From positions 10,393-74,392 of the forward strand of contig JAZDHZ010000014.1 of the NCBI GenBank assembly GCA_043805415.1: DNA of 64,000 bases, read 5' to 3'. The position numbers were made by a program, and so were the translations under genes. Positions 1 through 64,000 of this stretch are shown in pieces. The stretch's first letter is position 1. Every line of letters starts with the position of its first letter. This DNA is from Candidatus Omnitrophota bacterium. Its GTDB lineage: Bacteria > Omnitrophota > Gorgyraeia > B26-G9. The notes under the pieces were generated by a model. The model saw nothing but the letters and a program-made list of their open reading frames with translations, did no database searches and was not told the origin of the DNA.

Positions 1-9641: not shown

Positions 9642-10502
9642 TTATTCAATCTCTTCGGTCTTAGCAGTAAGACTTCCGAGTAAAAAGCTTATTATTGTTC
9701 CGCTTGCAAAAACACCAATCAAACCATTAATCACTGAGTTTAAAGTAATATTAATAATCGCGGCAATCCAACCGCCTACAGTATTGGTTAATAAAGATCC
9801 AAAAAAATTACCAATAAAAGAGAAAATTGAAAGAGTTAAAGCCAGCATTATAAATAATCCAATATTTTTCCAGAACAACTGTTTTGTAAAAGCTATGCCT
9901 TTTTTAAGTGATACAATTGGTTTGCCGTCTTCCATAACAATAAAATACTGGCCGAAAAGAAATGGGATCGCGATCAAAAATGCCGCTATTACAGTAATCG
10001 TCAACACTATGCCTCCCATAGTATTAAAGAATATATTATTGCCTCCGCCCATGGCAATGCATAAACCAGTTAAAAACGCGCCGACAAACCATAATACTAC
10101 AGTCACAATGCCGCCAATGCAATTTATTGCCAACAATCGTGTAAAGTATTTAATACAATTGCCAATAAAAACATTCATATTAATTTGCTTTGTTTTAATC
10201 TGTCCATACACAGCAGAAAAAATTCCGCCTTCCATAAAAACCCACATTAAAATTAATAACGGAAATATTACTACTAATGTACTGGTTATAGCGGTTATTT
10301 TCTCAGGAGTTGGATTCACGCCAATAACCATCAACATCCCCAAAGCGGTAATAAAATTAAAACCAAAAATTGTAATAATTAACGCTGTGGAACCTTTTAA
10401 TACTTCAAAACCTTTTTTTAAGGATTCGATCACTCCCATATTAGACTCCTTTGCATGTGGTCGAAGAAACATTGCATGTATTGTAAAAAGAAATTTTAGC
10501 AA
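9642..10502 (-). CDS. Multi-pass integral membrane protein, function unknown
   Basis: 286-aa ORF with 6-8 hydrophobic segments. The overlapping plus-strand ORF 9784-10569 has low-complexity P/I/N-rich composition and is taken as the antisense shadow. Confidence 0.5.
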   Translation of the reverse strand: MLKFLFTIHAMFLRPHAKESNMGVIESLKKGFEVLKGSTALIITIFGFNFITALGMLMVIGVNPTPEKITAITSTLVVIFPLLILMWVFMEGGIFSAVYGQIKTKQINMNVFIGNCIKYFTRLLAINCIGGIVTVVLWFVGAFLTGLCIAMGGGNNIFFNTMGGIVLTITVIAAFLIAIPFLFGQYFIVMEDGKPIVSLKKGIAFTKQLFWKNIGLFIMLALTLSIFSFIGNFFGSLLTNTVGGWIAAIINITLNSVINGLIGVFASGTIISFLLGSLTAKTEEIE

Positions 10503-10517
10503 GAATGCCTTATATTG

Positions 10518-11123
10518 TCAAGAGGTAAGTTCTCTTCTTCCTGCTAAAGCCTCTGAAATTGTCGCTTGATCAATATGCCCAAGATTACTCCCTACAGGTA
10601 TGCCTCGGGCTATTCTTGAAATCTTAATCTGTAAAGGTTTTAGGATTTGCTTGATATATTGCGCGGTTGTCTCGCCTTCGCGACTTGAGCTAGTAGCAAC
10701 AATAATCTCGCTGATATTATCCTGTTTAAGCCGATAAAAAAGTTTTTTAAACGATAAATCTTCGGGACCTGTTCCCTCTAAGGGAGAAAGTTTCCCCCCT
10801 AATACGTGATATAAGCCTTTATAATATCCAGTGCGTTCAATGGCGATTACATCCTGGGCATCTTCAACCACGCAAATAACCTTATCACGCAAATGCTTAT
10901 TCTGACAAATTAGACATAAATCCTGCTCAGAAAAATAATTACAAAGATTACATTTCTTAGTATGCTCTTTAGCATTTATAATCGCGTCCGCTAATGCCTT
11001 ACCGCGCTCAGCCGGAGCTCGGAGCAATGATAAAGCCATTCTTTCTGCTGATTTAGGCCCTATTGTGGGAAGCTTCGCCAATTCTTTTATAAGGGTCTCT
11101 AAAAACTTTGGGTATCCTGCCAT
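10518..11123 (-). CDS. recR: Recombination protein RecR
   Basis: HhH N-terminus (LPTIGPKSAERMA), C4 zinc finger (CNLCNYFSEQDLCLIC), Toprim-like domain. Confidence 0.9.
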   Translation of the reverse strand: MAGYPKFLETLIKELAKLPTIGPKSAERMALSLLRAPAERGKALADAIINAKEHTKKCNLCNYFSEQDLCLICQNKHLRDKVICVVEDAQDVIAIERTGYYKGLYHVLGGKLSPLEGTGPEDLSFKKLFYRLKQDNISEIIVATSSSREGETTAQYIKQILKPLQIKISRIARGIPVGSNLGHIDQATISEALAGRRELTS

Positions 11124-11242
11124 AATAATTAGTTATTGGTTATTAGTTATAAATTATAAAGCACAAAGCAATTAATAGTTTTACAAAGCTATGTTTTTGA
11201 TTTTTCTAAAACTTGTAACTATTCACTCGTAACTCATAATTC

Positions 11243-13030
11243 TCAATCATCAGGCGTAACAATTCTACCTTTAAAAACATCTATCGCGGATTGGATAACA
11301 TCATCCATGCTTGATTCTTCCTCTTCAGGATCCATAATGTCAAACATTTCATTAATCTCTGGCTCATCAATTATTATGTCTTTAGGTATCCTCTCGCATT
11401 TTATTAGATCAAGCCGGATGTCTTTGGCCAATAATTGACTGGCTGCGCCTTCTATTATTTTTAGGTTTTGACTTTCAATCAAATTTTCCCGATGAAACTC
11501 GCATTCATCGGGAAAGCCGACCTCTACTCTATTTTTATGAACATTCACAGGCCTGCCTTCCGCCAGGTATACGCCTAAGGTTATCTTTTGTTTTTTTACA
11601 TTTTTAACTAATTGAGGCCATGCTTTGCAAACAACATCAAGACTCAAGGCAAAAGGAGAACTCTCAAAACCGCTGTCCATATCATTAAACGGCTTATCGC
11701 TGGAATGCGGAGGAGTTGTGTCCCGCGATGCTGGGGGCGCAATACTTTGCTTTGCCTGGCTAAAAGCAGGGCCATCTGGCTTGGAAAAAGGTTTTGCCTC
11801 AGCTCCCCATCCGGATGAACTTGGCCCGGTTTTTTGGCTTGGCTGCAGCTTAATCTCAGAACTTGAAATAATGCCGCTTGTTGCTCCAGTCCCCAGCTTG
11901 ATTTCCAAATCGCTTATTTTTTTCAATAATGCAGCTATCGGCAATAACCCCTCTTGCTTGGATATTTTGATTAAGGCCATCTCGAGCAATAACCGCACCA
12001 TCCCTTGTCTCTTCATGCGTTCTTGAGCCTGCAGCAATACTGTTAAGCAATAAAGGATATTATCTATTTCAAATTTCACGCTTTGCTGTTTTAGCTTTTG
12101 CTTATCTTCTTGCGGTAAAGTCACTAATTTTTCACTATCACACTTTATCATCATCATATCCCGAAAATGATCCACAAAAGATGCTATAAGCTGCGCTGGA
12201 TCTTTTCCTGAGCTCAGCAAGTCATCAAGCAAGGAAACATTGTCGGCAATAGATTCAGAATTCAGCTGGTCAACGATTTGAAAGATCGCATCTCTGGAAA
12301 CAAGCCCTAACACAGAATTAACTGCCTCGAGCGTAATTTTTCCTGTGCTAAAACTGTTTAACTGATCAAGAATAACTTCCGCATCACGCAAACTGCCGTC
12401 CGCGCTTTTGGCAATAGCATACAAGGCCTCTTCTTCGCATTGGATATTTTCTTGCGCGATAAGTTTTTTTAATTTAACTATAATTCCCGATGTAGTGATC
12501 TTTCTAAAATCAAACCTCTGGCAACGCGACAAAATGGTTGGTAAAACTTTATGCGGCTCGGTTGTGGCAAAAATAAATTTTACATGCGCCGGCGGCTCCT
12601 CTAATGTTTTAAGCAATGCATTAAATGCTTCTGTTGTCAGCATATGCACTTCATCAATAATATAAATTTTAAATCGGCTTGATGAAGGGGCAAATTTAAC
12701 ATTCTCCCGCAATGTCCTAATTTCATCAATCCCGCGATTGGAAGCGCCATCAATTTCCAAAACATCCATGTTAATGCCTTTGGCTATTTCAGTGCAAGAG
12801 GCGCAGATATTGCAGGGATTAGCGGTCGGCCCTTTTTTGCAGTTTAAAGCTTTTGCCAAAATACGGGCTGTGGAGGTTTTGCCAATTCCCCGAGAGCCTG
12901 AGAATAAGTAAGCATGCGCTAAGTTATCCTGCTCAATCGCATTTTTTAATGTTGTCGCGATATGCTCTTGATCAATCAATTCATCAAAATCTTTTGGTCT
13001 ATATTTACGGGCATATGCTAAATGTGACAC
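11243..13030 (-). CDS. dnaX: DNA polymerase III subunit gamma/tau
   Basis: AAA+ clamp-loader motifs (YRPKDFDELIDQEHI, GSRGIGKTSTARILAKALNC, zinc module CNICASC, SRC motif TILSRCQRFDF). Confidence 0.9.
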   Translation of the reverse strand: MSHLAYARKYRPKDFDELIDQEHIATTLKNAIEQDNLAHAYLFSGSRGIGKTSTARILAKALNCKKGPTANPCNICASCTEIAKGINMDVLEIDGASNRGIDEIRTLRENVKFAPSSSRFKIYIIDEVHMLTTEAFNALLKTLEEPPAHVKFIFATTEPHKVLPTILSRCQRFDFRKITTSGIIVKLKKLIAQENIQCEEEALYAIAKSADGSLRDAEVILDQLNSFSTGKITLEAVNSVLGLVSRDAIFQIVDQLNSESIADNVSLLDDLLSSGKDPAQLIASFVDHFRDMMMIKCDSEKLVTLPQEDKQKLKQQSVKFEIDNILYCLTVLLQAQERMKRQGMVRLLLEMALIKISKQEGLLPIAALLKKISDLEIKLGTGATSGIISSSEIKLQPSQKTGPSSSGWGAEAKPFSKPDGPAFSQAKQSIAPPASRDTTPPHSSDKPFNDMDSGFESSPFALSLDVVCKAWPQLVKNVKKQKITLGVYLAEGRPVNVHKNRVEVGFPDECEFHRENLIESQNLKIIEGAASQLLAKDIRLDLIKCERIPKDIIIDEPEINEMFDIMDPEEEESSMDDVIQSAIDVFKGRIVTPDD

Positions 13031-13057
13031 AATATTTCTCCTTCAAAACCTGCGCTT

Positions 13058-14008
13058 CTATTTATAAGCAAATTTAACAATATATATAATATATCCGGCA
13101 TAAGCACTAACAAAGATTATGCCCGCATTTCTTGTGATTTCAAATTTTTTTCCGGCAAATACATAAACCATAACCGCGAATAATATTAACAGCGGCATGG
13201 TAAGCATTTTTGTCCGCGCATCAATTTCAAGCGGGTTTATCATGGAAGAACATCCTAAAACCCACAAGATATTCAAAATATTTGCCCCAATTACATTGCC
13301 CGCGGCAAGATCCCCCATTTTTTTTCTGCTTGCAACCACCGCGGTAACAAGTTCCGGCAATGATGTCCCGACTGCGATCATTGACACGCCAATAACAACC
13401 TCAGGCACGCTGAAAAACTGCGCTACCGCAACTCCGGATGGAATAATCGCATATTTTGCCGCAATCACAACCCCGGCAGAGCCGATTAGAAATTTAACAA
13501 CATCTTTTTTAATATTATGTAATGAGCCTCTTTGATTATTGTCTTGTTTTGATAACTTTAGCTGCCGCATCACAACAAAAACAAAGAACCCGATCATCAT
13601 GGTTACTAATATCGCACCATCAAGAAAGCTCAGCATTCCATCCCACATCAACACTAATAAAAAAAATGAAACTCCGCAAAGAAACCTTAGATCCTGATTA
13701 ACTGTTTGAGCCTTAAGTTTTACAGTGCTGATAATCGCCGCAATCCCTAGGATCAATCCAATATTTGCTAAACAAGAACCTGTGGCATTACCTACGGCAA
13801 TCCCGCCAACCTTCATATATGATGAAAATGCTGACACAGCAAACTCAGGCATCGTAGTCGCGATGCTAACAATTGTAAGCCCAACAATACTTCTTGGTAT
13901 TTTAAAAAAAGCAGCAATAGCTTGTGCGGCATTAGTAAATAAATCTGCGCTTTTTATAATTACTGCTATCCCAACAATGAGAATTATAAAATCTTTGTAT
14001 ATACCCAA
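13058..14008 (-). CDS. Na+/Ca2+ exchanger family (CaCA, YrbG-like) membrane transporter
   Basis: Two alpha-repeat motifs (GNATGSCLANIGL and GTSLPELVTAVVAS / GNVIGANILNIL) and about 10 TM helices. Confidence 0.8.
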   Translation of the reverse strand: MGIYKDFIILIVGIAVIIKSADLFTNAAQAIAAFFKIPRSIVGLTIVSIATTMPEFAVSAFSSYMKVGGIAVGNATGSCLANIGLILGIAAIISTVKLKAQTVNQDLRFLCGVSFFLLVLMWDGMLSFLDGAILVTMMIGFFVFVVMRQLKLSKQDNNQRGSLHNIKKDVVKFLIGSAGVVIAAKYAIIPSGVAVAQFFSVPEVVIGVSMIAVGTSLPELVTAVVASRKKMGDLAAGNVIGANILNILWVLGCSSMINPLEIDARTKMLTMPLLILFAVMVYVFAGKKFEITRNAGIIFVSAYAGYIIYIVKFAYK

Positions 14009-14227
14009 TTATTCTGCCTCAGGAGTGTAAAAATCAAAAACACCAAGGAAAGTGTTTGTATCTGCTAAATCTGTATTAATCTTATCGCAAATAGACGATA
14101 AAGTCAATCCTGTTTAAATGTTTAAGCCAGGATATTTTTAGCTTTAGTTGCTTTAGAATTTAAGTATTATAATTTTCTTTTAAAAAGCATTTTACACGAT
14201 CTTCTGAAGACATCTCTGTGAAGGTGT

Positions 14228-14296
14228 TTAATTTTGGATGATAAATATCAGCACTAAAGCAATCAACCCGGCAACAATACCCATTTTCCAATTCAT
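14228..14296 (-). CDS. Candidate small hydrophobic peptide (22 aa, MNWKMGIVAGLIALVLIFIIQN)
   Basis: Below the ORF-track size cutoff; found by manual translation. A strong SD AAGGAG lies 5 nt upstream of ATG. Single TM-like helix, located between the TamB-like gene and the CaCA exchanger gene on the same strand. Confidence 0.3.
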   Translation of the reverse strand: MNWKMGIVAGLIALVLIFIIQN

Positions 14297-14313
14297 CGAA
14301 GCTCCTTAAATTT

Positions 14314-15594
14314 TTAAAATCCTTTTTTAAACTTTAACCACAAATTAGTTTCACCATTATCACTGGGATTATTCTTCTCGCCATTATCTATTTTCTTTTC
14401 CGCCTCTAAAGAAACTGCGTCTGATATCTTTTGATCTATGCCGATCTTCTGGCTAACTCTTTCGTTTTCTTGTTTTGCGTTTTTCTGTTCAACTCCATAC
14501 TTAATCCCCGTTGAACTAGAAATCTCTTTGGTAATTTCCGCTTCTTTTGTTTTGCCGTCGTATTTAATTGATACGCTATCTACCCCAAGCAGTTTCGCGA
14601 TTTTATTACCGGCTCTGCCGAAAAGAAAATAATTAACTAAATCCGCCGACAGCTCCGAGCTAATCCGACTATTTTCAAGGCTGCCGGAAACGCCTTTCCA
14701 GCTTTGATTCGTAGCAAGCATTACCACCAGCTTATCTTTGGCTAAAACAGGTTCTGAATTTAATATTATTTCCGGTGATTGTATCTTGCCTTTTGCAATA
14801 ATATTGATCTTTGTTTTTTCCACAACAGAACTTCCGGATATATTAATAATCGGCTGCGCGGGATCTTTAATAAACACAATATTGCTGTCCTGCAATTTAA
14901 TTAAAGCTGTTTTTTTTCCTAACAGCTCTCCGGATTTAAATGACACCTTTCCTTTTATTTTTAGATCCTTCTGAATATCGCTAAACTCTAAATTTAAAGC
15001 CACCGGACAAGCACGCATTACAAACTGATTCCAGGTTAACTCTCGAATAAACAAAGTCCCTGCTATATTAGGAGCAAACACTTCGCCCGTGATCCGGAAA
15101 TCACAATCTTCAATAATGCCTCTTATGTTTTTCAATCCTTTTATTGCGGGCAAAGCGTCAAATATTGCCCGCAAACGCAGCAATTTTGCGTATACTGAAA
15201 TATCCAGAATATTATTCTCATAAGCCCCGTAGAATAATACCGGATCAATTCCCGGCAAAGACAAGCGCGCGTTTTTAACTTTTATTTTTAAGCCCGCGAG
15301 CTTAAAAGAATCAAGGCCTACATCAAGCTGCTGAATCTTAACAACGCTTCCCTTGGGAAGAAATTTAATATTATTAAGCTCCAGATTATAATAAGTAATG
15401 CCTTGGGCCAAATTGCCCTGCGTTACATTAATTTTTGATTCATCTGTCTTAGCATAATGCTTAATCCCAAAACTTGTAATCAGAACAGCCCCTTGTCTGG
15501 TAAAAATAAAAAAATAAAGCGCTGCCAAAAGCAGCGCAATGCTCGCAATAAAAATTATAATTATCTTTGTTTTTTGCCGCCTTAATCCAAACAC
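14314..15594 (-). CDS. Membrane-anchored protein, possibly AsmA/TamB-like (uncertain)
   Basis: N-terminal TM anchor followed by a long beta-rich region; C-terminal segment (LENSRISSELSADLVNYFLFGRAGN) is reminiscent of TamB C-terminal domains; the assignment is tentative. Confidence 0.35.
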   Translation of the reverse strand: MFGLRRQKTKIIIIFIASIALLLAALYFFIFTRQGAVLITSFGIKHYAKTDESKINVTQGNLAQGITYYNLELNNIKFLPKGSVVKIQQLDVGLDSFKLAGLKIKVKNARLSLPGIDPVLFYGAYENNILDISVYAKLLRLRAIFDALPAIKGLKNIRGIIEDCDFRITGEVFAPNIAGTLFIRELTWNQFVMRACPVALNLEFSDIQKDLKIKGKVSFKSGELLGKKTALIKLQDSNIVFIKDPAQPIINISGSSVVEKTKINIIAKGKIQSPEIILNSEPVLAKDKLVVMLATNQSWKGVSGSLENSRISSELSADLVNYFLFGRAGNKIAKLLGVDSVSIKYDGKTKEAEITKEISSSTGIKYGVEQKNAKQENERVSQKIGIDQKISDAVSLEAEKKIDNGEKNNPSDNGETNLWLKFKKGF

Positions 15595-15598
15595 GCTT

Positions 15599-16681
15599 CT
15601 AAAACCATTTTTTCCTCTTAAAAAAAATCAGCATTCCCGCCGCAACACTTAGCATAATCCCCCAAACTCCTAAATACCCGTATTTCCAACTCAGTTCCGG
15701 CATATTCCATGGCGACGCCTCATGATTGAAATTCATCCCATAGACTCCGGCAATAAAAGTTATCGGAATAAAGATAGTCGCGATCATTGTCAAAACTTTC
15801 ATTACTTCATTCATTTTATTGCTCAGGCTGGACATATAGATATCAACCATCCCGGAAATCATATCTCTAAACGTCTCGATAGTATCAATCACTTGAATCG
15901 TATGGTCATATAAATCTTTTAAAAATATCCGCGTTTGCTGCTTAATCAGCGCGGATTCACCGCGTTCTAATCCGCTAACCACTTCTCTTAAAGGCCAAAC
16001 TGATTTACGTAAATATATCGTATCATTTTTCAGTTTATGAATTTTATGCAGAATTTGAGGGTCAGGATTAGAAACCAAATCTTCTTCCATGACTTCTATC
16101 TTGTCTCCCATTTTCTCTAAAATTATGTAATAACCATCTACTACCGCGTCCATCAAAGCATAGGCTAAATAATCCGGTCCCATTTTTCTTAACCGCCCCT
16201 TATTAACTCTAATCCGTTCCCGGATCTGATCAAACACATCGCCCTGGGTTTCCTGGAAAGAAATTACAAAATTTTCACCGAAAATTATACTTACCTGCTC
16301 GGAAACTACTTCTTTTGCTTTTTCATCAAACATAATCATTTTCAAAACAACAAAAATATGCGCGTCAAAATCATCATATTTAGGCCGCTGCCCGGTATTA
16401 AGAATATCTTCCATCACCAGCGCGTGAAAATTAAAATGCTGGCCGAGTTTTTCAATAATTCCCTGATCTTGCAAGCCGTCAATATTTATCCAGGTAACTG
16501 TTGCCGTATCTTTAAACAAAAAACATTCTTCAATGTTTTTAATTTCTTTTTCCGTTAAACTGGTTTTATCATAATCAATAACCGTGATTTTTACCGGCTG
16601 TTCTGTTATTTTCCCCACATGGACTAATGCCCCTGGAGATAGGCCTGCGGTTTTAGATATTTTTTTAATAAATCGCGCCAT
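15599..16681 (-). CDS. corA: Magnesium/cobalt transporter CorA
   Basis: Cytoplasmic N-domain plus two C-terminal TM helices with the signature YGMNF (GMN) motif. Confidence 0.9.
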   Translation of the reverse strand: MARFIKKISKTAGLSPGALVHVGKITEQPVKITVIDYDKTSLTEKEIKNIEECFLFKDTATVTWINIDGLQDQGIIEKLGQHFNFHALVMEDILNTGQRPKYDDFDAHIFVVLKMIMFDEKAKEVVSEQVSIIFGENFVISFQETQGDVFDQIRERIRVNKGRLRKMGPDYLAYALMDAVVDGYYIILEKMGDKIEVMEEDLVSNPDPQILHKIHKLKNDTIYLRKSVWPLREVVSGLERGESALIKQQTRIFLKDLYDHTIQVIDTIETFRDMISGMVDIYMSSLSNKMNEVMKVLTMIATIFIPITFIAGVYGMNFNHEASPWNMPELSWKYGYLGVWGIMLSVAAGMLIFFKRKKWF

Positions 16682-16899
16682 TTCAGCTCCTCCAATTCAA
16701 TATTACAATGAAAAACATTTAAACCCTTGCGACCAACTTATTCAACATAATCTCCAGGCTAATGCTTGCGCAGCAATCTTGATTATTATAGTTATTTTTA
16801 TTACAGCTTACAATATTCTCTAATCCGGATTAACTCTCCGTGTTCTCTGGTTTATAATCAAAAATGCCTTTTAAACATAAAACTCTCGTCCTTGCGCTT

Positions 16900-17370
16900 T
16901 TAGATATTTTTAACTCTTATCCGCGGACCTCGCGACACAATGTCATTTACTCTGATTCGAATTATCGCAGCCTCTGAAATATCGGGAAACTCAAAAGTAC
17001 TATGTGCTTTTCCCCGGTGAATACCCGCTATAACTCTTTGGGTGGAAAAATCTAATTCGCGATTTTTTAACTGTTCAATTAATTCATGGTGCAAATCGGA
17101 CCTATCTAATACTTTCGCTACGCCAGAAAGCTGGTAATCAATTAAGTTCTCTGGATCAATTATCGGAAATGCCGCTATGGGATGCCGTTTAATATTTTCA
17201 CATGTTGTCCCTTTGGCGTAATCCGCTAAAAACACAGTGTCTTGTTCACATTTTATGAAAAATTTATTCGCGACATTAGGCCTGCCTTGAGCATCGCAGG
17301 TAGCCAAAGCAATCCAATTCGATTCTTCCAAATATTTTCTGATTGAAGAAGGAATTAGTATATGCTCCAT
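16900..17370 (-). CDS. Pyridoxamine 5'-phosphate oxidase-like FMN-binding split-barrel protein
   Basis: 156-aa protein with PNPOx-family-like N-terminal pattern (WIALATCDAQGRPNVANKFF). Confidence 0.6.
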   Translation of the reverse strand: MEHILIPSSIRKYLEESNWIALATCDAQGRPNVANKFFIKCEQDTVFLADYAKGTTCENIKRHPIAAFPIIDPENLIDYQLSGVAKVLDRSDLHHELIEQLKNRELDFSTQRVIAGIHRGKAHSTFEFPDISEAAIIRIRVNDIVSRGPRIRVKNI

Positions 17371-18064
17371 TTGAGTGTTGCCTTCCTTGGAAGTAAAATA
17401 TTTCCGGCTAAACTTCTTGACTGTGATAGACTTATTATCGCGATCTTGGCATGAATTTTTAGTATTTTATTTATGGCATGTTATGGATATATTGTAACAC
17501 AGGCGTTTTACTTTGCAATAAAATAATGGGGGGGTAAGCGCGTAAAAAACCGCGTAAACTATTCGCTTGCGAAAACAATCTCCCGATCGGCCGGAGATTA
17601 TTCTTGGTAAGTAAGTGAAACAAAAAATCATGAGGAATTAGGAAAAAGTCCAGGAAAAGTGGTTTTTATTTCCGGTTAAATTGCCCCCCTGCATAAAAGC
17701 AGGAAGTTCTTCTACTGGAATATTATCGACAAAATCCCTGATCTGCTCCATTAGTTTGATCCCGCGCAAATTGATGCTTGCGCAATATCTTAGCCTCTTG
17801 AAACAGAGCAGACAAAAATAGCGCTAAATGCATTACCCCTTAAATATCAATGGTTTATGGTTGGAGTATTTATCAATTCCCAAGACTGTTTTTTTAAAAT
17901 CAAAGATTTCTAATGTTTGGATTTTTAGCCAAGTAGTTTATGCCTTGTTATGGACAAAAACCAAATAACTGCACTGCCTATCACCAGAATAAATTGCTGG
18001 CGAATAACCGTTTGACCTTTAATTCTATGTATGATACTCTTAACATAATGTTTACTCTAAACTT

Positions 18065-19990
18065 ATGATAAAAAATACTCTCTTGTTTTATCGATATCTG
18101 GTTTTCATTATCAGTCTAGGCTGCTTTTTTCCCAGGCTATGCTTTGGACATAATTTTTTTCCGCAAGAGTATTCCACGCAGATTCGTTTAGGCTCAGCAT
18201 ATGCTAAACAGGCAAAATCAGAATGGTATTATACTGATATCTTTATTCCGATATATAGCCGTACCGGGTCAATCGCCTACGGAACACATGAATTTCTATT
18301 TTTTGCCAACCCCAAGGTTACGACTACCACCGCGTCAACTAACGAAGAAAATGTCGGGCTCGGAGTACGTTATCTTACCGATGACTTATTATTTAACGAA
18401 GAAATAATTATCGGCGCGAATGTTTTTTTTGATACAAAATACAGTACCCGCGGCATGCGTCACAATCAATTAGGCACTGGCATTGAATTCCTGTCCCGCC
18501 AGGTTGATCTGCGCTTTAATTACTATCAGCCGGTTTCAAGTAAAAAAATTTATGATACCTATTACGCGTTTGGGGAAGAAAGCCTGATGAAGCATTACGC
18601 GGAGGAAGAACCGCTTCCTGGCTTTGATTACGAATTAGGCTTCCTGGTTCCTTTCATATCAAATTTTATCGAAACAAAAATATACGGCGGAGGCTATCAA
18701 TATAATGCTACCATTAATCAGGATATTGCCGGAACCAAAGCAAGGCTTGAACTCTATCCCTCTTCTTTTCTTACTCTTTGTTTGGAAAGCAAAAATGACA
18801 GCGTGCGCGGTAATGAAATGTTTATCGGAGGACACATAACTATTCCCTTTGATCTTCGCGGCTGGTTTGAAAGAAAAAATCCCCTTCGAAAAATAGAAGA
18901 TGTCCCGGTATTTAGAAAACATGCCCGAAGCATAGCTGAACGGATGACTGAACCAATAGTCCGGGATTTAGATATTATAACTGTTGAAAAAAGCTATTCA
19001 GAAAAAACGCGGGATGTTATTTTTGTAAACAATTCCAATGACGGCGATAGCAATGAAGACGGCTCGCTTTCGCATCCGCACAATACATTAGCAGAAGCAT
19101 TAAGCAATCCCCGGTATCAGGACGGAACCTGGGTTTATATTGCTAAAGGAGACGGGAGCAAAGATGGATACACCGGAAGCTTTACGCTTGCTGATAATAC
19201 CGTACTCTGGGGCGAAGGATACCAATACTGCGGATTAGGCGGAGGAGGATACCCGATTATTGACGGGAATGCGGCAGATAAAGCCATTACTTTAGGCCAA
19301 GGCAATACAGTAATGGGCCTGCAGATTCAAAACGGGAACAATGGCATCTACGGAGAAAATATTACTTCTTTAGTAATAAACAATAATATTATTACTGATA
19401 ACGGCACCCCTTATGGTTCAGGCATTACCTTGATAAGAGATGACGGGGGTAACTGCCTTGCCTTAATTGACAGCAACACAATTTCAAGCAATGCTGGCAA
19501 TGGGGTTTCACTGCAAAGCGAAAATTTCAGCACTTTTTCCTGTACCATTTCAAGCAATACAATCAGCCTTAATTCCGGAAGCGGAATTACTCAAACCTCA
19601 GGAGGGCTTATAACCGGAGATACCAGCTCGCTTGCCACCACTTTTTCCGGCAATATAATCTCCGGCAACTCAAGTAACGGGATTAGCATGCACACCAACT
19701 GGGCGGCAACAATGCCCACAATCGTCACAAGAAATAAAATTTACAGCAATGTTTCCGATGGGATTGAGTTAGAAGACTTGGGAACCAGCGTAATTACATT
19801 AGACGTCGGAGGAGGAGAATTAAACTCCGAAGGCTATAATTCTATATACAGCAATTCAGGCTATGCGATAAATAATACTACACTTCTTACTGTTAAAGCT
19901 GAAAATAACTGGTGGGGAAGAACGCCGCCGGTTTCTAGTGATTTTAAAAAAGTAGATTATAGTCCCTGGCTCAGCTCAGATCCTTTTTAA
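18065..19990 (+). CDS. Secreted/outer-membrane protein with right-handed parallel beta-helix repeats; N-terminal region possibly beta-barrel (inverse-autotransporter-like)
   Basis: N-terminal signal-like hydrophobic stretch. Aromatic-rich alternating N-terminal third. C-terminal tandem repeats of about 22 aa (ISSNAGNGVSLQS, ISLNSGSGITQT, ISGNSSNGISMH) are typical of NosD/pectate-lyase-like beta-helices. Confidence 0.5.
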   Translation: MIKNTLLFYRYLVFIISLGCFFPRLCFGHNFFPQEYSTQIRLGSAYAKQAKSEWYYTDIFIPIYSRTGSIAYGTHEFLFFANPKVTTTTASTNEENVGLGVRYLTDDLLFNEEIIIGANVFFDTKYSTRGMRHNQLGTGIEFLSRQVDLRFNYYQPVSSKKIYDTYYAFGEESLMKHYAEEEPLPGFDYELGFLVPFISNFIETKIYGGGYQYNATINQDIAGTKARLELYPSSFLTLCLESKNDSVRGNEMFIGGHITIPFDLRGWFERKNPLRKIEDVPVFRKHARSIAERMTEPIVRDLDIITVEKSYSEKTRDVIFVNNSNDGDSNEDGSLSHPHNTLAEALSNPRYQDGTWVYIAKGDGSKDGYTGSFTLADNTVLWGEGYQYCGLGGGGYPIIDGNAADKAITLGQGNTVMGLQIQNGNNGIYGENITSLVINNNIITDNGTPYGSGITLIRDDGGNCLALIDSNTISSNAGNGVSLQSENFSTFSCTISSNTISLNSGSGITQTSGGLITGDTSSLATTFSGNIISGNSSNGISMHTNWAATMPTIVTRNKIYSNVSDGIELEDLGTSVITLDVGGGELNSEGYNSIYSNSGYAINNTTLLTVKAENNWWGRTPPVSSDFKKVDYSPWLSSDPF

Positions 19991-20482
19991 AGATTTACAG
20001 ATGTTTAGAGAATTTTTAATAAGCTGGGATTGCAAGCCGCCTTTGGCTTGCTGCCTGCGCTCCAGATCGGGCATTCATTTCTTTCAGACAACAAGACTTA
20101 GGATCAAAATAATTCTCTTTTAGGCGTCTAATAATACTTTTAAATCAAAAACCCTTGGTTTATTGTGATATAGAAAAAATCCTAGAAAATAAGATTTTAG
20201 AATGGGAGCGGGAGCATGTCTACTCATCGATTTTTGATTGAATTACTAGGGCATAAGATTGTTAAACTAGCGGCATTACACTAATAGGACCAGTAGCAAT
20301 CTGATGCATTTGCAATAGTGTTGGTTTTATGATATATTTTATCGCTCAACGTATATTAGCTAACTACTTATGCAAGAAAGCCTTCTTTAAAGAAAAGTGA
20401 TAAATATGCACAAATCAAAAAACCAGCTTTGTCATAGCAATGGATTATAAAGATGAGCTTATAGAAATTAATACCGATCCCC

Positions 20483-22291
20483 TTGCATATGTTTTTCAAT
20501 TTGAGCGAGCAACTTAGAGTTATTATAATTATGAATCTAACTAATAACATACCTCAGAAACATAAGGAACATCGCCCTTGGCAATTCGTTTGCATGATGA
20601 GCGCAGTGCTCTTAGCAGGGCTGGGGCAAATCGCCACTATTGCAGCCCCGGAATCAGGGGATTGCCTTTCTCCGGAATTGCACATCCAAGCTCCTGATTT
20701 ACGTCAAATAATGACTTCCCGGCGTTCACCGGAAAATCCTGTAATGTGGGTACAGGATGCATTGAGGAATATAATAAAGCTTTTGCAAAGCGGGACGCCA
20801 GAAAAACAGCAACAAGGGTTAGCTTTGTTATTTTTTGAGTTCCCTAAATCGCATATCCAAGAAAGCGTGTTCGCTCTTGGCAGAATCGATAATGTTTTTA
20901 ACGAAACAGAATTTAAAACAGCTGCACAGTACGGTGAAATTATCACGCTTCAATCAATATATACTGATGATGGCACATTATTGGCGCAAGGCAATCCCGA
21001 CTTGTTGCAAGCATTGGTTGAGCTTAAGATTATTGATCCAAAAATAGCGAATATCCCGGGCTTAATACTCAGCCCTATCCGCGATGCTTCGCCTTATGGT
21101 TATTCCGGAGACACACTGCACAATCGAAGTATTTTTTCCGATCCTTCAGCTGAAAGATCTCCAGCAACTGGAGCCATCGTCTGGAAGGGAACAGGAACTC
21201 CGGGGATGCACCAGACCAGCATACCATTTGGTATCGGAGTTCGCGGTGAATTAAATTGGGCATGGCTAGAAGGCGGCATGTTAGTTGAAGAAGTTTCTTT
21301 GAGTACTCGCCAAGCAAACCTATTACTAGCAGCCGTTGAACGCGCACAAGCCTTGGATCAAAATATCCCAAACAATTTATTTTATAAACCGATTATGAGC
21401 ATAGCTCCCCTATCTTTGCCTTTTAAAGCCGCTGGCAATTTTTCATACTTAAAAACATCTATGGCGAAAAATTTCCGGGAAATCCCAGCTGATACTTTTT
21501 TAGTCCCGATTGATTTTTTGCAAAATAATCTTTTAAAGGGTGAAAGCCCAGGATTAAAAAAGCTGCGCAGTGCGTTACCTGAGCTGCGTTTTTTCGCTTC
21601 CCGCGCAGTCGTTCCTTGGCGTGTACGCGAATTGTGGCATAAAGTCGAATATCTGCAACAAATAAGCCAGCAATCATCCAAGGAAGATTTATTCAATGAT
21701 ATTGTTCGGAGATACGCGATCATTGCCGCTATTATTCATGGCCCCATGGATAGCGTCGGAGCAAATGATGCAATTCTCACCGGATCATTGTTGTCTAGCA
21801 TGTTCAGTCACACAAATATGGGATACATGAGTTTTGATTATGATAATCTTAGAAGCAGGCAACGTTATCTAGAAAGAACATTAGAGCATGAGATGCCCAA
21901 TACCAGCACAGAACAAATACGTACTATGGTAACTCTATATGAACGCTATAGCGATAAAAGCCGCCTGATGGATCATATTAATGAAACCCCGTTTTCCGCT
22001 AATGAGCTACAGCGTTTCACTAATATCCTTGTTGCTGCAGAAAAAACATTTAAGCAGATTCGCGCGCAGGAACTGGAGATCCTGCAACACACAATTGAAG
22101 AAGTGGCTATAGATATTTTGGGATATGCGCCTGGTAATGAGAAATTAATTACGGAAGCAAAACAGTTTTTTAAAAATCTCTATGTCGACTATACACAATT
22201 GTTACTACAAGCTCCAACACTTCAAAGTGCGCCTGCTGTCAAAAAGAATATTCCCCTGGCTGATCTTTCGGATGTAGCCGCTTCCATTTAA
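20483..22291 (+). CDS. Hypothetical secreted protein (602 aa)
   Basis: Long ORF, signal-like segment MSAVLLAGLGQIATIAA; no recognised domain; real start may be an internal Met near 20594. Confidence 0.4.
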   Translation: MHMFFNLSEQLRVIIIMNLTNNIPQKHKEHRPWQFVCMMSAVLLAGLGQIATIAAPESGDCLSPELHIQAPDLRQIMTSRRSPENPVMWVQDALRNIIKLLQSGTPEKQQQGLALLFFEFPKSHIQESVFALGRIDNVFNETEFKTAAQYGEIITLQSIYTDDGTLLAQGNPDLLQALVELKIIDPKIANIPGLILSPIRDASPYGYSGDTLHNRSIFSDPSAERSPATGAIVWKGTGTPGMHQTSIPFGIGVRGELNWAWLEGGMLVEEVSLSTRQANLLLAAVERAQALDQNIPNNLFYKPIMSIAPLSLPFKAAGNFSYLKTSMAKNFREIPADTFLVPIDFLQNNLLKGESPGLKKLRSALPELRFFASRAVVPWRVRELWHKVEYLQQISQQSSKEDLFNDIVRRYAIIAAIIHGPMDSVGANDAILTGSLLSSMFSHTNMGYMSFDYDNLRSRQRYLERTLEHEMPNTSTEQIRTMVTLYERYSDKSRLMDHINETPFSANELQRFTNILVAAEKTFKQIRAQELEILQHTIEEVAIDILGYAPGNEKLITEAKQFFKNLYVDYTQLLLQAPTLQSAPAVKKNIPLADLSDVAASI

Positions 22292-22456
22292 TAACTGGCG
22301 GTGTTTATCAGATAAAATCCAAACACATTTTGGAGCAACCTCAGAAAAGCGCACTCAATAAATCAGGTTTTGGTCTCCTAACTACAACCTCTATGTCAGA
22401 AACTCTCTTACAGCGGGATCCGCGTTTACTTAAAAAGTACAGAAGTATACCCCATA

Positions 22457-22480
22457 CCGTTTATTTTTGCTAAATAACGG
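22457..22480. terminator. Candidate bidirectional hairpin terminator between convergent genes
   Basis: Inverted repeat CCGTTTATTT-ttgc-TAAATAACGG between the + gene ending 22291 and the - gene ending 22521. Confidence 0.3.
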
Positions 22481-22520
22481 GGAGCTTCCGGCAGGAATAT
22501 TATTGAAATGGAACAGCTTA

Positions 22521-24950
22521 TTAAATCGCCTGCTGATAAAGCAGAGAAATATTTCTTTGGTTTGCAAGATATCCTTTTTGACTTCGCTTAACATTCCTTA
22601 TTCTAATCATATTGACGGCCCGGGGATTTTCTTTTATTAAGTCTACTATCCTTTTGCCGTTAGCATTGATTCCGTTTTCATTATCAACTGCCTCCAAAGA
22701 CATCCAAAGCCAATCAAGCGCATTCTGCACAGTATCAACATCTTCTCTTACATAAACTCTGGCATTGGAACGTACTAATTTATAGAACTCTTTATTTTTG
22801 AATAAAAGCTCCAATCTGTTTGCTACTTTTCTTTCCTGGGAATCTCCTTTTATATCTCCATATTCCGGCTCATAATTATTCCCATTGGGGCCAACGATAA
22901 AAACTGAACCGATTATTTTATCCGCACCTTTCATAATAGATGTTGCCTGATCAGACGGTCCTGGCAAATCCGTAATAATCATGGGAAGCTCCAGAGCCCC
23001 AAGCTCTGAAAGTTTTATCTCATAACCTTCCGCGGTAGACAGCTGAGTTCCCACCCAGGCATTAACGGCAATAACTCCTAATATTTGGTCATTGTGTCCT
23101 ATTCTGGCCATCTTGATATCTTTGAATAAATCTTTATACTCTAAATATGCCTCCAAAAGATATTCATTGTACAAAGGCATTCCCTCGGGATCGTCGATTG
23201 CCCCATGTCCGGCAATAATCAATTGCGGTATCTCCTGTTCAGGATAATTCTGGTTTAATTTATCCCGGAAAATTTTATACGCTTTTAAAACATCAAGGAT
23301 ACCCTTGGCAGGATCAAAACGGCAAATCTGTAATATATACGGCCTGCTAGTATCCAGCGGTTTCTGCTGAAATCCCGTTAAAAAATCTTTTAGGCGCGGA
23401 TCTTCGCGGCTTTTAATTTTTACTCTTTTATCCGTTTCCAATAAATTTAATAAGTCCTTTTGCTGCGGGGACAAGTCCTCTTCAGCAATGCCGGGATCGG
23501 CTATTTCCGATACTATTCGATTGCTTACCGCCAGCACTTTATTAAACATGTCCATATAATACTGCTTGTCACTCGCGCTAAAATATTTATATTTGTTAAG
23601 ACCGTCAAAACCCCCATTTCCGTTTTTGGAAAGATCCGAAGCCGCTCCTTTTTTGACTATTATTTTTTGAAACCGCCGGATATCCGCCGGGATAAAATCA
23701 TCCACAGGGTGAGAGACAAAAGCTTCAATATTAAATTCTTTTTTTTCCGCGTCCCAAAGATTTCCTAAAATATACTCCCAATTGCTCCTTGTTGACCTGG
23801 GATCATCCGCCGGTAAATCAGTCAATTCGCTTCTTATCTGAATATGCGACCGATAAAGGATTTTTATCTGAGGATATTTTTTTCTAATCAGCGGAATCAG
23901 CCCTGACGGCTGGTAATCATCGATTATAACTACATCCGCTTTTTTTAATCTCGGCTCCATTAAATTAAAATTGTATTCCGTCCATTCGCGAAGCCTTTTT
24001 TTGTCATGCCCGGTAAGCTTAGAATTAAATCCGGGTACATTAGTATTTTGCAGCGCGTTGTGCATTTTCTTCTTGGTTATCTGCGGAATATCGCCGAATT
24101 CTTTCATGTTAAGGTCCATAACCAGCCACTCAGCATCTACCCGTAAAAGCTGATAAAGCCTGATAAGCGCATGGCGCATAAGCGCGACTCCTCCTCCTTG
24201 GGCTGTGGAATTAACAAAGACCATCTTTAATTTTTTTCCTTTTGCCTGCTGGACAAAACGGAACAATGTCAGCCATTTCTTAGGCGCGGTAATTTGCTGA
24301 TATTCATCAAGGGTTACCAGCGGATTCACTAAAACTCTTCTGTTCCCATCAACCGTAACCTTGTGCATTACAAGTCCGACATCATCTACTTCAAATCTGT
24401 TTGCGGCAAGAGTCGCGGCTTGTTGTGATATTTGTTCCGGGGTTTTGCCTTGAATCTGTTCAAAAATTTTCACCGGAACAATATCATGCTGAAGCCAAAA
24501 ACTACTGCCCAGCCTTGCTTTTTCATCAGCTGATAAGCCGTCCCCCTCAATAACCACTCCGTGCACTTTTAATGATTTTCCCTGTTCTTTCAGATAGCCC
24601 GCGCATTCCAGTATAGCTTCAGGAATTCCTGTCTCTTCTCTTAAAAAAGTTTTTGTTTGGTTGGTTGTTCCGTTAGACTTTATGGTTAAGCAGAATTCAT
24701 CTTTGGTTATACATATACCGGCAAATGCCGGCACTAATTCAGGAGATGCCGATAAACTAATACCATGTTTAAAGCTAAAAAAAGTATCTTGTTTGTTTAG
24801 AATTAATTGCGGTGATAATGTATTTTTTAGACTGCCATTGCCGGCATAAGACAAGCTAAGACACAAAAAAATCTGGACAAAAATAAGGGGAATTAATCGT
24901 ACTATTCTTCTGTTGTTTAATTTATTCAAACGGACCTCTTTTTTTATCAA
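22521..24950 (-). CDS. Glycosyltransferase family 4, TreT-like (trehalose synthase-type) with additional N-terminal domain
   Basis: VNSTAQGGGVALM motif as in TreT / GT4 enzymes; the C-terminal GT-B second half (AGHGAIDDPEG...EGYEIKLSE) is a weaker, by-eye match; about 230-aa N-terminal extension with signal-like start. Confidence 0.6.
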   Translation of the reverse strand: MIKKEVRLNKLNNRRIVRLIPLIFVQIFLCLSLSYAGNGSLKNTLSPQLILNKQDTFFSFKHGISLSASPELVPAFAGICITKDEFCLTIKSNGTTNQTKTFLREETGIPEAILECAGYLKEQGKSLKVHGVVIEGDGLSADEKARLGSSFWLQHDIVPVKIFEQIQGKTPEQISQQAATLAANRFEVDDVGLVMHKVTVDGNRRVLVNPLVTLDEYQQITAPKKWLTLFRFVQQAKGKKLKMVFVNSTAQGGGVALMRHALIRLYQLLRVDAEWLVMDLNMKEFGDIPQITKKKMHNALQNTNVPGFNSKLTGHDKKRLREWTEYNFNLMEPRLKKADVVIIDDYQPSGLIPLIRKKYPQIKILYRSHIQIRSELTDLPADDPRSTRSNWEYILGNLWDAEKKEFNIEAFVSHPVDDFIPADIRRFQKIIVKKGAASDLSKNGNGGFDGLNKYKYFSASDKQYYMDMFNKVLAVSNRIVSEIADPGIAEEDLSPQQKDLLNLLETDKRVKIKSREDPRLKDFLTGFQQKPLDTSRPYILQICRFDPAKGILDVLKAYKIFRDKLNQNYPEQEIPQLIIAGHGAIDDPEGMPLYNEYLLEAYLEYKDLFKDIKMARIGHNDQILGVIAVNAWVGTQLSTAEGYEIKLSELGALELPMIITDLPGPSDQATSIMKGADKIIGSVFIVGPNGNNYEPEYGDIKGDSQERKVANRLELLFKNKEFYKLVRSNARVYVREDVDTVQNALDWLWMSLEAVDNENGINANGKRIVDLIKENPRAVNMIRIRNVKRSQKGYLANQRNISLLYQQAI

Positions 24951-25109
24951 TATTATTTATAAGATATATAAAGTAGTGCAAAATTATACCATCTAATTTC
25001 TTATCCTGCAAGGAGAAATGGTTTATTTTTCATATTAAGCTTAAACATTGAACCGGCTAAACAAGGAAAACTCAAAACCGCGGTATCCGAATCACAAACA
25101 GATAAACTT

Positions 25110-25289
25110 TTAGCGCGCTTCTTTTAAGGTTGGAAACTGCTCTATGTGGATTACTTTATAAGGCCTGTATGGACGTGATGCTTTTACTCTGCCACTATTA
25201 TGCTGCTGAAGCCGCTTCTCAACATCTTCTGCGACTCCAGTATAAGTTCGAGTTTCTGCTTCGTTTAAAAGAATATATAAATAATTCAT
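25110..25289 (-). CDS. GIY-YIG nuclease-domain protein, short (YhbQ-like), possibly C-terminally truncated
   Basis: From internal Met: MNYLYILLNEAETRTYTGVAEDVEKRLQQHNSG matches the GIY-YIG core (YxY...YxG...R..QH). The protein ends about 20-25 aa earlier than typical family members. Confidence 0.5.
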   Translation of the reverse strand: MNYLYILLNEAETRTYTGVAEDVEKRLQQHNSGRVKASRPYRPYKVIHIEQFPTLKEAR

Positions 25290-25375
25290 GTTATTAAAGC
25301 TGGCGGATCCGCCTCGCCGCTTTACGGAGGGCGAGATCTCGACATTTTTCGTTATGCGAAAAATGGCGGACCCGC

Positions 25376-25585
25376 TTGCAACCAATTCGCACCATTTCCG
25401 AGATCCCGGTCAAAATCATTATTGAACCAACTGAAACCATCCCTCTATATCAAAAATTAGCCCCAAAAATCACAGAATTACACCTATTAGGCATGTCCTT
25501 AAGAGCAATCTCCCAAAGCCTAGAAGTAAATCGAAGAACTGTCCTCAGAGCAATTCAATATTCAAGGAAAGGAGGCAAATTGTGA
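25376..25585 (+). pseudogene. Probable remnant of an IS-transposase/resolvase-type HTH domain
   Basis: 69-aa ORF containing LGMSLRAISQSLEVNRRTVLRAIQ, a typical N-terminal HTH of IS transposases; no catalytic domain follows. Confidence 0.25.
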
Positions 25586-25959
25586 ATGCCTTCAGGCTTT
25601 TCAAGCGCAATACTCAATACGCGATACTATTTTGTCTTTGTGACTTTTCCGTAAGAAAGAATTGGAGGTAAACATGTGGTTCAGTCTGCGCAGTATATTT
25701 TATCCAAAAAACCATTATATCTGGGTACAAGTTAGGATTATCCATGAAACAAACAAGGCGATTTTAGTAGAGAATTGCAGAAAGTTTTGGATTGCTAAAT
25801 CGCAGATAGTTAAGATACGGTTAAGGAGGGGGGTTTTTGAGATTTATGTTAAGGAAGATACACTTAGATAATTAAGTATTGTGTCCCTAGATTTCTCCAC
25901 CGGCAATCAAATGTTAAATCAAGCCTTCTTCCCTATATTTCGGCATCATATACAAAATT

Positions 25960-26667
25960 TCATCTACTTTTTTTAATTTTTGGCAAATCCCAAGCCGTTA
26001 TTATGCCAAGAAGTCCTTCATCTTTCTTACCGTTCTCAGTAATAAAAACAGCGCCTAATCTTCGTCCTTTTTCGATATAATCAAAGAACATTTCTTCGAT
26101 ATCATAGACATTTAAGTTTTTGCTAACAAAGCGGTATTCATTGTCTGCATCCTGTTGAATAAGCTCCTCTAACTCTCCAACTGTATTCTGCACTATGATA
26201 AATTCTTCTTCATCTTCTGGCACAAATGAAGCCACCCAGCAGGTAACCACCCTTTCTGAAAAAAGCCCTAAAAATTTGCCTTTTTTATAAACAGGCACGT
26301 GCGTATACAACTTCTCTTTCATTACTTTAATAACCGCACTTATTTTGACTGTAACCTCACAGGTATATACATTTTTTATGGCAATTGTTAAGACGGAAGG
26401 GGGTGAAACTAATCTAAGATATATGTCTTCAATCTTTTTGATTGCTTCCTCGGTTGGCACAATAAGAGGGACCCCATGGGATAATTTATTTCTTATATCC
26501 CCTAATTCTTTTAGCTCTTCTGCTTTTGCCCTAACCACCCTATTTTTTTTGCCTGCCGCTTCAACTACTTCATAAAACTTCATTCCCTTCATATTTGTCA
26601 ATCCCTGCAAATAATCCTCTACTTTCCCAAATATCTCTTTATATTTTTCGTTTAAATTTGAACTCAC
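25960..26667 (-). CDS. HEPN-like (R-x4-H, DUF4145-type) N-terminal domain fused to a CBS-domain pair
   Basis: Motif GDIRNKLSHG at residues about 57-66 (R-N-x3-H). Residues about 110-230 show two CBS-like units (HVPVYKKGKFLGLFS and LGIITAWDL). Confidence 0.5.
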   Translation of the reverse strand: MSSNLNEKYKEIFGKVEDYLQGLTNMKGMKFYEVVEAAGKKNRVVRAKAEELKELGDIRNKLSHGVPLIVPTEEAIKKIEDIYLRLVSPPSVLTIAIKNVYTCEVTVKISAVIKVMKEKLYTHVPVYKKGKFLGLFSERVVTCWVASFVPEDEEEFIIVQNTVGELEELIQQDADNEYRFVSKNLNVYDIEEMFFDYIEKGRRLGAVFITENGKKDEGLLGIITAWDLPKIKKSR

Positions 26668-26800
26668 CCTTTCCCCCCTTACCGTTTAATATAAATGCGA
26701 AAAACTCCTCGTTAATTTTTCCGCTCTTTGACTCTACATATCAATTAAACCTGCCCCTTTTTAATACTACAGGTCAAATTTTAAGCGCCAAGCTAGCCCA

Positions 26801-26950
26801 CTAACCATTTCCAATTGGATTCCAATTCTCCAATATCCCTACCACATAACTGTATTTTCTTTTCGGATTACCTATGTTCTTTTTAGCTATAACTGCAAAT
26901 GCCTCTTTGATTTTCCTTGAGCCATATTGTTTTGTTTTTTTTGCATGATT
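26801..26950 (-). pseudogene. DnaD-like (DDBH2 YxxxIxxxW) C-terminal gene fragment, copy A
   Basis: Minus-strand reading ...KQYGSRKIKEAFAVIAKKNIGNPKRKYSYVVGILENWNPIGNG-stop. No space for a full gene upstream. About 85-90 percent identical over about 115 bp to the copy at 32895-33020. Confidence 0.45.
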
Positions 26951-27113
26951 CAAACCTAATAATCTTTTTGCATGTTTGCATCAACGTCCCGTAATTCTCT
27001 AATTATTTCCTTTTAATTAAACTTTTTTAGCGATTTGCTTTCAAATTGCATCTGTATTATTAACAATACATTATGTCATTTGAAATTAAATTGGCCCTTA
27101 GTTTTCAGACAGG

Positions 27114-28523
27114 TCACGCCCAAATAGGAACATATTTAGCATATCTCCTGGAAACGTTATCAGGATCTTCAAATTTAATCATATTACGCGATAGAGCATC
27201 CTGAATTACGCGAGAAATAGCATCTGAATTTTTCTCTGACAAATTAAACCTTTCTCTCAAGCTTTTATTTGTCATTTTTTGATTCATAACATACTTCAAA
27301 CAACAATGCTGATAACACGCTCTCACCTTATCTTCTTTTGACATATCATTGAATTTTCTATGCGAAAAAAGAATTATTGATGTTCGGAGTTGTCCTACGC
27401 GAAAATCTGGTGCCGGTAACTGTAATAATTCTGCAGAATTAACAACTCTATCAATACCACTACCAAGCTCCTCGCAAATTCCTAATCGCCTCATTACATC
27501 AGCCAATTTTTCATTTCGAGACTTATATTCGTCTATGAAACGATCTGGGGTTATAACAGGTCTCCCGGGATTAGAGATCTCTATTCTGTCGGAATAAAGT
27601 TCAATCATCACTGAAGCTCCTTTTTCTTTAAAGTCTTGATGAATCAATGCATTTGCAAGTAACTCCCTAATAGCAATTTTAGGAAACATTTTTATTGTCT
27701 TACGGATTGCCTTTTCTATTACTTCATTTGTAGGTATTTGAGCATCAATAAAATCTACTAAATTCTGAAAGCCTACAGCGTAACCTTTAGCTCCTTGTTG
27801 AAATAGTTTTGTTTTATTTTTACCAGTATCCTCATAAACAACTAACCGTACCGCTTTACGCTCTAAACCAGAAAATTCTTTTAAATTTTTAGCAAATAAT
27901 ATCGCCCCCAAATTAGTAATGTCGTATACATCGCCATGTTTAACAATAAAACCTTCTCGAGAAAATTTATCCAGCACTCCCTCTCTATTTTCAGGATAAG
28001 GACGTCCCGATAAATCAAAGTAACTTTGTGTATCAAGCAATCGAATAATTTCTGGCGAATCAACATTTTCTTTTGCAATAAGACATAAAAACTCAGGACT
28101 TCCTTCTGCAAAAATTTTCTTTAGTTGTTCTGGTGACATCGGAGCTAAAGTATCACCTGCCCGCATAAGATATTTACCTTCATATTGAATAGGTTGCCCT
28201 TGAGGTCGTGAAGGCACGAAAAACACTAACACTCGACCATTTTCATGTGTTAATTCTTTATAGTCAACCTTAAAATGCAATCTTTCATATATTCCTGCTA
28301 CTGTTTTGGATGGTGTCTGAAAAGCCGCTGTCCCAACAACAATTCTAGGAAGGCTATCTGTGACTCCTAATACTATATGTCCGCCGCATTCGTTTGCCAA
28401 GGCAACACAATATTCAATAAGTTTGTCGAATTGAAAGCTACTTTTTGCTTCTTTAAATTCTAAATGTTCAGTTTCAGAAGGGGCTATCAGCCATCCGCTC
28501 AAGTCTTTCAAAGTAATATCCAT
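27114..28523 (-). CDS. AlbA_2 (Schlafen-like divergent AAA) + HATPase_c_4 domain protein
   Basis: N-terminal pattern EFKEAKSSFQFDKLIEYCVALANECGGHIVLGV typical of AlbA_2 'putative DNA-binding' domain; C-terminal region with HATPase-like motifs (NALIHQD, ISNPG). Confidence 0.65.
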   Translation of the reverse strand: MDITLKDLSGWLIAPSETEHLEFKEAKSSFQFDKLIEYCVALANECGGHIVLGVTDSLPRIVVGTAAFQTPSKTVAGIYERLHFKVDYKELTHENGRVLVFFVPSRPQGQPIQYEGKYLMRAGDTLAPMSPEQLKKIFAEGSPEFLCLIAKENVDSPEIIRLLDTQSYFDLSGRPYPENREGVLDKFSREGFIVKHGDVYDITNLGAILFAKNLKEFSGLERKAVRLVVYEDTGKNKTKLFQQGAKGYAVGFQNLVDFIDAQIPTNEVIEKAIRKTIKMFPKIAIRELLANALIHQDFKEKGASVMIELYSDRIEISNPGRPVITPDRFIDEYKSRNEKLADVMRRLGICEELGSGIDRVVNSAELLQLPAPDFRVGQLRTSIILFSHRKFNDMSKEDKVRACYQHCCLKYVMNQKMTNKSLRERFNLSEKNSDAISRVIQDALSRNMIKFEDPDNVSRRYAKYVPIWA

Positions 28524-28872
28524 TGTAATTCCTTCCTCTTTATCTATTATATTGTATCTTGTTTTTTACGCAATCTATACGTACGTTGCTTTAAACGAAA
28601 ATACTCCCGTCCCTTTTCTGTCTTTTGCCAGTTAAGCATGCGTTCTTTTTTCCGTTGATTAATTTCTTCTTCACTAAGTTCTTTCTTAAACTGTCCAGTC
28701 TACATATATCTTTTCATCTTACTATCCTCTTATGCTATATATTGTTATAATACTGCAAAAATTGTTACTACTCAATGGGTTTAAAATCTGGGGGATATAT
28801 ATACCAGGTGAATAATATTATTGGCGGGACAAAACCTAAAGGTGCTTTTTAAGGATTAAGCGGAATAGGTTT

Positions 28873-29679
28873 TTATATAAATCCGGGGAATTTTCGCTTA
28901 AATTCTTTTTTCATTAAATGAAAGGCTATATCTAATATTTCTTTTCTCTCTTTTCTTGCTTCAGCAACTATCTTAGATCTTAACTTCCCATGGCGAACTT
29001 CAGTCGCAACTTCTGTCAATGGCTTCATAAACGCTGTATTTGTTTTTAAAGCTACATGCATCTCACTCCAATGCTTTTCCTTAGTTATTCCTTTCTCTGA
29101 ATTTATAGCTTCTCTAATATCCTCAAGAATCCTGTAGGCAAAGAAGAACGCATTATCTCCTGGATCATTGATGCAATTGTAGTAATCTTTAAGCATTATT
29201 TTATGAAAAAAGCTCGAATTTATCACCGGGAAAAACTTTGCTACTTTCCGCCAAGTTACATTTGGTAAAGCATCTTTATTGGGCGTATACATTTTTCCGG
29301 CATAATCTAGCGTCCAAATTAAATTATGCTCAGCTTTTGTATTCATTGCCTCTATGCAACGGTTTACCGTAAACGAAAGTTTATTGTAATTATTCTCATA
29401 AACAATATTCTCTCTGAAAATAAAAGATGTGATGAGTGTATGAAAAGCTTCATAAACAAAAGGAGCAACTTTTACATATCCATCCTCTAAAGAAGGATTC
29501 CAAATAGAGATCCCATTGAAAAAGATGTCTAGTCTGTATCCGCCTCCTAAATCGAGTTCACCTGGATTAAATTTGTAGCAATAATCTGGAGGATTTAATG
29601 TCGCAGTAAAATAATATGTTTTATTTCCGGATATTTCCATGTTTTTATTGTACAACTCCTTACTTAATAACAATACCAT
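28873..29679 (-). CDS. Hypothetical protein (268 aa)
   Basis: Long ORF, no recognised motif; downstream of a small membrane protein gene on same strand. Confidence 0.4.
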   Translation of the reverse strand: MVLLLSKELYNKNMEISGNKTYYFTATLNPPDYCYKFNPGELDLGGGYRLDIFFNGISIWNPSLEDGYVKVAPFVYEAFHTLITSFIFRENIVYENNYNKLSFTVNRCIEAMNTKAEHNLIWTLDYAGKMYTPNKDALPNVTWRKVAKFFPVINSSFFHKIMLKDYYNCINDPGDNAFFFAYRILEDIREAINSEKGITKEKHWSEMHVALKTNTAFMKPLTEVATEVRHGKLRSKIVAEARKERKEILDIAFHLMKKEFKRKFPGFI

Positions 29680-29775
29680 AAAAACCGTTACTAAACAACG
29701 GATTCAAAAATCGGACTGGTTATAGAGGTAAGGTGGTTACCTTGCCGGGCAAGCGGTTATTTCTGTCCCCACACC

Positions 29776-30168
29776 CTATCCACATAAATTCATCATGAAG
29801 ATTGCAAATGCTATAATGTACGCAAGTAAGGTGACTGAATCAGCAACAACATCAATCCAAAACTTCTGTATTATTTCATTTGACCAAATATAACAACTTG
29901 TTGGCTGTAATTGTTCATCTGCTCTTCCAGCATAGACATTCCAGTGAACAATTTTATTTAAAAATGTCAATAGCACCTGAGTACTTATCGCAATCGCAAT
30001 TGCTCCAACAAATAATTGCTTATCTACTAAGCTGTTGAAAAACTCTTTCCCCCCTACAACTAACGCAAGGGCACCTATACCATAAGCAACAAACCAGTTT
30101 CTCAGTACTGAAGCATGTTTCCAATATTGATCAAAATACTCTTGAGCCGAACTATTATGATTCCCCAT
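29776..30168 (-). CDS. Hypothetical small membrane protein (130 aa, 3 TM)
   Basis: Hydrophobic segments VAYGIGALALVVGG, VGAIAIAISTQVLLTFL, LLAYIIAFAIFMM. Confidence 0.4.
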   Translation of the reverse strand: MGNHNSSAQEYFDQYWKHASVLRNWFVAYGIGALALVVGGKEFFNSLVDKQLFVGAIAIAISTQVLLTFLNKIVHWNVYAGRADEQLQPTSCYIWSNEIIQKFWIDVVADSVTLLAYIIAFAIFMMNLCG

Positions 30169-30418
30169 GATCTTGCTCCTTCTTAGATTGTGTGCGATTA
30201 AAGAACTAAAAAGCTAACGGCAGAGCTCGGCTTCGTCGTGCCCGCATCCTCGCTTTATATAGCTCGCGTGCTAACGCACTCAGAAAGCCAGAACAGCCGC
30301 AATGCCCAAAGACATTCGCCTTTGGCGAAAGACTTTCGTCCGCTTTCGCGGATTCGTATTGCTTGATAAACAGTAAAAGGTTATTAGAAACCAAACGGAA
30401 TAACCTCAAATTAATGGA

Positions 30419-31309
30419 TTACATAGTTCTATATACATCTTCTTCACACAACTTAAATTTCCCAAAGTAATCCAATAATCTTAAAAAATATTCCCTGAAT
30501 AAATTTTGACAAGAAACATATTTTTGAAATCTATCATCAAAGCTTAAACGAGATACCCCGGAGTGAATTATTTCGTTTCTTAAATCTATAATATCTGTTA
30601 ATGATGGATTCATCCCCACATTTCCAAACATTTCGGTAAGTAAGGTTTTAAAGCCTTTGTGCTGTGGCCTGCCACTTCGCCTTCTCATCATCGCCAACGT
30701 CGTTCCTGAAGGATAAAAATTATTATTAAAAATAGGATATCCGATATGACATGCATATGTATGCTTTAAATTTTCCAATAAAACAAACATAAACACAAGG
30801 CGAGCCTCTATAGGAAGATTTGGTTTTTGACTCAAAACATAATAATCTAAAATTACGTTCAATTGCCTGGATTGCCGCAACTTTCTATAATTAGGCCAAG
30901 CTTTTTCAAGATATAGCTTAGTTGCTTTTCCATGTATTTCTATAATTTTCCAAGATGTTTGGACAATTCCATTTCCAGATAGCCATTTTTCCTTTTCCCC
31001 ATAGATCTCTTTGTGACAATATACTTCTGAACAAGTAATAAACGATAAAAGCTCTGCGATATCACGAATTAAATCTCTTACAGTATCAACTTGAGACCTC
31101 GGAACATCTTTAATTGTAAGATCTGTTGTGAAATGTGTTTCTCCTTCAAAAATTTTTCCACGAGATGTACTATATCCTTCTTTTTGTCGCAATTCGACAA
31201 CAAAACCATCCAAATTAGCGGAAATAAAATTCTGAAAGTGCCAGCCCGGCCCTATTTTCTCAGTGCCAATTAAAAGACAATTCGCAAGAGTTCCAATGAA
31301 ATCTGTCAT
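30419..31309 (-). CDS. Hypothetical protein with C-terminal HEPN-like R-x4-H motif (DUF4145-type)
   Basis: Motif IIDLRNEIIHSG near the C-terminus; 43 bp downstream of the PD-(D/E)xK-like gene, probably co-transcribed. Confidence 0.45.
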   Translation of the reverse strand: MTDFIGTLANCLLIGTEKIGPGWHFQNFISANLDGFVVELRQKEGYSTSRGKIFEGETHFTTDLTIKDVPRSQVDTVRDLIRDIAELLSFITCSEVYCHKEIYGEKEKWLSGNGIVQTSWKIIEIHGKATKLYLEKAWPNYRKLRQSRQLNVILDYYVLSQKPNLPIEARLVFMFVLLENLKHTYACHIGYPIFNNNFYPSGTTLAMMRRRSGRPQHKGFKTLLTEMFGNVGMNPSLTDIIDLRNEIIHSGVSRLSFDDRFQKYVSCQNLFREYFLRLLDYFGKFKLCEEDVYRTM

Positions 31310-31352
31310 AACAACCCAATATTATATGCGTTGTAAAACCTAAAATTAGTAA

Positions 31353-32894
31353 TCAAAAATCCTCTGACAATGCTTTTCTTTCCATATCAAAACAGCGATA
31401 AACCACAGGGATTGAAAAATTCTCCCTAATATATTTCATGTAACTTTTTGTATCATCGTCAGGGAAAGAATCTCCAATAATAATTAGCTTTTTAGCCCTC
31501 TCAATATCTGGCCAATAAGCATACTCCATGATTTGTCCCAACGCTTGTCTTATGCAAAGTTTTGGCATCTCAGTTTTTATCTCGAAATAATGCCATTCGT
31601 TTTCAAGTGTCCTAGCCTTTATATCGATTCTCCCCTTTTCTTCTTGGACATTAACATACTCATGCTTATATTGTTCTCTTAGAAGCAAAGTAAGGGCATT
31701 TTGCATCTTGCTGTGATATGGATCGTATTCAACTTCTTTTTTAAATACAACTATTCTTTTTTTTTCACTTCTCTTCTTTCCCTCGTCTTCATCGTCAAAA
31801 CCTTCTTTCAGAAGAAAATTTGTCTTTTTAGGAATCAGCTTGAACCTGCTTGTTGTTATATTAATATCCTCATCTGAAATCTCAATCAACTCGTCAAATT
31901 GTTTCACGTTATCAAATCTAAATTTTATATTAAAAATTAATTCTGGAGAATTAAAATTTTCTTGAAAAAGAACGGGATTACCGCCAACATTTTTTATATC
32001 AGCAATTAGCTCTTCTATCCAGCCTTTTGTTTTATACATTTTATAGACTATAGTTGCTTCTTCGGAGGAAAGGCAACTAATTTCCTTTATGTCTCCAACA
32101 TAAAATCTCTTCTTTGCGCCGCTGATTGTATACAACGCAACATTATAAATATTACCCACATGTTTTCCTGATTCTACCCTGAAAGGCTCGAGAAATGCAT
32201 AATGAAATCCATCAAGAATACGAGACTTGTCTAAAAGCCATTCCTCATGCCCATATCCATATTGTGCCTCGTAAGAGTTTGAATCAGAACTCTTCCCTTT
32301 TGCTCCTGAAGGAAATTTCCACCCCTCTGTATTCCAGCAAATCCTTGCTACTTTATTAGTAGTCCCAAATTCCTGCTGCTCTTTTCTTAGTTGTATGATT
32401 TTTTCAACATATTTTTTATAAAAATGAGAATCAAGGAAAGCGATGCCTTTAGGTTTATATTCCTCAATCATAGAATCAATAACAGGCTTTACATTGTTTA
32501 AAAAATCTTTAAGGTTTGCTAAATAATGATTGCCGTCATAATTTCTATGCCACTTATTTTTATTACCCTGTTTTTGAAATCCACCAAGCCTTTCTGCAAC
32601 CTTACGCAAAAACTTTGCCTTCTCTTGAGAATCTTGACCTGATATTTCAATATAAGAATTACCTTTTTCATCAACTACAAATCCTATATTATGTATCTTC
32701 TCCTTCCAGTCTCCGCCATCCCAAAACGATACTTGCAAATATTTATCATTACCAATAAACCAATATCTTTCTTCGAATCGTTTCTTATTATTAATTTTTC
32801 TTGGAACAAAGAAAAAATTATTATCTTTTTCATGCAACTCGACTAGGAAGTCAAATATTTTTTCATGTTTTAAAACCGTGCTTCTACTGCCCAT
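31353..32894 (-). CDS. Hypothetical protein with C-terminal PD-(D/E)xK nuclease-like motif
   Basis: C-terminal GRIDIKART...WHYFEIKT fits the D...(D/E)xK restriction-endonuclease-fold pattern; N-terminal 350 aa unassigned. Confidence 0.45.
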   Translation of the reverse strand: MGSRSTVLKHEKIFDFLVELHEKDNNFFFVPRKINNKKRFEERYWFIGNDKYLQVSFWDGGDWKEKIHNIGFVVDEKGNSYIEISGQDSQEKAKFLRKVAERLGGFQKQGNKNKWHRNYDGNHYLANLKDFLNNVKPVIDSMIEEYKPKGIAFLDSHFYKKYVEKIIQLRKEQQEFGTTNKVARICWNTEGWKFPSGAKGKSSDSNSYEAQYGYGHEEWLLDKSRILDGFHYAFLEPFRVESGKHVGNIYNVALYTISGAKKRFYVGDIKEISCLSSEEATIVYKMYKTKGWIEELIADIKNVGGNPVLFQENFNSPELIFNIKFRFDNVKQFDELIEISDEDINITTSRFKLIPKKTNFLLKEGFDDEDEGKKRSEKKRIVVFKKEVEYDPYHSKMQNALTLLLREQYKHEYVNVQEEKGRIDIKARTLENEWHYFEIKTEMPKLCIRQALGQIMEYAYWPDIERAKKLIIIGDSFPDDDTKSYMKYIRENFSIPVVYRCFDMERKALSEDF

Positions 32895-33020
32895 ACAGGC
32901 CTACTTTCTCCAATATCCCCACCACATAACTATATTTCCGCTTCGGATTGTCTATGTTCTTTTTGGCTACGATCGCAAACGCGTCTTTGATTTTCTTTGG
33001 GCCGTATTGCTTAGACTTTT
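32895..33020 (-). pseudogene. DnaD-like C-terminal gene fragment, copy B
   Basis: Minus-strand reading ...KQYGPKKIKDAFAIVAKKNIDNPKRKYSYVVGILE...; a direct repeat of copy A about 6.1 kb away. Confidence 0.45.
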
Positions 33021-33236
33021 AAATAATATCCTCTATTATTTGCGGATTGTATTCTTCAAATACTATTTAAGCGTATTTTCTTGCTGTTTTATATTCCTTT
33101 TCTCCATATTGCTCCGCTATCATCGCAAGTTCAAGATCTAATTTTTCAGGATCATATGTTTTTAGTACCTTGTACATCTTCGGACTTCTTTTGCTGTAAT
33201 CCTTTTTTGTTTCTTTTCGCAAAAACATTTATATTT

Positions 33237-33566
33237 TTAAACCTTGAAACAGTGATATCCTTTTAAGGCGTCCAAAGCTGCGTAAGCCCAGGAACGATGT
33301 AGTTGCGAAGAATGTCCGTTTCCATCATTTAATCCGGCAATAGCCTCTACCGACCAAATCAGATTACCAAACTTTTCAGACATATAAGCATTCCCCATAT
33401 CTTCTTGTTTAGCTTTTTGCTTTAGATCTTCAGACAATGTTTTAATTTCAGTACAAATTCTATAATTATCACAAGAAGAATCATGCAACATACTACCAAC
33501 TAGGCACCTCATATGTTCCAGCGTGCTTTTTATATCCATACTATCCTCCTTATAGGATGTCTCCAT
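33237..33566 (-). CDS. Hypothetical protein (109 aa)
   Basis: ORF only. Confidence 0.3.
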   Translation of the reverse strand: METSYKEDSMDIKSTLEHMRCLVGSMLHDSSCDNYRICTEIKTLSEDLKQKAKQEDMGNAYMSEKFGNLIWSVEAIAGLNDGNGHSSQLHRSWAYAALDALKGYHCFKV

Positions 33567-33670
33567 TCTATATCCCGATTGTGATTATCTTTTTGATTAC
33601 CCCTAAATTTCTAATATTCCTACATCTTTAAACGTGTCGATCGTGCTTTCCAATCAGTGTAATCATTCTT

Positions 33671-34720
33671 TCACCAACGAAAACCAGCACCCACAGTAAC
33701 AACTGCTTCATCTTTAGTCTTTAAAAACCTCAAAAACGATAATCCTTCTCCGTCTAATATCTTTCGGGAGAGTTGTAGCTGAGCGCTGATGTTTTTATTC
33801 TGATCGTTTTTTAATTCAAAACTTATACTATCTTTATCAGTCAGCTTTGCTTCCGCTCCAAACGTAATTGCCCGAATATTTCCATTTTCATATTCCACTT
33901 CAAATACCAAGCCGATATCTTTTTTAATTTTCCATTTACCGCAAAGCGTGATTATCTGCTCTTCCGGACTCTTAGCCAAACCAATGCCTAATTCATATTT
34001 AATGTATTTATCTTTAAACACAGCCGCGCTGGTTTTAAAACTAAACACAGAATCAGACTGCAAATCCAAAACATAAGACAATCTGCCTTTATCTTTAATA
34101 TCCCAATAACCTTGAAATGTTAGAATATGAATATTTTTCTCTTTACGGATAAGCTGAGCTTTTTCGTATTGATAAATAATCTGATGCTGTTTGTTTATTT
34201 CCCAAGTTCCTTTAAAAGTAAGAATATCATAGCTGCCTTTTTCTTTTTGAACTCTAAATGTCAGACGATTGGCTTTATCTGCCTGCCATGCGCCTTTAAG
34301 CTGGAGAATATAGATTGATTGCATATTGTCTTTAGTATGAGTAGTAAGGCTAAAAGCTAAGGAATTTTTGGAAGTATCGATAATTTCTCCCTGAAGCGTT
34401 AATTTATCGCCAAGGGTTTCCCTGCCCCATTTATTAAGCTCTAGACAGAGATTATGGTCCTTATCTAAAGTCCAAACGCCTTCGAGTTTTACTTGATGCG
34501 GGATTTCTGTTCCTTCCGGAGTGGGTGCTTTAATAAGGTAAGTGAGTGTATTATCTTCGTCGATTTTGAAGCGGCCATCAAGAACCTGTCTGAATCTGGA
34601 CAGTTCGCTTTTCTTACCGGATTTATCGATAATCAATCGATTATACGGATCAATTTCATAAGTAACTTTTGGGTTATCCTGGCGTTTTGCCATAACCATC
34701 CTGTTTTTTAAAATTGTCAA
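33671..34720 (-). CDS. Hypothetical protein with about five tandem 45-50-aa internal repeats (G-x-W-x-[LI]-[DN]-K-x-x-x-L pattern)
   Basis: Repeat units visible by eye: EGVWTLDKDHNLCLEL, KGAWQADKANRLTFRV, KGTWEINKQHQIIYQY, QGYWDIKDKGRLSYVL, CGKWKIKKDIGLVFEV. Confidence 0.45.
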   Translation of the reverse strand: MTILKNRMVMAKRQDNPKVTYEIDPYNRLIIDKSGKKSELSRFRQVLDGRFKIDEDNTLTYLIKAPTPEGTEIPHQVKLEGVWTLDKDHNLCLELNKWGRETLGDKLTLQGEIIDTSKNSLAFSLTTHTKDNMQSIYILQLKGAWQADKANRLTFRVQKEKGSYDILTFKGTWEINKQHQIIYQYEKAQLIRKEKNIHILTFQGYWDIKDKGRLSYVLDLQSDSVFSFKTSAAVFKDKYIKYELGIGLAKSPEEQIITLCGKWKIKKDIGLVFEVEYENGNIRAITFGAEAKLTDKDSISFELKNDQNKNISAQLQLSRKILDGEGLSFLRFLKTKDEAVVTVGAGFRW

Positions 34721-34839
34721 TTTTCTAAACGCTTAACGCTATGCGCTATTTTTAATGATCAACTTCGTAAAAAACTTTAAATCTTTAAGCTATGCCCCCC
34801 CTTACTTATATGCTCATAGGAATATTAGGTATTTTGTGA

Positions 34840-35802
34840 TTAATTTTTAACCAACGATACTGTGTCACCTTCAATAAGAATCATGTCCTGTCCAGTAGAG
34901 TCTTTACTATATAAAGATACACTACCAACTATTTCTTGGGAATCTGTTGTAAAAGTTATGTCCTCACCTATCACATAAGCATATCTTGTTAATCCAGAGT
35001 TATATAATCCATCTTTTCCCTTAGGATACTGAGAAAACTTTACATCGTTATATTTTGACTTTAAGATATTAACAAACGCTTTTTCAGCATCTGCTACAAT
35101 TTTCTCTTTAGGTAAAGCTGGTTCAGCTAAAATATCATTAAAATCATCATTATAATCAAAAATAGAAATATTTAACTGTTCAATCTTAAAAAAGAACAAT
35201 ATCATTTCATCTGTAATGCGAGACCGTTCCATTTTTGGATATTCGTTTGATAATATTCGAATTCTTTTGTCGTGTGGCTTTATAACTAAGCGTGTCAAAC
35301 TATCTTCTTTTTTTGAAATTCCAACATAATGCAAATGATACTTTGTTAAATCCCGGAAATTATCGAAGCCTTTAATCCCAGGATGCCCCCTCCATTTGTC
35401 AAATAAGAATTTTTCAGTAGTAAACCAATCGACTACTTTAGTTCTTTCTTGTGTCTCCGTATCATTTTCCCATACCCTGATAAGCTTTTCACCAAATTCA
35501 AATTCAAGATCTGTATTTTTAATCGAAACTCCGTGACATTTAAGGATCTCATTAAAATCTATTTCACCTATTGATTTAACATTCTGCGCATAAAAAGTAA
35601 AAGGTGCTTTTAATTTTGATTGAAAATTAGTGCAAATAATATCCTCGTCAATCTCATACTTTCCTTCTTGACGCTGAGCCACCATATATAGGTTACTCTC
35701 TTTCAGAAGTTTTTGCACTTCAGGATCATCTTTTATCCACTCTGCCTCTTGGTTAGATATTGGAGGATAAACAAGTTTTAAAATATTTAGTTGTGATTTC
35801 AT
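34840..35802 (-). CDS. Hypothetical protein (320 aa)
   Basis: ORF only; same strand and close spacing with the flanking genes. Confidence 0.4.
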   Translation of the reverse strand: MKSQLNILKLVYPPISNQEAEWIKDDPEVQKLLKESNLYMVAQRQEGKYEIDEDIICTNFQSKLKAPFTFYAQNVKSIGEIDFNEILKCHGVSIKNTDLEFEFGEKLIRVWENDTETQERTKVVDWFTTEKFLFDKWRGHPGIKGFDNFRDLTKYHLHYVGISKKEDSLTRLVIKPHDKRIRILSNEYPKMERSRITDEMILFFFKIEQLNISIFDYNDDFNDILAEPALPKEKIVADAEKAFVNILKSKYNDVKFSQYPKGKDGLYNSGLTRYAYVIGEDITFTTDSQEIVGSVSLYSKDSTGQDMILIEGDTVSLVKN

Positions 35803-35884
35803 ATTATTTTCCTCTTATAACATTTGAGCTCAGGCAGAGCAAACGCGTAGCGTTTGCGATTGCCTGTAGCGAATCGTTATGCTT

Positions 35885-37039
35885 TTATAATTTTCCAGAG
35901 CTAGCTTTATCTGCTAATATTATAAATGCTAATGCGTCCATTAGAATTAAAAACTTCAAGGCTAATTCACGACATTCAAAATTAGTGAAAATTCCATGAA
36001 GTATTCCATGTCTATTTACTTCGCTTCTAGGGTCAGTAATTTTACTTATGTTACTCCAAAAAGATCCATCTTTTAATTCTGATACAATTACATCTAATAT
36101 TTTTTTGGGATAAAGCAAAAGCTTTCGAGAAATCACTAACTCTTGTAATTTATCAATTTTCTTTTTATATTCCCATCCATCAATTGCATTACCGTATTTA
36201 GCATATAAATAATCTCTAATGATGCCTTCAAATTGTGGACAAATAATGTAAATCGAAGCAACATAATCTTCTTTTAAATAAGCTTGGATTGATTTTTCTA
36301 TATATGAAATTCGATTATTGAAAAAACTTGCCTCTTTCCAGAATGTAATTTTATTATTCCAATAGGTCTCATTGAACTTTTTTTGAATAGTGTCTGCGGG
36401 AGAATCTGTATTAGAATTGTGCATCTCAATAAAAACTTCTGGATAATAATCTGGAGAAGGGGGCCAATTACATTCTTTAAGCTTTTGCATTTTTTCAAAA
36501 GGTTTAATGTTTTTAACAAAATTTCTTTCATAAAGTAATTGTACAATTGGGTATTTGAATTTTAAATCTGCTGGTTTTTTTTCTGAAAAATCAGGGGCAT
36601 TAGGTGAAAAATCAAAAACGAGATGGGGAGTCAAAAAAACTCTATTTAAAAATGCATAAGCACAAGGAATACCATTACTATCAGGTGGAATAATGAATGA
36701 CACATCTGGATTGGGATCAAGCTCGCTTAATTTTAATGTGGTGCCTACCATGTCCTCTGTGAATTCTCCTTCTTTTAGCTTTAATCTATATTGAATATTT
36801 ACCTCTTCATTTAGTTCAACGATATTTTCAATGCTACCGTTTTCTTTTTTAACTTGGTATGCTCTAAAAGAGTTGATTTCTATTGGCAAGTCAGTTTTAG
36901 AAATTTTTTTTAATTCTATTCTCTTTTCAATCTCGGGAATAACGAAAAGGCGTATCATATCAGAAATCGGACGATATTCCATAATTAATGATCGTTGATA
37001 AATAGTAATATTTTCTTTATTTTGGGTATTATTATTCAT
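35885..37039 (-). CDS. Hypothetical protein with C-terminal HEPN-like R-x4-H motif
   Basis: Motif SEVNRHGILHGIF about 45 aa from the C-terminus, in a predicted helical region; N-terminal 250 aa unassigned. Confidence 0.45.
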   Translation of the reverse strand: MNNNTQNKENITIYQRSLIMEYRPISDMIRLFVIPEIEKRIELKKISKTDLPIEINSFRAYQVKKENGSIENIVELNEEVNIQYRLKLKEGEFTEDMVGTTLKLSELDPNPDVSFIIPPDSNGIPCAYAFLNRVFLTPHLVFDFSPNAPDFSEKKPADLKFKYPIVQLLYERNFVKNIKPFEKMQKLKECNWPPSPDYYPEVFIEMHNSNTDSPADTIQKKFNETYWNNKITFWKEASFFNNRISYIEKSIQAYLKEDYVASIYIICPQFEGIIRDYLYAKYGNAIDGWEYKKKIDKLQELVISRKLLLYPKKILDVIVSELKDGSFWSNISKITDPRSEVNRHGILHGIFTNFECRELALKFLILMDALAFIILADKASSGKL

Positions 37040-37513
37040 ATTTTATTAGCATAACATTTAATATAATACCAGTCTGTTTTTCAGTAATTCCCTATTGTTT
37101 TTCTCTTCAACTAACAAGTCTTTGCCTGGAAACATGTCGTATTTTCTGCTTAATATCATGATATTAGCCTAGTCATTAAAATCGGATTTTTCAATTTTAA
37201 GCTTTAAAATCATCTCTTTTTCAAACATATTCTCTTTAAAACGCAGGCACAGAAAGCTGATTGTCATTAATCTTGTCGATTATTTGTCTGATATTCATAA
37301 TGTCCTCTTCCTTTCACAAAAACACTCTATTCCTATAATGCATTGCCTCCTGTTCCAACTAATCAATACTTCAAACAACGTCCCTTTCATCCATTATAGC
37401 TAAGTAATCCATGATAGGAGTTAAAAAATATTCACTATCTATCTTTCCAAAACTTTTATGTATGTCCCCAATATTCCTCTCTAGGTTAAAAATACACTTT
37501 AGGGCTTTGTAAC

Positions 37514-40500
37514 TCAGTCTTTTCTCCCTTGCAGGAACTGTTTCTTAGCCTCATTCAGCGCCTTATCTCTAAGTTTCTGTAGGTCAATTGGGTTGATACG
37601 ACCATAATACAGTTGCCTCCGATCAAAAGCGCAATTGAATGCTGAAATTAACGAGGCAGGTAGTGTATTGCCTTCGTATCGCACTAGAAGTTCATATATC
37701 TTTACATAGCCCATTTCGAGAATAGAAATTCGATCAGTCTCGGTTATAAAAGCCTGCAGCAGACCAGCATAACCAGGAAGTCGCAGATCGGCATAGATAC
37801 AAAGTAAGAGTAGCTTTTTAAGGTCATTTGTCGTAGTTTCTAGAATGCTTTCTATCGTTTTCTGTAAAGAAGCTGAACCAACATTTTGAGATAGGAATAC
37901 TTCACCTCCAATCGTAACCATGTATGCACACAAAGACGTGAATTGATCATCCTTCATCCCTTCGGAAAAAAGAGTGATCAGTTCCATATTACATTGCAAA
38001 TGAAAATCTAGAATTCGATCCAGTAACGTCTTTTTAATTTCAGCTGATATATGCTCGAGATTTCGAAACACATTATAGAAGGTCTTAAGCGCCATTATAT
38101 TCCATGCGACCTTTTCAATCTTATTTTTGGGAGGAGTTATCTTCATCATCCCTCGTCCAAGAGTACGATGATTTTTTTGATCCTCTTCAAACCCCTCATC
38201 TGCCTTTTCATAATCTAATTTCGAATCGATAGCATCTTTCGTCATTTTGTCTTTTTGTGTGCTTTCATGTTTCGGAGACAACAAATGATGTATATACTTC
38301 TCAAGATCTAAAGACGTCACTTGATTTGCAGGGGCATATTCTTCCTCAAGACATCGCATCAGCTCTTTCACTAGACTTTCTTCATCTCGATGTCGACCTG
38401 CATAATAAGCAAGTGAATCCCCTAACCGTAAAGCCGTATGAAGTCCTTGTAGATGTTCTTTAAGATTTATTTCGCTTGCCTCAACAGCTTGAGCTAAGTA
38501 GTAATTAAAAAAAACAATGCATGAAAAAAACACTACGCCCTGCGAATCAGTAATAATAATTCCCGATTTCTCAAGATGCTGAACAAACTTAGTTGCATCC
38601 ACATCCAGCGCCTTGTCTGAAAAATAGGCCAAGATTTGTTGTTCATAATCTATACGCAATATTCCCAAACTCCCTAGTCGATAACAAGCAGCGGCTAATT
38701 TCATAAGCATAAGACGAAGATTATAAATTGAGTAGTTGCTCGCCGGATCTGATTTGTCTAAACTATTCTCCTCAAGTCGTTCAAGAAGTCGAACAAAAGA
38801 TATACTCGTAATTTTTCCTCCAAATTCTAAAAAAACACGCAAATATAGCGACACCAAAAATGGGGTAACTGGGAGATCGGATAACGAAAGGCTATCCCAA
38901 ATGAATTTAACAGCTACATCGGTGTCTATTGCCAAACCAGTTGCCTCAAGGTAGCGAGTTGCAAATTCCCGAAGCCTACTGGGTCCCCAATAACGAAGAC
39001 GCAAAAACTTTATGTCTCTTTTATCTTGCGCTGCGGCAAGCATATCAAAAAGAACTTCATTCTTGAGGCAAATAACAATGTGCGGAATTACCTCAATGCC
39101 TGCTAATATTTTAGACACAATATTTATATCTGTTACTGATATATGATCAACAATCAAAGTCAAATCAACTGATGCAATGTCTGATTCGTCTATGTTGCTT
39201 TTCTTAATGATTTTTCTCAGTAGATTTTCCGGAGACTCAGCATCTTTAATATCCTCATAATTCACATAAACCGCGAGCCGTTTAGAACCAATTTTGTTAA
39301 TTCTCTGTGCAAGTTCTTCCAAAAAAAGCGTCGATCCAGCATCGGGAGGCGCATAAATTATACAAGTATGATCCATGGCAAAGCTGTAGGGATCTCTTAT
39401 TGTATCACCCTTCTTACCTTTCTTCTCCCATAATATCTCTTGAATAGACGGAATAAGTAGAATGGGAGGGTCAATTTGCTGTGCATTCTTAAGACTCGCC
39501 CCCATCTTCAAGCTTAGCGCAGAGTTAGTCTCCGTAACCTTTCTTGACAATGCAAGGCTCGCTTGATCTGCAAATGCTGAACTAGGCAAAGTGTACTTAA
39601 ATTCACCTTCAGGGGCATGATTAACATTGTGATCATATCTTAATCCTCCTCGTATAAATACACGAAACTTCGCATGTAATATCCCTTTTAAAGGATCCTC
39701 TATAGAATAAATGTTATATCCATCATTTCGCCCCCCCGGCACACCAGCAAAAAATGATGGAGCCATTAACTCAAGACAACCTCCTGAAGGGGTTGTGCTA
39801 GAAAGTGAATTTGTTTCATGATTATGTCCAGTTAAAATAATATCAAATTTTGATCTTAGGTCTTGTTGTACAATTTCTTGTTCAGAAGGATGAAACCAAG
39901 TCAATGGATGATGTATCAAAGCTATCTTAAAATCACAACCCTTGATTTTTTCTGCGAGCTCGTTAACTTGAATTCGCGTAAGAAATATTCTATTTTTTGT
40001 ATTATCATCAAAACAAGCCCAAGCTGAATCAAAAGCTGCAACCCCAACTTTTATTTTGTCTATCTGTATAATATGAGCTCTATAGGAATTACCTCTGGAT
40101 TTGCTGTACAAAGAATGTAAAAACTCAATATATTGCGTTTGCTGCGGAAGAATCAAGTCTCTATCTTCAAAAAGAGTTTGAGCTGTTTCCGTGTTGCTAA
40201 GCCGTGTGGATGCCCCATCACAAACCAAACTTTTAATTAGACCTCTCGTAATGTCATGATTGCCAGGACATACCACAATATCGCATGGTTTTATTCCGAG
40301 TTCTTTAACAACCGGACTAAAAAACTCATTCTGTGCTATACCATACTCTTCTGCAAGGCCTGAAAATGCTATATCGCCAGAGATAAAGATTATATGTGGT
40401 TTAACCTGAAGCTTTCGCAAGTCCTTCAGTAAAGCATCGCGTCGAATCCTAAACTCCGTTATTTCCTCATTGCGACAATGAAGATCAGAAAGATGCAATA

Positions 40501-40516
40501 ATGTTAAATCCCTCAT
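37514..40516 (-). CDS. Large (1000 aa) protein: N-terminal calcineurin-like metallophosphoesterase domain + degenerate P-loop NTPase-like region + helical C-terminal domain
   Basis: MPE motifs in order: LHLSDLH (D-x-H), GDIAFSG (GD), GNHD, HHP, GHNH. The downstream segment IIYAPPDAGSTLF...LTLIVDH resembles a degraded Walker A/B pair, followed by about 500 aa of helical sequence. Confidence 0.55.
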   Translation of the reverse strand: MRDLTLLHLSDLHCRNEEITEFRIRRDALLKDLRKLQVKPHIIFISGDIAFSGLAEEYGIAQNEFFSPVVKELGIKPCDIVVCPGNHDITRGLIKSLVCDGASTRLSNTETAQTLFEDRDLILPQQTQYIEFLHSLYSKSRGNSYRAHIIQIDKIKVGVAAFDSAWACFDDNTKNRIFLTRIQVNELAEKIKGCDFKIALIHHPLTWFHPSEQEIVQQDLRSKFDIILTGHNHETNSLSSTTPSGGCLELMAPSFFAGVPGGRNDGYNIYSIEDPLKGILHAKFRVFIRGGLRYDHNVNHAPEGEFKYTLPSSAFADQASLALSRKVTETNSALSLKMGASLKNAQQIDPPILLIPSIQEILWEKKGKKGDTIRDPYSFAMDHTCIIYAPPDAGSTLFLEELAQRINKIGSKRLAVYVNYEDIKDAESPENLLRKIIKKSNIDESDIASVDLTLIVDHISVTDINIVSKILAGIEVIPHIVICLKNEVLFDMLAAAQDKRDIKFLRLRYWGPSRLREFATRYLEATGLAIDTDVAVKFIWDSLSLSDLPVTPFLVSLYLRVFLEFGGKITSISFVRLLERLEENSLDKSDPASNYSIYNLRLMLMKLAAACYRLGSLGILRIDYEQQILAYFSDKALDVDATKFVQHLEKSGIIITDSQGVVFFSCIVFFNYYLAQAVEASEINLKEHLQGLHTALRLGDSLAYYAGRHRDEESLVKELMRCLEEEYAPANQVTSLDLEKYIHHLLSPKHESTQKDKMTKDAIDSKLDYEKADEGFEEDQKNHRTLGRGMMKITPPKNKIEKVAWNIMALKTFYNVFRNLEHISAEIKKTLLDRILDFHLQCNMELITLFSEGMKDDQFTSLCAYMVTIGGEVFLSQNVGSASLQKTIESILETTTNDLKKLLLLCIYADLRLPGYAGLLQAFITETDRISILEMGYVKIYELLVRYEGNTLPASLISAFNCAFDRRQLYYGRINPIDLQKLRDKALNEAKKQFLQGRKD

Positions 40517-40532
40517 ATTTTCCCTCCCAGTT

Positions 40533-40744
40533 ATTTACGCAGGTGAACGCTAGTTAATCCTTTCAAAAAATATCCTCCTGGTTTTTTAAGAACTTTAAAA
40601 AATTTCATGAGAGTTTCTCCCGAAGGCATTGTTATTCCTGTTTCATAACGAGAAATGCTCTTTTGTTTGGCTTTATTTTTTTTGCAAGCTAGGCAAGTTA
40701 TATGCAGGCTAGTTTATTTTTTTACCTAATTTCTTAGCATCCAT
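40533..40744 (-). pseudogene. Decayed XRE-family HTH regulator gene (paralog of 47529-47747) with internal deletion/frameshift
   Basis: Minus strand reads MDAKKLGKKIN-stop, then in another frame ...KQKSISRYETGITMPSGETLMKFFKVLKKPGGYFL. This matches the intact neighbour MDAKKLGKKIKLAR...KQKSISRYESGITMPSIETLMKIAKVLNKPAGNFL. About 14 nt of the HTH-coding part are missing. Confidence 0.5.
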
Positions 40745-40877
40745 ATTTTTCCTCTTTTAAAATGCGAGATAAGGAAGCGTTGCTTGATTAAACGATATTT
40801 ATTAATTTTTTCATAATACGTTTCTCTTTTCAATCAACGTCATTTTTTTCTCTCATTTAAATATCCCCCTCTTTAGC

Positions 40878-41390
40878 TTATGCAAGCAAAAGCTTGATTT
40901 GTTCAGCATTAAGATGTTTGGGCTCTTTATCTGAGATAGCTTTCCATGCTAACAACATTTCCTTATAGCGATTTAGTTTAGGAGCGTGAGAATTCATATC
41001 TGCTGACCGCTTAGGTAAAAATTTATTAGTTTCCCTTGCTTTACTTAGAAGGAATTCGGCATAACAATATTGTTCTGCTTCAAAGCTAAAGTCAAAGCCT
41101 TTAAATACTATTGCATCCTCATTAATATCAGCCTTATCTTCCAAATTCTCACATGACCATTGAATATCATTAAACATTGTTAAAATATCTTGAATTTCCT
41201 GATATTCTTCCACTGTCATTTGATTCTCTTCTATTGACATAAATAATTCTTCAAACTCTCTAAGATATCCCTTCTCTACTATTTTCTTTTTCTCAAGACA
41301 CAATTCTTTTTTTGAATCGCTAGAGTTTAAATATGCTAAAATTTCAAACTGGTTGGCAAGAATTAGTCTCTCACTTTTTGTTAATTCCAT
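40878..41390 (-). CDS. yfbU: YfbU-family protein (UPF0304/DUF1323)
   Basis: From internal Met: MELTKSERLILANQFEILAYL..., FKGFDFSFEAEQY, MLLAWKA align with E. coli YfbU (MEMTNAQRLILSNQY..., FLGFDAATEARY, MLNVWHA). Track ORF starts 13 codons upstream. Confidence 0.65.
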   Translation of the reverse strand: MELTKSERLILANQFEILAYLNSSDSKKELCLEKKKIVEKGYLREFEELFMSIEENQMTVEEYQEIQDILTMFNDIQWSCENLEDKADINEDAIVFKGFDFSFEAEQYCYAEFLLSKARETNKFLPKRSADMNSHAPKLNRYKEMLLAWKAISDKEPKHLNAEQIKLLLA

Positions 41391-41684
41391 TCCCCCCCCT
41401 TGTTTTATATTATGCTTGAATTTTATCACAAAAACTTCCTTTTAATCCACTCTTTTGGATCAGGCCACCATCCCGAGAAATCAAAAAATCTATATACATC
41501 ATTCATTTTAAAATCTCCTTTATTTTCTCCAAACCACAACATTTATAATATCTTCAATTACACACAACATTCAATCCCACCTACTCCAGTTTCCATTTTT
41601 AAAAATATATTTTCCCTCTATCGAAGCAGACAGGCTGTCTATGCCTTCAAGGCTTTTATTCTTCTCAATAATCTTTAAATCTCA

Positions 41685-43949
41685 TCAGAGAATCCCTACA
41701 AATTCAGCTACAAAATGCAGCTTTAATGAAATGTCACCATCCTTCTGATCAAAAACTAATGGTGAGTATGATTTATTTTTGGGAAGAAGCTCAACTCGAA
41801 TGTTAAAACCATCTTCTCCCTTATGACTTTGATATCCCTTAATTGTATACGATCCCCCCGTATGTGGATCTGGTTCTCCCTGATATTGAAAAAGATAAAT
41901 TCCTCCTCTTTGTGAATATGGTCCTGCAGGATTAGCTTTAAAAATACAATAGTCACCATTTTTTATTCTTGGTTCCATAGAATCTCCAACTGCGCGGACA
42001 ACAAACATCGTCTCATCTAATCCCTTTCGATCGACAAAAACCCATCTATCTTCTTTTACTTCCATCCCATCAGCAAATTTACCGCAGGCAGCAGCTAAGG
42101 AATAAACTGGTAGATATTTACTAGAATCTTCACCCTCTGGAATAACATCACTGAAAAACAAATCAGAAACCAGTCTATTGCCATTAACTGGAGTATCTCG
42201 AATATTTGAAAGCCACTCGTTAGCAAGGCTATCAATTCTATTCTTCCACCTGGGTCCTCTCTCATGCCGATATTCCAAACATGAAATAATTAACTTTAAG
42301 AGTTCCTCTGGATGAAACGGGTTTTTTAAAAATTCCCTTAAAACATCACGAAGTTGCCCTATTGTGAGCGGAACGATATTAATTTCGACCTCTTCATCAT
42401 TTGAGGTGTACCAACAATCTCTTCGAAAAGTTTCCGCAGTATTACTATTAATATCAGGTGCAAGAAAAAGACCATAAACTTCTTTATCTGACTCTTTAAC
42501 TATATCTGCTACATGCCTTCTTACTGTCTCACCTTCAGCTGCTTCTTGTCGTGATGAACTTGTTAGAGTAACTTCAATTACTAAAACAAAATTATCAAAT
42601 TCAAAAATCATATCAGGACCACCTCCAGGAGCTGGATGACGAGGCAGCATATCTTCATCAATAAGAAACCGTCTTGTGTTATGTGCTGGCACAGCAATAT
42701 GGTCAATGGCTAAAAACGCCCTCCACACAATCCACTCCAAATAAGTTGGAGGGTCAACAATATGCTTCATGGCTTGTCGTCTCCCCGTAGCAAAAGCATC
42801 CAAATATTCTAAAATATCAGTAACCGAGTCCTCATGCGCTTGTTCTATTGCAAATTTTTCCTCTTCACTTTGAGCAAATAATTCAATTAACTTATACCTC
42901 TCTTTTTCTAATATTCTAACATCAGTCTCAACTGATAAATTCTCTGCACTTTTCGGAACAGCTTTTCCATCATCTGTTAATTGTGATGCCAACTTTCCAA
43001 TTTCATGCAAAGCAAAAGAAGGATTATCCATTGGCAAAGATGAACCTCGATAAAATTCTTTTAAATATTCCACCTTTCCTTCTTCATGTAAAATCCGCGG
43101 TTCTTCTTCGAGAATAGCTTTTATAATATCAAGTTTGTTTTCCCTTAAAACAATGGCGCCACCTCTAAAAGATAACAATCCGGTCATCCTACTATAACGA
43201 ACTGTAGTATCGGCATAATCACCTAAAGTCCCGAATTGCACCCCGCCCTCAAGCCCTTTAGCTTCTAATATAGCCCTATCAAATGCTTTTAAGTTATTCC
43301 TGCCACTCACTTCACTTCGCCTTTGTCTATATTCAAGAATCTCTTTAACTGTCCTCTCCACCTCAGCAACATCATGTTTTCTAAACAATTGCAAAAAAGC
43401 CGCCATCTCAATTTTTTTTAAACCGCTTTGTTCCCGCTCTCTTAATACAAACAATACTTGCAGCAAGAAAATAAATGGCTTCATTATTTCACCCTGAAAA
43501 CTTGATTCAATCTGTGACGGAATCTCAAGACACCGCAATTGTCTTAAAAAAACATCTGAAATTGCACCACTAGAATCGGCATTCACCAATAGCTTTCCTG
43601 CTGGGGTCAACTCATAAAGCTTCCCCGATAATCCTAGATCCTGACAAAGTTCCTTAAATGAATCCTGAAATCCTTTATTAAATTTATCGGTAACAAAACC
43701 CAGCTTCACAAAAACATTTCTCCATTTCCTTCCAAACCAGGACGGCTCACTTCCTGCAGTGCTTATGATGCCCTCATCATGCAATTTTCTTGTAAACGCC
43801 GCCTCTTGTTCTGCGCCATATACATTTCCCTGAAAATGTTTAGCGAACACAATAAGACCTTCTTGAATCCTATTTGGATTTCGAACAGTTGTATTTCCTA
43901 AATCCCAAACTCTTCTCGGCATAAAACTCCTAGTATGCAACAAATACAT
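41685..43949 (-). CDS. Candidate type IIS restriction endonuclease partner of the adjacent two-domain MTase, with C-terminal LexA/S24-like (GDSMEP) beta-barrel domain
   Basis: 754-aa ORF overlapping the MTase stop by 20 nt (operon). C-terminal about 110 aa contains VGDSMEPRIKNGDYCIF, the S24 peptidase-fold signature. The N-terminal 600 aa is unassigned; calling it an endonuclease is an inference from context. Confidence 0.4.
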   Translation of the reverse strand: MYLLHTRSFMPRRVWDLGNTTVRNPNRIQEGLIVFAKHFQGNVYGAEQEAAFTRKLHDEGIISTAGSEPSWFGRKWRNVFVKLGFVTDKFNKGFQDSFKELCQDLGLSGKLYELTPAGKLLVNADSSGAISDVFLRQLRCLEIPSQIESSFQGEIMKPFIFLLQVLFVLREREQSGLKKIEMAAFLQLFRKHDVAEVERTVKEILEYRQRRSEVSGRNNLKAFDRAILEAKGLEGGVQFGTLGDYADTTVRYSRMTGLLSFRGGAIVLRENKLDIIKAILEEEPRILHEEGKVEYLKEFYRGSSLPMDNPSFALHEIGKLASQLTDDGKAVPKSAENLSVETDVRILEKERYKLIELFAQSEEEKFAIEQAHEDSVTDILEYLDAFATGRRQAMKHIVDPPTYLEWIVWRAFLAIDHIAVPAHNTRRFLIDEDMLPRHPAPGGGPDMIFEFDNFVLVIEVTLTSSSRQEAAEGETVRRHVADIVKESDKEVYGLFLAPDINSNTAETFRRDCWYTSNDEEVEINIVPLTIGQLRDVLREFLKNPFHPEELLKLIISCLEYRHERGPRWKNRIDSLANEWLSNIRDTPVNGNRLVSDLFFSDVIPEGEDSSKYLPVYSLAAACGKFADGMEVKEDRWVFVDRKGLDETMFVVRAVGDSMEPRIKNGDYCIFKANPAGPYSQRGGIYLFQYQGEPDPHTGGSYTIKGYQSHKGEDGFNIRVELLPKNKSYSPLVFDQKDGDISLKLHFVAEFVGIL

Positions 43950-45875
43950 ATTCTAGAACTCTATTAGCATTATCTCCCACTTTATGCCCATGAGTTCCAA
44001 ATGAGTATAGATGTTCTACTTGATGAACAATAACTTCATCTTTATATTTTTTAAGCAAATTAATCATCTGACTCTTCGAGGGTATAGAATTTGATGAATA
44101 CGAAACAACTAAAATGCTATCTTGAAATTTTTGAAACAATGAATCAAAAGCTGAAAAAATAGTATCTTTTGAAGAAAATGGCGTATTGTATTTTTCAAAC
44201 TTTTTTGTCTTTGTATGAAGCTGTATTTTTAAACCTTCCCATTGTCGAGTTAGTCCCTCAATAAAATGATAGCGCCGAGTATAATCATTATCTGAACTCT
44301 TAGAGCAATATGGAGGGTCTATATATACCAAATCAGCCTTAACATCTAATTTGAATATATCACCAGTAAATGATTCATTTTTAAACCCATTATTAAATAC
44401 CGCGTGATTAAAGGCTTCGACATTTTCCAAAAAATGTTGCCTCAAATCAATCTTCATATCTCTTCTTCCATCATCATATTTATGACCAACATAAGTAAAA
44501 ATTCCGCGTGCTCTACGCTTCAAACAGGCTCTATTTAAAGCGGAAAGGGCTAATGCCCTCTTGTATTCATTACCAAGCTGCTCAATTCTACTTCTCATTG
44601 AATCTAAAAATTGATTTTCCTCATCACTAAAATATAACCCCTTAAATGTTGTTGATATAAACTTATTATTTTTGAGATTATATGACAACAATATCTCTAC
44701 ATCTTTTTTATCCAACACGACTTTAGAATTTTGAATTAAAGCTTTGGAAAGTTGACCACAAAAAGACATAAAATCATTACTAATAACTTTTTTCTTTTGC
44801 TGTTTAAACATATACGACACACAAGCGCTACCAGAAAAAGCATCAATAACTGTGTCAAAAGGAAGGTCTTTTACGCAATCCCAAATAAATGGTAAAACCC
44901 TATATTTGCTACCCATAAAACGTGTACCTGGAAATTTCTCTAATATTTGTTTTCCTTGCAAAGAAAAATAAGAAGGCGTCTTTTTCTGCGGCTTAGTTGC
45001 TATAACTATAAGATCTTGCCCTGTTCTCGTTGCTGCATTACAACTAATATTTCGTCGAGTTTTAACTGCCTTATATTGAAAATTATCATACAGCTTACGA
45101 ACAAACTCAGCATTTGAATTGGTCAAAAGAACATAAACGCCTCTACCGACTAATTCAGAAACTAAATCCCTTAATTCAATATGGTCTTCCTCATAAAATA
45201 ATTCTTTTGTGTACCGCTTAAAATCTGAAAAACCTCCAACGGGATAATAAGGTGGGTCAAAAAAGACAAAATCTCCTTCCTCTGCATGTTTTTTTACAAC
45301 ACTAACATAATTATCACAAATCAAATTTACACCCTGCAATGCACGGTGCGCATTAAGCAATTTAACTTCTTCGCAAATTGTTGGATTCTTACGACTTCCA
45401 AAAGGAACATTAAATTTACCTTCTTTATTAACCCGATACAAACCATTATAACAAGTCTTGTTTAAAAAAATAAATCTGGCAGCTCTTTTTACAACACTTA
45501 ATTTATTAGGATTTTGTTGTCGTACCTTATAATAGACCTCTTCGTCGTTCTTATATTTTTTCAATGCCCCTATAAGATTATCAAGATCATCCCTCAAAAC
45601 CTTATAGCAGTTAACCAACTCTTCATTGCTATCAGATAAAATAGCTTTGGCAGGTAACAAACTAAAAAACAAAGCCCCTCCCCCAGAAATGGCTCGAAAT
45701 ATCTCTTATAAGAAGCTGGAACATATTTTTCCAACTCAGGAATAAGCTGTGTTTTTCCTCCAGCCCATTTCAAAAAAGGCTGACCTTTAAACTTTCCTAA
45801 TTTTTTTACTATGTTGTCTTGAGAATTATTCTTCATATACAAATTATCTGCTTTCGTTAATTCCTCTAAACTCAA
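43930..45875 (-). CDS. DNA adenine N6-methyltransferase with two Dam-like (D12 class) domains; reading frame interrupted in a G-run (frameshift or sequencing error)
   Basis: Two DPPY motifs (YFFDPPYYP and YIDPPYCS). The N-terminal [11 protein letters not shown]...YFEPFLGEG lies in ORF 45594-45875 and continues in another frame as (GGGA)[25 protein letters not shown] in ORF 43930-45672. The break is at gggggagggg, 45676-45685. Confidence 0.7.
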
Positions 45876-46159
45876 TATGAAACTCGAAAAACATTACCCA
45901 AAATAATTTATTCTTAAGCTTTATAGTCAGAAAAGAACAACGTTGTTTAATTAATATTGCCCTAATCCATTTTTCTTTTTCAATCAACAGCCATCTTATC
46001 ACTTACTTAAACATCTCTCTTACGCATTTTCTCTGCTTCTTTATAAAATATCTTTAGTCCGTCAATTCCTCGACCCATTACATGGTGTGACAACATCCGG
46101 AATAATCTAATCGCGCTTGCATTGTTATTCTTTATTTCTACCATGTATTGTTTGCTCTA

Positions 46160-46465
46160 TTAACTAATCAATTTATCAAACAACGTCCCACTCTTCCGTC
46201 CTCGAGCGTCAGTTTGAGTCATATTACGAAATGTGCTAAATTTATCGAGGATGTTACGAGCAAGGTCAATCGCGCTAGTACCCTTGGTCCCAGTGCGCAG
46301 AAGAATGGCCAAAAGCTCTGACTTACTCAAAGTTCTTGCCCCATTCTTGAGCAATTTCTCTCTGGGCCGATCATCTACTGGCCAATTCTTTATAGCTTGC
46401 TTATTAACTTTACTAATCTTTTTTTCTTTTTTCATTTTTATTTCCATAGCGAAGATTCTTTCCAA
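46160..46465 (-). pseudogene. RadC N-terminal (HhH) fragment; JAB/MPN domain missing
   Basis: WPVDDRPREKLLKNGARTLSKSELLAILLRTGTKGTSAIDLARNIL matches the RadC N-terminus; the ORF stops after 101 aa. Confidence 0.6.
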
Positions 46466-47328
46466 TTATCCGAAAATCCCATACTCCAGCGAGAAATCTC
46501 TGGATATTCATCAAGCAAGCTGCAAAGCCGCGCTTTCCAATTGCTTTGCGGTGCAATAATTTTTAACAAATAATGAAAAATTGTCAAAACTCCAAAGATT
46601 CTATTTTGACTTATAGCAACAGGTTCATGCCACTGCGGATATTTTTTCTTTCTCGGGATATATGGTTTAACTCCCATCTCTCTATTCCAAAGACGGCTAT
46701 GGTGCGCACATATATTGCGAATAACATTTATCGTCTTAAGCCATGATGTCAAAATCTCGTCAGGAATACCATAATGATTTGCTATCTTTTGTTTAATCTG
46801 ATCAGAAACCCCTCTATACATTGTCAACGCACAGCCAAACGACATAATCTCACCAGCCATCCAAAGCGGTAAATACTCATGACAATCTCCATATTTAACT
46901 TTAAAATGATCAACAAATTTTTCTTTACTTCGAGCCACCTCATCGGTAATAGTTTTTATTAAGCGCTCATGTTCTTCGGAAGTTAGTTTTGGAAAATTAG
47001 CTTGATTGGTGTAACCAGATGCTCCGATAGTATGGGCAAGAGTATAAATTAATTGAGTTTTAATGGAGACTTCAAATCTCTCGATAGCATCCATAACAAT
47101 TAAACGCAGCCTACGGTCAAATGTATAATGACGCCACACCTTTTGAAATGTAATACCTGATTTAAAATTATCGTTGGACTTGCGATAGGGATAAAGATAA
47201 CCGCTTAATCTGTAATAATTGACATTCTTTAAGCAATCAATCAGTAAAGCCTTGTCAACAATAAGACCGCGTTTAATTAATAGATCTGCCTGCGCTTCTA
47301 AAGTTAATGGGGGCTTAGTGTATTTCAC
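46438..47328 (-). CDS. Abi_2-family abortive infection protein (AbiD/AbiF type)
   Basis: Family hallmarks: N-terminal LIKRGL, NYYRLSGY; C-terminal VIRNICAHHSRLWNRE (RNxxAHH). Confidence 0.8.
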   Translation of the reverse strand: MKYTKPPLTLEAQADLLIKRGLIVDKALLIDCLKNVNYYRLSGYLYPYRKSNDNFKSGITFQKVWRHYTFDRRLRLIVMDAIERFEVSIKTQLIYTLAHTIGASGYTNQANFPKLTSEEHERLIKTITDEVARSKEKFVDHFKVKYGDCHEYLPLWMAGEIMSFGCALTMYRGVSDQIKQKIANHYGIPDEILTSWLKTINVIRNICAHHSRLWNREMGVKPYIPRKKKYPQWHEPVAISQNRIFGVLTIFHYLLKIIAPQSNWKARLCSLLDEYPEISRWSMGFSDNWKESSLWK

Positions 47329-47528
47329 AGCAAAGCCCCCTATAAAAGCAAAAACCCACCGGATTTCGCATGCTTTTCAGCAGAGGCGCGGCAGGTATGC
47401 TATTAATAATATACCTGATCTTGTTTAAAAAATCAAGTTTTTTAGTTTTGCTTGGCATTTACATTCCCTCAAGAATTTCGGCAAAATTTTATAAATTTTT
47501 TAAACTTTACAAAGCACTCTTAAAATCT

Positions 47529-47747
47529 TTACTCCTCTAAAAAATTCCCCGCTGGTTTATTAAGAACCTTGGCGATCTTCATTAGTGTTTCAATTGACGG
47601 CATGGTTATTCCGGATTCATAGCGTGAAATGCTTTTTTGCTTAGCATCGATTTTTTCTGCCAGCTCGGTTTGAGTTAAATCTGATTCCACGCGAGCCAAT
47701 TTAATTTTCTTGCCCAATTTTTTCGCGTCCATTTTCCTCCTTGACAA
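47529..47747 (-). CDS. XRE-family helix-turn-helix transcriptional regulator
   Basis: LTQTELAEKIDAKQKSISRYESG classic HTH_3 pattern; sits directly upstream of the Abi_2 gene. Confidence 0.8.
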   Translation of the reverse strand: MSRRKMDAKKLGKKIKLARVESDLTQTELAEKIDAKQKSISRYESGITMPSIETLMKIAKVLNKPAGNFLEE

Positions 47748-47921
47748 AGTATACCTAGAGAGTATACTTTAATTGTATCACGATAAGAGGTTATCCAAAG
47801 GGTTTCGTCCCGAGGTAATGCCTCTTTTTTTTATCTCTTTTAATATTCCAATTTTATATTTTAACCCATTCATAAATAACATCTGCGAAGCAAATTTTCT
47901 TAAAAAAAATTAAAATAACAC

Positions 47922-47950
47922 TTGACATTATATACCTTTAAAGGTATAAT
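47922..47950 (+). promoter_or_regulatory. Consensus sigma70-type promoter (TTGACA-17-TATAAT)
   Basis: Exact TTGACA at 47922-47927, 17-nt spacer, exact TATAAT at 47945-47950; about 230 nt upstream of the serine recombinase start. Confidence 0.4.
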
Positions 47951-48184
47951 TTAGTCATAAATAGAATATATAGTTTTTAGCTTATAGTGACTAATATATA
48001 CCTGTTTGAGGATAAAATCAAGGGCTATGAATAAGACCTGCACACAATCAGCTTTAATCAGAGAACCTCTTGATGCTTGTTCTGTGCAAAAGCTGTTAGA
48101 TGTAATTGTCGCAATCTTAGCTGAAGAATACATTACGACTGTCCGCCAGAATCCGAAAATTTTTCTTTTAAAGGGGGAGGTAAA

Positions 48185-49909
48185 ATGAAAGCAGCAATAT
48201 ATACCCGATATTCCTCGGAAAATCAAAGCGAGAAAAGTATTGATGATCAGGTCAGAGTTTGCAAAAACTATTGCCAAGATCATGATATTATTGTTTGCGA
48301 TGAACATATTTATATTGATGAGGCTGTATCCGGCTCTTTGATCAACCGCCCGGGATTGCAGGCTTTGGAAAGAGCCGCGGAGAGCAAGGAATTTGGCGCG
48401 GTGATTGTCGATGATTTATCCCGATTATCGCGCAGTAATCATCAAATGCTGACCTTGGTTTTAAAATTTAATTATTATCAGGTTACTTTGATCTCAGTTT
48501 CCGACGGTATTGTTACCGACGATGAAAACTCCAAGCTGGGCATTCAGATGCGCGGACTGATTAATGAATTATATTTAGATGATCTGCGCAAAAGAACCTT
48601 GCGCGGTTTGGAAGGTCAGAAATTGCGCGGATTCAGCGGCGGTGAAAATGTTTATGGCTATCTCTCTCAGCCTGTAGGCGAACTAAGACTTAATAAACGC
48701 GGACAAGCAAAATATGAAGGCAGAGTTCATAAAATCAATCCTGATGAAGCGGAAATTGTGCGCAGAATATTTAAAGAATTTATTGCCGGCGATAGTATTC
48801 ATCGCATTGTCCATAGGCTGAATGAGGATAAAATCCCAACCAAAAAACGGCTGATCGGCGGCTGGAATATATCCACTGTGTCGAGAATTCTTAAACATGA
48901 GAAATATATTGGTATTTGGGACTGGAGAAAATATAAGAACGTTAGAGATCCGATGACCGGTAAGAAAAAGGTTATCCGCCGGCCGGATAAAGACCGCTTG
49001 CCGCTATTTCGCGAAGATTTGATGATTATTGATAAAGACTCTTGGGAAAAAGTTCAAGACAGACAAAGCAAACTTAAAGGCACCTGGCCGGTAAGCAAGG
49101 AAAGAAAAACTGCTTGCCAGCAAAAAAGCTATGTACACACCAGCCCCACGCATTTATTCTCAGGATTTATGCACTGCAAACTCTGCAACAGCGCGATTGT
49201 CCTGATCAGCGGCAAAGGTTCAGGGTATTATGGCTGTTATAATGCCAAACGTAAGACCTGCACGAATACCCTGCTGATTTCCCGCAATAAAATCGAAGCA
49301 AAAATCATTCTAGCACTTAAAGAAGAAATCCTGACTTCAGAAAAAATTGATTATGTCTATCAGCAAGTGGAAAAAGCTGCTGCCGCAGGGCTTAATCAAG
49401 TCCCAGAATTAGTTAAGAAAAAGAAAGCCCTGCAATCAAAGCTTGAGCAGGAAATCCAAAATTATCTTAATTTTATTAAACTGGGGAATATGTCTAAAAC
49501 AATATCTGAGGCATTAAACCAAGCGGAAAAACAAAGCGAAGAGTTAAATAAGGAAGTTAATTCCCTGGAATTTCAAAAAGCAAACAGTTTTAAAGCTCCG
49601 CCTAAGGAGTGGATTGATCATCGCTTGGATACTTTAAGAGATACGCTGAATAAGAATGCAGTTGCTTCCGGACTGGCAATTAAGGAATTGCTGGGACCAA
49701 TCAAGCTTGAGCCGATTTTAAGCAAAGACGCTGACTTTTACCAGCTTTTAAGCGATAGCGAAAAAGCATTTAAGCCATATTATGTAGTGCATACAAAAAT
49801 TCAAACCCTTGCGCTATTAGATGATGAGCACAAGGGTTCGAATTGGTTTCAATGGCGGAGAGGCTGGGATTCGAACCCAGGGACCCAGTTGCCCAGGTCA
49901 ACTGCTTAG
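48185..49909 (+). CDS. Large serine recombinase (resolvase N-terminal domain + recombinase + zinc ribbon); ORF tail overlaps tRNA-Ser
   Basis: AIYTRYSSENQ (catalytic Ser region), LSRLSR, recombinase-domain and Cys-rich zinc-ribbon (CKLC...CYNAKRKTC) regions. The last about 19 codons (WRRGWDSNPGTQLPRSTA) are the antisense reading of the tRNA. Confidence 0.85.
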   Translation: MKAAIYTRYSSENQSEKSIDDQVRVCKNYCQDHDIIVCDEHIYIDEAVSGSLINRPGLQALERAAESKEFGAVIVDDLSRLSRSNHQMLTLVLKFNYYQVTLISVSDGIVTDDENSKLGIQMRGLINELYLDDLRKRTLRGLEGQKLRGFSGGENVYGYLSQPVGELRLNKRGQAKYEGRVHKINPDEAEIVRRIFKEFIAGDSIHRIVHRLNEDKIPTKKRLIGGWNISTVSRILKHEKYIGIWDWRKYKNVRDPMTGKKKVIRRPDKDRLPLFREDLMIIDKDSWEKVQDRQSKLKGTWPVSKERKTACQQKSYVHTSPTHLFSGFMHCKLCNSAIVLISGKGSGYYGCYNAKRKTCTNTLLISRNKIEAKIILALKEEILTSEKIDYVYQQVEKAAAAGLNQVPELVKKKKALQSKLEQEIQNYLNFIKLGNMSKTISEALNQAEKQSEELNKEVNSLEFQKANSFKAPPKEWIDHRLDTLRDTLNKNAVASGLAIKELLGPIKLEPILSKDADFYQLLSDSEKAFKPYYVVHTKIQTLALLDDEHKGSNWFQWRRGWDSNPGTQLPRSTA

Positions 49910-49944
49910 CAGGCAGCTCCGTTCGGCCACTCTGGCACCTCTCC
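49853..49944 (-). tRNA. tRNA-Ser (anticodon GCT), long variable arm
   Basis: Minus strand GGAGAGG...anticodon loop CTGCTAA...long extra arm...T arm GGGTTCGAATCCCAG...CCTCTCC-G-CCA. Confidence 0.85.
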
Positions 49945-50077
49945 TAAATGAGTAAATTATTTATGGTGCTTTAACAACATAAATAATATTAACGAATTTA
50001 TCCCGAAGCTTAGAGGTAAATTTTCTTTGATAATTTACCGATGCTTAAGCAAGGGGACTTTCCTTTATAAAATTTTG

Positions 50078-50115
50078 GATCTCGAACCCCGCATTTTGGG
50101 GTGAGAGATCTTTTT
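50078..50115. terminator. Stem-loop with flanking T-runs between tRNA-Ser and tadA (probable intrinsic terminator, likely serving tadA on the minus strand)
   Basis: GATCTC-gaa-CCCC-gcatttt-GGGG-tga-GAGATC followed by TTTTT on the plus strand and by AAAATTTT on the minus strand. Confidence 0.4.
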
Positions 50116-50608
50116 ACTTTCTTAAATTTTTACCTTGCGCTCTTTTTTTCTGAAAGAAGTCAGATAATAAAAAAGCGCAATCATTGGCTAAAATTCCCTT
50201 AGTAATCTCAATGCAATGATTAAGCTTTTTATTATCAGCAATGTTCAGGATTGATCCGCAGGCACCGGTTTTCGGATCATCAGCTCCATAGATAATTTCT
50301 TTGATTCTTGCTAAAACCAGAGCTCCGGCACACATTGAACACGGCTCAATTGTAACATAAATACTGCATTCCGACAACCACTTATTCGCTAAAAAATTTG
50401 TTGCCTGAGTAATCGCGATCATCTCCGCGTGCGCTGTGGGATCTTTAAGCCGCTCGATCTGATTATATGCTCTGGCAATAATATTGCCCTTATGCACAAT
50501 AACCGCGCCAACCGGTACTTCATCGTCTGCGGCAGCTATTTCAGCTTGCTTAATAGCAGCTGCCATATAAAATTCATGCGGATTATTCTCAAACATATAT
50601 TCACTCAA
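50114..50608 (-). CDS. tadA: tRNA-specific adenosine(34) deaminase
   Basis: CDA-fold zinc motifs HAEMIAI and EPCSMCAGAL. Confidence 0.85.
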   Translation of the reverse strand: MSEYMFENNPHEFYMAAAIKQAEIAAADDEVPVGAVIVHKGNIIARAYNQIERLKDPTAHAEMIAITQATNFLANKWLSECSIYVTIEPCSMCAGALVLARIKEIIYGADDPKTGACGSILNIADNKKLNHCIEITKGILANDCAFLLSDFFQKKRAQGKNLRK

Positions 50609-50656
50609 TGCAAAATAATAAAACTCCCCAATTGTTTCTTGTGGAGTTTAAATTAA

Positions 50657-50733
50657 TGGTGCGCCTGGCAGGAGTCGGACCTGCAACAACTTGCTCCGTA
50701 GGCAAGTGCTCTATCCAATTGAGCTACAGGCGC
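50657..50733 (-). tRNA. tRNA-Arg (anticodon ACG), atypical T-loop
   Basis: Minus strand GCGCCTG-TA-GCTC-AATTGGATA-GAGC-A-CTTGC-CTACGGA-GCAAG-TTGTT-GCAGG-TCCGACT-CCTGC-CAGGCGC-A-CCA. Confidence 0.8.
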
Positions 50734-50813
50734 ATAGATATTATCAATTTTTATTTGGAAAACAACTCTTTACTAGTGCAAACTCTTTTCTGTCCTTTGG
50801 ACAGATCCTGCTG

Positions 50814-50945
50814 ATACAACCTTTATAGTTTATGCTTTTAGCTTGCAACCTTATGTCTTCTGTTTTTCTGTATTCTGCTTTTTCTATAAGCTATAGACCA
50901 TTAGCCATCAACTATCAGCCAAGCGCTTTTTGCTTTTTTTGTCCA
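50814..50945. repeat. Intergenic repeat family, copy 1 (uninterrupted)
   Basis: ATACAACCTTTATAGTTTATGCTTTTAGCTTGCAACCTTATG... shares about 75-80 percent identity with 54003-54017 plus 54149-54262. Confidence 0.5.
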
Positions 50946-50950
50946 GTATT

Positions 50951-51253
50951 TTATTTCTCGTCTATATCTATTTCAATGCCGCCAAAGATCATCGCGAAAA
51001 CATTGTATAAAACCGCCTGCAGACAAACCACTAGCCCGCTAACCACAGCGCTAAACACACCAAACAATATTGCCCCAATAAAACCAGTAAGCATTGTCCC
51101 AACAAACGGAACATTCTTTAACTGATGCTGCAGCTGTTCTCCGCCAAACCCGCCGCTAAATAAACCCACGATAAAGCCCACGACAAAACTCATGCCTGCA
51201 AACAACTTAAAAACTGAGACCAGATCAATGTTCTTAAACTCTATTTTCTTCAT
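50951..51253 (-). CDS. Small membrane protein (100 aa, Gly-rich TM segments)
   Basis: Hydrophobic Gly-rich segments; ORF only. Confidence 0.4.
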   Translation of the reverse strand: MKKIEFKNIDLVSVFKLFAGMSFVVGFIVGLFSGGFGGEQLQHQLKNVPFVGTMLTGFIGAILFGVFSAVVSGLVVCLQAVLYNVFAMIFGGIEIDIDEK

Positions 51254-51363
51254 GCTTACCCCCCCTGCTTATTGCACATCAAATATCCTGTCTTAAATAT
51301 CCCTTGTAAGATAGCATAAAACTTGCCAAAAAGCAAGGAAAGCCGGCAGCTCTCAGCTAAAGC

Positions 51364-52146
51364 TTAAATCTTCTCCACTGCCGAGGCTGGCACCCAGCCG
51401 ATCTTGCCATCAGGAGTTTTTATTCTTATCCAGGCATTATTGCGGTCAATGATCTCAATCTTCGCGCCCTCATATGCTTTAAAATGCACAACCGCGTCAT
51501 CTGAAGGAGCAAAGCGTGAATCTATTTCCGCGACAATAACAATCGCATTATTGATTAACCTGGTTTGCTCAAACTTTACAAACCAGATGCAACTAATCAC
51601 GCCAAGACCTACGGCTAAGCAAACAGCTGTTTTTTTAAATACGCTTATTTTAGTGAGAATAAACCCAGCGCTAAACAGCAAAACCAGAAAATACAGTACT
51701 GATAAAACCCTGGTCCAGGCATCTAAAGTAAAATGCACCGCGATATTTTTTAAAACCCCGATAAACCAATTCTGCTTTAAAGGCACAACTGAGTTATTGC
51801 ATAAAGATAAAGCGTATTGCAGGTTTGCCTGCACATCACTATCCTGAGGCAATAAAAGCTTGGCACGTTCATAATTGACTATTGCCTTGCCAACCTGGCC
51901 AAGCTTGAAAAACGTATTACCCAGATTATAATAAATATTACCGGATTGCGCTCCAGAGTCAAGAATTTCCTGATAAGCCTTTTCTGCCTGTTCATACTTG
52001 CCTTGCTGAAAAAACTCATTAGCCTTATAAAACAAGCTGGGGATTAAAGGCTTGGTTCGCGCTTCGGCATAAAACACTATTGCCGGTAATATCACCGCGC
52101 AGAAAAGCAGAATCTTCGTATATTTTAATATTGATCTGGCTTTCAT
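51364..52146 (-). CDS. batE: BatE-like protein (TPR repeats + C-terminal SH3b)
   Basis: TPR motifs (YEQAEKAYQEIL, GNIYYNLGNTFFKLGQVGKAIVNYERA) and C-terminal SH3-like WIRIKTPDGKIGWVPASAV; last gene of the Bat operon. Confidence 0.6.
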   Translation of the reverse strand: MKARSILKYTKILLFCAVILPAIVFYAEARTKPLIPSLFYKANEFFQQGKYEQAEKAYQEILDSGAQSGNIYYNLGNTFFKLGQVGKAIVNYERAKLLLPQDSDVQANLQYALSLCNNSVVPLKQNWFIGVLKNIAVHFTLDAWTRVLSVLYFLVLLFSAGFILTKISVFKKTAVCLAVGLGVISCIWFVKFEQTRLINNAIVIVAEIDSRFAPSDDAVVHFKAYEGAKIEIIDRNNAWIRIKTPDGKIGWVPASAVEKI

Positions 52147-53996
52147 TTTTTATGTGTCTCCAAATAATCAATGGCTTGGGCTAAAACTTTAAGCGTTGTC
52201 CGCATTGTTTCCTGATCTAAAGAAGCGGCAGCATAACGCGCCATATCGCATTGACTAAAACAGCTTTTTAATTTTTCTCCCATCCGCGGATCAAGGGCCT
52301 GCGATAAAATCAGCTCTTCGACAACATCTGCTGTCATCCCGGCAGAAGGCCGGTTAAACCGATGCCCCAAGTATTCCTGCAGGGTTTTAAAAATCTGCTC
52401 ATAAAATAATTCTTTTTTATTTTGTTCTAAATACAGTTTTGCTTTTTCTAATTTAGCCCTGGCTATCTTAGGCGCGCGTAATTTACGCGCATAGCTGATA
52501 TCCTGAGTTAAGCGCTCTTTTCTGGCTTGAAATAAAACTATTCCGATAAAACATAAAAGTAAAAACAGATTAAAGCCGAGAAACCCTTTATTATTATAAA
52601 CAAACTTTCCGGCAACGCGAATCTTGCCGATGTCTTCCTTGATATAGACAATATCCTGACCTAAAACCTGGGTTGAGGAAAGCGCTGGAGCCTTCTTGGA
52701 AGTATCAATAATAACTCCGACTTTTTCATCCGCGGGTAATACCTTCAGGGCAATTGGCTGATTCTGCTCAGTAAAATAAGCTTGTTTTTGCGGGTCAAAA
52801 TAAGCGAATTTTACAGCCGGGATATTTTTAATCTCAGTGTTTTGCGGAATAATAACCTGCTCAAATACCTTACTATCATCAACTGTTTTTTGCGCTTCCG
52901 CGTTATAAACCTTAAACCCCTGTAAAGAACTTAGCACCGGACTTTGCACGCTATCAAAATTACCAGTGCCTCTGATTTTCATATTAAGCGTAATCGGGTC
53001 CCCGGCTTTTAACTCCAAGGGTGCCGCGTTTACTTCCATTTTGAACGCACCCACAGCTCCGGTAAATTCCTTAGGCTTATTCTCCTCGGGAAAAGGTAAA
53101 ATATTCAATGCGGTCTCAGGAGAAGTAACATCAACCGGCATAATGCTTGCGCGGCCGAAAAGATCACCAAAAAAAGAATCATCTAACAAATCACTGCCGA
53201 AAAAGCTGCTTCTCTGGCTTGCCTTCGTCTGCCTGGTTACTACTTTTGCCTTAATTTTAACCGGCCCGATAGTCAAAGCTCCCTGCACCGAAGCATAAGC
53301 CTTGGTTTTAAACTCAACTACATCATAGATTTTTCCAGATAATTGCTCTCTGTATTGCAGCGGCTGGGTGAACGGTTCAACAACTAAGCCTTGCGTGCCT
53401 AAAACCGGATATTCAATTCCGCGGACAGTTAATTGGTTAACATAAAGCTTTATTTTTATCTCCAGTGGTTCATTAAGATATGCTTTATTTTTTTCACAGC
53501 TAAGCAAAATAAATATTCTGCCGTCAATGTCATCTTTTCTGTCTACAGACTGGACATCCGCGCTAGTCTGCAGCGGCGCTTGTCCGCGGTCAACAACAGT
53601 CAGCGTAGCAGACGGCGAAGTATAATTATCGCCATTGTAGGCAAATGAAAATGGGCCGATAGTAAATGTCCCTGTTTTCATCACAACAATCCGATAACGA
53701 TGCGTTACCGAGCTGGACATCATACCGTTCAGGCTAGTCATCTGGGTTGAAGGCCCGGCATATTGAGTTCTTAACCCCTCAATTTCAGGCAGCTGCGGCG
53801 CGGGCATTGATTGCGTATTTTCAAACACCAGCCCAAGCTGCACCATATCGCCCACCTCAACCTGATCCCGGTCTAAGTCTAATCTAAAACTAATATCCTT
53901 GGCAAAAGCCTGCGCGTTTAATATATAAACAAATGCCGCTATAAATACAAATATATTTGTTAAATATTTTTTAATTTTTCTATCTCTCATCATCAT
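52143..53996 (-). CDS. batD: BatD-like protein
   Basis: 617 aa, N-terminal signal, beta-rich periplasmic region, C-terminal TM (FLGFNLFLLLCFIGIVLF); position after BatC. Confidence 0.6.
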   Translation of the reverse strand: MMMRDRKIKKYLTNIFVFIAAFVYILNAQAFAKDISFRLDLDRDQVEVGDMVQLGLVFENTQSMPAPQLPEIEGLRTQYAGPSTQMTSLNGMMSSSVTHRYRIVVMKTGTFTIGPFSFAYNGDNYTSPSATLTVVDRGQAPLQTSADVQSVDRKDDIDGRIFILLSCEKNKAYLNEPLEIKIKLYVNQLTVRGIEYPVLGTQGLVVEPFTQPLQYREQLSGKIYDVVEFKTKAYASVQGALTIGPVKIKAKVVTRQTKASQRSSFFGSDLLDDSFFGDLFGRASIMPVDVTSPETALNILPFPEENKPKEFTGAVGAFKMEVNAAPLELKAGDPITLNMKIRGTGNFDSVQSPVLSSLQGFKVYNAEAQKTVDDSKVFEQVIIPQNTEIKNIPAVKFAYFDPQKQAYFTEQNQPIALKVLPADEKVGVIIDTSKKAPALSSTQVLGQDIVYIKEDIGKIRVAGKFVYNNKGFLGFNLFLLLCFIGIVLFQARKERLTQDISYARKLRAPKIARAKLEKAKLYLEQNKKELFYEQIFKTLQEYLGHRFNRPSAGMTADVVEELILSQALDPRMGEKLKSCFSQCDMARYAAASLDQETMRTTLKVLAQAIDYLETHKK

Positions 53997-54017
53997 GCTC
54001 GCCTATACAACCTTTAT

Positions 54018-54148
54018 TAAAGGCGGTCCGGAATCAATCATTTTGGCTCATTCTCGTCCCGCATCGTGCGGGACTCCGAGGATGAATCTCTGATTTTGCC
54101 AGTCCTATCAAAATCAGGCTTCAAACCCGCCTAAATAATTATTCCTGC
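54018..54148. mobile_element. MITE-like 131-bp insertion flanked by 7-bp direct repeat CCTTTAT
   Basis: Present in repeat copy 2 but absent from copy 1 at exactly the CCTTTAT site (54011-54017 and 54149-54155). GC-rich with perfect hairpins GTCCCGCA-tcg-TGCGGGAC and CTGATTTTG...CAAAATCAG, and terminal AGGCGG...CCGCCT. Confidence 0.4.
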
Positions 54149-54262
54149 CCTTTATAGTTTATCGCTTTTAACTTGCAACCTTATGCCTTTGTATTCAGAT
54201 TTTATTCTTTGCTTTTGACCATGAGCTATCAGCTATTAGCCAAGCATGCTTTTTATGCTTAA
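54149..54262. repeat. Intergenic repeat family, copy 2 (interrupted by the MITE-like insertion)
   Basis: CCTTTATAGTTTATCGCTTTTAACTTGCAACCTTATGCC... homologous to 50820-50945. Confidence 0.5.
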
Positions 54263-54328
54263 GCTTTTTCTGTTTTGTGTCTTCTCTTATTTGTCATTTG
54301 TAATTCGGCATTTGTCATTGTTTATCTG

Positions 54329-55045
54329 CTACCAGCCCTTTACTCCCGGAGCAGGCTGCTGCTGTTGCGCTTTATATAAATTAATCTCTTTTTGCTTATC
54401 TTCTGACTGCTGGAAGTTTTCCAACAGCATTTTAGCTTCTTGTTTTGTCATTTGCCTTCGCTGCTCATTTTGCGGCGCAGACTGCTGATCTTTTTGCTGC
54501 GGCTGCTTATCCTGCTGGCTTTGCTGATTCTGCTGACTTTGCTGGTCCTGTTTGTCTTGTTTATCCGGCTGTTTATCCTGCTGAGTTTGCTGATTCTGAT
54601 TATCCTTTTTATCTTGTTTATCTTTTTGGTCCTGCTTATCCTGCTTAGATTTTTGCTCTTGCTCGACTATTTTTTTTGTAGTTAGCTCATAATTATATTT
54701 AGCGTCTCTATCCGCGGGGTCTATGTCTATTGCCCGCTTGAAAAAATTAAGCGCTTTTTTATATATCGGGTTTGCTGAAGCCGGGTCTTTTTTTTCCGCT
54801 GCCAGGCCTTGTCCAAAAAGAGCATTGCCCAGATTATACGCCGACCATTGCTCCAGATATTTTTCCTGAGTATTCATGGATTCCAAGAAATTATCCGCAG
54901 CCTTATTATAATCAAGCTTATTATAAAAATCCACACCTTGATTATACGCATGCTCCGCGCTCAGCGGCTTATCTGCCGCGTAAACACTAGCGCATAGTCC
55001 AAACAGCAAAATATAAACCATAAAAACCCGCGATTTTCGAAACAT
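54329..55045 (-). CDS. batC: BatC-like protein (TPR + Gln/Lys/Asp-rich low-complexity region)
   Basis: N-terminal signal, TPR-like segments, long KQDKQDQ/QQSQQ low-complexity stretch. Confidence 0.6.
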   Translation of the reverse strand: MFRKSRVFMVYILLFGLCASVYAADKPLSAEHAYNQGVDFYNKLDYNKAADNFLESMNTQEKYLEQWSAYNLGNALFGQGLAAEKKDPASANPIYKKALNFFKRAIDIDPADRDAKYNYELTTKKIVEQEQKSKQDKQDQKDKQDKKDNQNQQTQQDKQPDKQDKQDQQSQQNQQSQQDKQPQQKDQQSAPQNEQRRQMTKQEAKMLLENFQQSEDKQKEINLYKAQQQQPAPGVKGW

Positions 55046-56046
55046 TATTTATCCCTCTTACTTAAAAACGGTTCTAAGCAAAGCAATAATAGCGCTAGCA
55101 CCAGCGGAATTTGAAACCGCTCCAGCAATTTTTTTTCGCGGCTGCTTTTAAGTTCTTTCTTATCCATTGCCGCGATTTTATTTTTATACAAAAACTCCAG
55201 GCCAAACTGTATGGGAGTAGATTTAATATAAGTCCCGCCGCTTTTTAAAGCAATCTCCTGTAAAAGCGCTTCATTGATTCTGGATTTCACCACTCTGCCT
55301 TGGTCATCTTTTAAAAAAGAAGTATTGTTGTTTTCATCGGTAATACTGATTAACTCGCCCTCAGTTGTGCCCACGCCGATAGTATGAATCGTTATTTTAT
55401 CTTCCGCGGCGCGCGCTGCCGCGGCAATCGGATCGCCTTCGTGGCTTTCCCCGTCGGTAATAATAATCAAAGCCCGGCTTGTGCCTTCTGAGCCGGCAGA
55501 AAAACTATCAATTGCCTGGTTGATTGCCGTGGCAATATTCGTACCCTGCCGCGGAATAATCCCGGCATTTAAATCATTGGCAGTTAGTAAAAACCCATTA
55601 TAATCTATTGTCAGCGGACACTGGACAAAAGCGCTGCCGCTAAACGCGATCAGCCCGATTCTATCACCCTGCAGCTGGCTGGCTAAATCCTCGATTGCCA
55701 GCTTAACCCTGCCTAAACGGCTGGGCAAAACATCCTTAGTCAGCATGCTTTTGGAAACATCCACTGCCACGAAAATATCCACTCCGCGGTGTTTAACCTC
55801 TTGCCAGACAAACCCCCATTGCGGCCGCAATAAGGCTAAGATCATCAGCAATAAAGCGGTAAGCAAAACCATGATTCGGGTATTTTCTTTTTTCTGATTA
55901 TAAGATCCGGCAATGCTTTTAAGTAAATGCGGATTAGCAAAATTGTTCAGCAAAAACTTTTTCTTTTTTTTGGCATAATAATACAATCCTGCTGCCGCGG
56001 CCAAAACAATAAAGAAATAATTAAAATGTAAATTCGCGAAGTTCAT
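55045..56046 (-). CDS. batB: BatB-like von Willebrand factor A domain membrane protein
   Basis: N-terminal TMs then vWA domain with MIDAS-like VDVSKSM. Confidence 0.8.
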   Translation of the reverse strand: MNFANLHFNYFFIVLAAAAGLYYYAKKKKKFLLNNFANPHLLKSIAGSYNQKKENTRIMVLLTALLLMILALLRPQWGFVWQEVKHRGVDIFVAVDVSKSMLTKDVLPSRLGRVKLAIEDLASQLQGDRIGLIAFSGSAFVQCPLTIDYNGFLLTANDLNAGIIPRQGTNIATAINQAIDSFSAGSEGTSRALIIITDGESHEGDPIAAAARAAEDKITIHTIGVGTTEGELISITDENNNTSFLKDDQGRVVKSRINEALLQEIALKSGGTYIKSTPIQFGLEFLYKNKIAAMDKKELKSSREKKLLERFQIPLVLALLLLCLEPFLSKRDK

Positions 56047-56061
56047 GATTTTCCAGTCCGC

Positions 56062-57054
56062 TTAAGGAATTTTTAATAATATAGTATTTGCCAAAAGCTG
56101 TTCTAAAACAAAAATAATTATCCCCCAGAGCAAAAACGCGGCAAACAGCTCGTCATATTGAGTGTATGCCGGCTGTTTAAACGGGGTTGTTTCTAATTTA
56201 TTTATCTGCTTATAAATCTCTTTAAGCGATGCGGTATCTGTGGCCCGAAAATATTTACCCTCCGTGATTTTGGCAATCTGAGCCAAAGACGATTCATCAA
56301 TATCAATTTCCACATATTGCAATACTTCCCGGCCGAAAGCGTCCTGCCCAGGATAAGGCACCTCGCCAATACTGCCGGCACCAATGGTATATATCTTAAC
56401 CCCTAGCGCCTTGGCTGCTTCTGCCGCTGTTTGCGGAGAAATTTTTCCGGCATTATTTCTGCCGTCAGTTAATAAGATTATAATCTTGGTTTTAGCGTCT
56501 GATGTTTTCAGCCGGCTCAAAGCCGCCATAATGCTTGAACCAATGGCTGTGCCGTCTTCGACCATGCCAATACGCACTCTTTCTAAATTAGTTAACAGCC
56601 AATTATGATCCAGCGACAAAGGACAAACCACATAAGAAGCTCCGGCAAAAGCAATCATGCCAATGCGGTCATTGACTCTTTGGCTGATAAAATCCTCCAC
56701 AACCTGCTTAACTACATATAACCGATTATAGCGCTTACCTTTTATCTGAAAATCAAGCGCGTTCATACTGGTAGAAGTATCCAGTGCCAAGACAATATCA
56801 ATTCCTTTTTTATACACTCGCTGATGAGCAATCGGCAGCTGCGGTCTGGCTAAGGCAATAATAATAAACCCGATCGCTAATATCCGCAGCAATATCAAGC
56901 GCTCTAATAAGCGGATTTTAAGCGTCGGCTTTGTCTTAATTAAATCAATTGACGAAAAACGCAAACTTGGCGTATTGCCGCTTTTCCGGCTAAAAAACCA
57001 AAGCATTGGCAGTAAAAATAAAAGGATTAAAAATAAAGGACTGCGGAAAATCAT
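56062..57054 (-). CDS. batA: BatA-like von Willebrand factor A domain membrane protein
   Basis: N-terminal TMs, vWA domain (LDTSTSM MIDAS motif), C-terminal TM. Confidence 0.8.
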   Translation of the reverse strand: MIFRSPLFLILLFLLPMLWFFSRKSGNTPSLRFSSIDLIKTKPTLKIRLLERLILLRILAIGFIIIALARPQLPIAHQRVYKKGIDIVLALDTSTSMNALDFQIKGKRYNRLYVVKQVVEDFISQRVNDRIGMIAFAGASYVVCPLSLDHNWLLTNLERVRIGMVEDGTAIGSSIMAALSRLKTSDAKTKIIILLTDGRNNAGKISPQTAAEAAKALGVKIYTIGAGSIGEVPYPGQDAFGREVLQYVEIDIDESSLAQIAKITEGKYFRATDTASLKEIYKQINKLETTPFKQPAYTQYDELFAAFLLWGIIIFVLEQLLANTILLKIP

Positions 57055-58040
57055 TTTATTGCCTCTTGCTTATTGTCAGCTTCTACTTGCTTTGTTTGTT
57101 CAATAAAATTTCTTACGCTGCGAAACGAATCTTGCGCTTCAGCGGCTGTTGATCCATATCGGGCAAATTTCACCAGATCAGATAAAATAAGAAAAGCCTG
57201 GAGTAAATGTTTTTGCTCTGTTGTCAGCACCGGCGATGTCTTGGCTTTTATCAAAAACTCTTCGGTTGACAGCCAAGGCGCTCTTAGCTGAAAGCGGTTT
57301 TCTAAATAACGCCGCATACATCCGGATAATTGCTCAAAATACTGCTCCATCAATCCCTTAACAACCAAATCCTGCTCTTGCAGTTTTTCTAACTCAGCTA
57401 AGGCAATCACATGCGCCGGGATTATAACCACTGGTTTTGTTTTTAATTTTGTCATCTGTTTTTTAACAAAAAATATTATTAGGGCAATCACAGCCAAAAC
57501 AATCAAGCCAATAACCCATCCCCAAAAATCCCGCCAAATAATAAGTTTCGGCTTAAGCGGTTTAGGACTTAAATCCTTGGCTTCTTTTTCTAATACGCTT
57601 GCCACTGTAACATTTATGCTCTGGGCAGTTATTTTCTGCCAATTAGTATCATTGTTCAGGCGATATTCCAAAGAGTACTCGGGAATAACCTGCTCTCCGG
57701 TTTGAAAAATAGTAAGCTCATAATTACGGATTATCTGATCTGCCTTATCTTGGGTTATTGCTTTTTTTTCCTTTAAGTTTCTGATGTCAAAAGCTCCGAG
57801 GGTTTGATTGTCTTTTGCTTCCAAAAACTTTAACTCAGCCTCAGCCGGGACTTTAAAGGAAACCGTATAATGGATAATCTCTCCGATATTAACCGTGGTT
57901 TTATCAACCTCGGCCTTAATCTCTGGAATAAAAACTGTCCGCGCTTTTTCGGCAAAAGCGCAGAGCAGAGATATATTGCTGAAAATGAACAGGCTGATCA
58001 GCAGTTTATTTATCCGTGAAAAAATTTTTTTCTTGTTCAT
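57051..58040 (-). CDS. Membrane protein of the MoxR/Bat operon (DUF4381-like position and topology)
   Basis: Signal sequence, periplasmic N-domain, central TM (WGWVIGLIVLAVIALIIFFV), cytoplasmic helical C-domain; overlaps the BatA start by 4 nt. Confidence 0.5.
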   Translation of the reverse strand: MNKKKIFSRINKLLISLFIFSNISLLCAFAEKARTVFIPEIKAEVDKTTVNIGEIIHYTVSFKVPAEAELKFLEAKDNQTLGAFDIRNLKEKKAITQDKADQIIRNYELTIFQTGEQVIPEYSLEYRLNNDTNWQKITAQSINVTVASVLEKEAKDLSPKPLKPKLIIWRDFWGWVIGLIVLAVIALIIFFVKKQMTKLKTKPVVIIPAHVIALAELEKLQEQDLVVKGLMEQYFEQLSGCMRRYLENRFQLRAPWLSTEEFLIKAKTSPVLTTEQKHLLQAFLILSDLVKFARYGSTAAEAQDSFRSVRNFIEQTKQVEADNKQEAIK

Positions 58041-58042
58041 AA

Positions 58043-58924
58043 TTAAGTTCGCAATCGTTTTCCTCTTGTGCGGAAAAATCGATAAACCGCCTCGCTATAA
58101 GGCACATTAGTTTTAATATCCACAATATCCACGCCTGCCTGGCGCAGCAAGCGCGCCCGTTCTGAAAGCTTCTCGCCGCTTCTGCGCGCGAACTCCTCGC
58201 GCGCGTTTTTATCCGAAGAATCAATATAAAACTCCTGCTTGGTTTCATTATCCTGCAGCTTGACAATTCCAGCTTGCGGCAAATTTTGCTCCGCGGGATC
58301 AGTAATCGTCATGGCCACTAAATCATGTCTTTTATTTGTGATTTTAATTTGCTGCTTAAATTCACAGCCAAAGAAATCCGAGATTAAAAAACAAATCGCT
58401 TTTTTCCGAATAACCTTATTTAAATATTCCAGCGCCAGCCCAATATCCGTGCCCGTTCCTTTGGGTTTATGATATAAAACCTCACGGATAACCCGCAGCA
58501 CATGCCGCAAGCCTTTGCGCGGCGGAATAAACTGTTCGATTTGGTCTGAGAAAATTATCAGACCAACGCGGTCATTATTTTTTATCGCTGAAAAAGCCAG
58601 CACTGAACACAGCTCCGCGGCTTGCTCGCTTTTCAGTTTGTTTTGCGTGCCAAAATAACTCGACCCCGAAGCATCCATAATCAGCATCACTGTCAGCTGG
58701 CGTTCTTCGACAAATTTCTTGATATAAGGATGCCCCATGCGCGCCGTAACATTCCAATCAATGGACCGAATATCATCGCCCGGCTGATATTCGCGCACCT
58801 CATCAAATTCCATGCCCTTGCCTTTAAATACGCTGTGATACTGGCCGGCAAAAACATCATTAACCATACGCGATGTTTTGATTTGAATCCGTCTGATTTT
58901 ATCTAAAACTTCTTTGGGTAACAT
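58043..58924 (-). CDS. DUF58-domain protein (vWA-like, MoxR partner)
   Basis: Conserved DUF58 core: YQPGDDIRSIDWNVTARMGHPYIKKF...LTVMLIMDASGS. Confidence 0.75.
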   Translation of the reverse strand: MLPKEVLDKIRRIQIKTSRMVNDVFAGQYHSVFKGKGMEFDEVREYQPGDDIRSIDWNVTARMGHPYIKKFVEERQLTVMLIMDASGSSYFGTQNKLKSEQAAELCSVLAFSAIKNNDRVGLIIFSDQIEQFIPPRKGLRHVLRVIREVLYHKPKGTGTDIGLALEYLNKVIRKKAICFLISDFFGCEFKQQIKITNKRHDLVAMTITDPAEQNLPQAGIVKLQDNETKQEFYIDSSDKNAREEFARRSGEKLSERARLLRQAGVDIVDIKTNVPYSEAVYRFFRTRGKRLRT

Positions 58925-59007
58925 GGCTTCTTTCCGAAGAATGTCAAATTACAAATTTCAAAACATTAATCTTTTTATCTATTTGTTATTTTTTATTTAT
59001 TTCTTTT

Positions 59008-59040
59008 CATTTGTCATTTGCCATTTGGCATTTGTCATTT
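59008..59040. repeat. Tandem heptamer repeats (CATTTGN)x5
   Basis: catttgt catttgc catttgg catttgt cattt between the MoxR and DUF58 genes; a related array TATTTGTCATTTGTAATTCGGCATTTGTCATTG lies at 54288-54320 between batC and batD. Confidence 0.5.
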
Positions 59041-59042
59041 TT

Positions 59043-60035
59043 TTACGGTACTTCTATTTCATCAAAAATAGTTTTAATAATATCTTCGCTTGTTTTACCT
59101 TGCGCCTCAGCCTCATAAGACACAATCAATCGATGCCTAAGCACATCCATGCCGATTGATTTAATATCCTGCGGCGTAACATAACCTCTGCCTTGAATAA
59201 AAGCATATGCCTTGGCCGCGGTGATTAAATATATGCTTGCGCGAGGAGACACGCCATAATGAATCATATCTTTTAAACTTTCCAACCCATAATCCTGGGG
59301 ATTACGGGTAGCAAAAACAAGATCAATAACATATTTTTCGATTTTTTCATCAACATATATTTGGTCAACAACTGTCCGCGCTCTTAATATCGCGTCCGGA
59401 TGAACAACTGGTTTGATTGATATTTTTTTATCAGTTTGCGCCATGCTGCGCATGATCTGCAATTCCTCAGCTTGTGTGGGATAAGTAACTTTTACTTTGA
59501 GCATAAAACGATCAATCTGCGCCTCAGGTAAAGGATATGTGCCTTCCTGCTCAATCGGGTTCTGGGTTGCCATAACCATAAACGGACTATCTAATAAAAA
59601 TGTTTCCTGGCCGATGGTAACCTGTCTTTCCTGCATTGCTTCCAGCAACGCGCTTTGGACTTTTGCCGGAGCGCGGTTGATTTCATCAGCTAAAATTATA
59701 TTGGCAAAAATCGGACCTTTTTTAGTAGTAAACTTACCGTCTTTCGGATTATAGACCAGTGTGCCCAGCAAATCAGCCGGCAATAAATCCGGAGTAAACT
59801 GAATTCTTTGAAACTTAGTATCAATCGCCTGGGCAAGAACATTAACTGAAAGCGTTTTCGCCAGACCCGGCACACCTTCAAGTAATATATGTCCATTGGC
59901 CAAAATCCCCACCAGAAGTCTTTCAATAAGATATTTTTGGCCAACAATAATATTTCCGATCTCACTGGTCAAATCTTTGATAAACACACTTTCTTGTTTT
60001 ACTTTTTCATTAATTGCTGTAATTCCAGCGCTCAT
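59043..60035 (-). CDS. MoxR-family AAA+ ATPase
   Basis: Walker A GVPGLAKT, Walker B ILADEINRA, conserved MoxR segment FMVMATQNP. Confidence 0.9.
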   Translation of the reverse strand: MSAGITAINEKVKQESVFIKDLTSEIGNIIVGQKYLIERLLVGILANGHILLEGVPGLAKTLSVNVLAQAIDTKFQRIQFTPDLLPADLLGTLVYNPKDGKFTTKKGPIFANIILADEINRAPAKVQSALLEAMQERQVTIGQETFLLDSPFMVMATQNPIEQEGTYPLPEAQIDRFMLKVKVTYPTQAEELQIMRSMAQTDKKISIKPVVHPDAILRARTVVDQIYVDEKIEKYVIDLVFATRNPQDYGLESLKDMIHYGVSPRASIYLITAAKAYAFIQGRGYVTPQDIKSIGMDVLRHRLIVSYEAEAQGKTSEDIIKTIFDEIEVP

Positions 60036-60258
60036 GACTACCTCCTTTTAATTGCCGAATAAGCTAACTGATCCTGATTGATCATGGTTGCTTAATTTAT
60101 TGCTGAAAAGTTTTAGAGCAGGAGTAGGAAAAATTAGCGCGTGAAATATCCCCTGAATCCCAGGCCAAGAGCTTCCCCTACTCTATTTATAATATTTTAT
60201 AATTATCAAAAAATATTTTTTTTGTCAAGCCCTGGCGCTATGCCAGCCGCGGTTTATT

Positions 60259-63200
60259 TTAAATCTTTTCTATTTGCTTTGCGCAAATATTATCCCCATT
60301 TTTCCGCAATTTTCTTACTGTGGGATGACAAGCAATTTTCATGGTCCAATCATCAATAATCGCGTAAAGACAAGGCATAACCACCAAGGTAAGTCCCGTA
60401 GCAAAAGCCAGTCCCCAGGCAATGGCCAAGGCCATGGGCTGCAAAAACGGATCAAAGCCGCCAATGCCATAAGCCACAGTGCTTAAACCAGCCACTGTAG
60501 TTAAGGTTGTCAGCATTACCGGACGAAAGCGCAATACCCCGGAATTAATAATTGAATCGCGCCTGGTCATGCCCTCCTGTCGGAGTTTATTGATAAAATC
60601 AACTAAAACAATCGAATCATTTACCACAACTCCGGACAAACCGACTATACCGATAAATGCCAGTAAACCCAGAGATTCCTGATGCAGCCATAAAGCCACA
60701 ACCACACCGATTAAGGAATAAGGAATAGCCATCATGACAATAAACGGCTGAACAAGCGATTTAAATAAAGTGGCTAAAATCATAAAAATCGCCAAAATCG
60801 CGATTAGAAACGCGATCATCAGATCCCGGAAAGATTCCTGATTTTCCTTTTCTTCGCCGCCTAAACTCAGCGAGTATCCCGGATATGCTTGAGCTAAAGT
60901 TTCAAATTTTTCCATCACATTTGCTGTCAAAACCAAGGACTTGATAACTTTTTGATCAACACTGGCAGCTAACTGAATATAGCGGCTGCCATCCATATGC
61001 GAGATACTGCGCAAGCCCTGAGACTGTTCAATCACGGCAACCTTATTTAAAGGAATTAAATCCCCGCGGCTATTAGCAATCCGCAATTTGTTGAAAATTT
61101 CCTGGCTGGTTCTTTGCTGCTGGGGCACGCGCACCCTTACTTTGATTTCTTCTTCCGCCTTGGTTTTTTTAATTGCTGTGGCAATCCCGCCTTCAAAAGC
61201 ATTGCGCAGACTAGCGGCAATCGAACCCACGCTTAATCCGGTAACTGCTGCTTGTTCGCGATTAACCGCGATCCGCAGTTCGCGATTACCCAAAGTATAA
61301 CTATCCGAAGCATCTGACACTCCGGGAAAAGTTTCCATATATGTTTTTAATTCCTGAGCCAGCTTACGTAAAACAATCAGATCATCACCTTTAATATTAA
61401 ACTCCACATCCCGGCCGACTGGCGGGCCTTCTTTTAATTCATAGAAATAGAGTTTTTCAAATCCCTTTATTTTTTCCAATTCCGGACGCAAATCATTGAC
61501 AATTTCTTTTGGTCCTTTATCCCGCTGCTGCAGCGGCGTTAAATAAATATGGATTTGCGCTACATTTGAACCAGACTGCGCGGTAGGATCACCCATACCA
61601 CGTCCCGAATCAATTGCCCCGATCGTAGTAACAAAAGAACTTAAATACTGCTTGGGCAGAGAATTGACCAAGGCTTCTACCGGCGCCATTAATTCATTGG
61701 TGACTTCCAAAGGAGTTCCTACCTTTGCTTCAGCGCGAATCAGCAGTTCTTCAATGCCCTTGCCGCCAAACATCTCTCTGGGCAAAACCAGAACAATAAC
61801 CATAATCGCGCCAATCAAAACAAGCGTAGACAAAGCAACTACGAGATATCGCGCCTGCAAGGCTTTTTCTAAAATCTGTTTATAGGCTTTAATCATCTTA
61901 TCCAATACAGGATATTTTTTTACCAGCATTGAGCATCCGCCAACCGCGGCAATCACCAGCACAGTACTTAAAGGACTGCTATGGGTCACAATTGACAGCC
62001 ATGCGCCGATAACAGCGGATAAAATAGTAATCACCAGCATTGTATAAAAATCCCGGTTTGTTTGCTGTTTTTCCGCTTTCAAACCATGGATTGGTTTTAA
62101 AAAATCCGCCAGATGTGAAGGCAAAATAAAAAAAGCTTCTAAAACCGAGGCGCACAAAGCTACAATCACCATCAGGGGAATATAACGCAAGAATTTACCC
62201 AGGATACCGCCCATATACATCAACGGGAAAAACGCGGCAATCGTTGTAATGATCGTAGCCGCGACCGGAGCAATAACTTCATTTGTGCCTTTTATCGCTG
62301 CTTGCTGCGGGGACATGCCTTGCTCAACATAGCGATAGACGTTCTCCGAGATAATAATGCCATCATCAACAATCATTCCAATAACAATGATCAAACCAAA
62401 CATGGTCAACAGATTAACCGTAATCCCCATCCAGAGCATAACCGCCAGAGTCACGCACATGGCAATCGGAATGCCCAGGGCAGTAAAAAAAGCCGGCCGG
62501 GAATGCAAAAAAGCAAATAAGATCAGCACTACAAACACAAAACCAATAAAACCATTGGAGCGCAAGACATTCAGCCTGCGATTAATATAATAAGACATAT
62601 CATCAAAAGTTGTTATTTCAACCTCTTTTGGTATTGTGAGTTTAAATTTCTCCAGAGTTTTATAAGTAGCGTCAACAACATTAATCGCGTCGCCTTTTTC
62701 CTTTTTATATACTTCCAAAGTAATTGCCGGCTTGCCCATGTTTTTATTAATAATTGTCTGCTCTTCAAAAGTAAGCTTTACCCGCGCGACATCCGCGATT
62801 TTCAGCCAATTTCCAGTATCATTGGCGCGGATAATAACATTTTCGATTTCCTCTTTTGTCGTAAACTCGCCGGTGGTCTTAATCGCGAATTCCTCAGCCG
62901 GCGTATTCAGCTTACCCGCCGGCACTGTCACATTGCGCGCTTTTAATGCCTGCATAATCTCATCAATCGAAACATGCAGATTCTCTAATTTAGTTAAATC
63001 CGGCTCGATCCAAAATTCCTGATCGCGGTATCCGCTGCGCGTGACTTTCGCTACCCCGGGAATATCTTCCAGCTGATCTTTTAAATTATCCGCAATTTCC
63101 TGAAGTTTAAATTCATCGGCCTGCCCGCCCACGCCAATATTAATAACCGGAAAGATCTTACTGTTAATCTCAAGAACCAGCGGACGGTCTTCCACTGCTT

Positions 63201-63567
63201 CCGGCAGATCCACAACCCGGTCCACTGCTTTTTGAATATCATTAACGATTTTTCTCCGGTCATTTTCATCAATATCCGGATTCATTTTTAAAGAAATAAT
63301 TGACGTGCCGTCGCGGGAGATTGAGAGCATTTCATCAATATCATCTACTTCCCGCAATTCTTTTTCTAATAGCGTGGTTACTAGTTTTTCCACATCTTCG
63401 GCCGGCGCTCCGGGGTAAACCGTCTGCACTGAAACTTCGTCAAAATCAATTACCGGAAAAGCTTCCCGCCGCAAAGTAAACATGGAAATCGTGCCGACAA
63501 TCAGGATCAAGGCTGAGATGAGATTAATAAATAATGAGTTTTTAACTGAAAATTCAGCGATCTTCAT
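60259..63567 (-). CDS. RND-family efflux transporter permease (AcrB/HAE1-like)
   Basis: 1102 aa, 12 TM with two large periplasmic loops, typical N-terminus MKIAEFSVKNSLFINLISALILIVG. Confidence 0.9.
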   Translation of the reverse strand: MKIAEFSVKNSLFINLISALILIVGTISMFTLRREAFPVIDFDEVSVQTVYPGAPAEDVEKLVTTLLEKELREVDDIDEMLSISRDGTSIISLKMNPDIDENDRRKIVNDIQKAVDRVVDLPEAVEDRPLVLEINSKIFPVINIGVGGQADEFKLQEIADNLKDQLEDIPGVAKVTRSGYRDQEFWIEPDLTKLENLHVSIDEIMQALKARNVTVPAGKLNTPAEEFAIKTTGEFTTKEEIENVIIRANDTGNWLKIADVARVKLTFEEQTIINKNMGKPAITLEVYKKEKGDAINVVDATYKTLEKFKLTIPKEVEITTFDDMSYYINRRLNVLRSNGFIGFVFVVLILFAFLHSRPAFFTALGIPIAMCVTLAVMLWMGITVNLLTMFGLIIVIGMIVDDGIIISENVYRYVEQGMSPQQAAIKGTNEVIAPVAATIITTIAAFFPLMYMGGILGKFLRYIPLMVIVALCASVLEAFFILPSHLADFLKPIHGLKAEKQQTNRDFYTMLVITILSAVIGAWLSIVTHSSPLSTVLVIAAVGGCSMLVKKYPVLDKMIKAYKQILEKALQARYLVVALSTLVLIGAIMVIVLVLPREMFGGKGIEELLIRAEAKVGTPLEVTNELMAPVEALVNSLPKQYLSSFVTTIGAIDSGRGMGDPTAQSGSNVAQIHIYLTPLQQRDKGPKEIVNDLRPELEKIKGFEKLYFYELKEGPPVGRDVEFNIKGDDLIVLRKLAQELKTYMETFPGVSDASDSYTLGNRELRIAVNREQAAVTGLSVGSIAASLRNAFEGGIATAIKKTKAEEEIKVRVRVPQQQRTSQEIFNKLRIANSRGDLIPLNKVAVIEQSQGLRSISHMDGSRYIQLAASVDQKVIKSLVLTANVMEKFETLAQAYPGYSLSLGGEEKENQESFRDLMIAFLIAILAIFMILATLFKSLVQPFIVMMAIPYSLIGVVVALWLHQESLGLLAFIGIVGLSGVVVNDSIVLVDFINKLRQEGMTRRDSIINSGVLRFRPVMLTTLTTVAGLSTVAYGIGGFDPFLQPMALAIAWGLAFATGLTLVVMPCLYAIIDDWTMKIACHPTVRKLRKNGDNICAKQIEKI

Positions 63568-63600
63568 AAAATATAATTCCTTTGTTTAACTGCTAAAACT

Positions 63601-64000
63601 TTAGAGCTTATCCGTCCAATAAGCATTAAGTAATGAATTTTCCGCTTGCTGCAAATCAATCCGCGCTGCCTTATAGGCAAACAATGTCTGCGCCAGATTG
63701 CGCTGAGCAGTTAATAAATCCTGCTGAAAGCGAACTAAAGTATCAGTATTTGATCGTCCGTTGCGAAACCGTTTTTCTTCAAACAATAATTTTTTCTCCT
63801 GGAGAGTAATAATCTTTTGGCGCGATTTAATATTTTCAATGTGCACATTTACCGTATCCACCGCGTTATTAATCTCCACAATAATCGCGTGTTCTATTCT
63901 TTTTAATCCCAACAAGGCTTTGGCTTTTTCATTTTCCGCTTTCTGCTTTTTCGAACGCGCGGCGCGATTTTCCAAGGGCAGAGACAAGCTTAGGCCCAGA
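63601..64000 (-). CDS. Outer-membrane efflux factor (TolC-family), C-terminal part only; gene continues beyond window end
   Basis: Coiled-coil region (TLFAYKAARIDLQQAEN) and C-terminal NAYWTDKL-stop, typical of OMF proteins; stop at 63601, 33 nt upstream of the RND start. Confidence 0.65.
   Translation of the reverse strand, partial: LGLSLSLPLENRAARSKKQKAENEKAKALLGLKRIEHAIIVEINNAVDTVNVHIENIKSRQKIITLQEKKLLFEEKRFRNGRSNTDTLVRFQQDLLTAQRNLAQTLFAYKAARIDLQQAENSLLNAYWTDKL

Follow-up and report, generated by a model that had tools for sequence, protein, structure and literature searches.

Putative switch gene, AbiF unit and junction scars at the cargo-proximal end of a probable tRNA-Ser(GCU) serine-recombinase defence island in an Omnitrophota genome

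The window analysed here is a stretch of 64,000 nucleotides from a Candidatus Omnitrophota genome, and the interval under study (46160-47950) carries an XRE-family gene, an Abi_2 gene, and a fragment of radC. These three, a decayed XRE copy, and the copies of a 28-nt motif all lie on the minus strand, and on the other side of XRE a switch region, a small ORF (orf60), and a recombinase gene lead into a tRNA gene (Table 1). Related loci from other genomes and contigs are given by L number.

Table 1. Features of the locus, with positions in the window
Feature	Position	Strand	Remarks
Island distal terminus	25355-25492	-	~140 nt; ends tRNA-like, ...GGGTCCGCCA, at ~25364
GmrSD/DUF262 5' remnant (MNIRQIIDKINDNQL...)	37200-37339	-	Stop and frameshift; homology to L022
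Motif copy R1', GGGACGTTGTTTGA-AGT-ATTGATTAGTT	37357-37384	-	Extended similarity 37325-37397
Metallophosphoesterase (MPE) + STAND NTPase, 1000 aa, intact	37514-40516	-	PADLOC candidate system PDC-S60
XRE pseudogene XRE'	40554-40773	-	Homology to intact XRE
R2', with exact half-site GACGTTGATTGA at 40830-40841	40791-40870	-	Between YfbU and XRE'
R2, degenerate relative of the motif 5' half (GCTGTTGATTGA)	45939-46020	-	Between orf45 and methyltransferase
orf45	46007-46144		
Motif copy R1, GGGACGTTGTTTGA-TAA-ATTGATTAGTT	46162-46189	-	Abuts radC breakpoint; extended similarity 46130-46197
radC 5' remnant, HhH/UPF0758_N part only	46193-46446	-	UPF0758_N, 2.6e-24
AbiF/AbiD (Abi_2) HEPN protein, 296 aa, GTG start	46438-47328	-	Pfam, PADLOC
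abiF-motif RNA hairpin, candidate RNA antitoxin and attenuator	47343-47395	-	Rfam, fold, covariation
Predicted abiF RNA/AbiF promoter, TTGATT-17-TATATT	47408-47436	-	Conserved upstream of Abi_2
XRE-family HTH gene, 67 aa	47529-47732	-	HTH_3, 5e-17; last gene of the conserved backbone
NYN-domain gene 3' remnant, ~28 codons	47831-47915	-	Intact at the same position in L010
Switch region	47895-48034	.	Opposed promoters and palindrome
orf60, small conserved ORF directly upstream of recombinase	48006-48188	+	tblastn
Large serine recombinase, 574 aa, apparently intact	48185-49909	+	Resolvase, Recombinase, Zn_ribbon_recom domains
tRNA-Ser(GCU), integration target	49853-49944	-	ARAGORN; Rfam tRNA, 48.5 bits

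The presence of all three domains marks the recombinase as a predicted large serine recombinase. Homologues that cover it wholly or for the most part, at 66-73% amino acid identity, occur in L004, L012, L023/L024, and L026-L028, and comparable but partial or split matches occur in L013, L015, L025, and L029. The end of its ORF overlaps the 3' part of the tRNA-Ser gene that adjoins it, and tRNA-Ser also flanks all four related elements checked (L004, L009, L010, and L012). The product of orf60, which has no match in Pfam, gives tblastn matches beside the recombinase in L004, L012, L013, L015, and L023-L029. Within the switch region, a predicted promoter that is perfect at 12/12 positions (TTGACA-17-TATAAT, plus strand, 47922-47950) points to orf60 and the recombinase and is overlapped by the perfect palindrome TATACCTTTAAAGGTATA (47931-47948), while a predicted opposing promoter (TTGATT-17-TATATT, minus strand, 48021-47993) points to XRE. 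With 72-89% identity, this block recurs in L004, L009, L010, L012, L013, L015, and L029; L009, L023, and L026 retain the palindrome half-sites. Another palindrome lies at 47749-47767. Window positions 47915-46366 align with L010:1064-2577, and L010:633-1063 is missing from the window; the NYN Pfam match in L010 covers 656-1147.

This module stands at one end of an island of ~24.6 kb (window ~25364-49944) lying in the tRNA-Ser(GCU) gene; the island has 31-38% G+C, with G+C falling between about 26 kb and 48 kb. In the island family, the conserved head consists of the tRNA-Ser gene, recombinase, orf60, opposed promoters with palindromes, and XRE, and variable defence cargo fills the island from the XRE stop codon to a conserved tail. 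The far end was placed by homology to L012-L015, where the ends of short elements match the tail at 73% identity over 139 nt. The tail terminates in a tRNA-like CCGCCA, which we read as a displaced tRNA 3' end; a long direct repeat of tRNA-Ser was sought at this end and none was found. The defined target and the ends conserved in independent genomes point to an integrative element. At the other boundary, the homology of all related loci to the window stops exactly at the XRE stop codon (47528/47529). What follows XRE is AbiF in the window, L004, and L010, an AAA_15 ATPase in L009, HsdMS with SIR2 and DUF87 in L023, a C5 methyltransferase with AAA_5 and DUF2357 in L026, and PLD in L029.

We therefore consider it probable that the interval is the cargo-proximal end of a tRNA-Ser(GCU) serine-recombinase defence island, in which XRE is the island's switch gene, AbiF is a self-contained unit, and scars mark the junctions. 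The island belongs to an already known type, the integrative defence islands, with the 28-nt motif as one small unexplained part. Integrative defence islands whose integrase module is conserved while the cargo varies are known from hotspots in E. coli (PMC10121019), from the P2/P4 hotspots (PMC9122126), and from pipolins (PMC11551731), and the window resembles them in its conserved ends, tRNA target, sharply bounded defence cargo, and mosaic exchange scars. It differs in its integrase, a large serine recombinase with an ORF that extends into tRNA-Ser, in its cargo boundary, which is set by the stop codon of the 67-aa XRE gene, and in its hosts, which are Omnitrophota and related uncultured bacteria. 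With its head and tail conserved and its cargo bounded by a stop codon, the island family offers a convenient way to look for defence cargo in little-studied candidate phyla.

As an ORF, XRE extends from 47529 to 47747, but its homologues are 67 aa long, which places the real start at the ATG at 47732. Of its 1045 homologues, most are 67 aa long and 76-97% identical. Homologues with 73-88% amino acid identity stand beside the recombinase/orf60/switch module or its remnants in L004, L009, L010, L012, L013, L015, and L023-L029. This linkage was counted over the distinct loci fetched, a small sample from a few exact-protein look-ups, in which contigs ending just upstream of XRE cannot show the module. 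XRE is probably the island's own switch regulator and would bind the TATACC-N6-GGTATA palindrome overlapping the recombinase-side promoter. Because its constant neighbour is the recombinase module while the effector varies, XRE does not appear to be a dedicated Abi_2 regulator. Speaking against this reading, XRE-AbiF adjacency does recur, in 3 of ~8 distinct element types. The earlier note placed XRE directly upstream of Abi_2; an intact XRE gene is indeed there, but 200 nt (47329-47528) separate the two. The abiF promoter is similar to the switch promoter on the XRE side and contains a 2-mismatch match to the palindrome pattern (47410-47427), so XRE may exert some control over abiF. For annotation, the gene would best be treated as part of the integration/switch module and not as the partner of AbiF.

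The Abi_2 protein matches PF07751 at 1.9e-58 (profile 2-184/184) and PADLOC AbiD at 4.7e-78, and its translation carries RNICAHH, in agreement with the HEPN pattern R-x4-6-H. It has 1943 homologues; an Abi_2 scan of genomes returned five loci only. Its promoter is conserved in L001-L006, L007, and L010, as is the hairpin with U-tract that follows it. Between promoter and ORF lies the hairpin CCUGCC-G-CGC-CUCU...GCG-AAAUCC-GGUGGG, followed by the U-tract UUUUUGCUUUU. The top Rfam match in the window, it aligns to the full RF03085 model (1-37) at 16.6 bits (gathering score, 37), a shortfall that we attribute to its longer terminal loop (12 nt vs ~7 in the model); the L007 element in the same register reaches 48 bits, above threshold. 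The predicted fold of the region contains the hairpin, and across 10 sequences its 9 stem pairs are standard in 90/90 cases, two pairs having both partners changed. Even among Abi_2 homologues of only 28-53% identity, promoter and hairpin persist.

With a predicted promoter of its own ahead of the RNA and a terminator-like element separating the RNA from the Abi_2 ORF, the first cargo unit appears self-contained: a sigma-70 promoter, an abiF-motif hairpin with U-tract, and AbiF/AbiD. As judged from sequence, the unit appears to fit a known type III-like toxin-antitoxin. In C. difficile, AbiFCd-RCd22 was shown to comprise a toxic protein and an RNA that neutralises it (Saunier et al. 2025, PMC12373285), and AbiF-ncRNA pairs have been proposed as relatives of the ancestors of Cas13 (PMC12373285). 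As in AbiFCd-RCd22, a promoter, a candidate abiF-type hairpin, and a U-rich tract lie ahead of an Abi_2 HEPN RNxxxH protein and on its strand, and compensatory changes have kept the stem. RCd22, however, has two motifs where the window has one hairpin, and the host phylum here is Omnitrophota. By analogy with the C. difficile pair, the RNA would both reduce read-through into abiF and counteract the toxin, and the AbiF RNase would be released once the RNA is lost during infection. An RNA partner of AbiF in the Omnitrophota lineage would have been missed by the Rfam threshold, and AbiF-ncRNA pairing would extend to this phylum.

Downstream of Abi_2, the radC ORF as read covers 46160-46465 and matches only positions 1-61/77 of the UPF0758_N profile (PF20582). 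DNA homology to radC of L002 spans 46446-46193, and the full-length L002 RadC matches the window only at 46396-46202 (residues 9-73/233, 80% identity, E = 6e-29). Neither Pfam nor tblastn with full-length L002 RadC found a JAB/MPN domain (PF04002) in the window, in agreement with the earlier claim that only the N-terminal HhH part is left. In L002 a full-length radC follows Abi_2, and in L010 a shorter stub does. By sequence, the fragment is a genuine 5' remnant. It resembles the RadC/UPF0758 genes of mobile elements in the close identity of its UPF0758_N part to L002 RadC, but it lacks their JAB/MPN domain and its ORF continues into unrelated junction sequence; it is a remnant and not a RadC gene. 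The homology breaks off at 46193-46202, just before the 28-nt motif, so that radC would have been cut after ~76 codons and the joined segment would begin with motif copy R1. R1 was also considered as the 3' end of radC and gave no convincing alignment with the L002 radC terminus.

R1 and R1' agree at 25/28 positions, and their extended similarity covers 68 nt at 73.5% identity (E = 2e-6). The 28-mer of R1' is identical in two unrelated metagenome contigs, L021 and L022, where it also lies at cassette boundaries: SIR2-HerA, then motif, then GmrSD in L022, and a peptidase, then two copies of the motif, in L021; in all three unrelated contexts the 28-mer stands between defence modules. Variation among the five known copies is confined to the central triplet. 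The earlier note had described a repeat with three differences, read as peptides ...GTLFDKLIS and ...GTLFEVLISW, and both points hold. Its "RadC-like" stub at 37.3 kb does not: tblastn with L002 RadC found no match near 37.2-37.5 kb at E <= 10, RadC homology stops before the motif, and downstream of R1' come the initial ~36 codons of a GmrSD/DUF262 gene. This remnant matches the 748-aa protein of L022, which has a GmrSD_N Pfam match, by tblastn (residues 36-71, 80.6% identity, E = 5e-11) and L022:3629-3770 by blastn (77.6% over 143 nt, E = 5e-25). R1' and the 5' end of DUF262 have collinear counterparts in L022, and R1' would be the 5' edge of a GmrSD/DUF262 cassette that is now largely deleted.

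A tentative but quite possible reading of the motif is that it is a promoter-proximal leader or operator of the downstream cassette, either a regulator site or a transcript 5' end, carried by two cassettes. Its collinearity with the GmrSD start in the window and L022 agrees with this, as do the homology of the MPE-STAND cassette, which ends before the motif, and TTG(T/A)TT direct repeats 11 nt apart. In the three complete copies, a -10-like box (TATAAT, TAGTAAT, or TAAATTAT) lies ~7 nt upstream of GGGAC. R1, however, has no such box, since the radC junction cuts there; nor did the promoter scan give a full -35/-10 pair at the motif sites, and no regulator is assigned to the motif. Because the motif shows no synonymous-type variation, constraint would act on the nucleic acid rather than on a peptide, and a leader peptide (MKGTLFEVLIS) is unlikely, the changes among the five copies being only non-synonymous. 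For R1, R1', and the 34.6-36 kb region, Rfam returned only chance-level matches. If the motif is a recombination or regulatory site, it would show how islands exchange or co-regulate cargo.

The decayed XRE copy, XRE' (40554-40762), aligns with XRE (47529-47747) at 69.5% identity over 223 columns (E = 6e-25), which confirms the earlier claim of a decayed paralog immediately before a different effector, the MPE protein. A stop follows its codon 11, its HTH part carries a 12-nt deletion, and its frame is shifted; it is 65-70% identical to the XRE genes of all related loci. Its homology ends at 40554, and the homology of the MPE-STAND cassette to L031 starts at 40555. L009 likewise has a second, truncated XRE copy ahead of its second effector. 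Since XRE' sits at the same kind of junction, an XRE stop followed by cargo, it is most likely the scar of an older backbone/cargo junction. It would be what remains of an earlier island copy after loss of the recombinase side, either by tandem integration and then deletion or by recombination between XRE genes. No recombinase fragment or second tail was found beside XRE', so it is the position of the junction that points to tandem integration. A search for switch sequence upstream of XRE' gave only the word TCAAGCA and a forced MAFFT alignment that was not significant.

The earlier note instead saw a modular regulator-effector organisation, in which XRE and effector would form a functional, mobile unit and each XRE copy would regulate the effector downstream of it, as BrxR/CapW or restriction-modification (RM) controllers do. 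BrxR/CapW WYL-family regulators co-localise with diverse defence systems (PMC9122601), and the controller (C) proteins of type II RM systems are mentioned in PMC12255303. Here too a small HTH protein lies upstream of many defence systems: the XRE family precedes many different ones, XRE' ends only ~14-38 nt before the MPE-STAND start, which leaves no room for a promoter, the XRE fragment of L009 lies 64 nt before a PLD-helicase gene, and the abiF promoter contains a half-palindrome-like site. Nevertheless, we regard the reading as unlikely. Looking in other genomes for XRE-effector pairs, as the note had proposed, does find XRE ahead of varied defence systems, but in the loci fetched it is the recombinase/orf60/switch module or its remnants that stays constant, not the effector. 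Abi_2 homologues without XRE (L001, L002, L003, L005, L006, and L007) all keep their own promoter and abiF hairpin, and both MPE-STAND loci checked (L030 and L031) have no XRE before the gene. In the window XRE' is a pseudogene while MPE-STAND is intact, and in L012-L019 the gene after XRE is convergent. The family is also XRE/HTH_3 without the WYL domain of BrxR/CapW, with the recombinase module as its constant partner, and, unlike a type II RM C protein, intact XRE precedes the abiF unit and XRE' lies downstream of an MTase-REase-YfbU block and not upstream of the REase. The broader claim of cassette turnover stands: cargo is swapped at discrete, recurring junctions, one of which the RadC fragment marks.

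R2 and R2' (40791-40870) are 72% identical over 82 nt (E = 2e-6) and both A-rich, a similarity beyond chance that is moderately supported. R1, R1', and the half-sites of R2/R2' could all be sites of capture or exchange in an integron-like system inside the islands. Such a system, as yet undescribed, with the motif, R2/R2', and the XRE-stop boundary as its working recombination sites for cassette capture, and with both sites and recombinase unlike those of integrons, would shuffle whole defence modules between Omnitrophota islands, but in both forms we find the idea rather improbable. Like integron attC, a short conserved sequence lies at boundaries of co-oriented cassettes: the window has three exact half-sites at boundaries between modules, each on the minus strand, against a shuffle expectation of 0.47 (<=1 mismatch), the motif also stands at boundaries in L021 and L022, its flanks differ on both sides, it varies only in its central triplet, and the island genes share one orientation. 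Against this, no IntI/Phage_integrase, and no tyrosine or second recombinase of any kind, was found among the island ORFs scanned. Folding z-scores of -1.3 to +1.2 led us to reject an attC-like folding site, and the motif is unlike attC because it has neither dyad symmetry nor an inverted repeat nor a stable single-strand fold. The known copies number only five, the motif is missing from most junctions of the island and of L022, and its association with the same downstream GmrSD gene at R1' and in L022 fits simple shared ancestry.

Chance similarity in AT-rich DNA can be dismissed as highly improbable: although the island has low G+C and R2/R2' are A-rich and only 72% identical, the local alignments that the earlier note had set as its test rise above that background for XRE' and R1, with E = 6e-25 for XRE/XRE' and 2e-6 for R1 and for R2, none of 20 window shuffles gave a match to the 28-mer at <=6 mismatches, and the identical 28-mer recurs with matching flanks in two independent metagenome contigs. 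Searches of IMG/VR for the motif and for XRE relatives gave nothing useful. Elsewhere in the island, positions 26826-26940 and 32906-33020 form a direct repeat with 82% identity over 115 nt.

The window comes from a Candidatus Omnitrophota metagenome-assembled genome (its proteins P0001 and P0241 match at 100% identity). G+C is reduced from ~26 kb to 48 kb, and all long ORFs from 47.7 kb down to ~26 kb lie on the minus strand. Cargo among these includes AbiF, an AlwI-type restriction-modification (RM) system with YfbU, PDC-S60, a PtuA-like ATPase, and an AlbA_2/Schlafen protein. The distal end lies at ~25364: the stretch 25355-25492 shares 73% identity with the terminal part of the much shorter related elements L012-L015 (L numbers denote comparison loci from other genomes or metagenomes), and its terminus is a tRNA-like ...GGGTCCGCCA. 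Because of this shared tail and the tRNA-Ser/recombinase setting, we place the interval singled out by the earlier note at the head of a predicted ~24.6-kb integrative defence island. The intact XRE, Abi_2, and N-terminal RadC part that it had named were all recovered, with HTH_3, Abi_2, and UPF0758_N matches, respectively.

Features at the island head and at its internal junctions (window positions)
Feature	Position	Strand	Basis or remark
MPE-STAND (metallophosphoesterase-STAND NTPase), 1000 aa	37514-40516	-	PADLOC candidate system PDC-S60, 3.9e-62
R1', junction motif copy	37357-37384	-	28 nt
XRE', decayed XRE copy	40554-40773	-
R2', region carrying an exact half-site	40791-40870	-
R2, degenerate motif relative	45939-46020
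RadC, N-terminal UPF0758_N part only	46160-46465	-	profile positions 1-61/77
R1, junction motif copy	46162-46189	-	28 nt
Abi_2 protein with RNICAHH	46438-47328	-	1.9e-58; PADLOC AbiD 4.7e-78
Promoter in XRE-Abi_2 spacer	47436-47408	-	promoter scan
XRE/HTH_3 protein ORF	47529-47747	-	5e-17
Switch (promoter/palindrome region)	47895-48034
orf60, small ORF	48006-48188	+	upstream of recombinase
Large serine recombinase	48185-49909	+	ORF runs into tRNA-Ser(GCU)
tRNA-Ser(GCU)	49853-49944

Among 1045 homologues of XRE, most have 67 aa and 76-97% identity and many come from Omnitrophota; the fetched XRE loci hold about seven more distinct cargo kinds (L004, L009, L010/11, L012-19, L023-25, L026-28, and L029). 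Wherever the contig reaches far enough, orf60 and the serine recombinase, or remnants of them, lie divergent from XRE in each kind. Where most or all of the recombinase is present, its identity is 66-73%, and tRNA-Ser flanks 4/4 elements checked (L004, L009, L010, and L012). For every related locus, homology to the window reaches its limit at 47528/47529, the XRE stop codon. Past this stop, the window, L004, and L010 carry AbiF; L009 has an AAA_15 ATPase; L023 has HsdMS, SIR2, and DUF87; L026 has a C5 methyltransferase together with McrBC-like genes; L029 has PLD; and L012 has an uncharacterised gene in convergent orientation. The earlier reading of XRE and effector as one modular unit is thus not sustained, as XRE is linked to the recombinase/orf60 backbone while cargo varies; the unit of organisation is backbone and cargo rather than XRE and effector.

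In the switch region, a sequence scan found a 12/12 promoter that faces the recombinase and overlaps the perfect palindrome TATACCTTTAAAGGTATA (47931-47948), and a second, opposing promoter faces XRE. Half-sites of this palindrome also occur in L009, L023, and L026. We infer that XRE is a Cro/CI-like switch protein of the island. The final ~28 codons of an NYN-domain gene (47831-47915, minus strand), intact in L010 between switch and XRE, are a deletion scar within the backbone. On the plus strand, a TTGACA-16-TATACT promoter overlaps the XRE start and the palindrome GTATACCTAGAGAGTATAC (47749-47767) and is followed by a terminator at 47812-47832, an arrangement kept in L010; a short divergent RNA and a second operator are both possible readings of this unit (47741-47832). 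Directly after the XRE stop, L004 (4706-4850) and L026 (6205-6350) share a ~140-nt unit of predicted promoter, short transcript, and intrinsic terminator, which may be a small RNA gene.

The 200-nt XRE-Abi_2 spacer is conserved in L002 above the level of coding sequence. It contains a hairpin (CCUGCC-G-CGC-CUCU...GCG-AAAUCC-GGUGGG, then a U-tract), and its best Rfam match is the abiF model RF03085, full length at 16.6 bits, under the gathering score of 37. L007, an Oscillospiraceae contig, has an element in the same register that scores 48 bits and lies upstream of an Abi_2 of 28% identity. Across ten hairpin copies, 9/9 pairs are standard, with outer pair 5 occurring as C-G, U-A, and A-U and inner pair 1 as C-G, A-U, and G-U. 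Promoter and RNA are present, and XRE absent, at the Abi_2 homologues of L001-L003 and L005-L007. Abi_2 thus appears to be a self-contained AbiF unit with its own RNA partner. We liken it to the pair in C. difficile, where an abiF-motif ncRNA both represses transcription of abiF and, by binding the toxin directly, neutralises it, much like a type III antitoxin (PMC12373285); by analogy, the same two actions are the most likely mechanism here. In L006 (4650-5000), two promoter and abiF-hairpin units stand in tandem ahead of Abi_2, recalling C. difficile RCd22 with its two abiF motifs. The components are of known kinds; new examples of these are the island family and the abiF RNA that scores below threshold.

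Downstream of Abi_2, L002 has a full-length RadC (233 aa) and then a type I RM system. The window retains the equivalents of residues 9-73 (80% identity, E = 6e-29), DNA homology spans 46446-46193, and the JAB domain is absent across the whole window. L010 has a still shorter stub (33 aa) after a divergent Abi_2. The radC truncations were therefore independent events at different points, which fits replacement of the cargo that follows AbiF.

A decayed XRE upstream of MPE-STAND, as had been proposed, is borne out. In a self-comparison of 25-50.5 kb, XRE matches 40554-40762 (69.5% over 223 columns, E = 6e-25), and XRE' is a pseudogene: codon 11 is followed by a stop, the HTH has lost 12 nt, and the reading frame is shifted. 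Homology of XRE' to every XRE gene stops at 40554 and that of the MPE-STAND cassette to L031 starts at 40555, the same stop-codon boundary as at the live backbone. MPE-STAND homologues in L030 and L031 have no XRE. The simplest reading is that XRE' would be the scar of an earlier island head, kept while newer cargo came in with a newer head and the recombinase side between was lost; no recombinase fragment of the presumed older head survives at XRE'. In L009, too, a truncated second XRE copy stands 64 nt ahead of the second effector, a PLD-helicase gene. This fragment (7411-7502, within 7180-7566) is fused behind a macro-domain-like coding remnant and is another internal scar like XRE'.

The 28-nt junction motif is a small, real feature. 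R1 and R1' agree at 25/28 positions, as the earlier note had counted, within a longer match in the same self-comparison (46130-46197 versus 37325-37392, 73.5% over 68 nt, E = 2e-6), and shuffled windows (n = 20) gave no 28-mer match with ≤6 mismatches. RadC homology ends just before R1. Of the two RadC-like stubs claimed, the 46-kb one stands; the other does not, as nothing near 37.3 kb resembles RadC. Instead, a GmrSD gene starts 60 nt after R1', with its first ~36 codons retained; these share 80.6% identity with the L022 protein, and the DNA is collinear with L022 (E = 5e-25). A metagenome scan found GACGTTGTTTGANNNATTGATTAG in two contigs: in L022 the identical 28-mer has a SIR2-HerA pair on one side and, on the other, a small ORF and then a GmrSD_N/AlbA_2 gene, whereas in L021 a trypsin-like peptidase gene has two copies downstream of it, 51 nt apart. 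Within the window, the exact half-site GACGTTGWTTGA has three occurrences (R1, R1', and R2'), each of them minus-strand and at a boundary between modules (shuffle expectation 0.47, counted at ≤1 mismatch); R2 is a degenerate form. The five full copies differ in the central triplet only. The motif gave no stable single-strand fold and has no Rfam match. MPE-STAND homology to L030/L031 stops before R1', which assigns the motif to the 5' side of the cassette downstream. As its role we tentatively rank first a leader or operator of that cassette, second a plain inherited junction sequence, and last, as improbable, a recombination site. Repeated cargo turnover at recurring junctions, as first suggested, is supported.

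Just downstream of R2, the perfect 12-nt palindrome AACAACGTTGTT (45940-45965, minus strand) includes the junction-motif word ACGTTGTT. L021 1-110 (minus strand), downstream of its two motifs, ends in a terminator much like that of the L004/L026 unit. A stable hairpin leader (35795-35885, minus strand; MFE -27.2 kcal/mol, z = -4.3), without an Rfam match, lies directly ahead of the RBS of a 320-aa ORF (34840-35802); ~75 nt are near-identical in L021, with one compensatory pair, upstream of an unrelated trypsin-like peptidase gene. The intergenic patch 34721-34799 is 76% identical to L022:55-140, downstream of unrelated genes in both. Two different cargo genes each have upstream of them one copy of a direct repeat (26826-26940 and 32906-33020; 115 nt, 82% identity, E = 5e-24), which probably corresponds to the DnaD fragments of the earlier note. 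The double D12-class methyltransferase of the AlwI-type system (43930-45875, minus strand) has a frameshift near its first FxGxG motif that splits it into two ORFs with overlapping ends (45594-45875 and 43930-45672); real decay and assembly error are both possible causes. The AlwI-family restriction endonuclease (41685-43949, minus strand) carries an unusual C-terminal fusion to a Peptidase_S24 (LexA-like) domain at residues 620-735.
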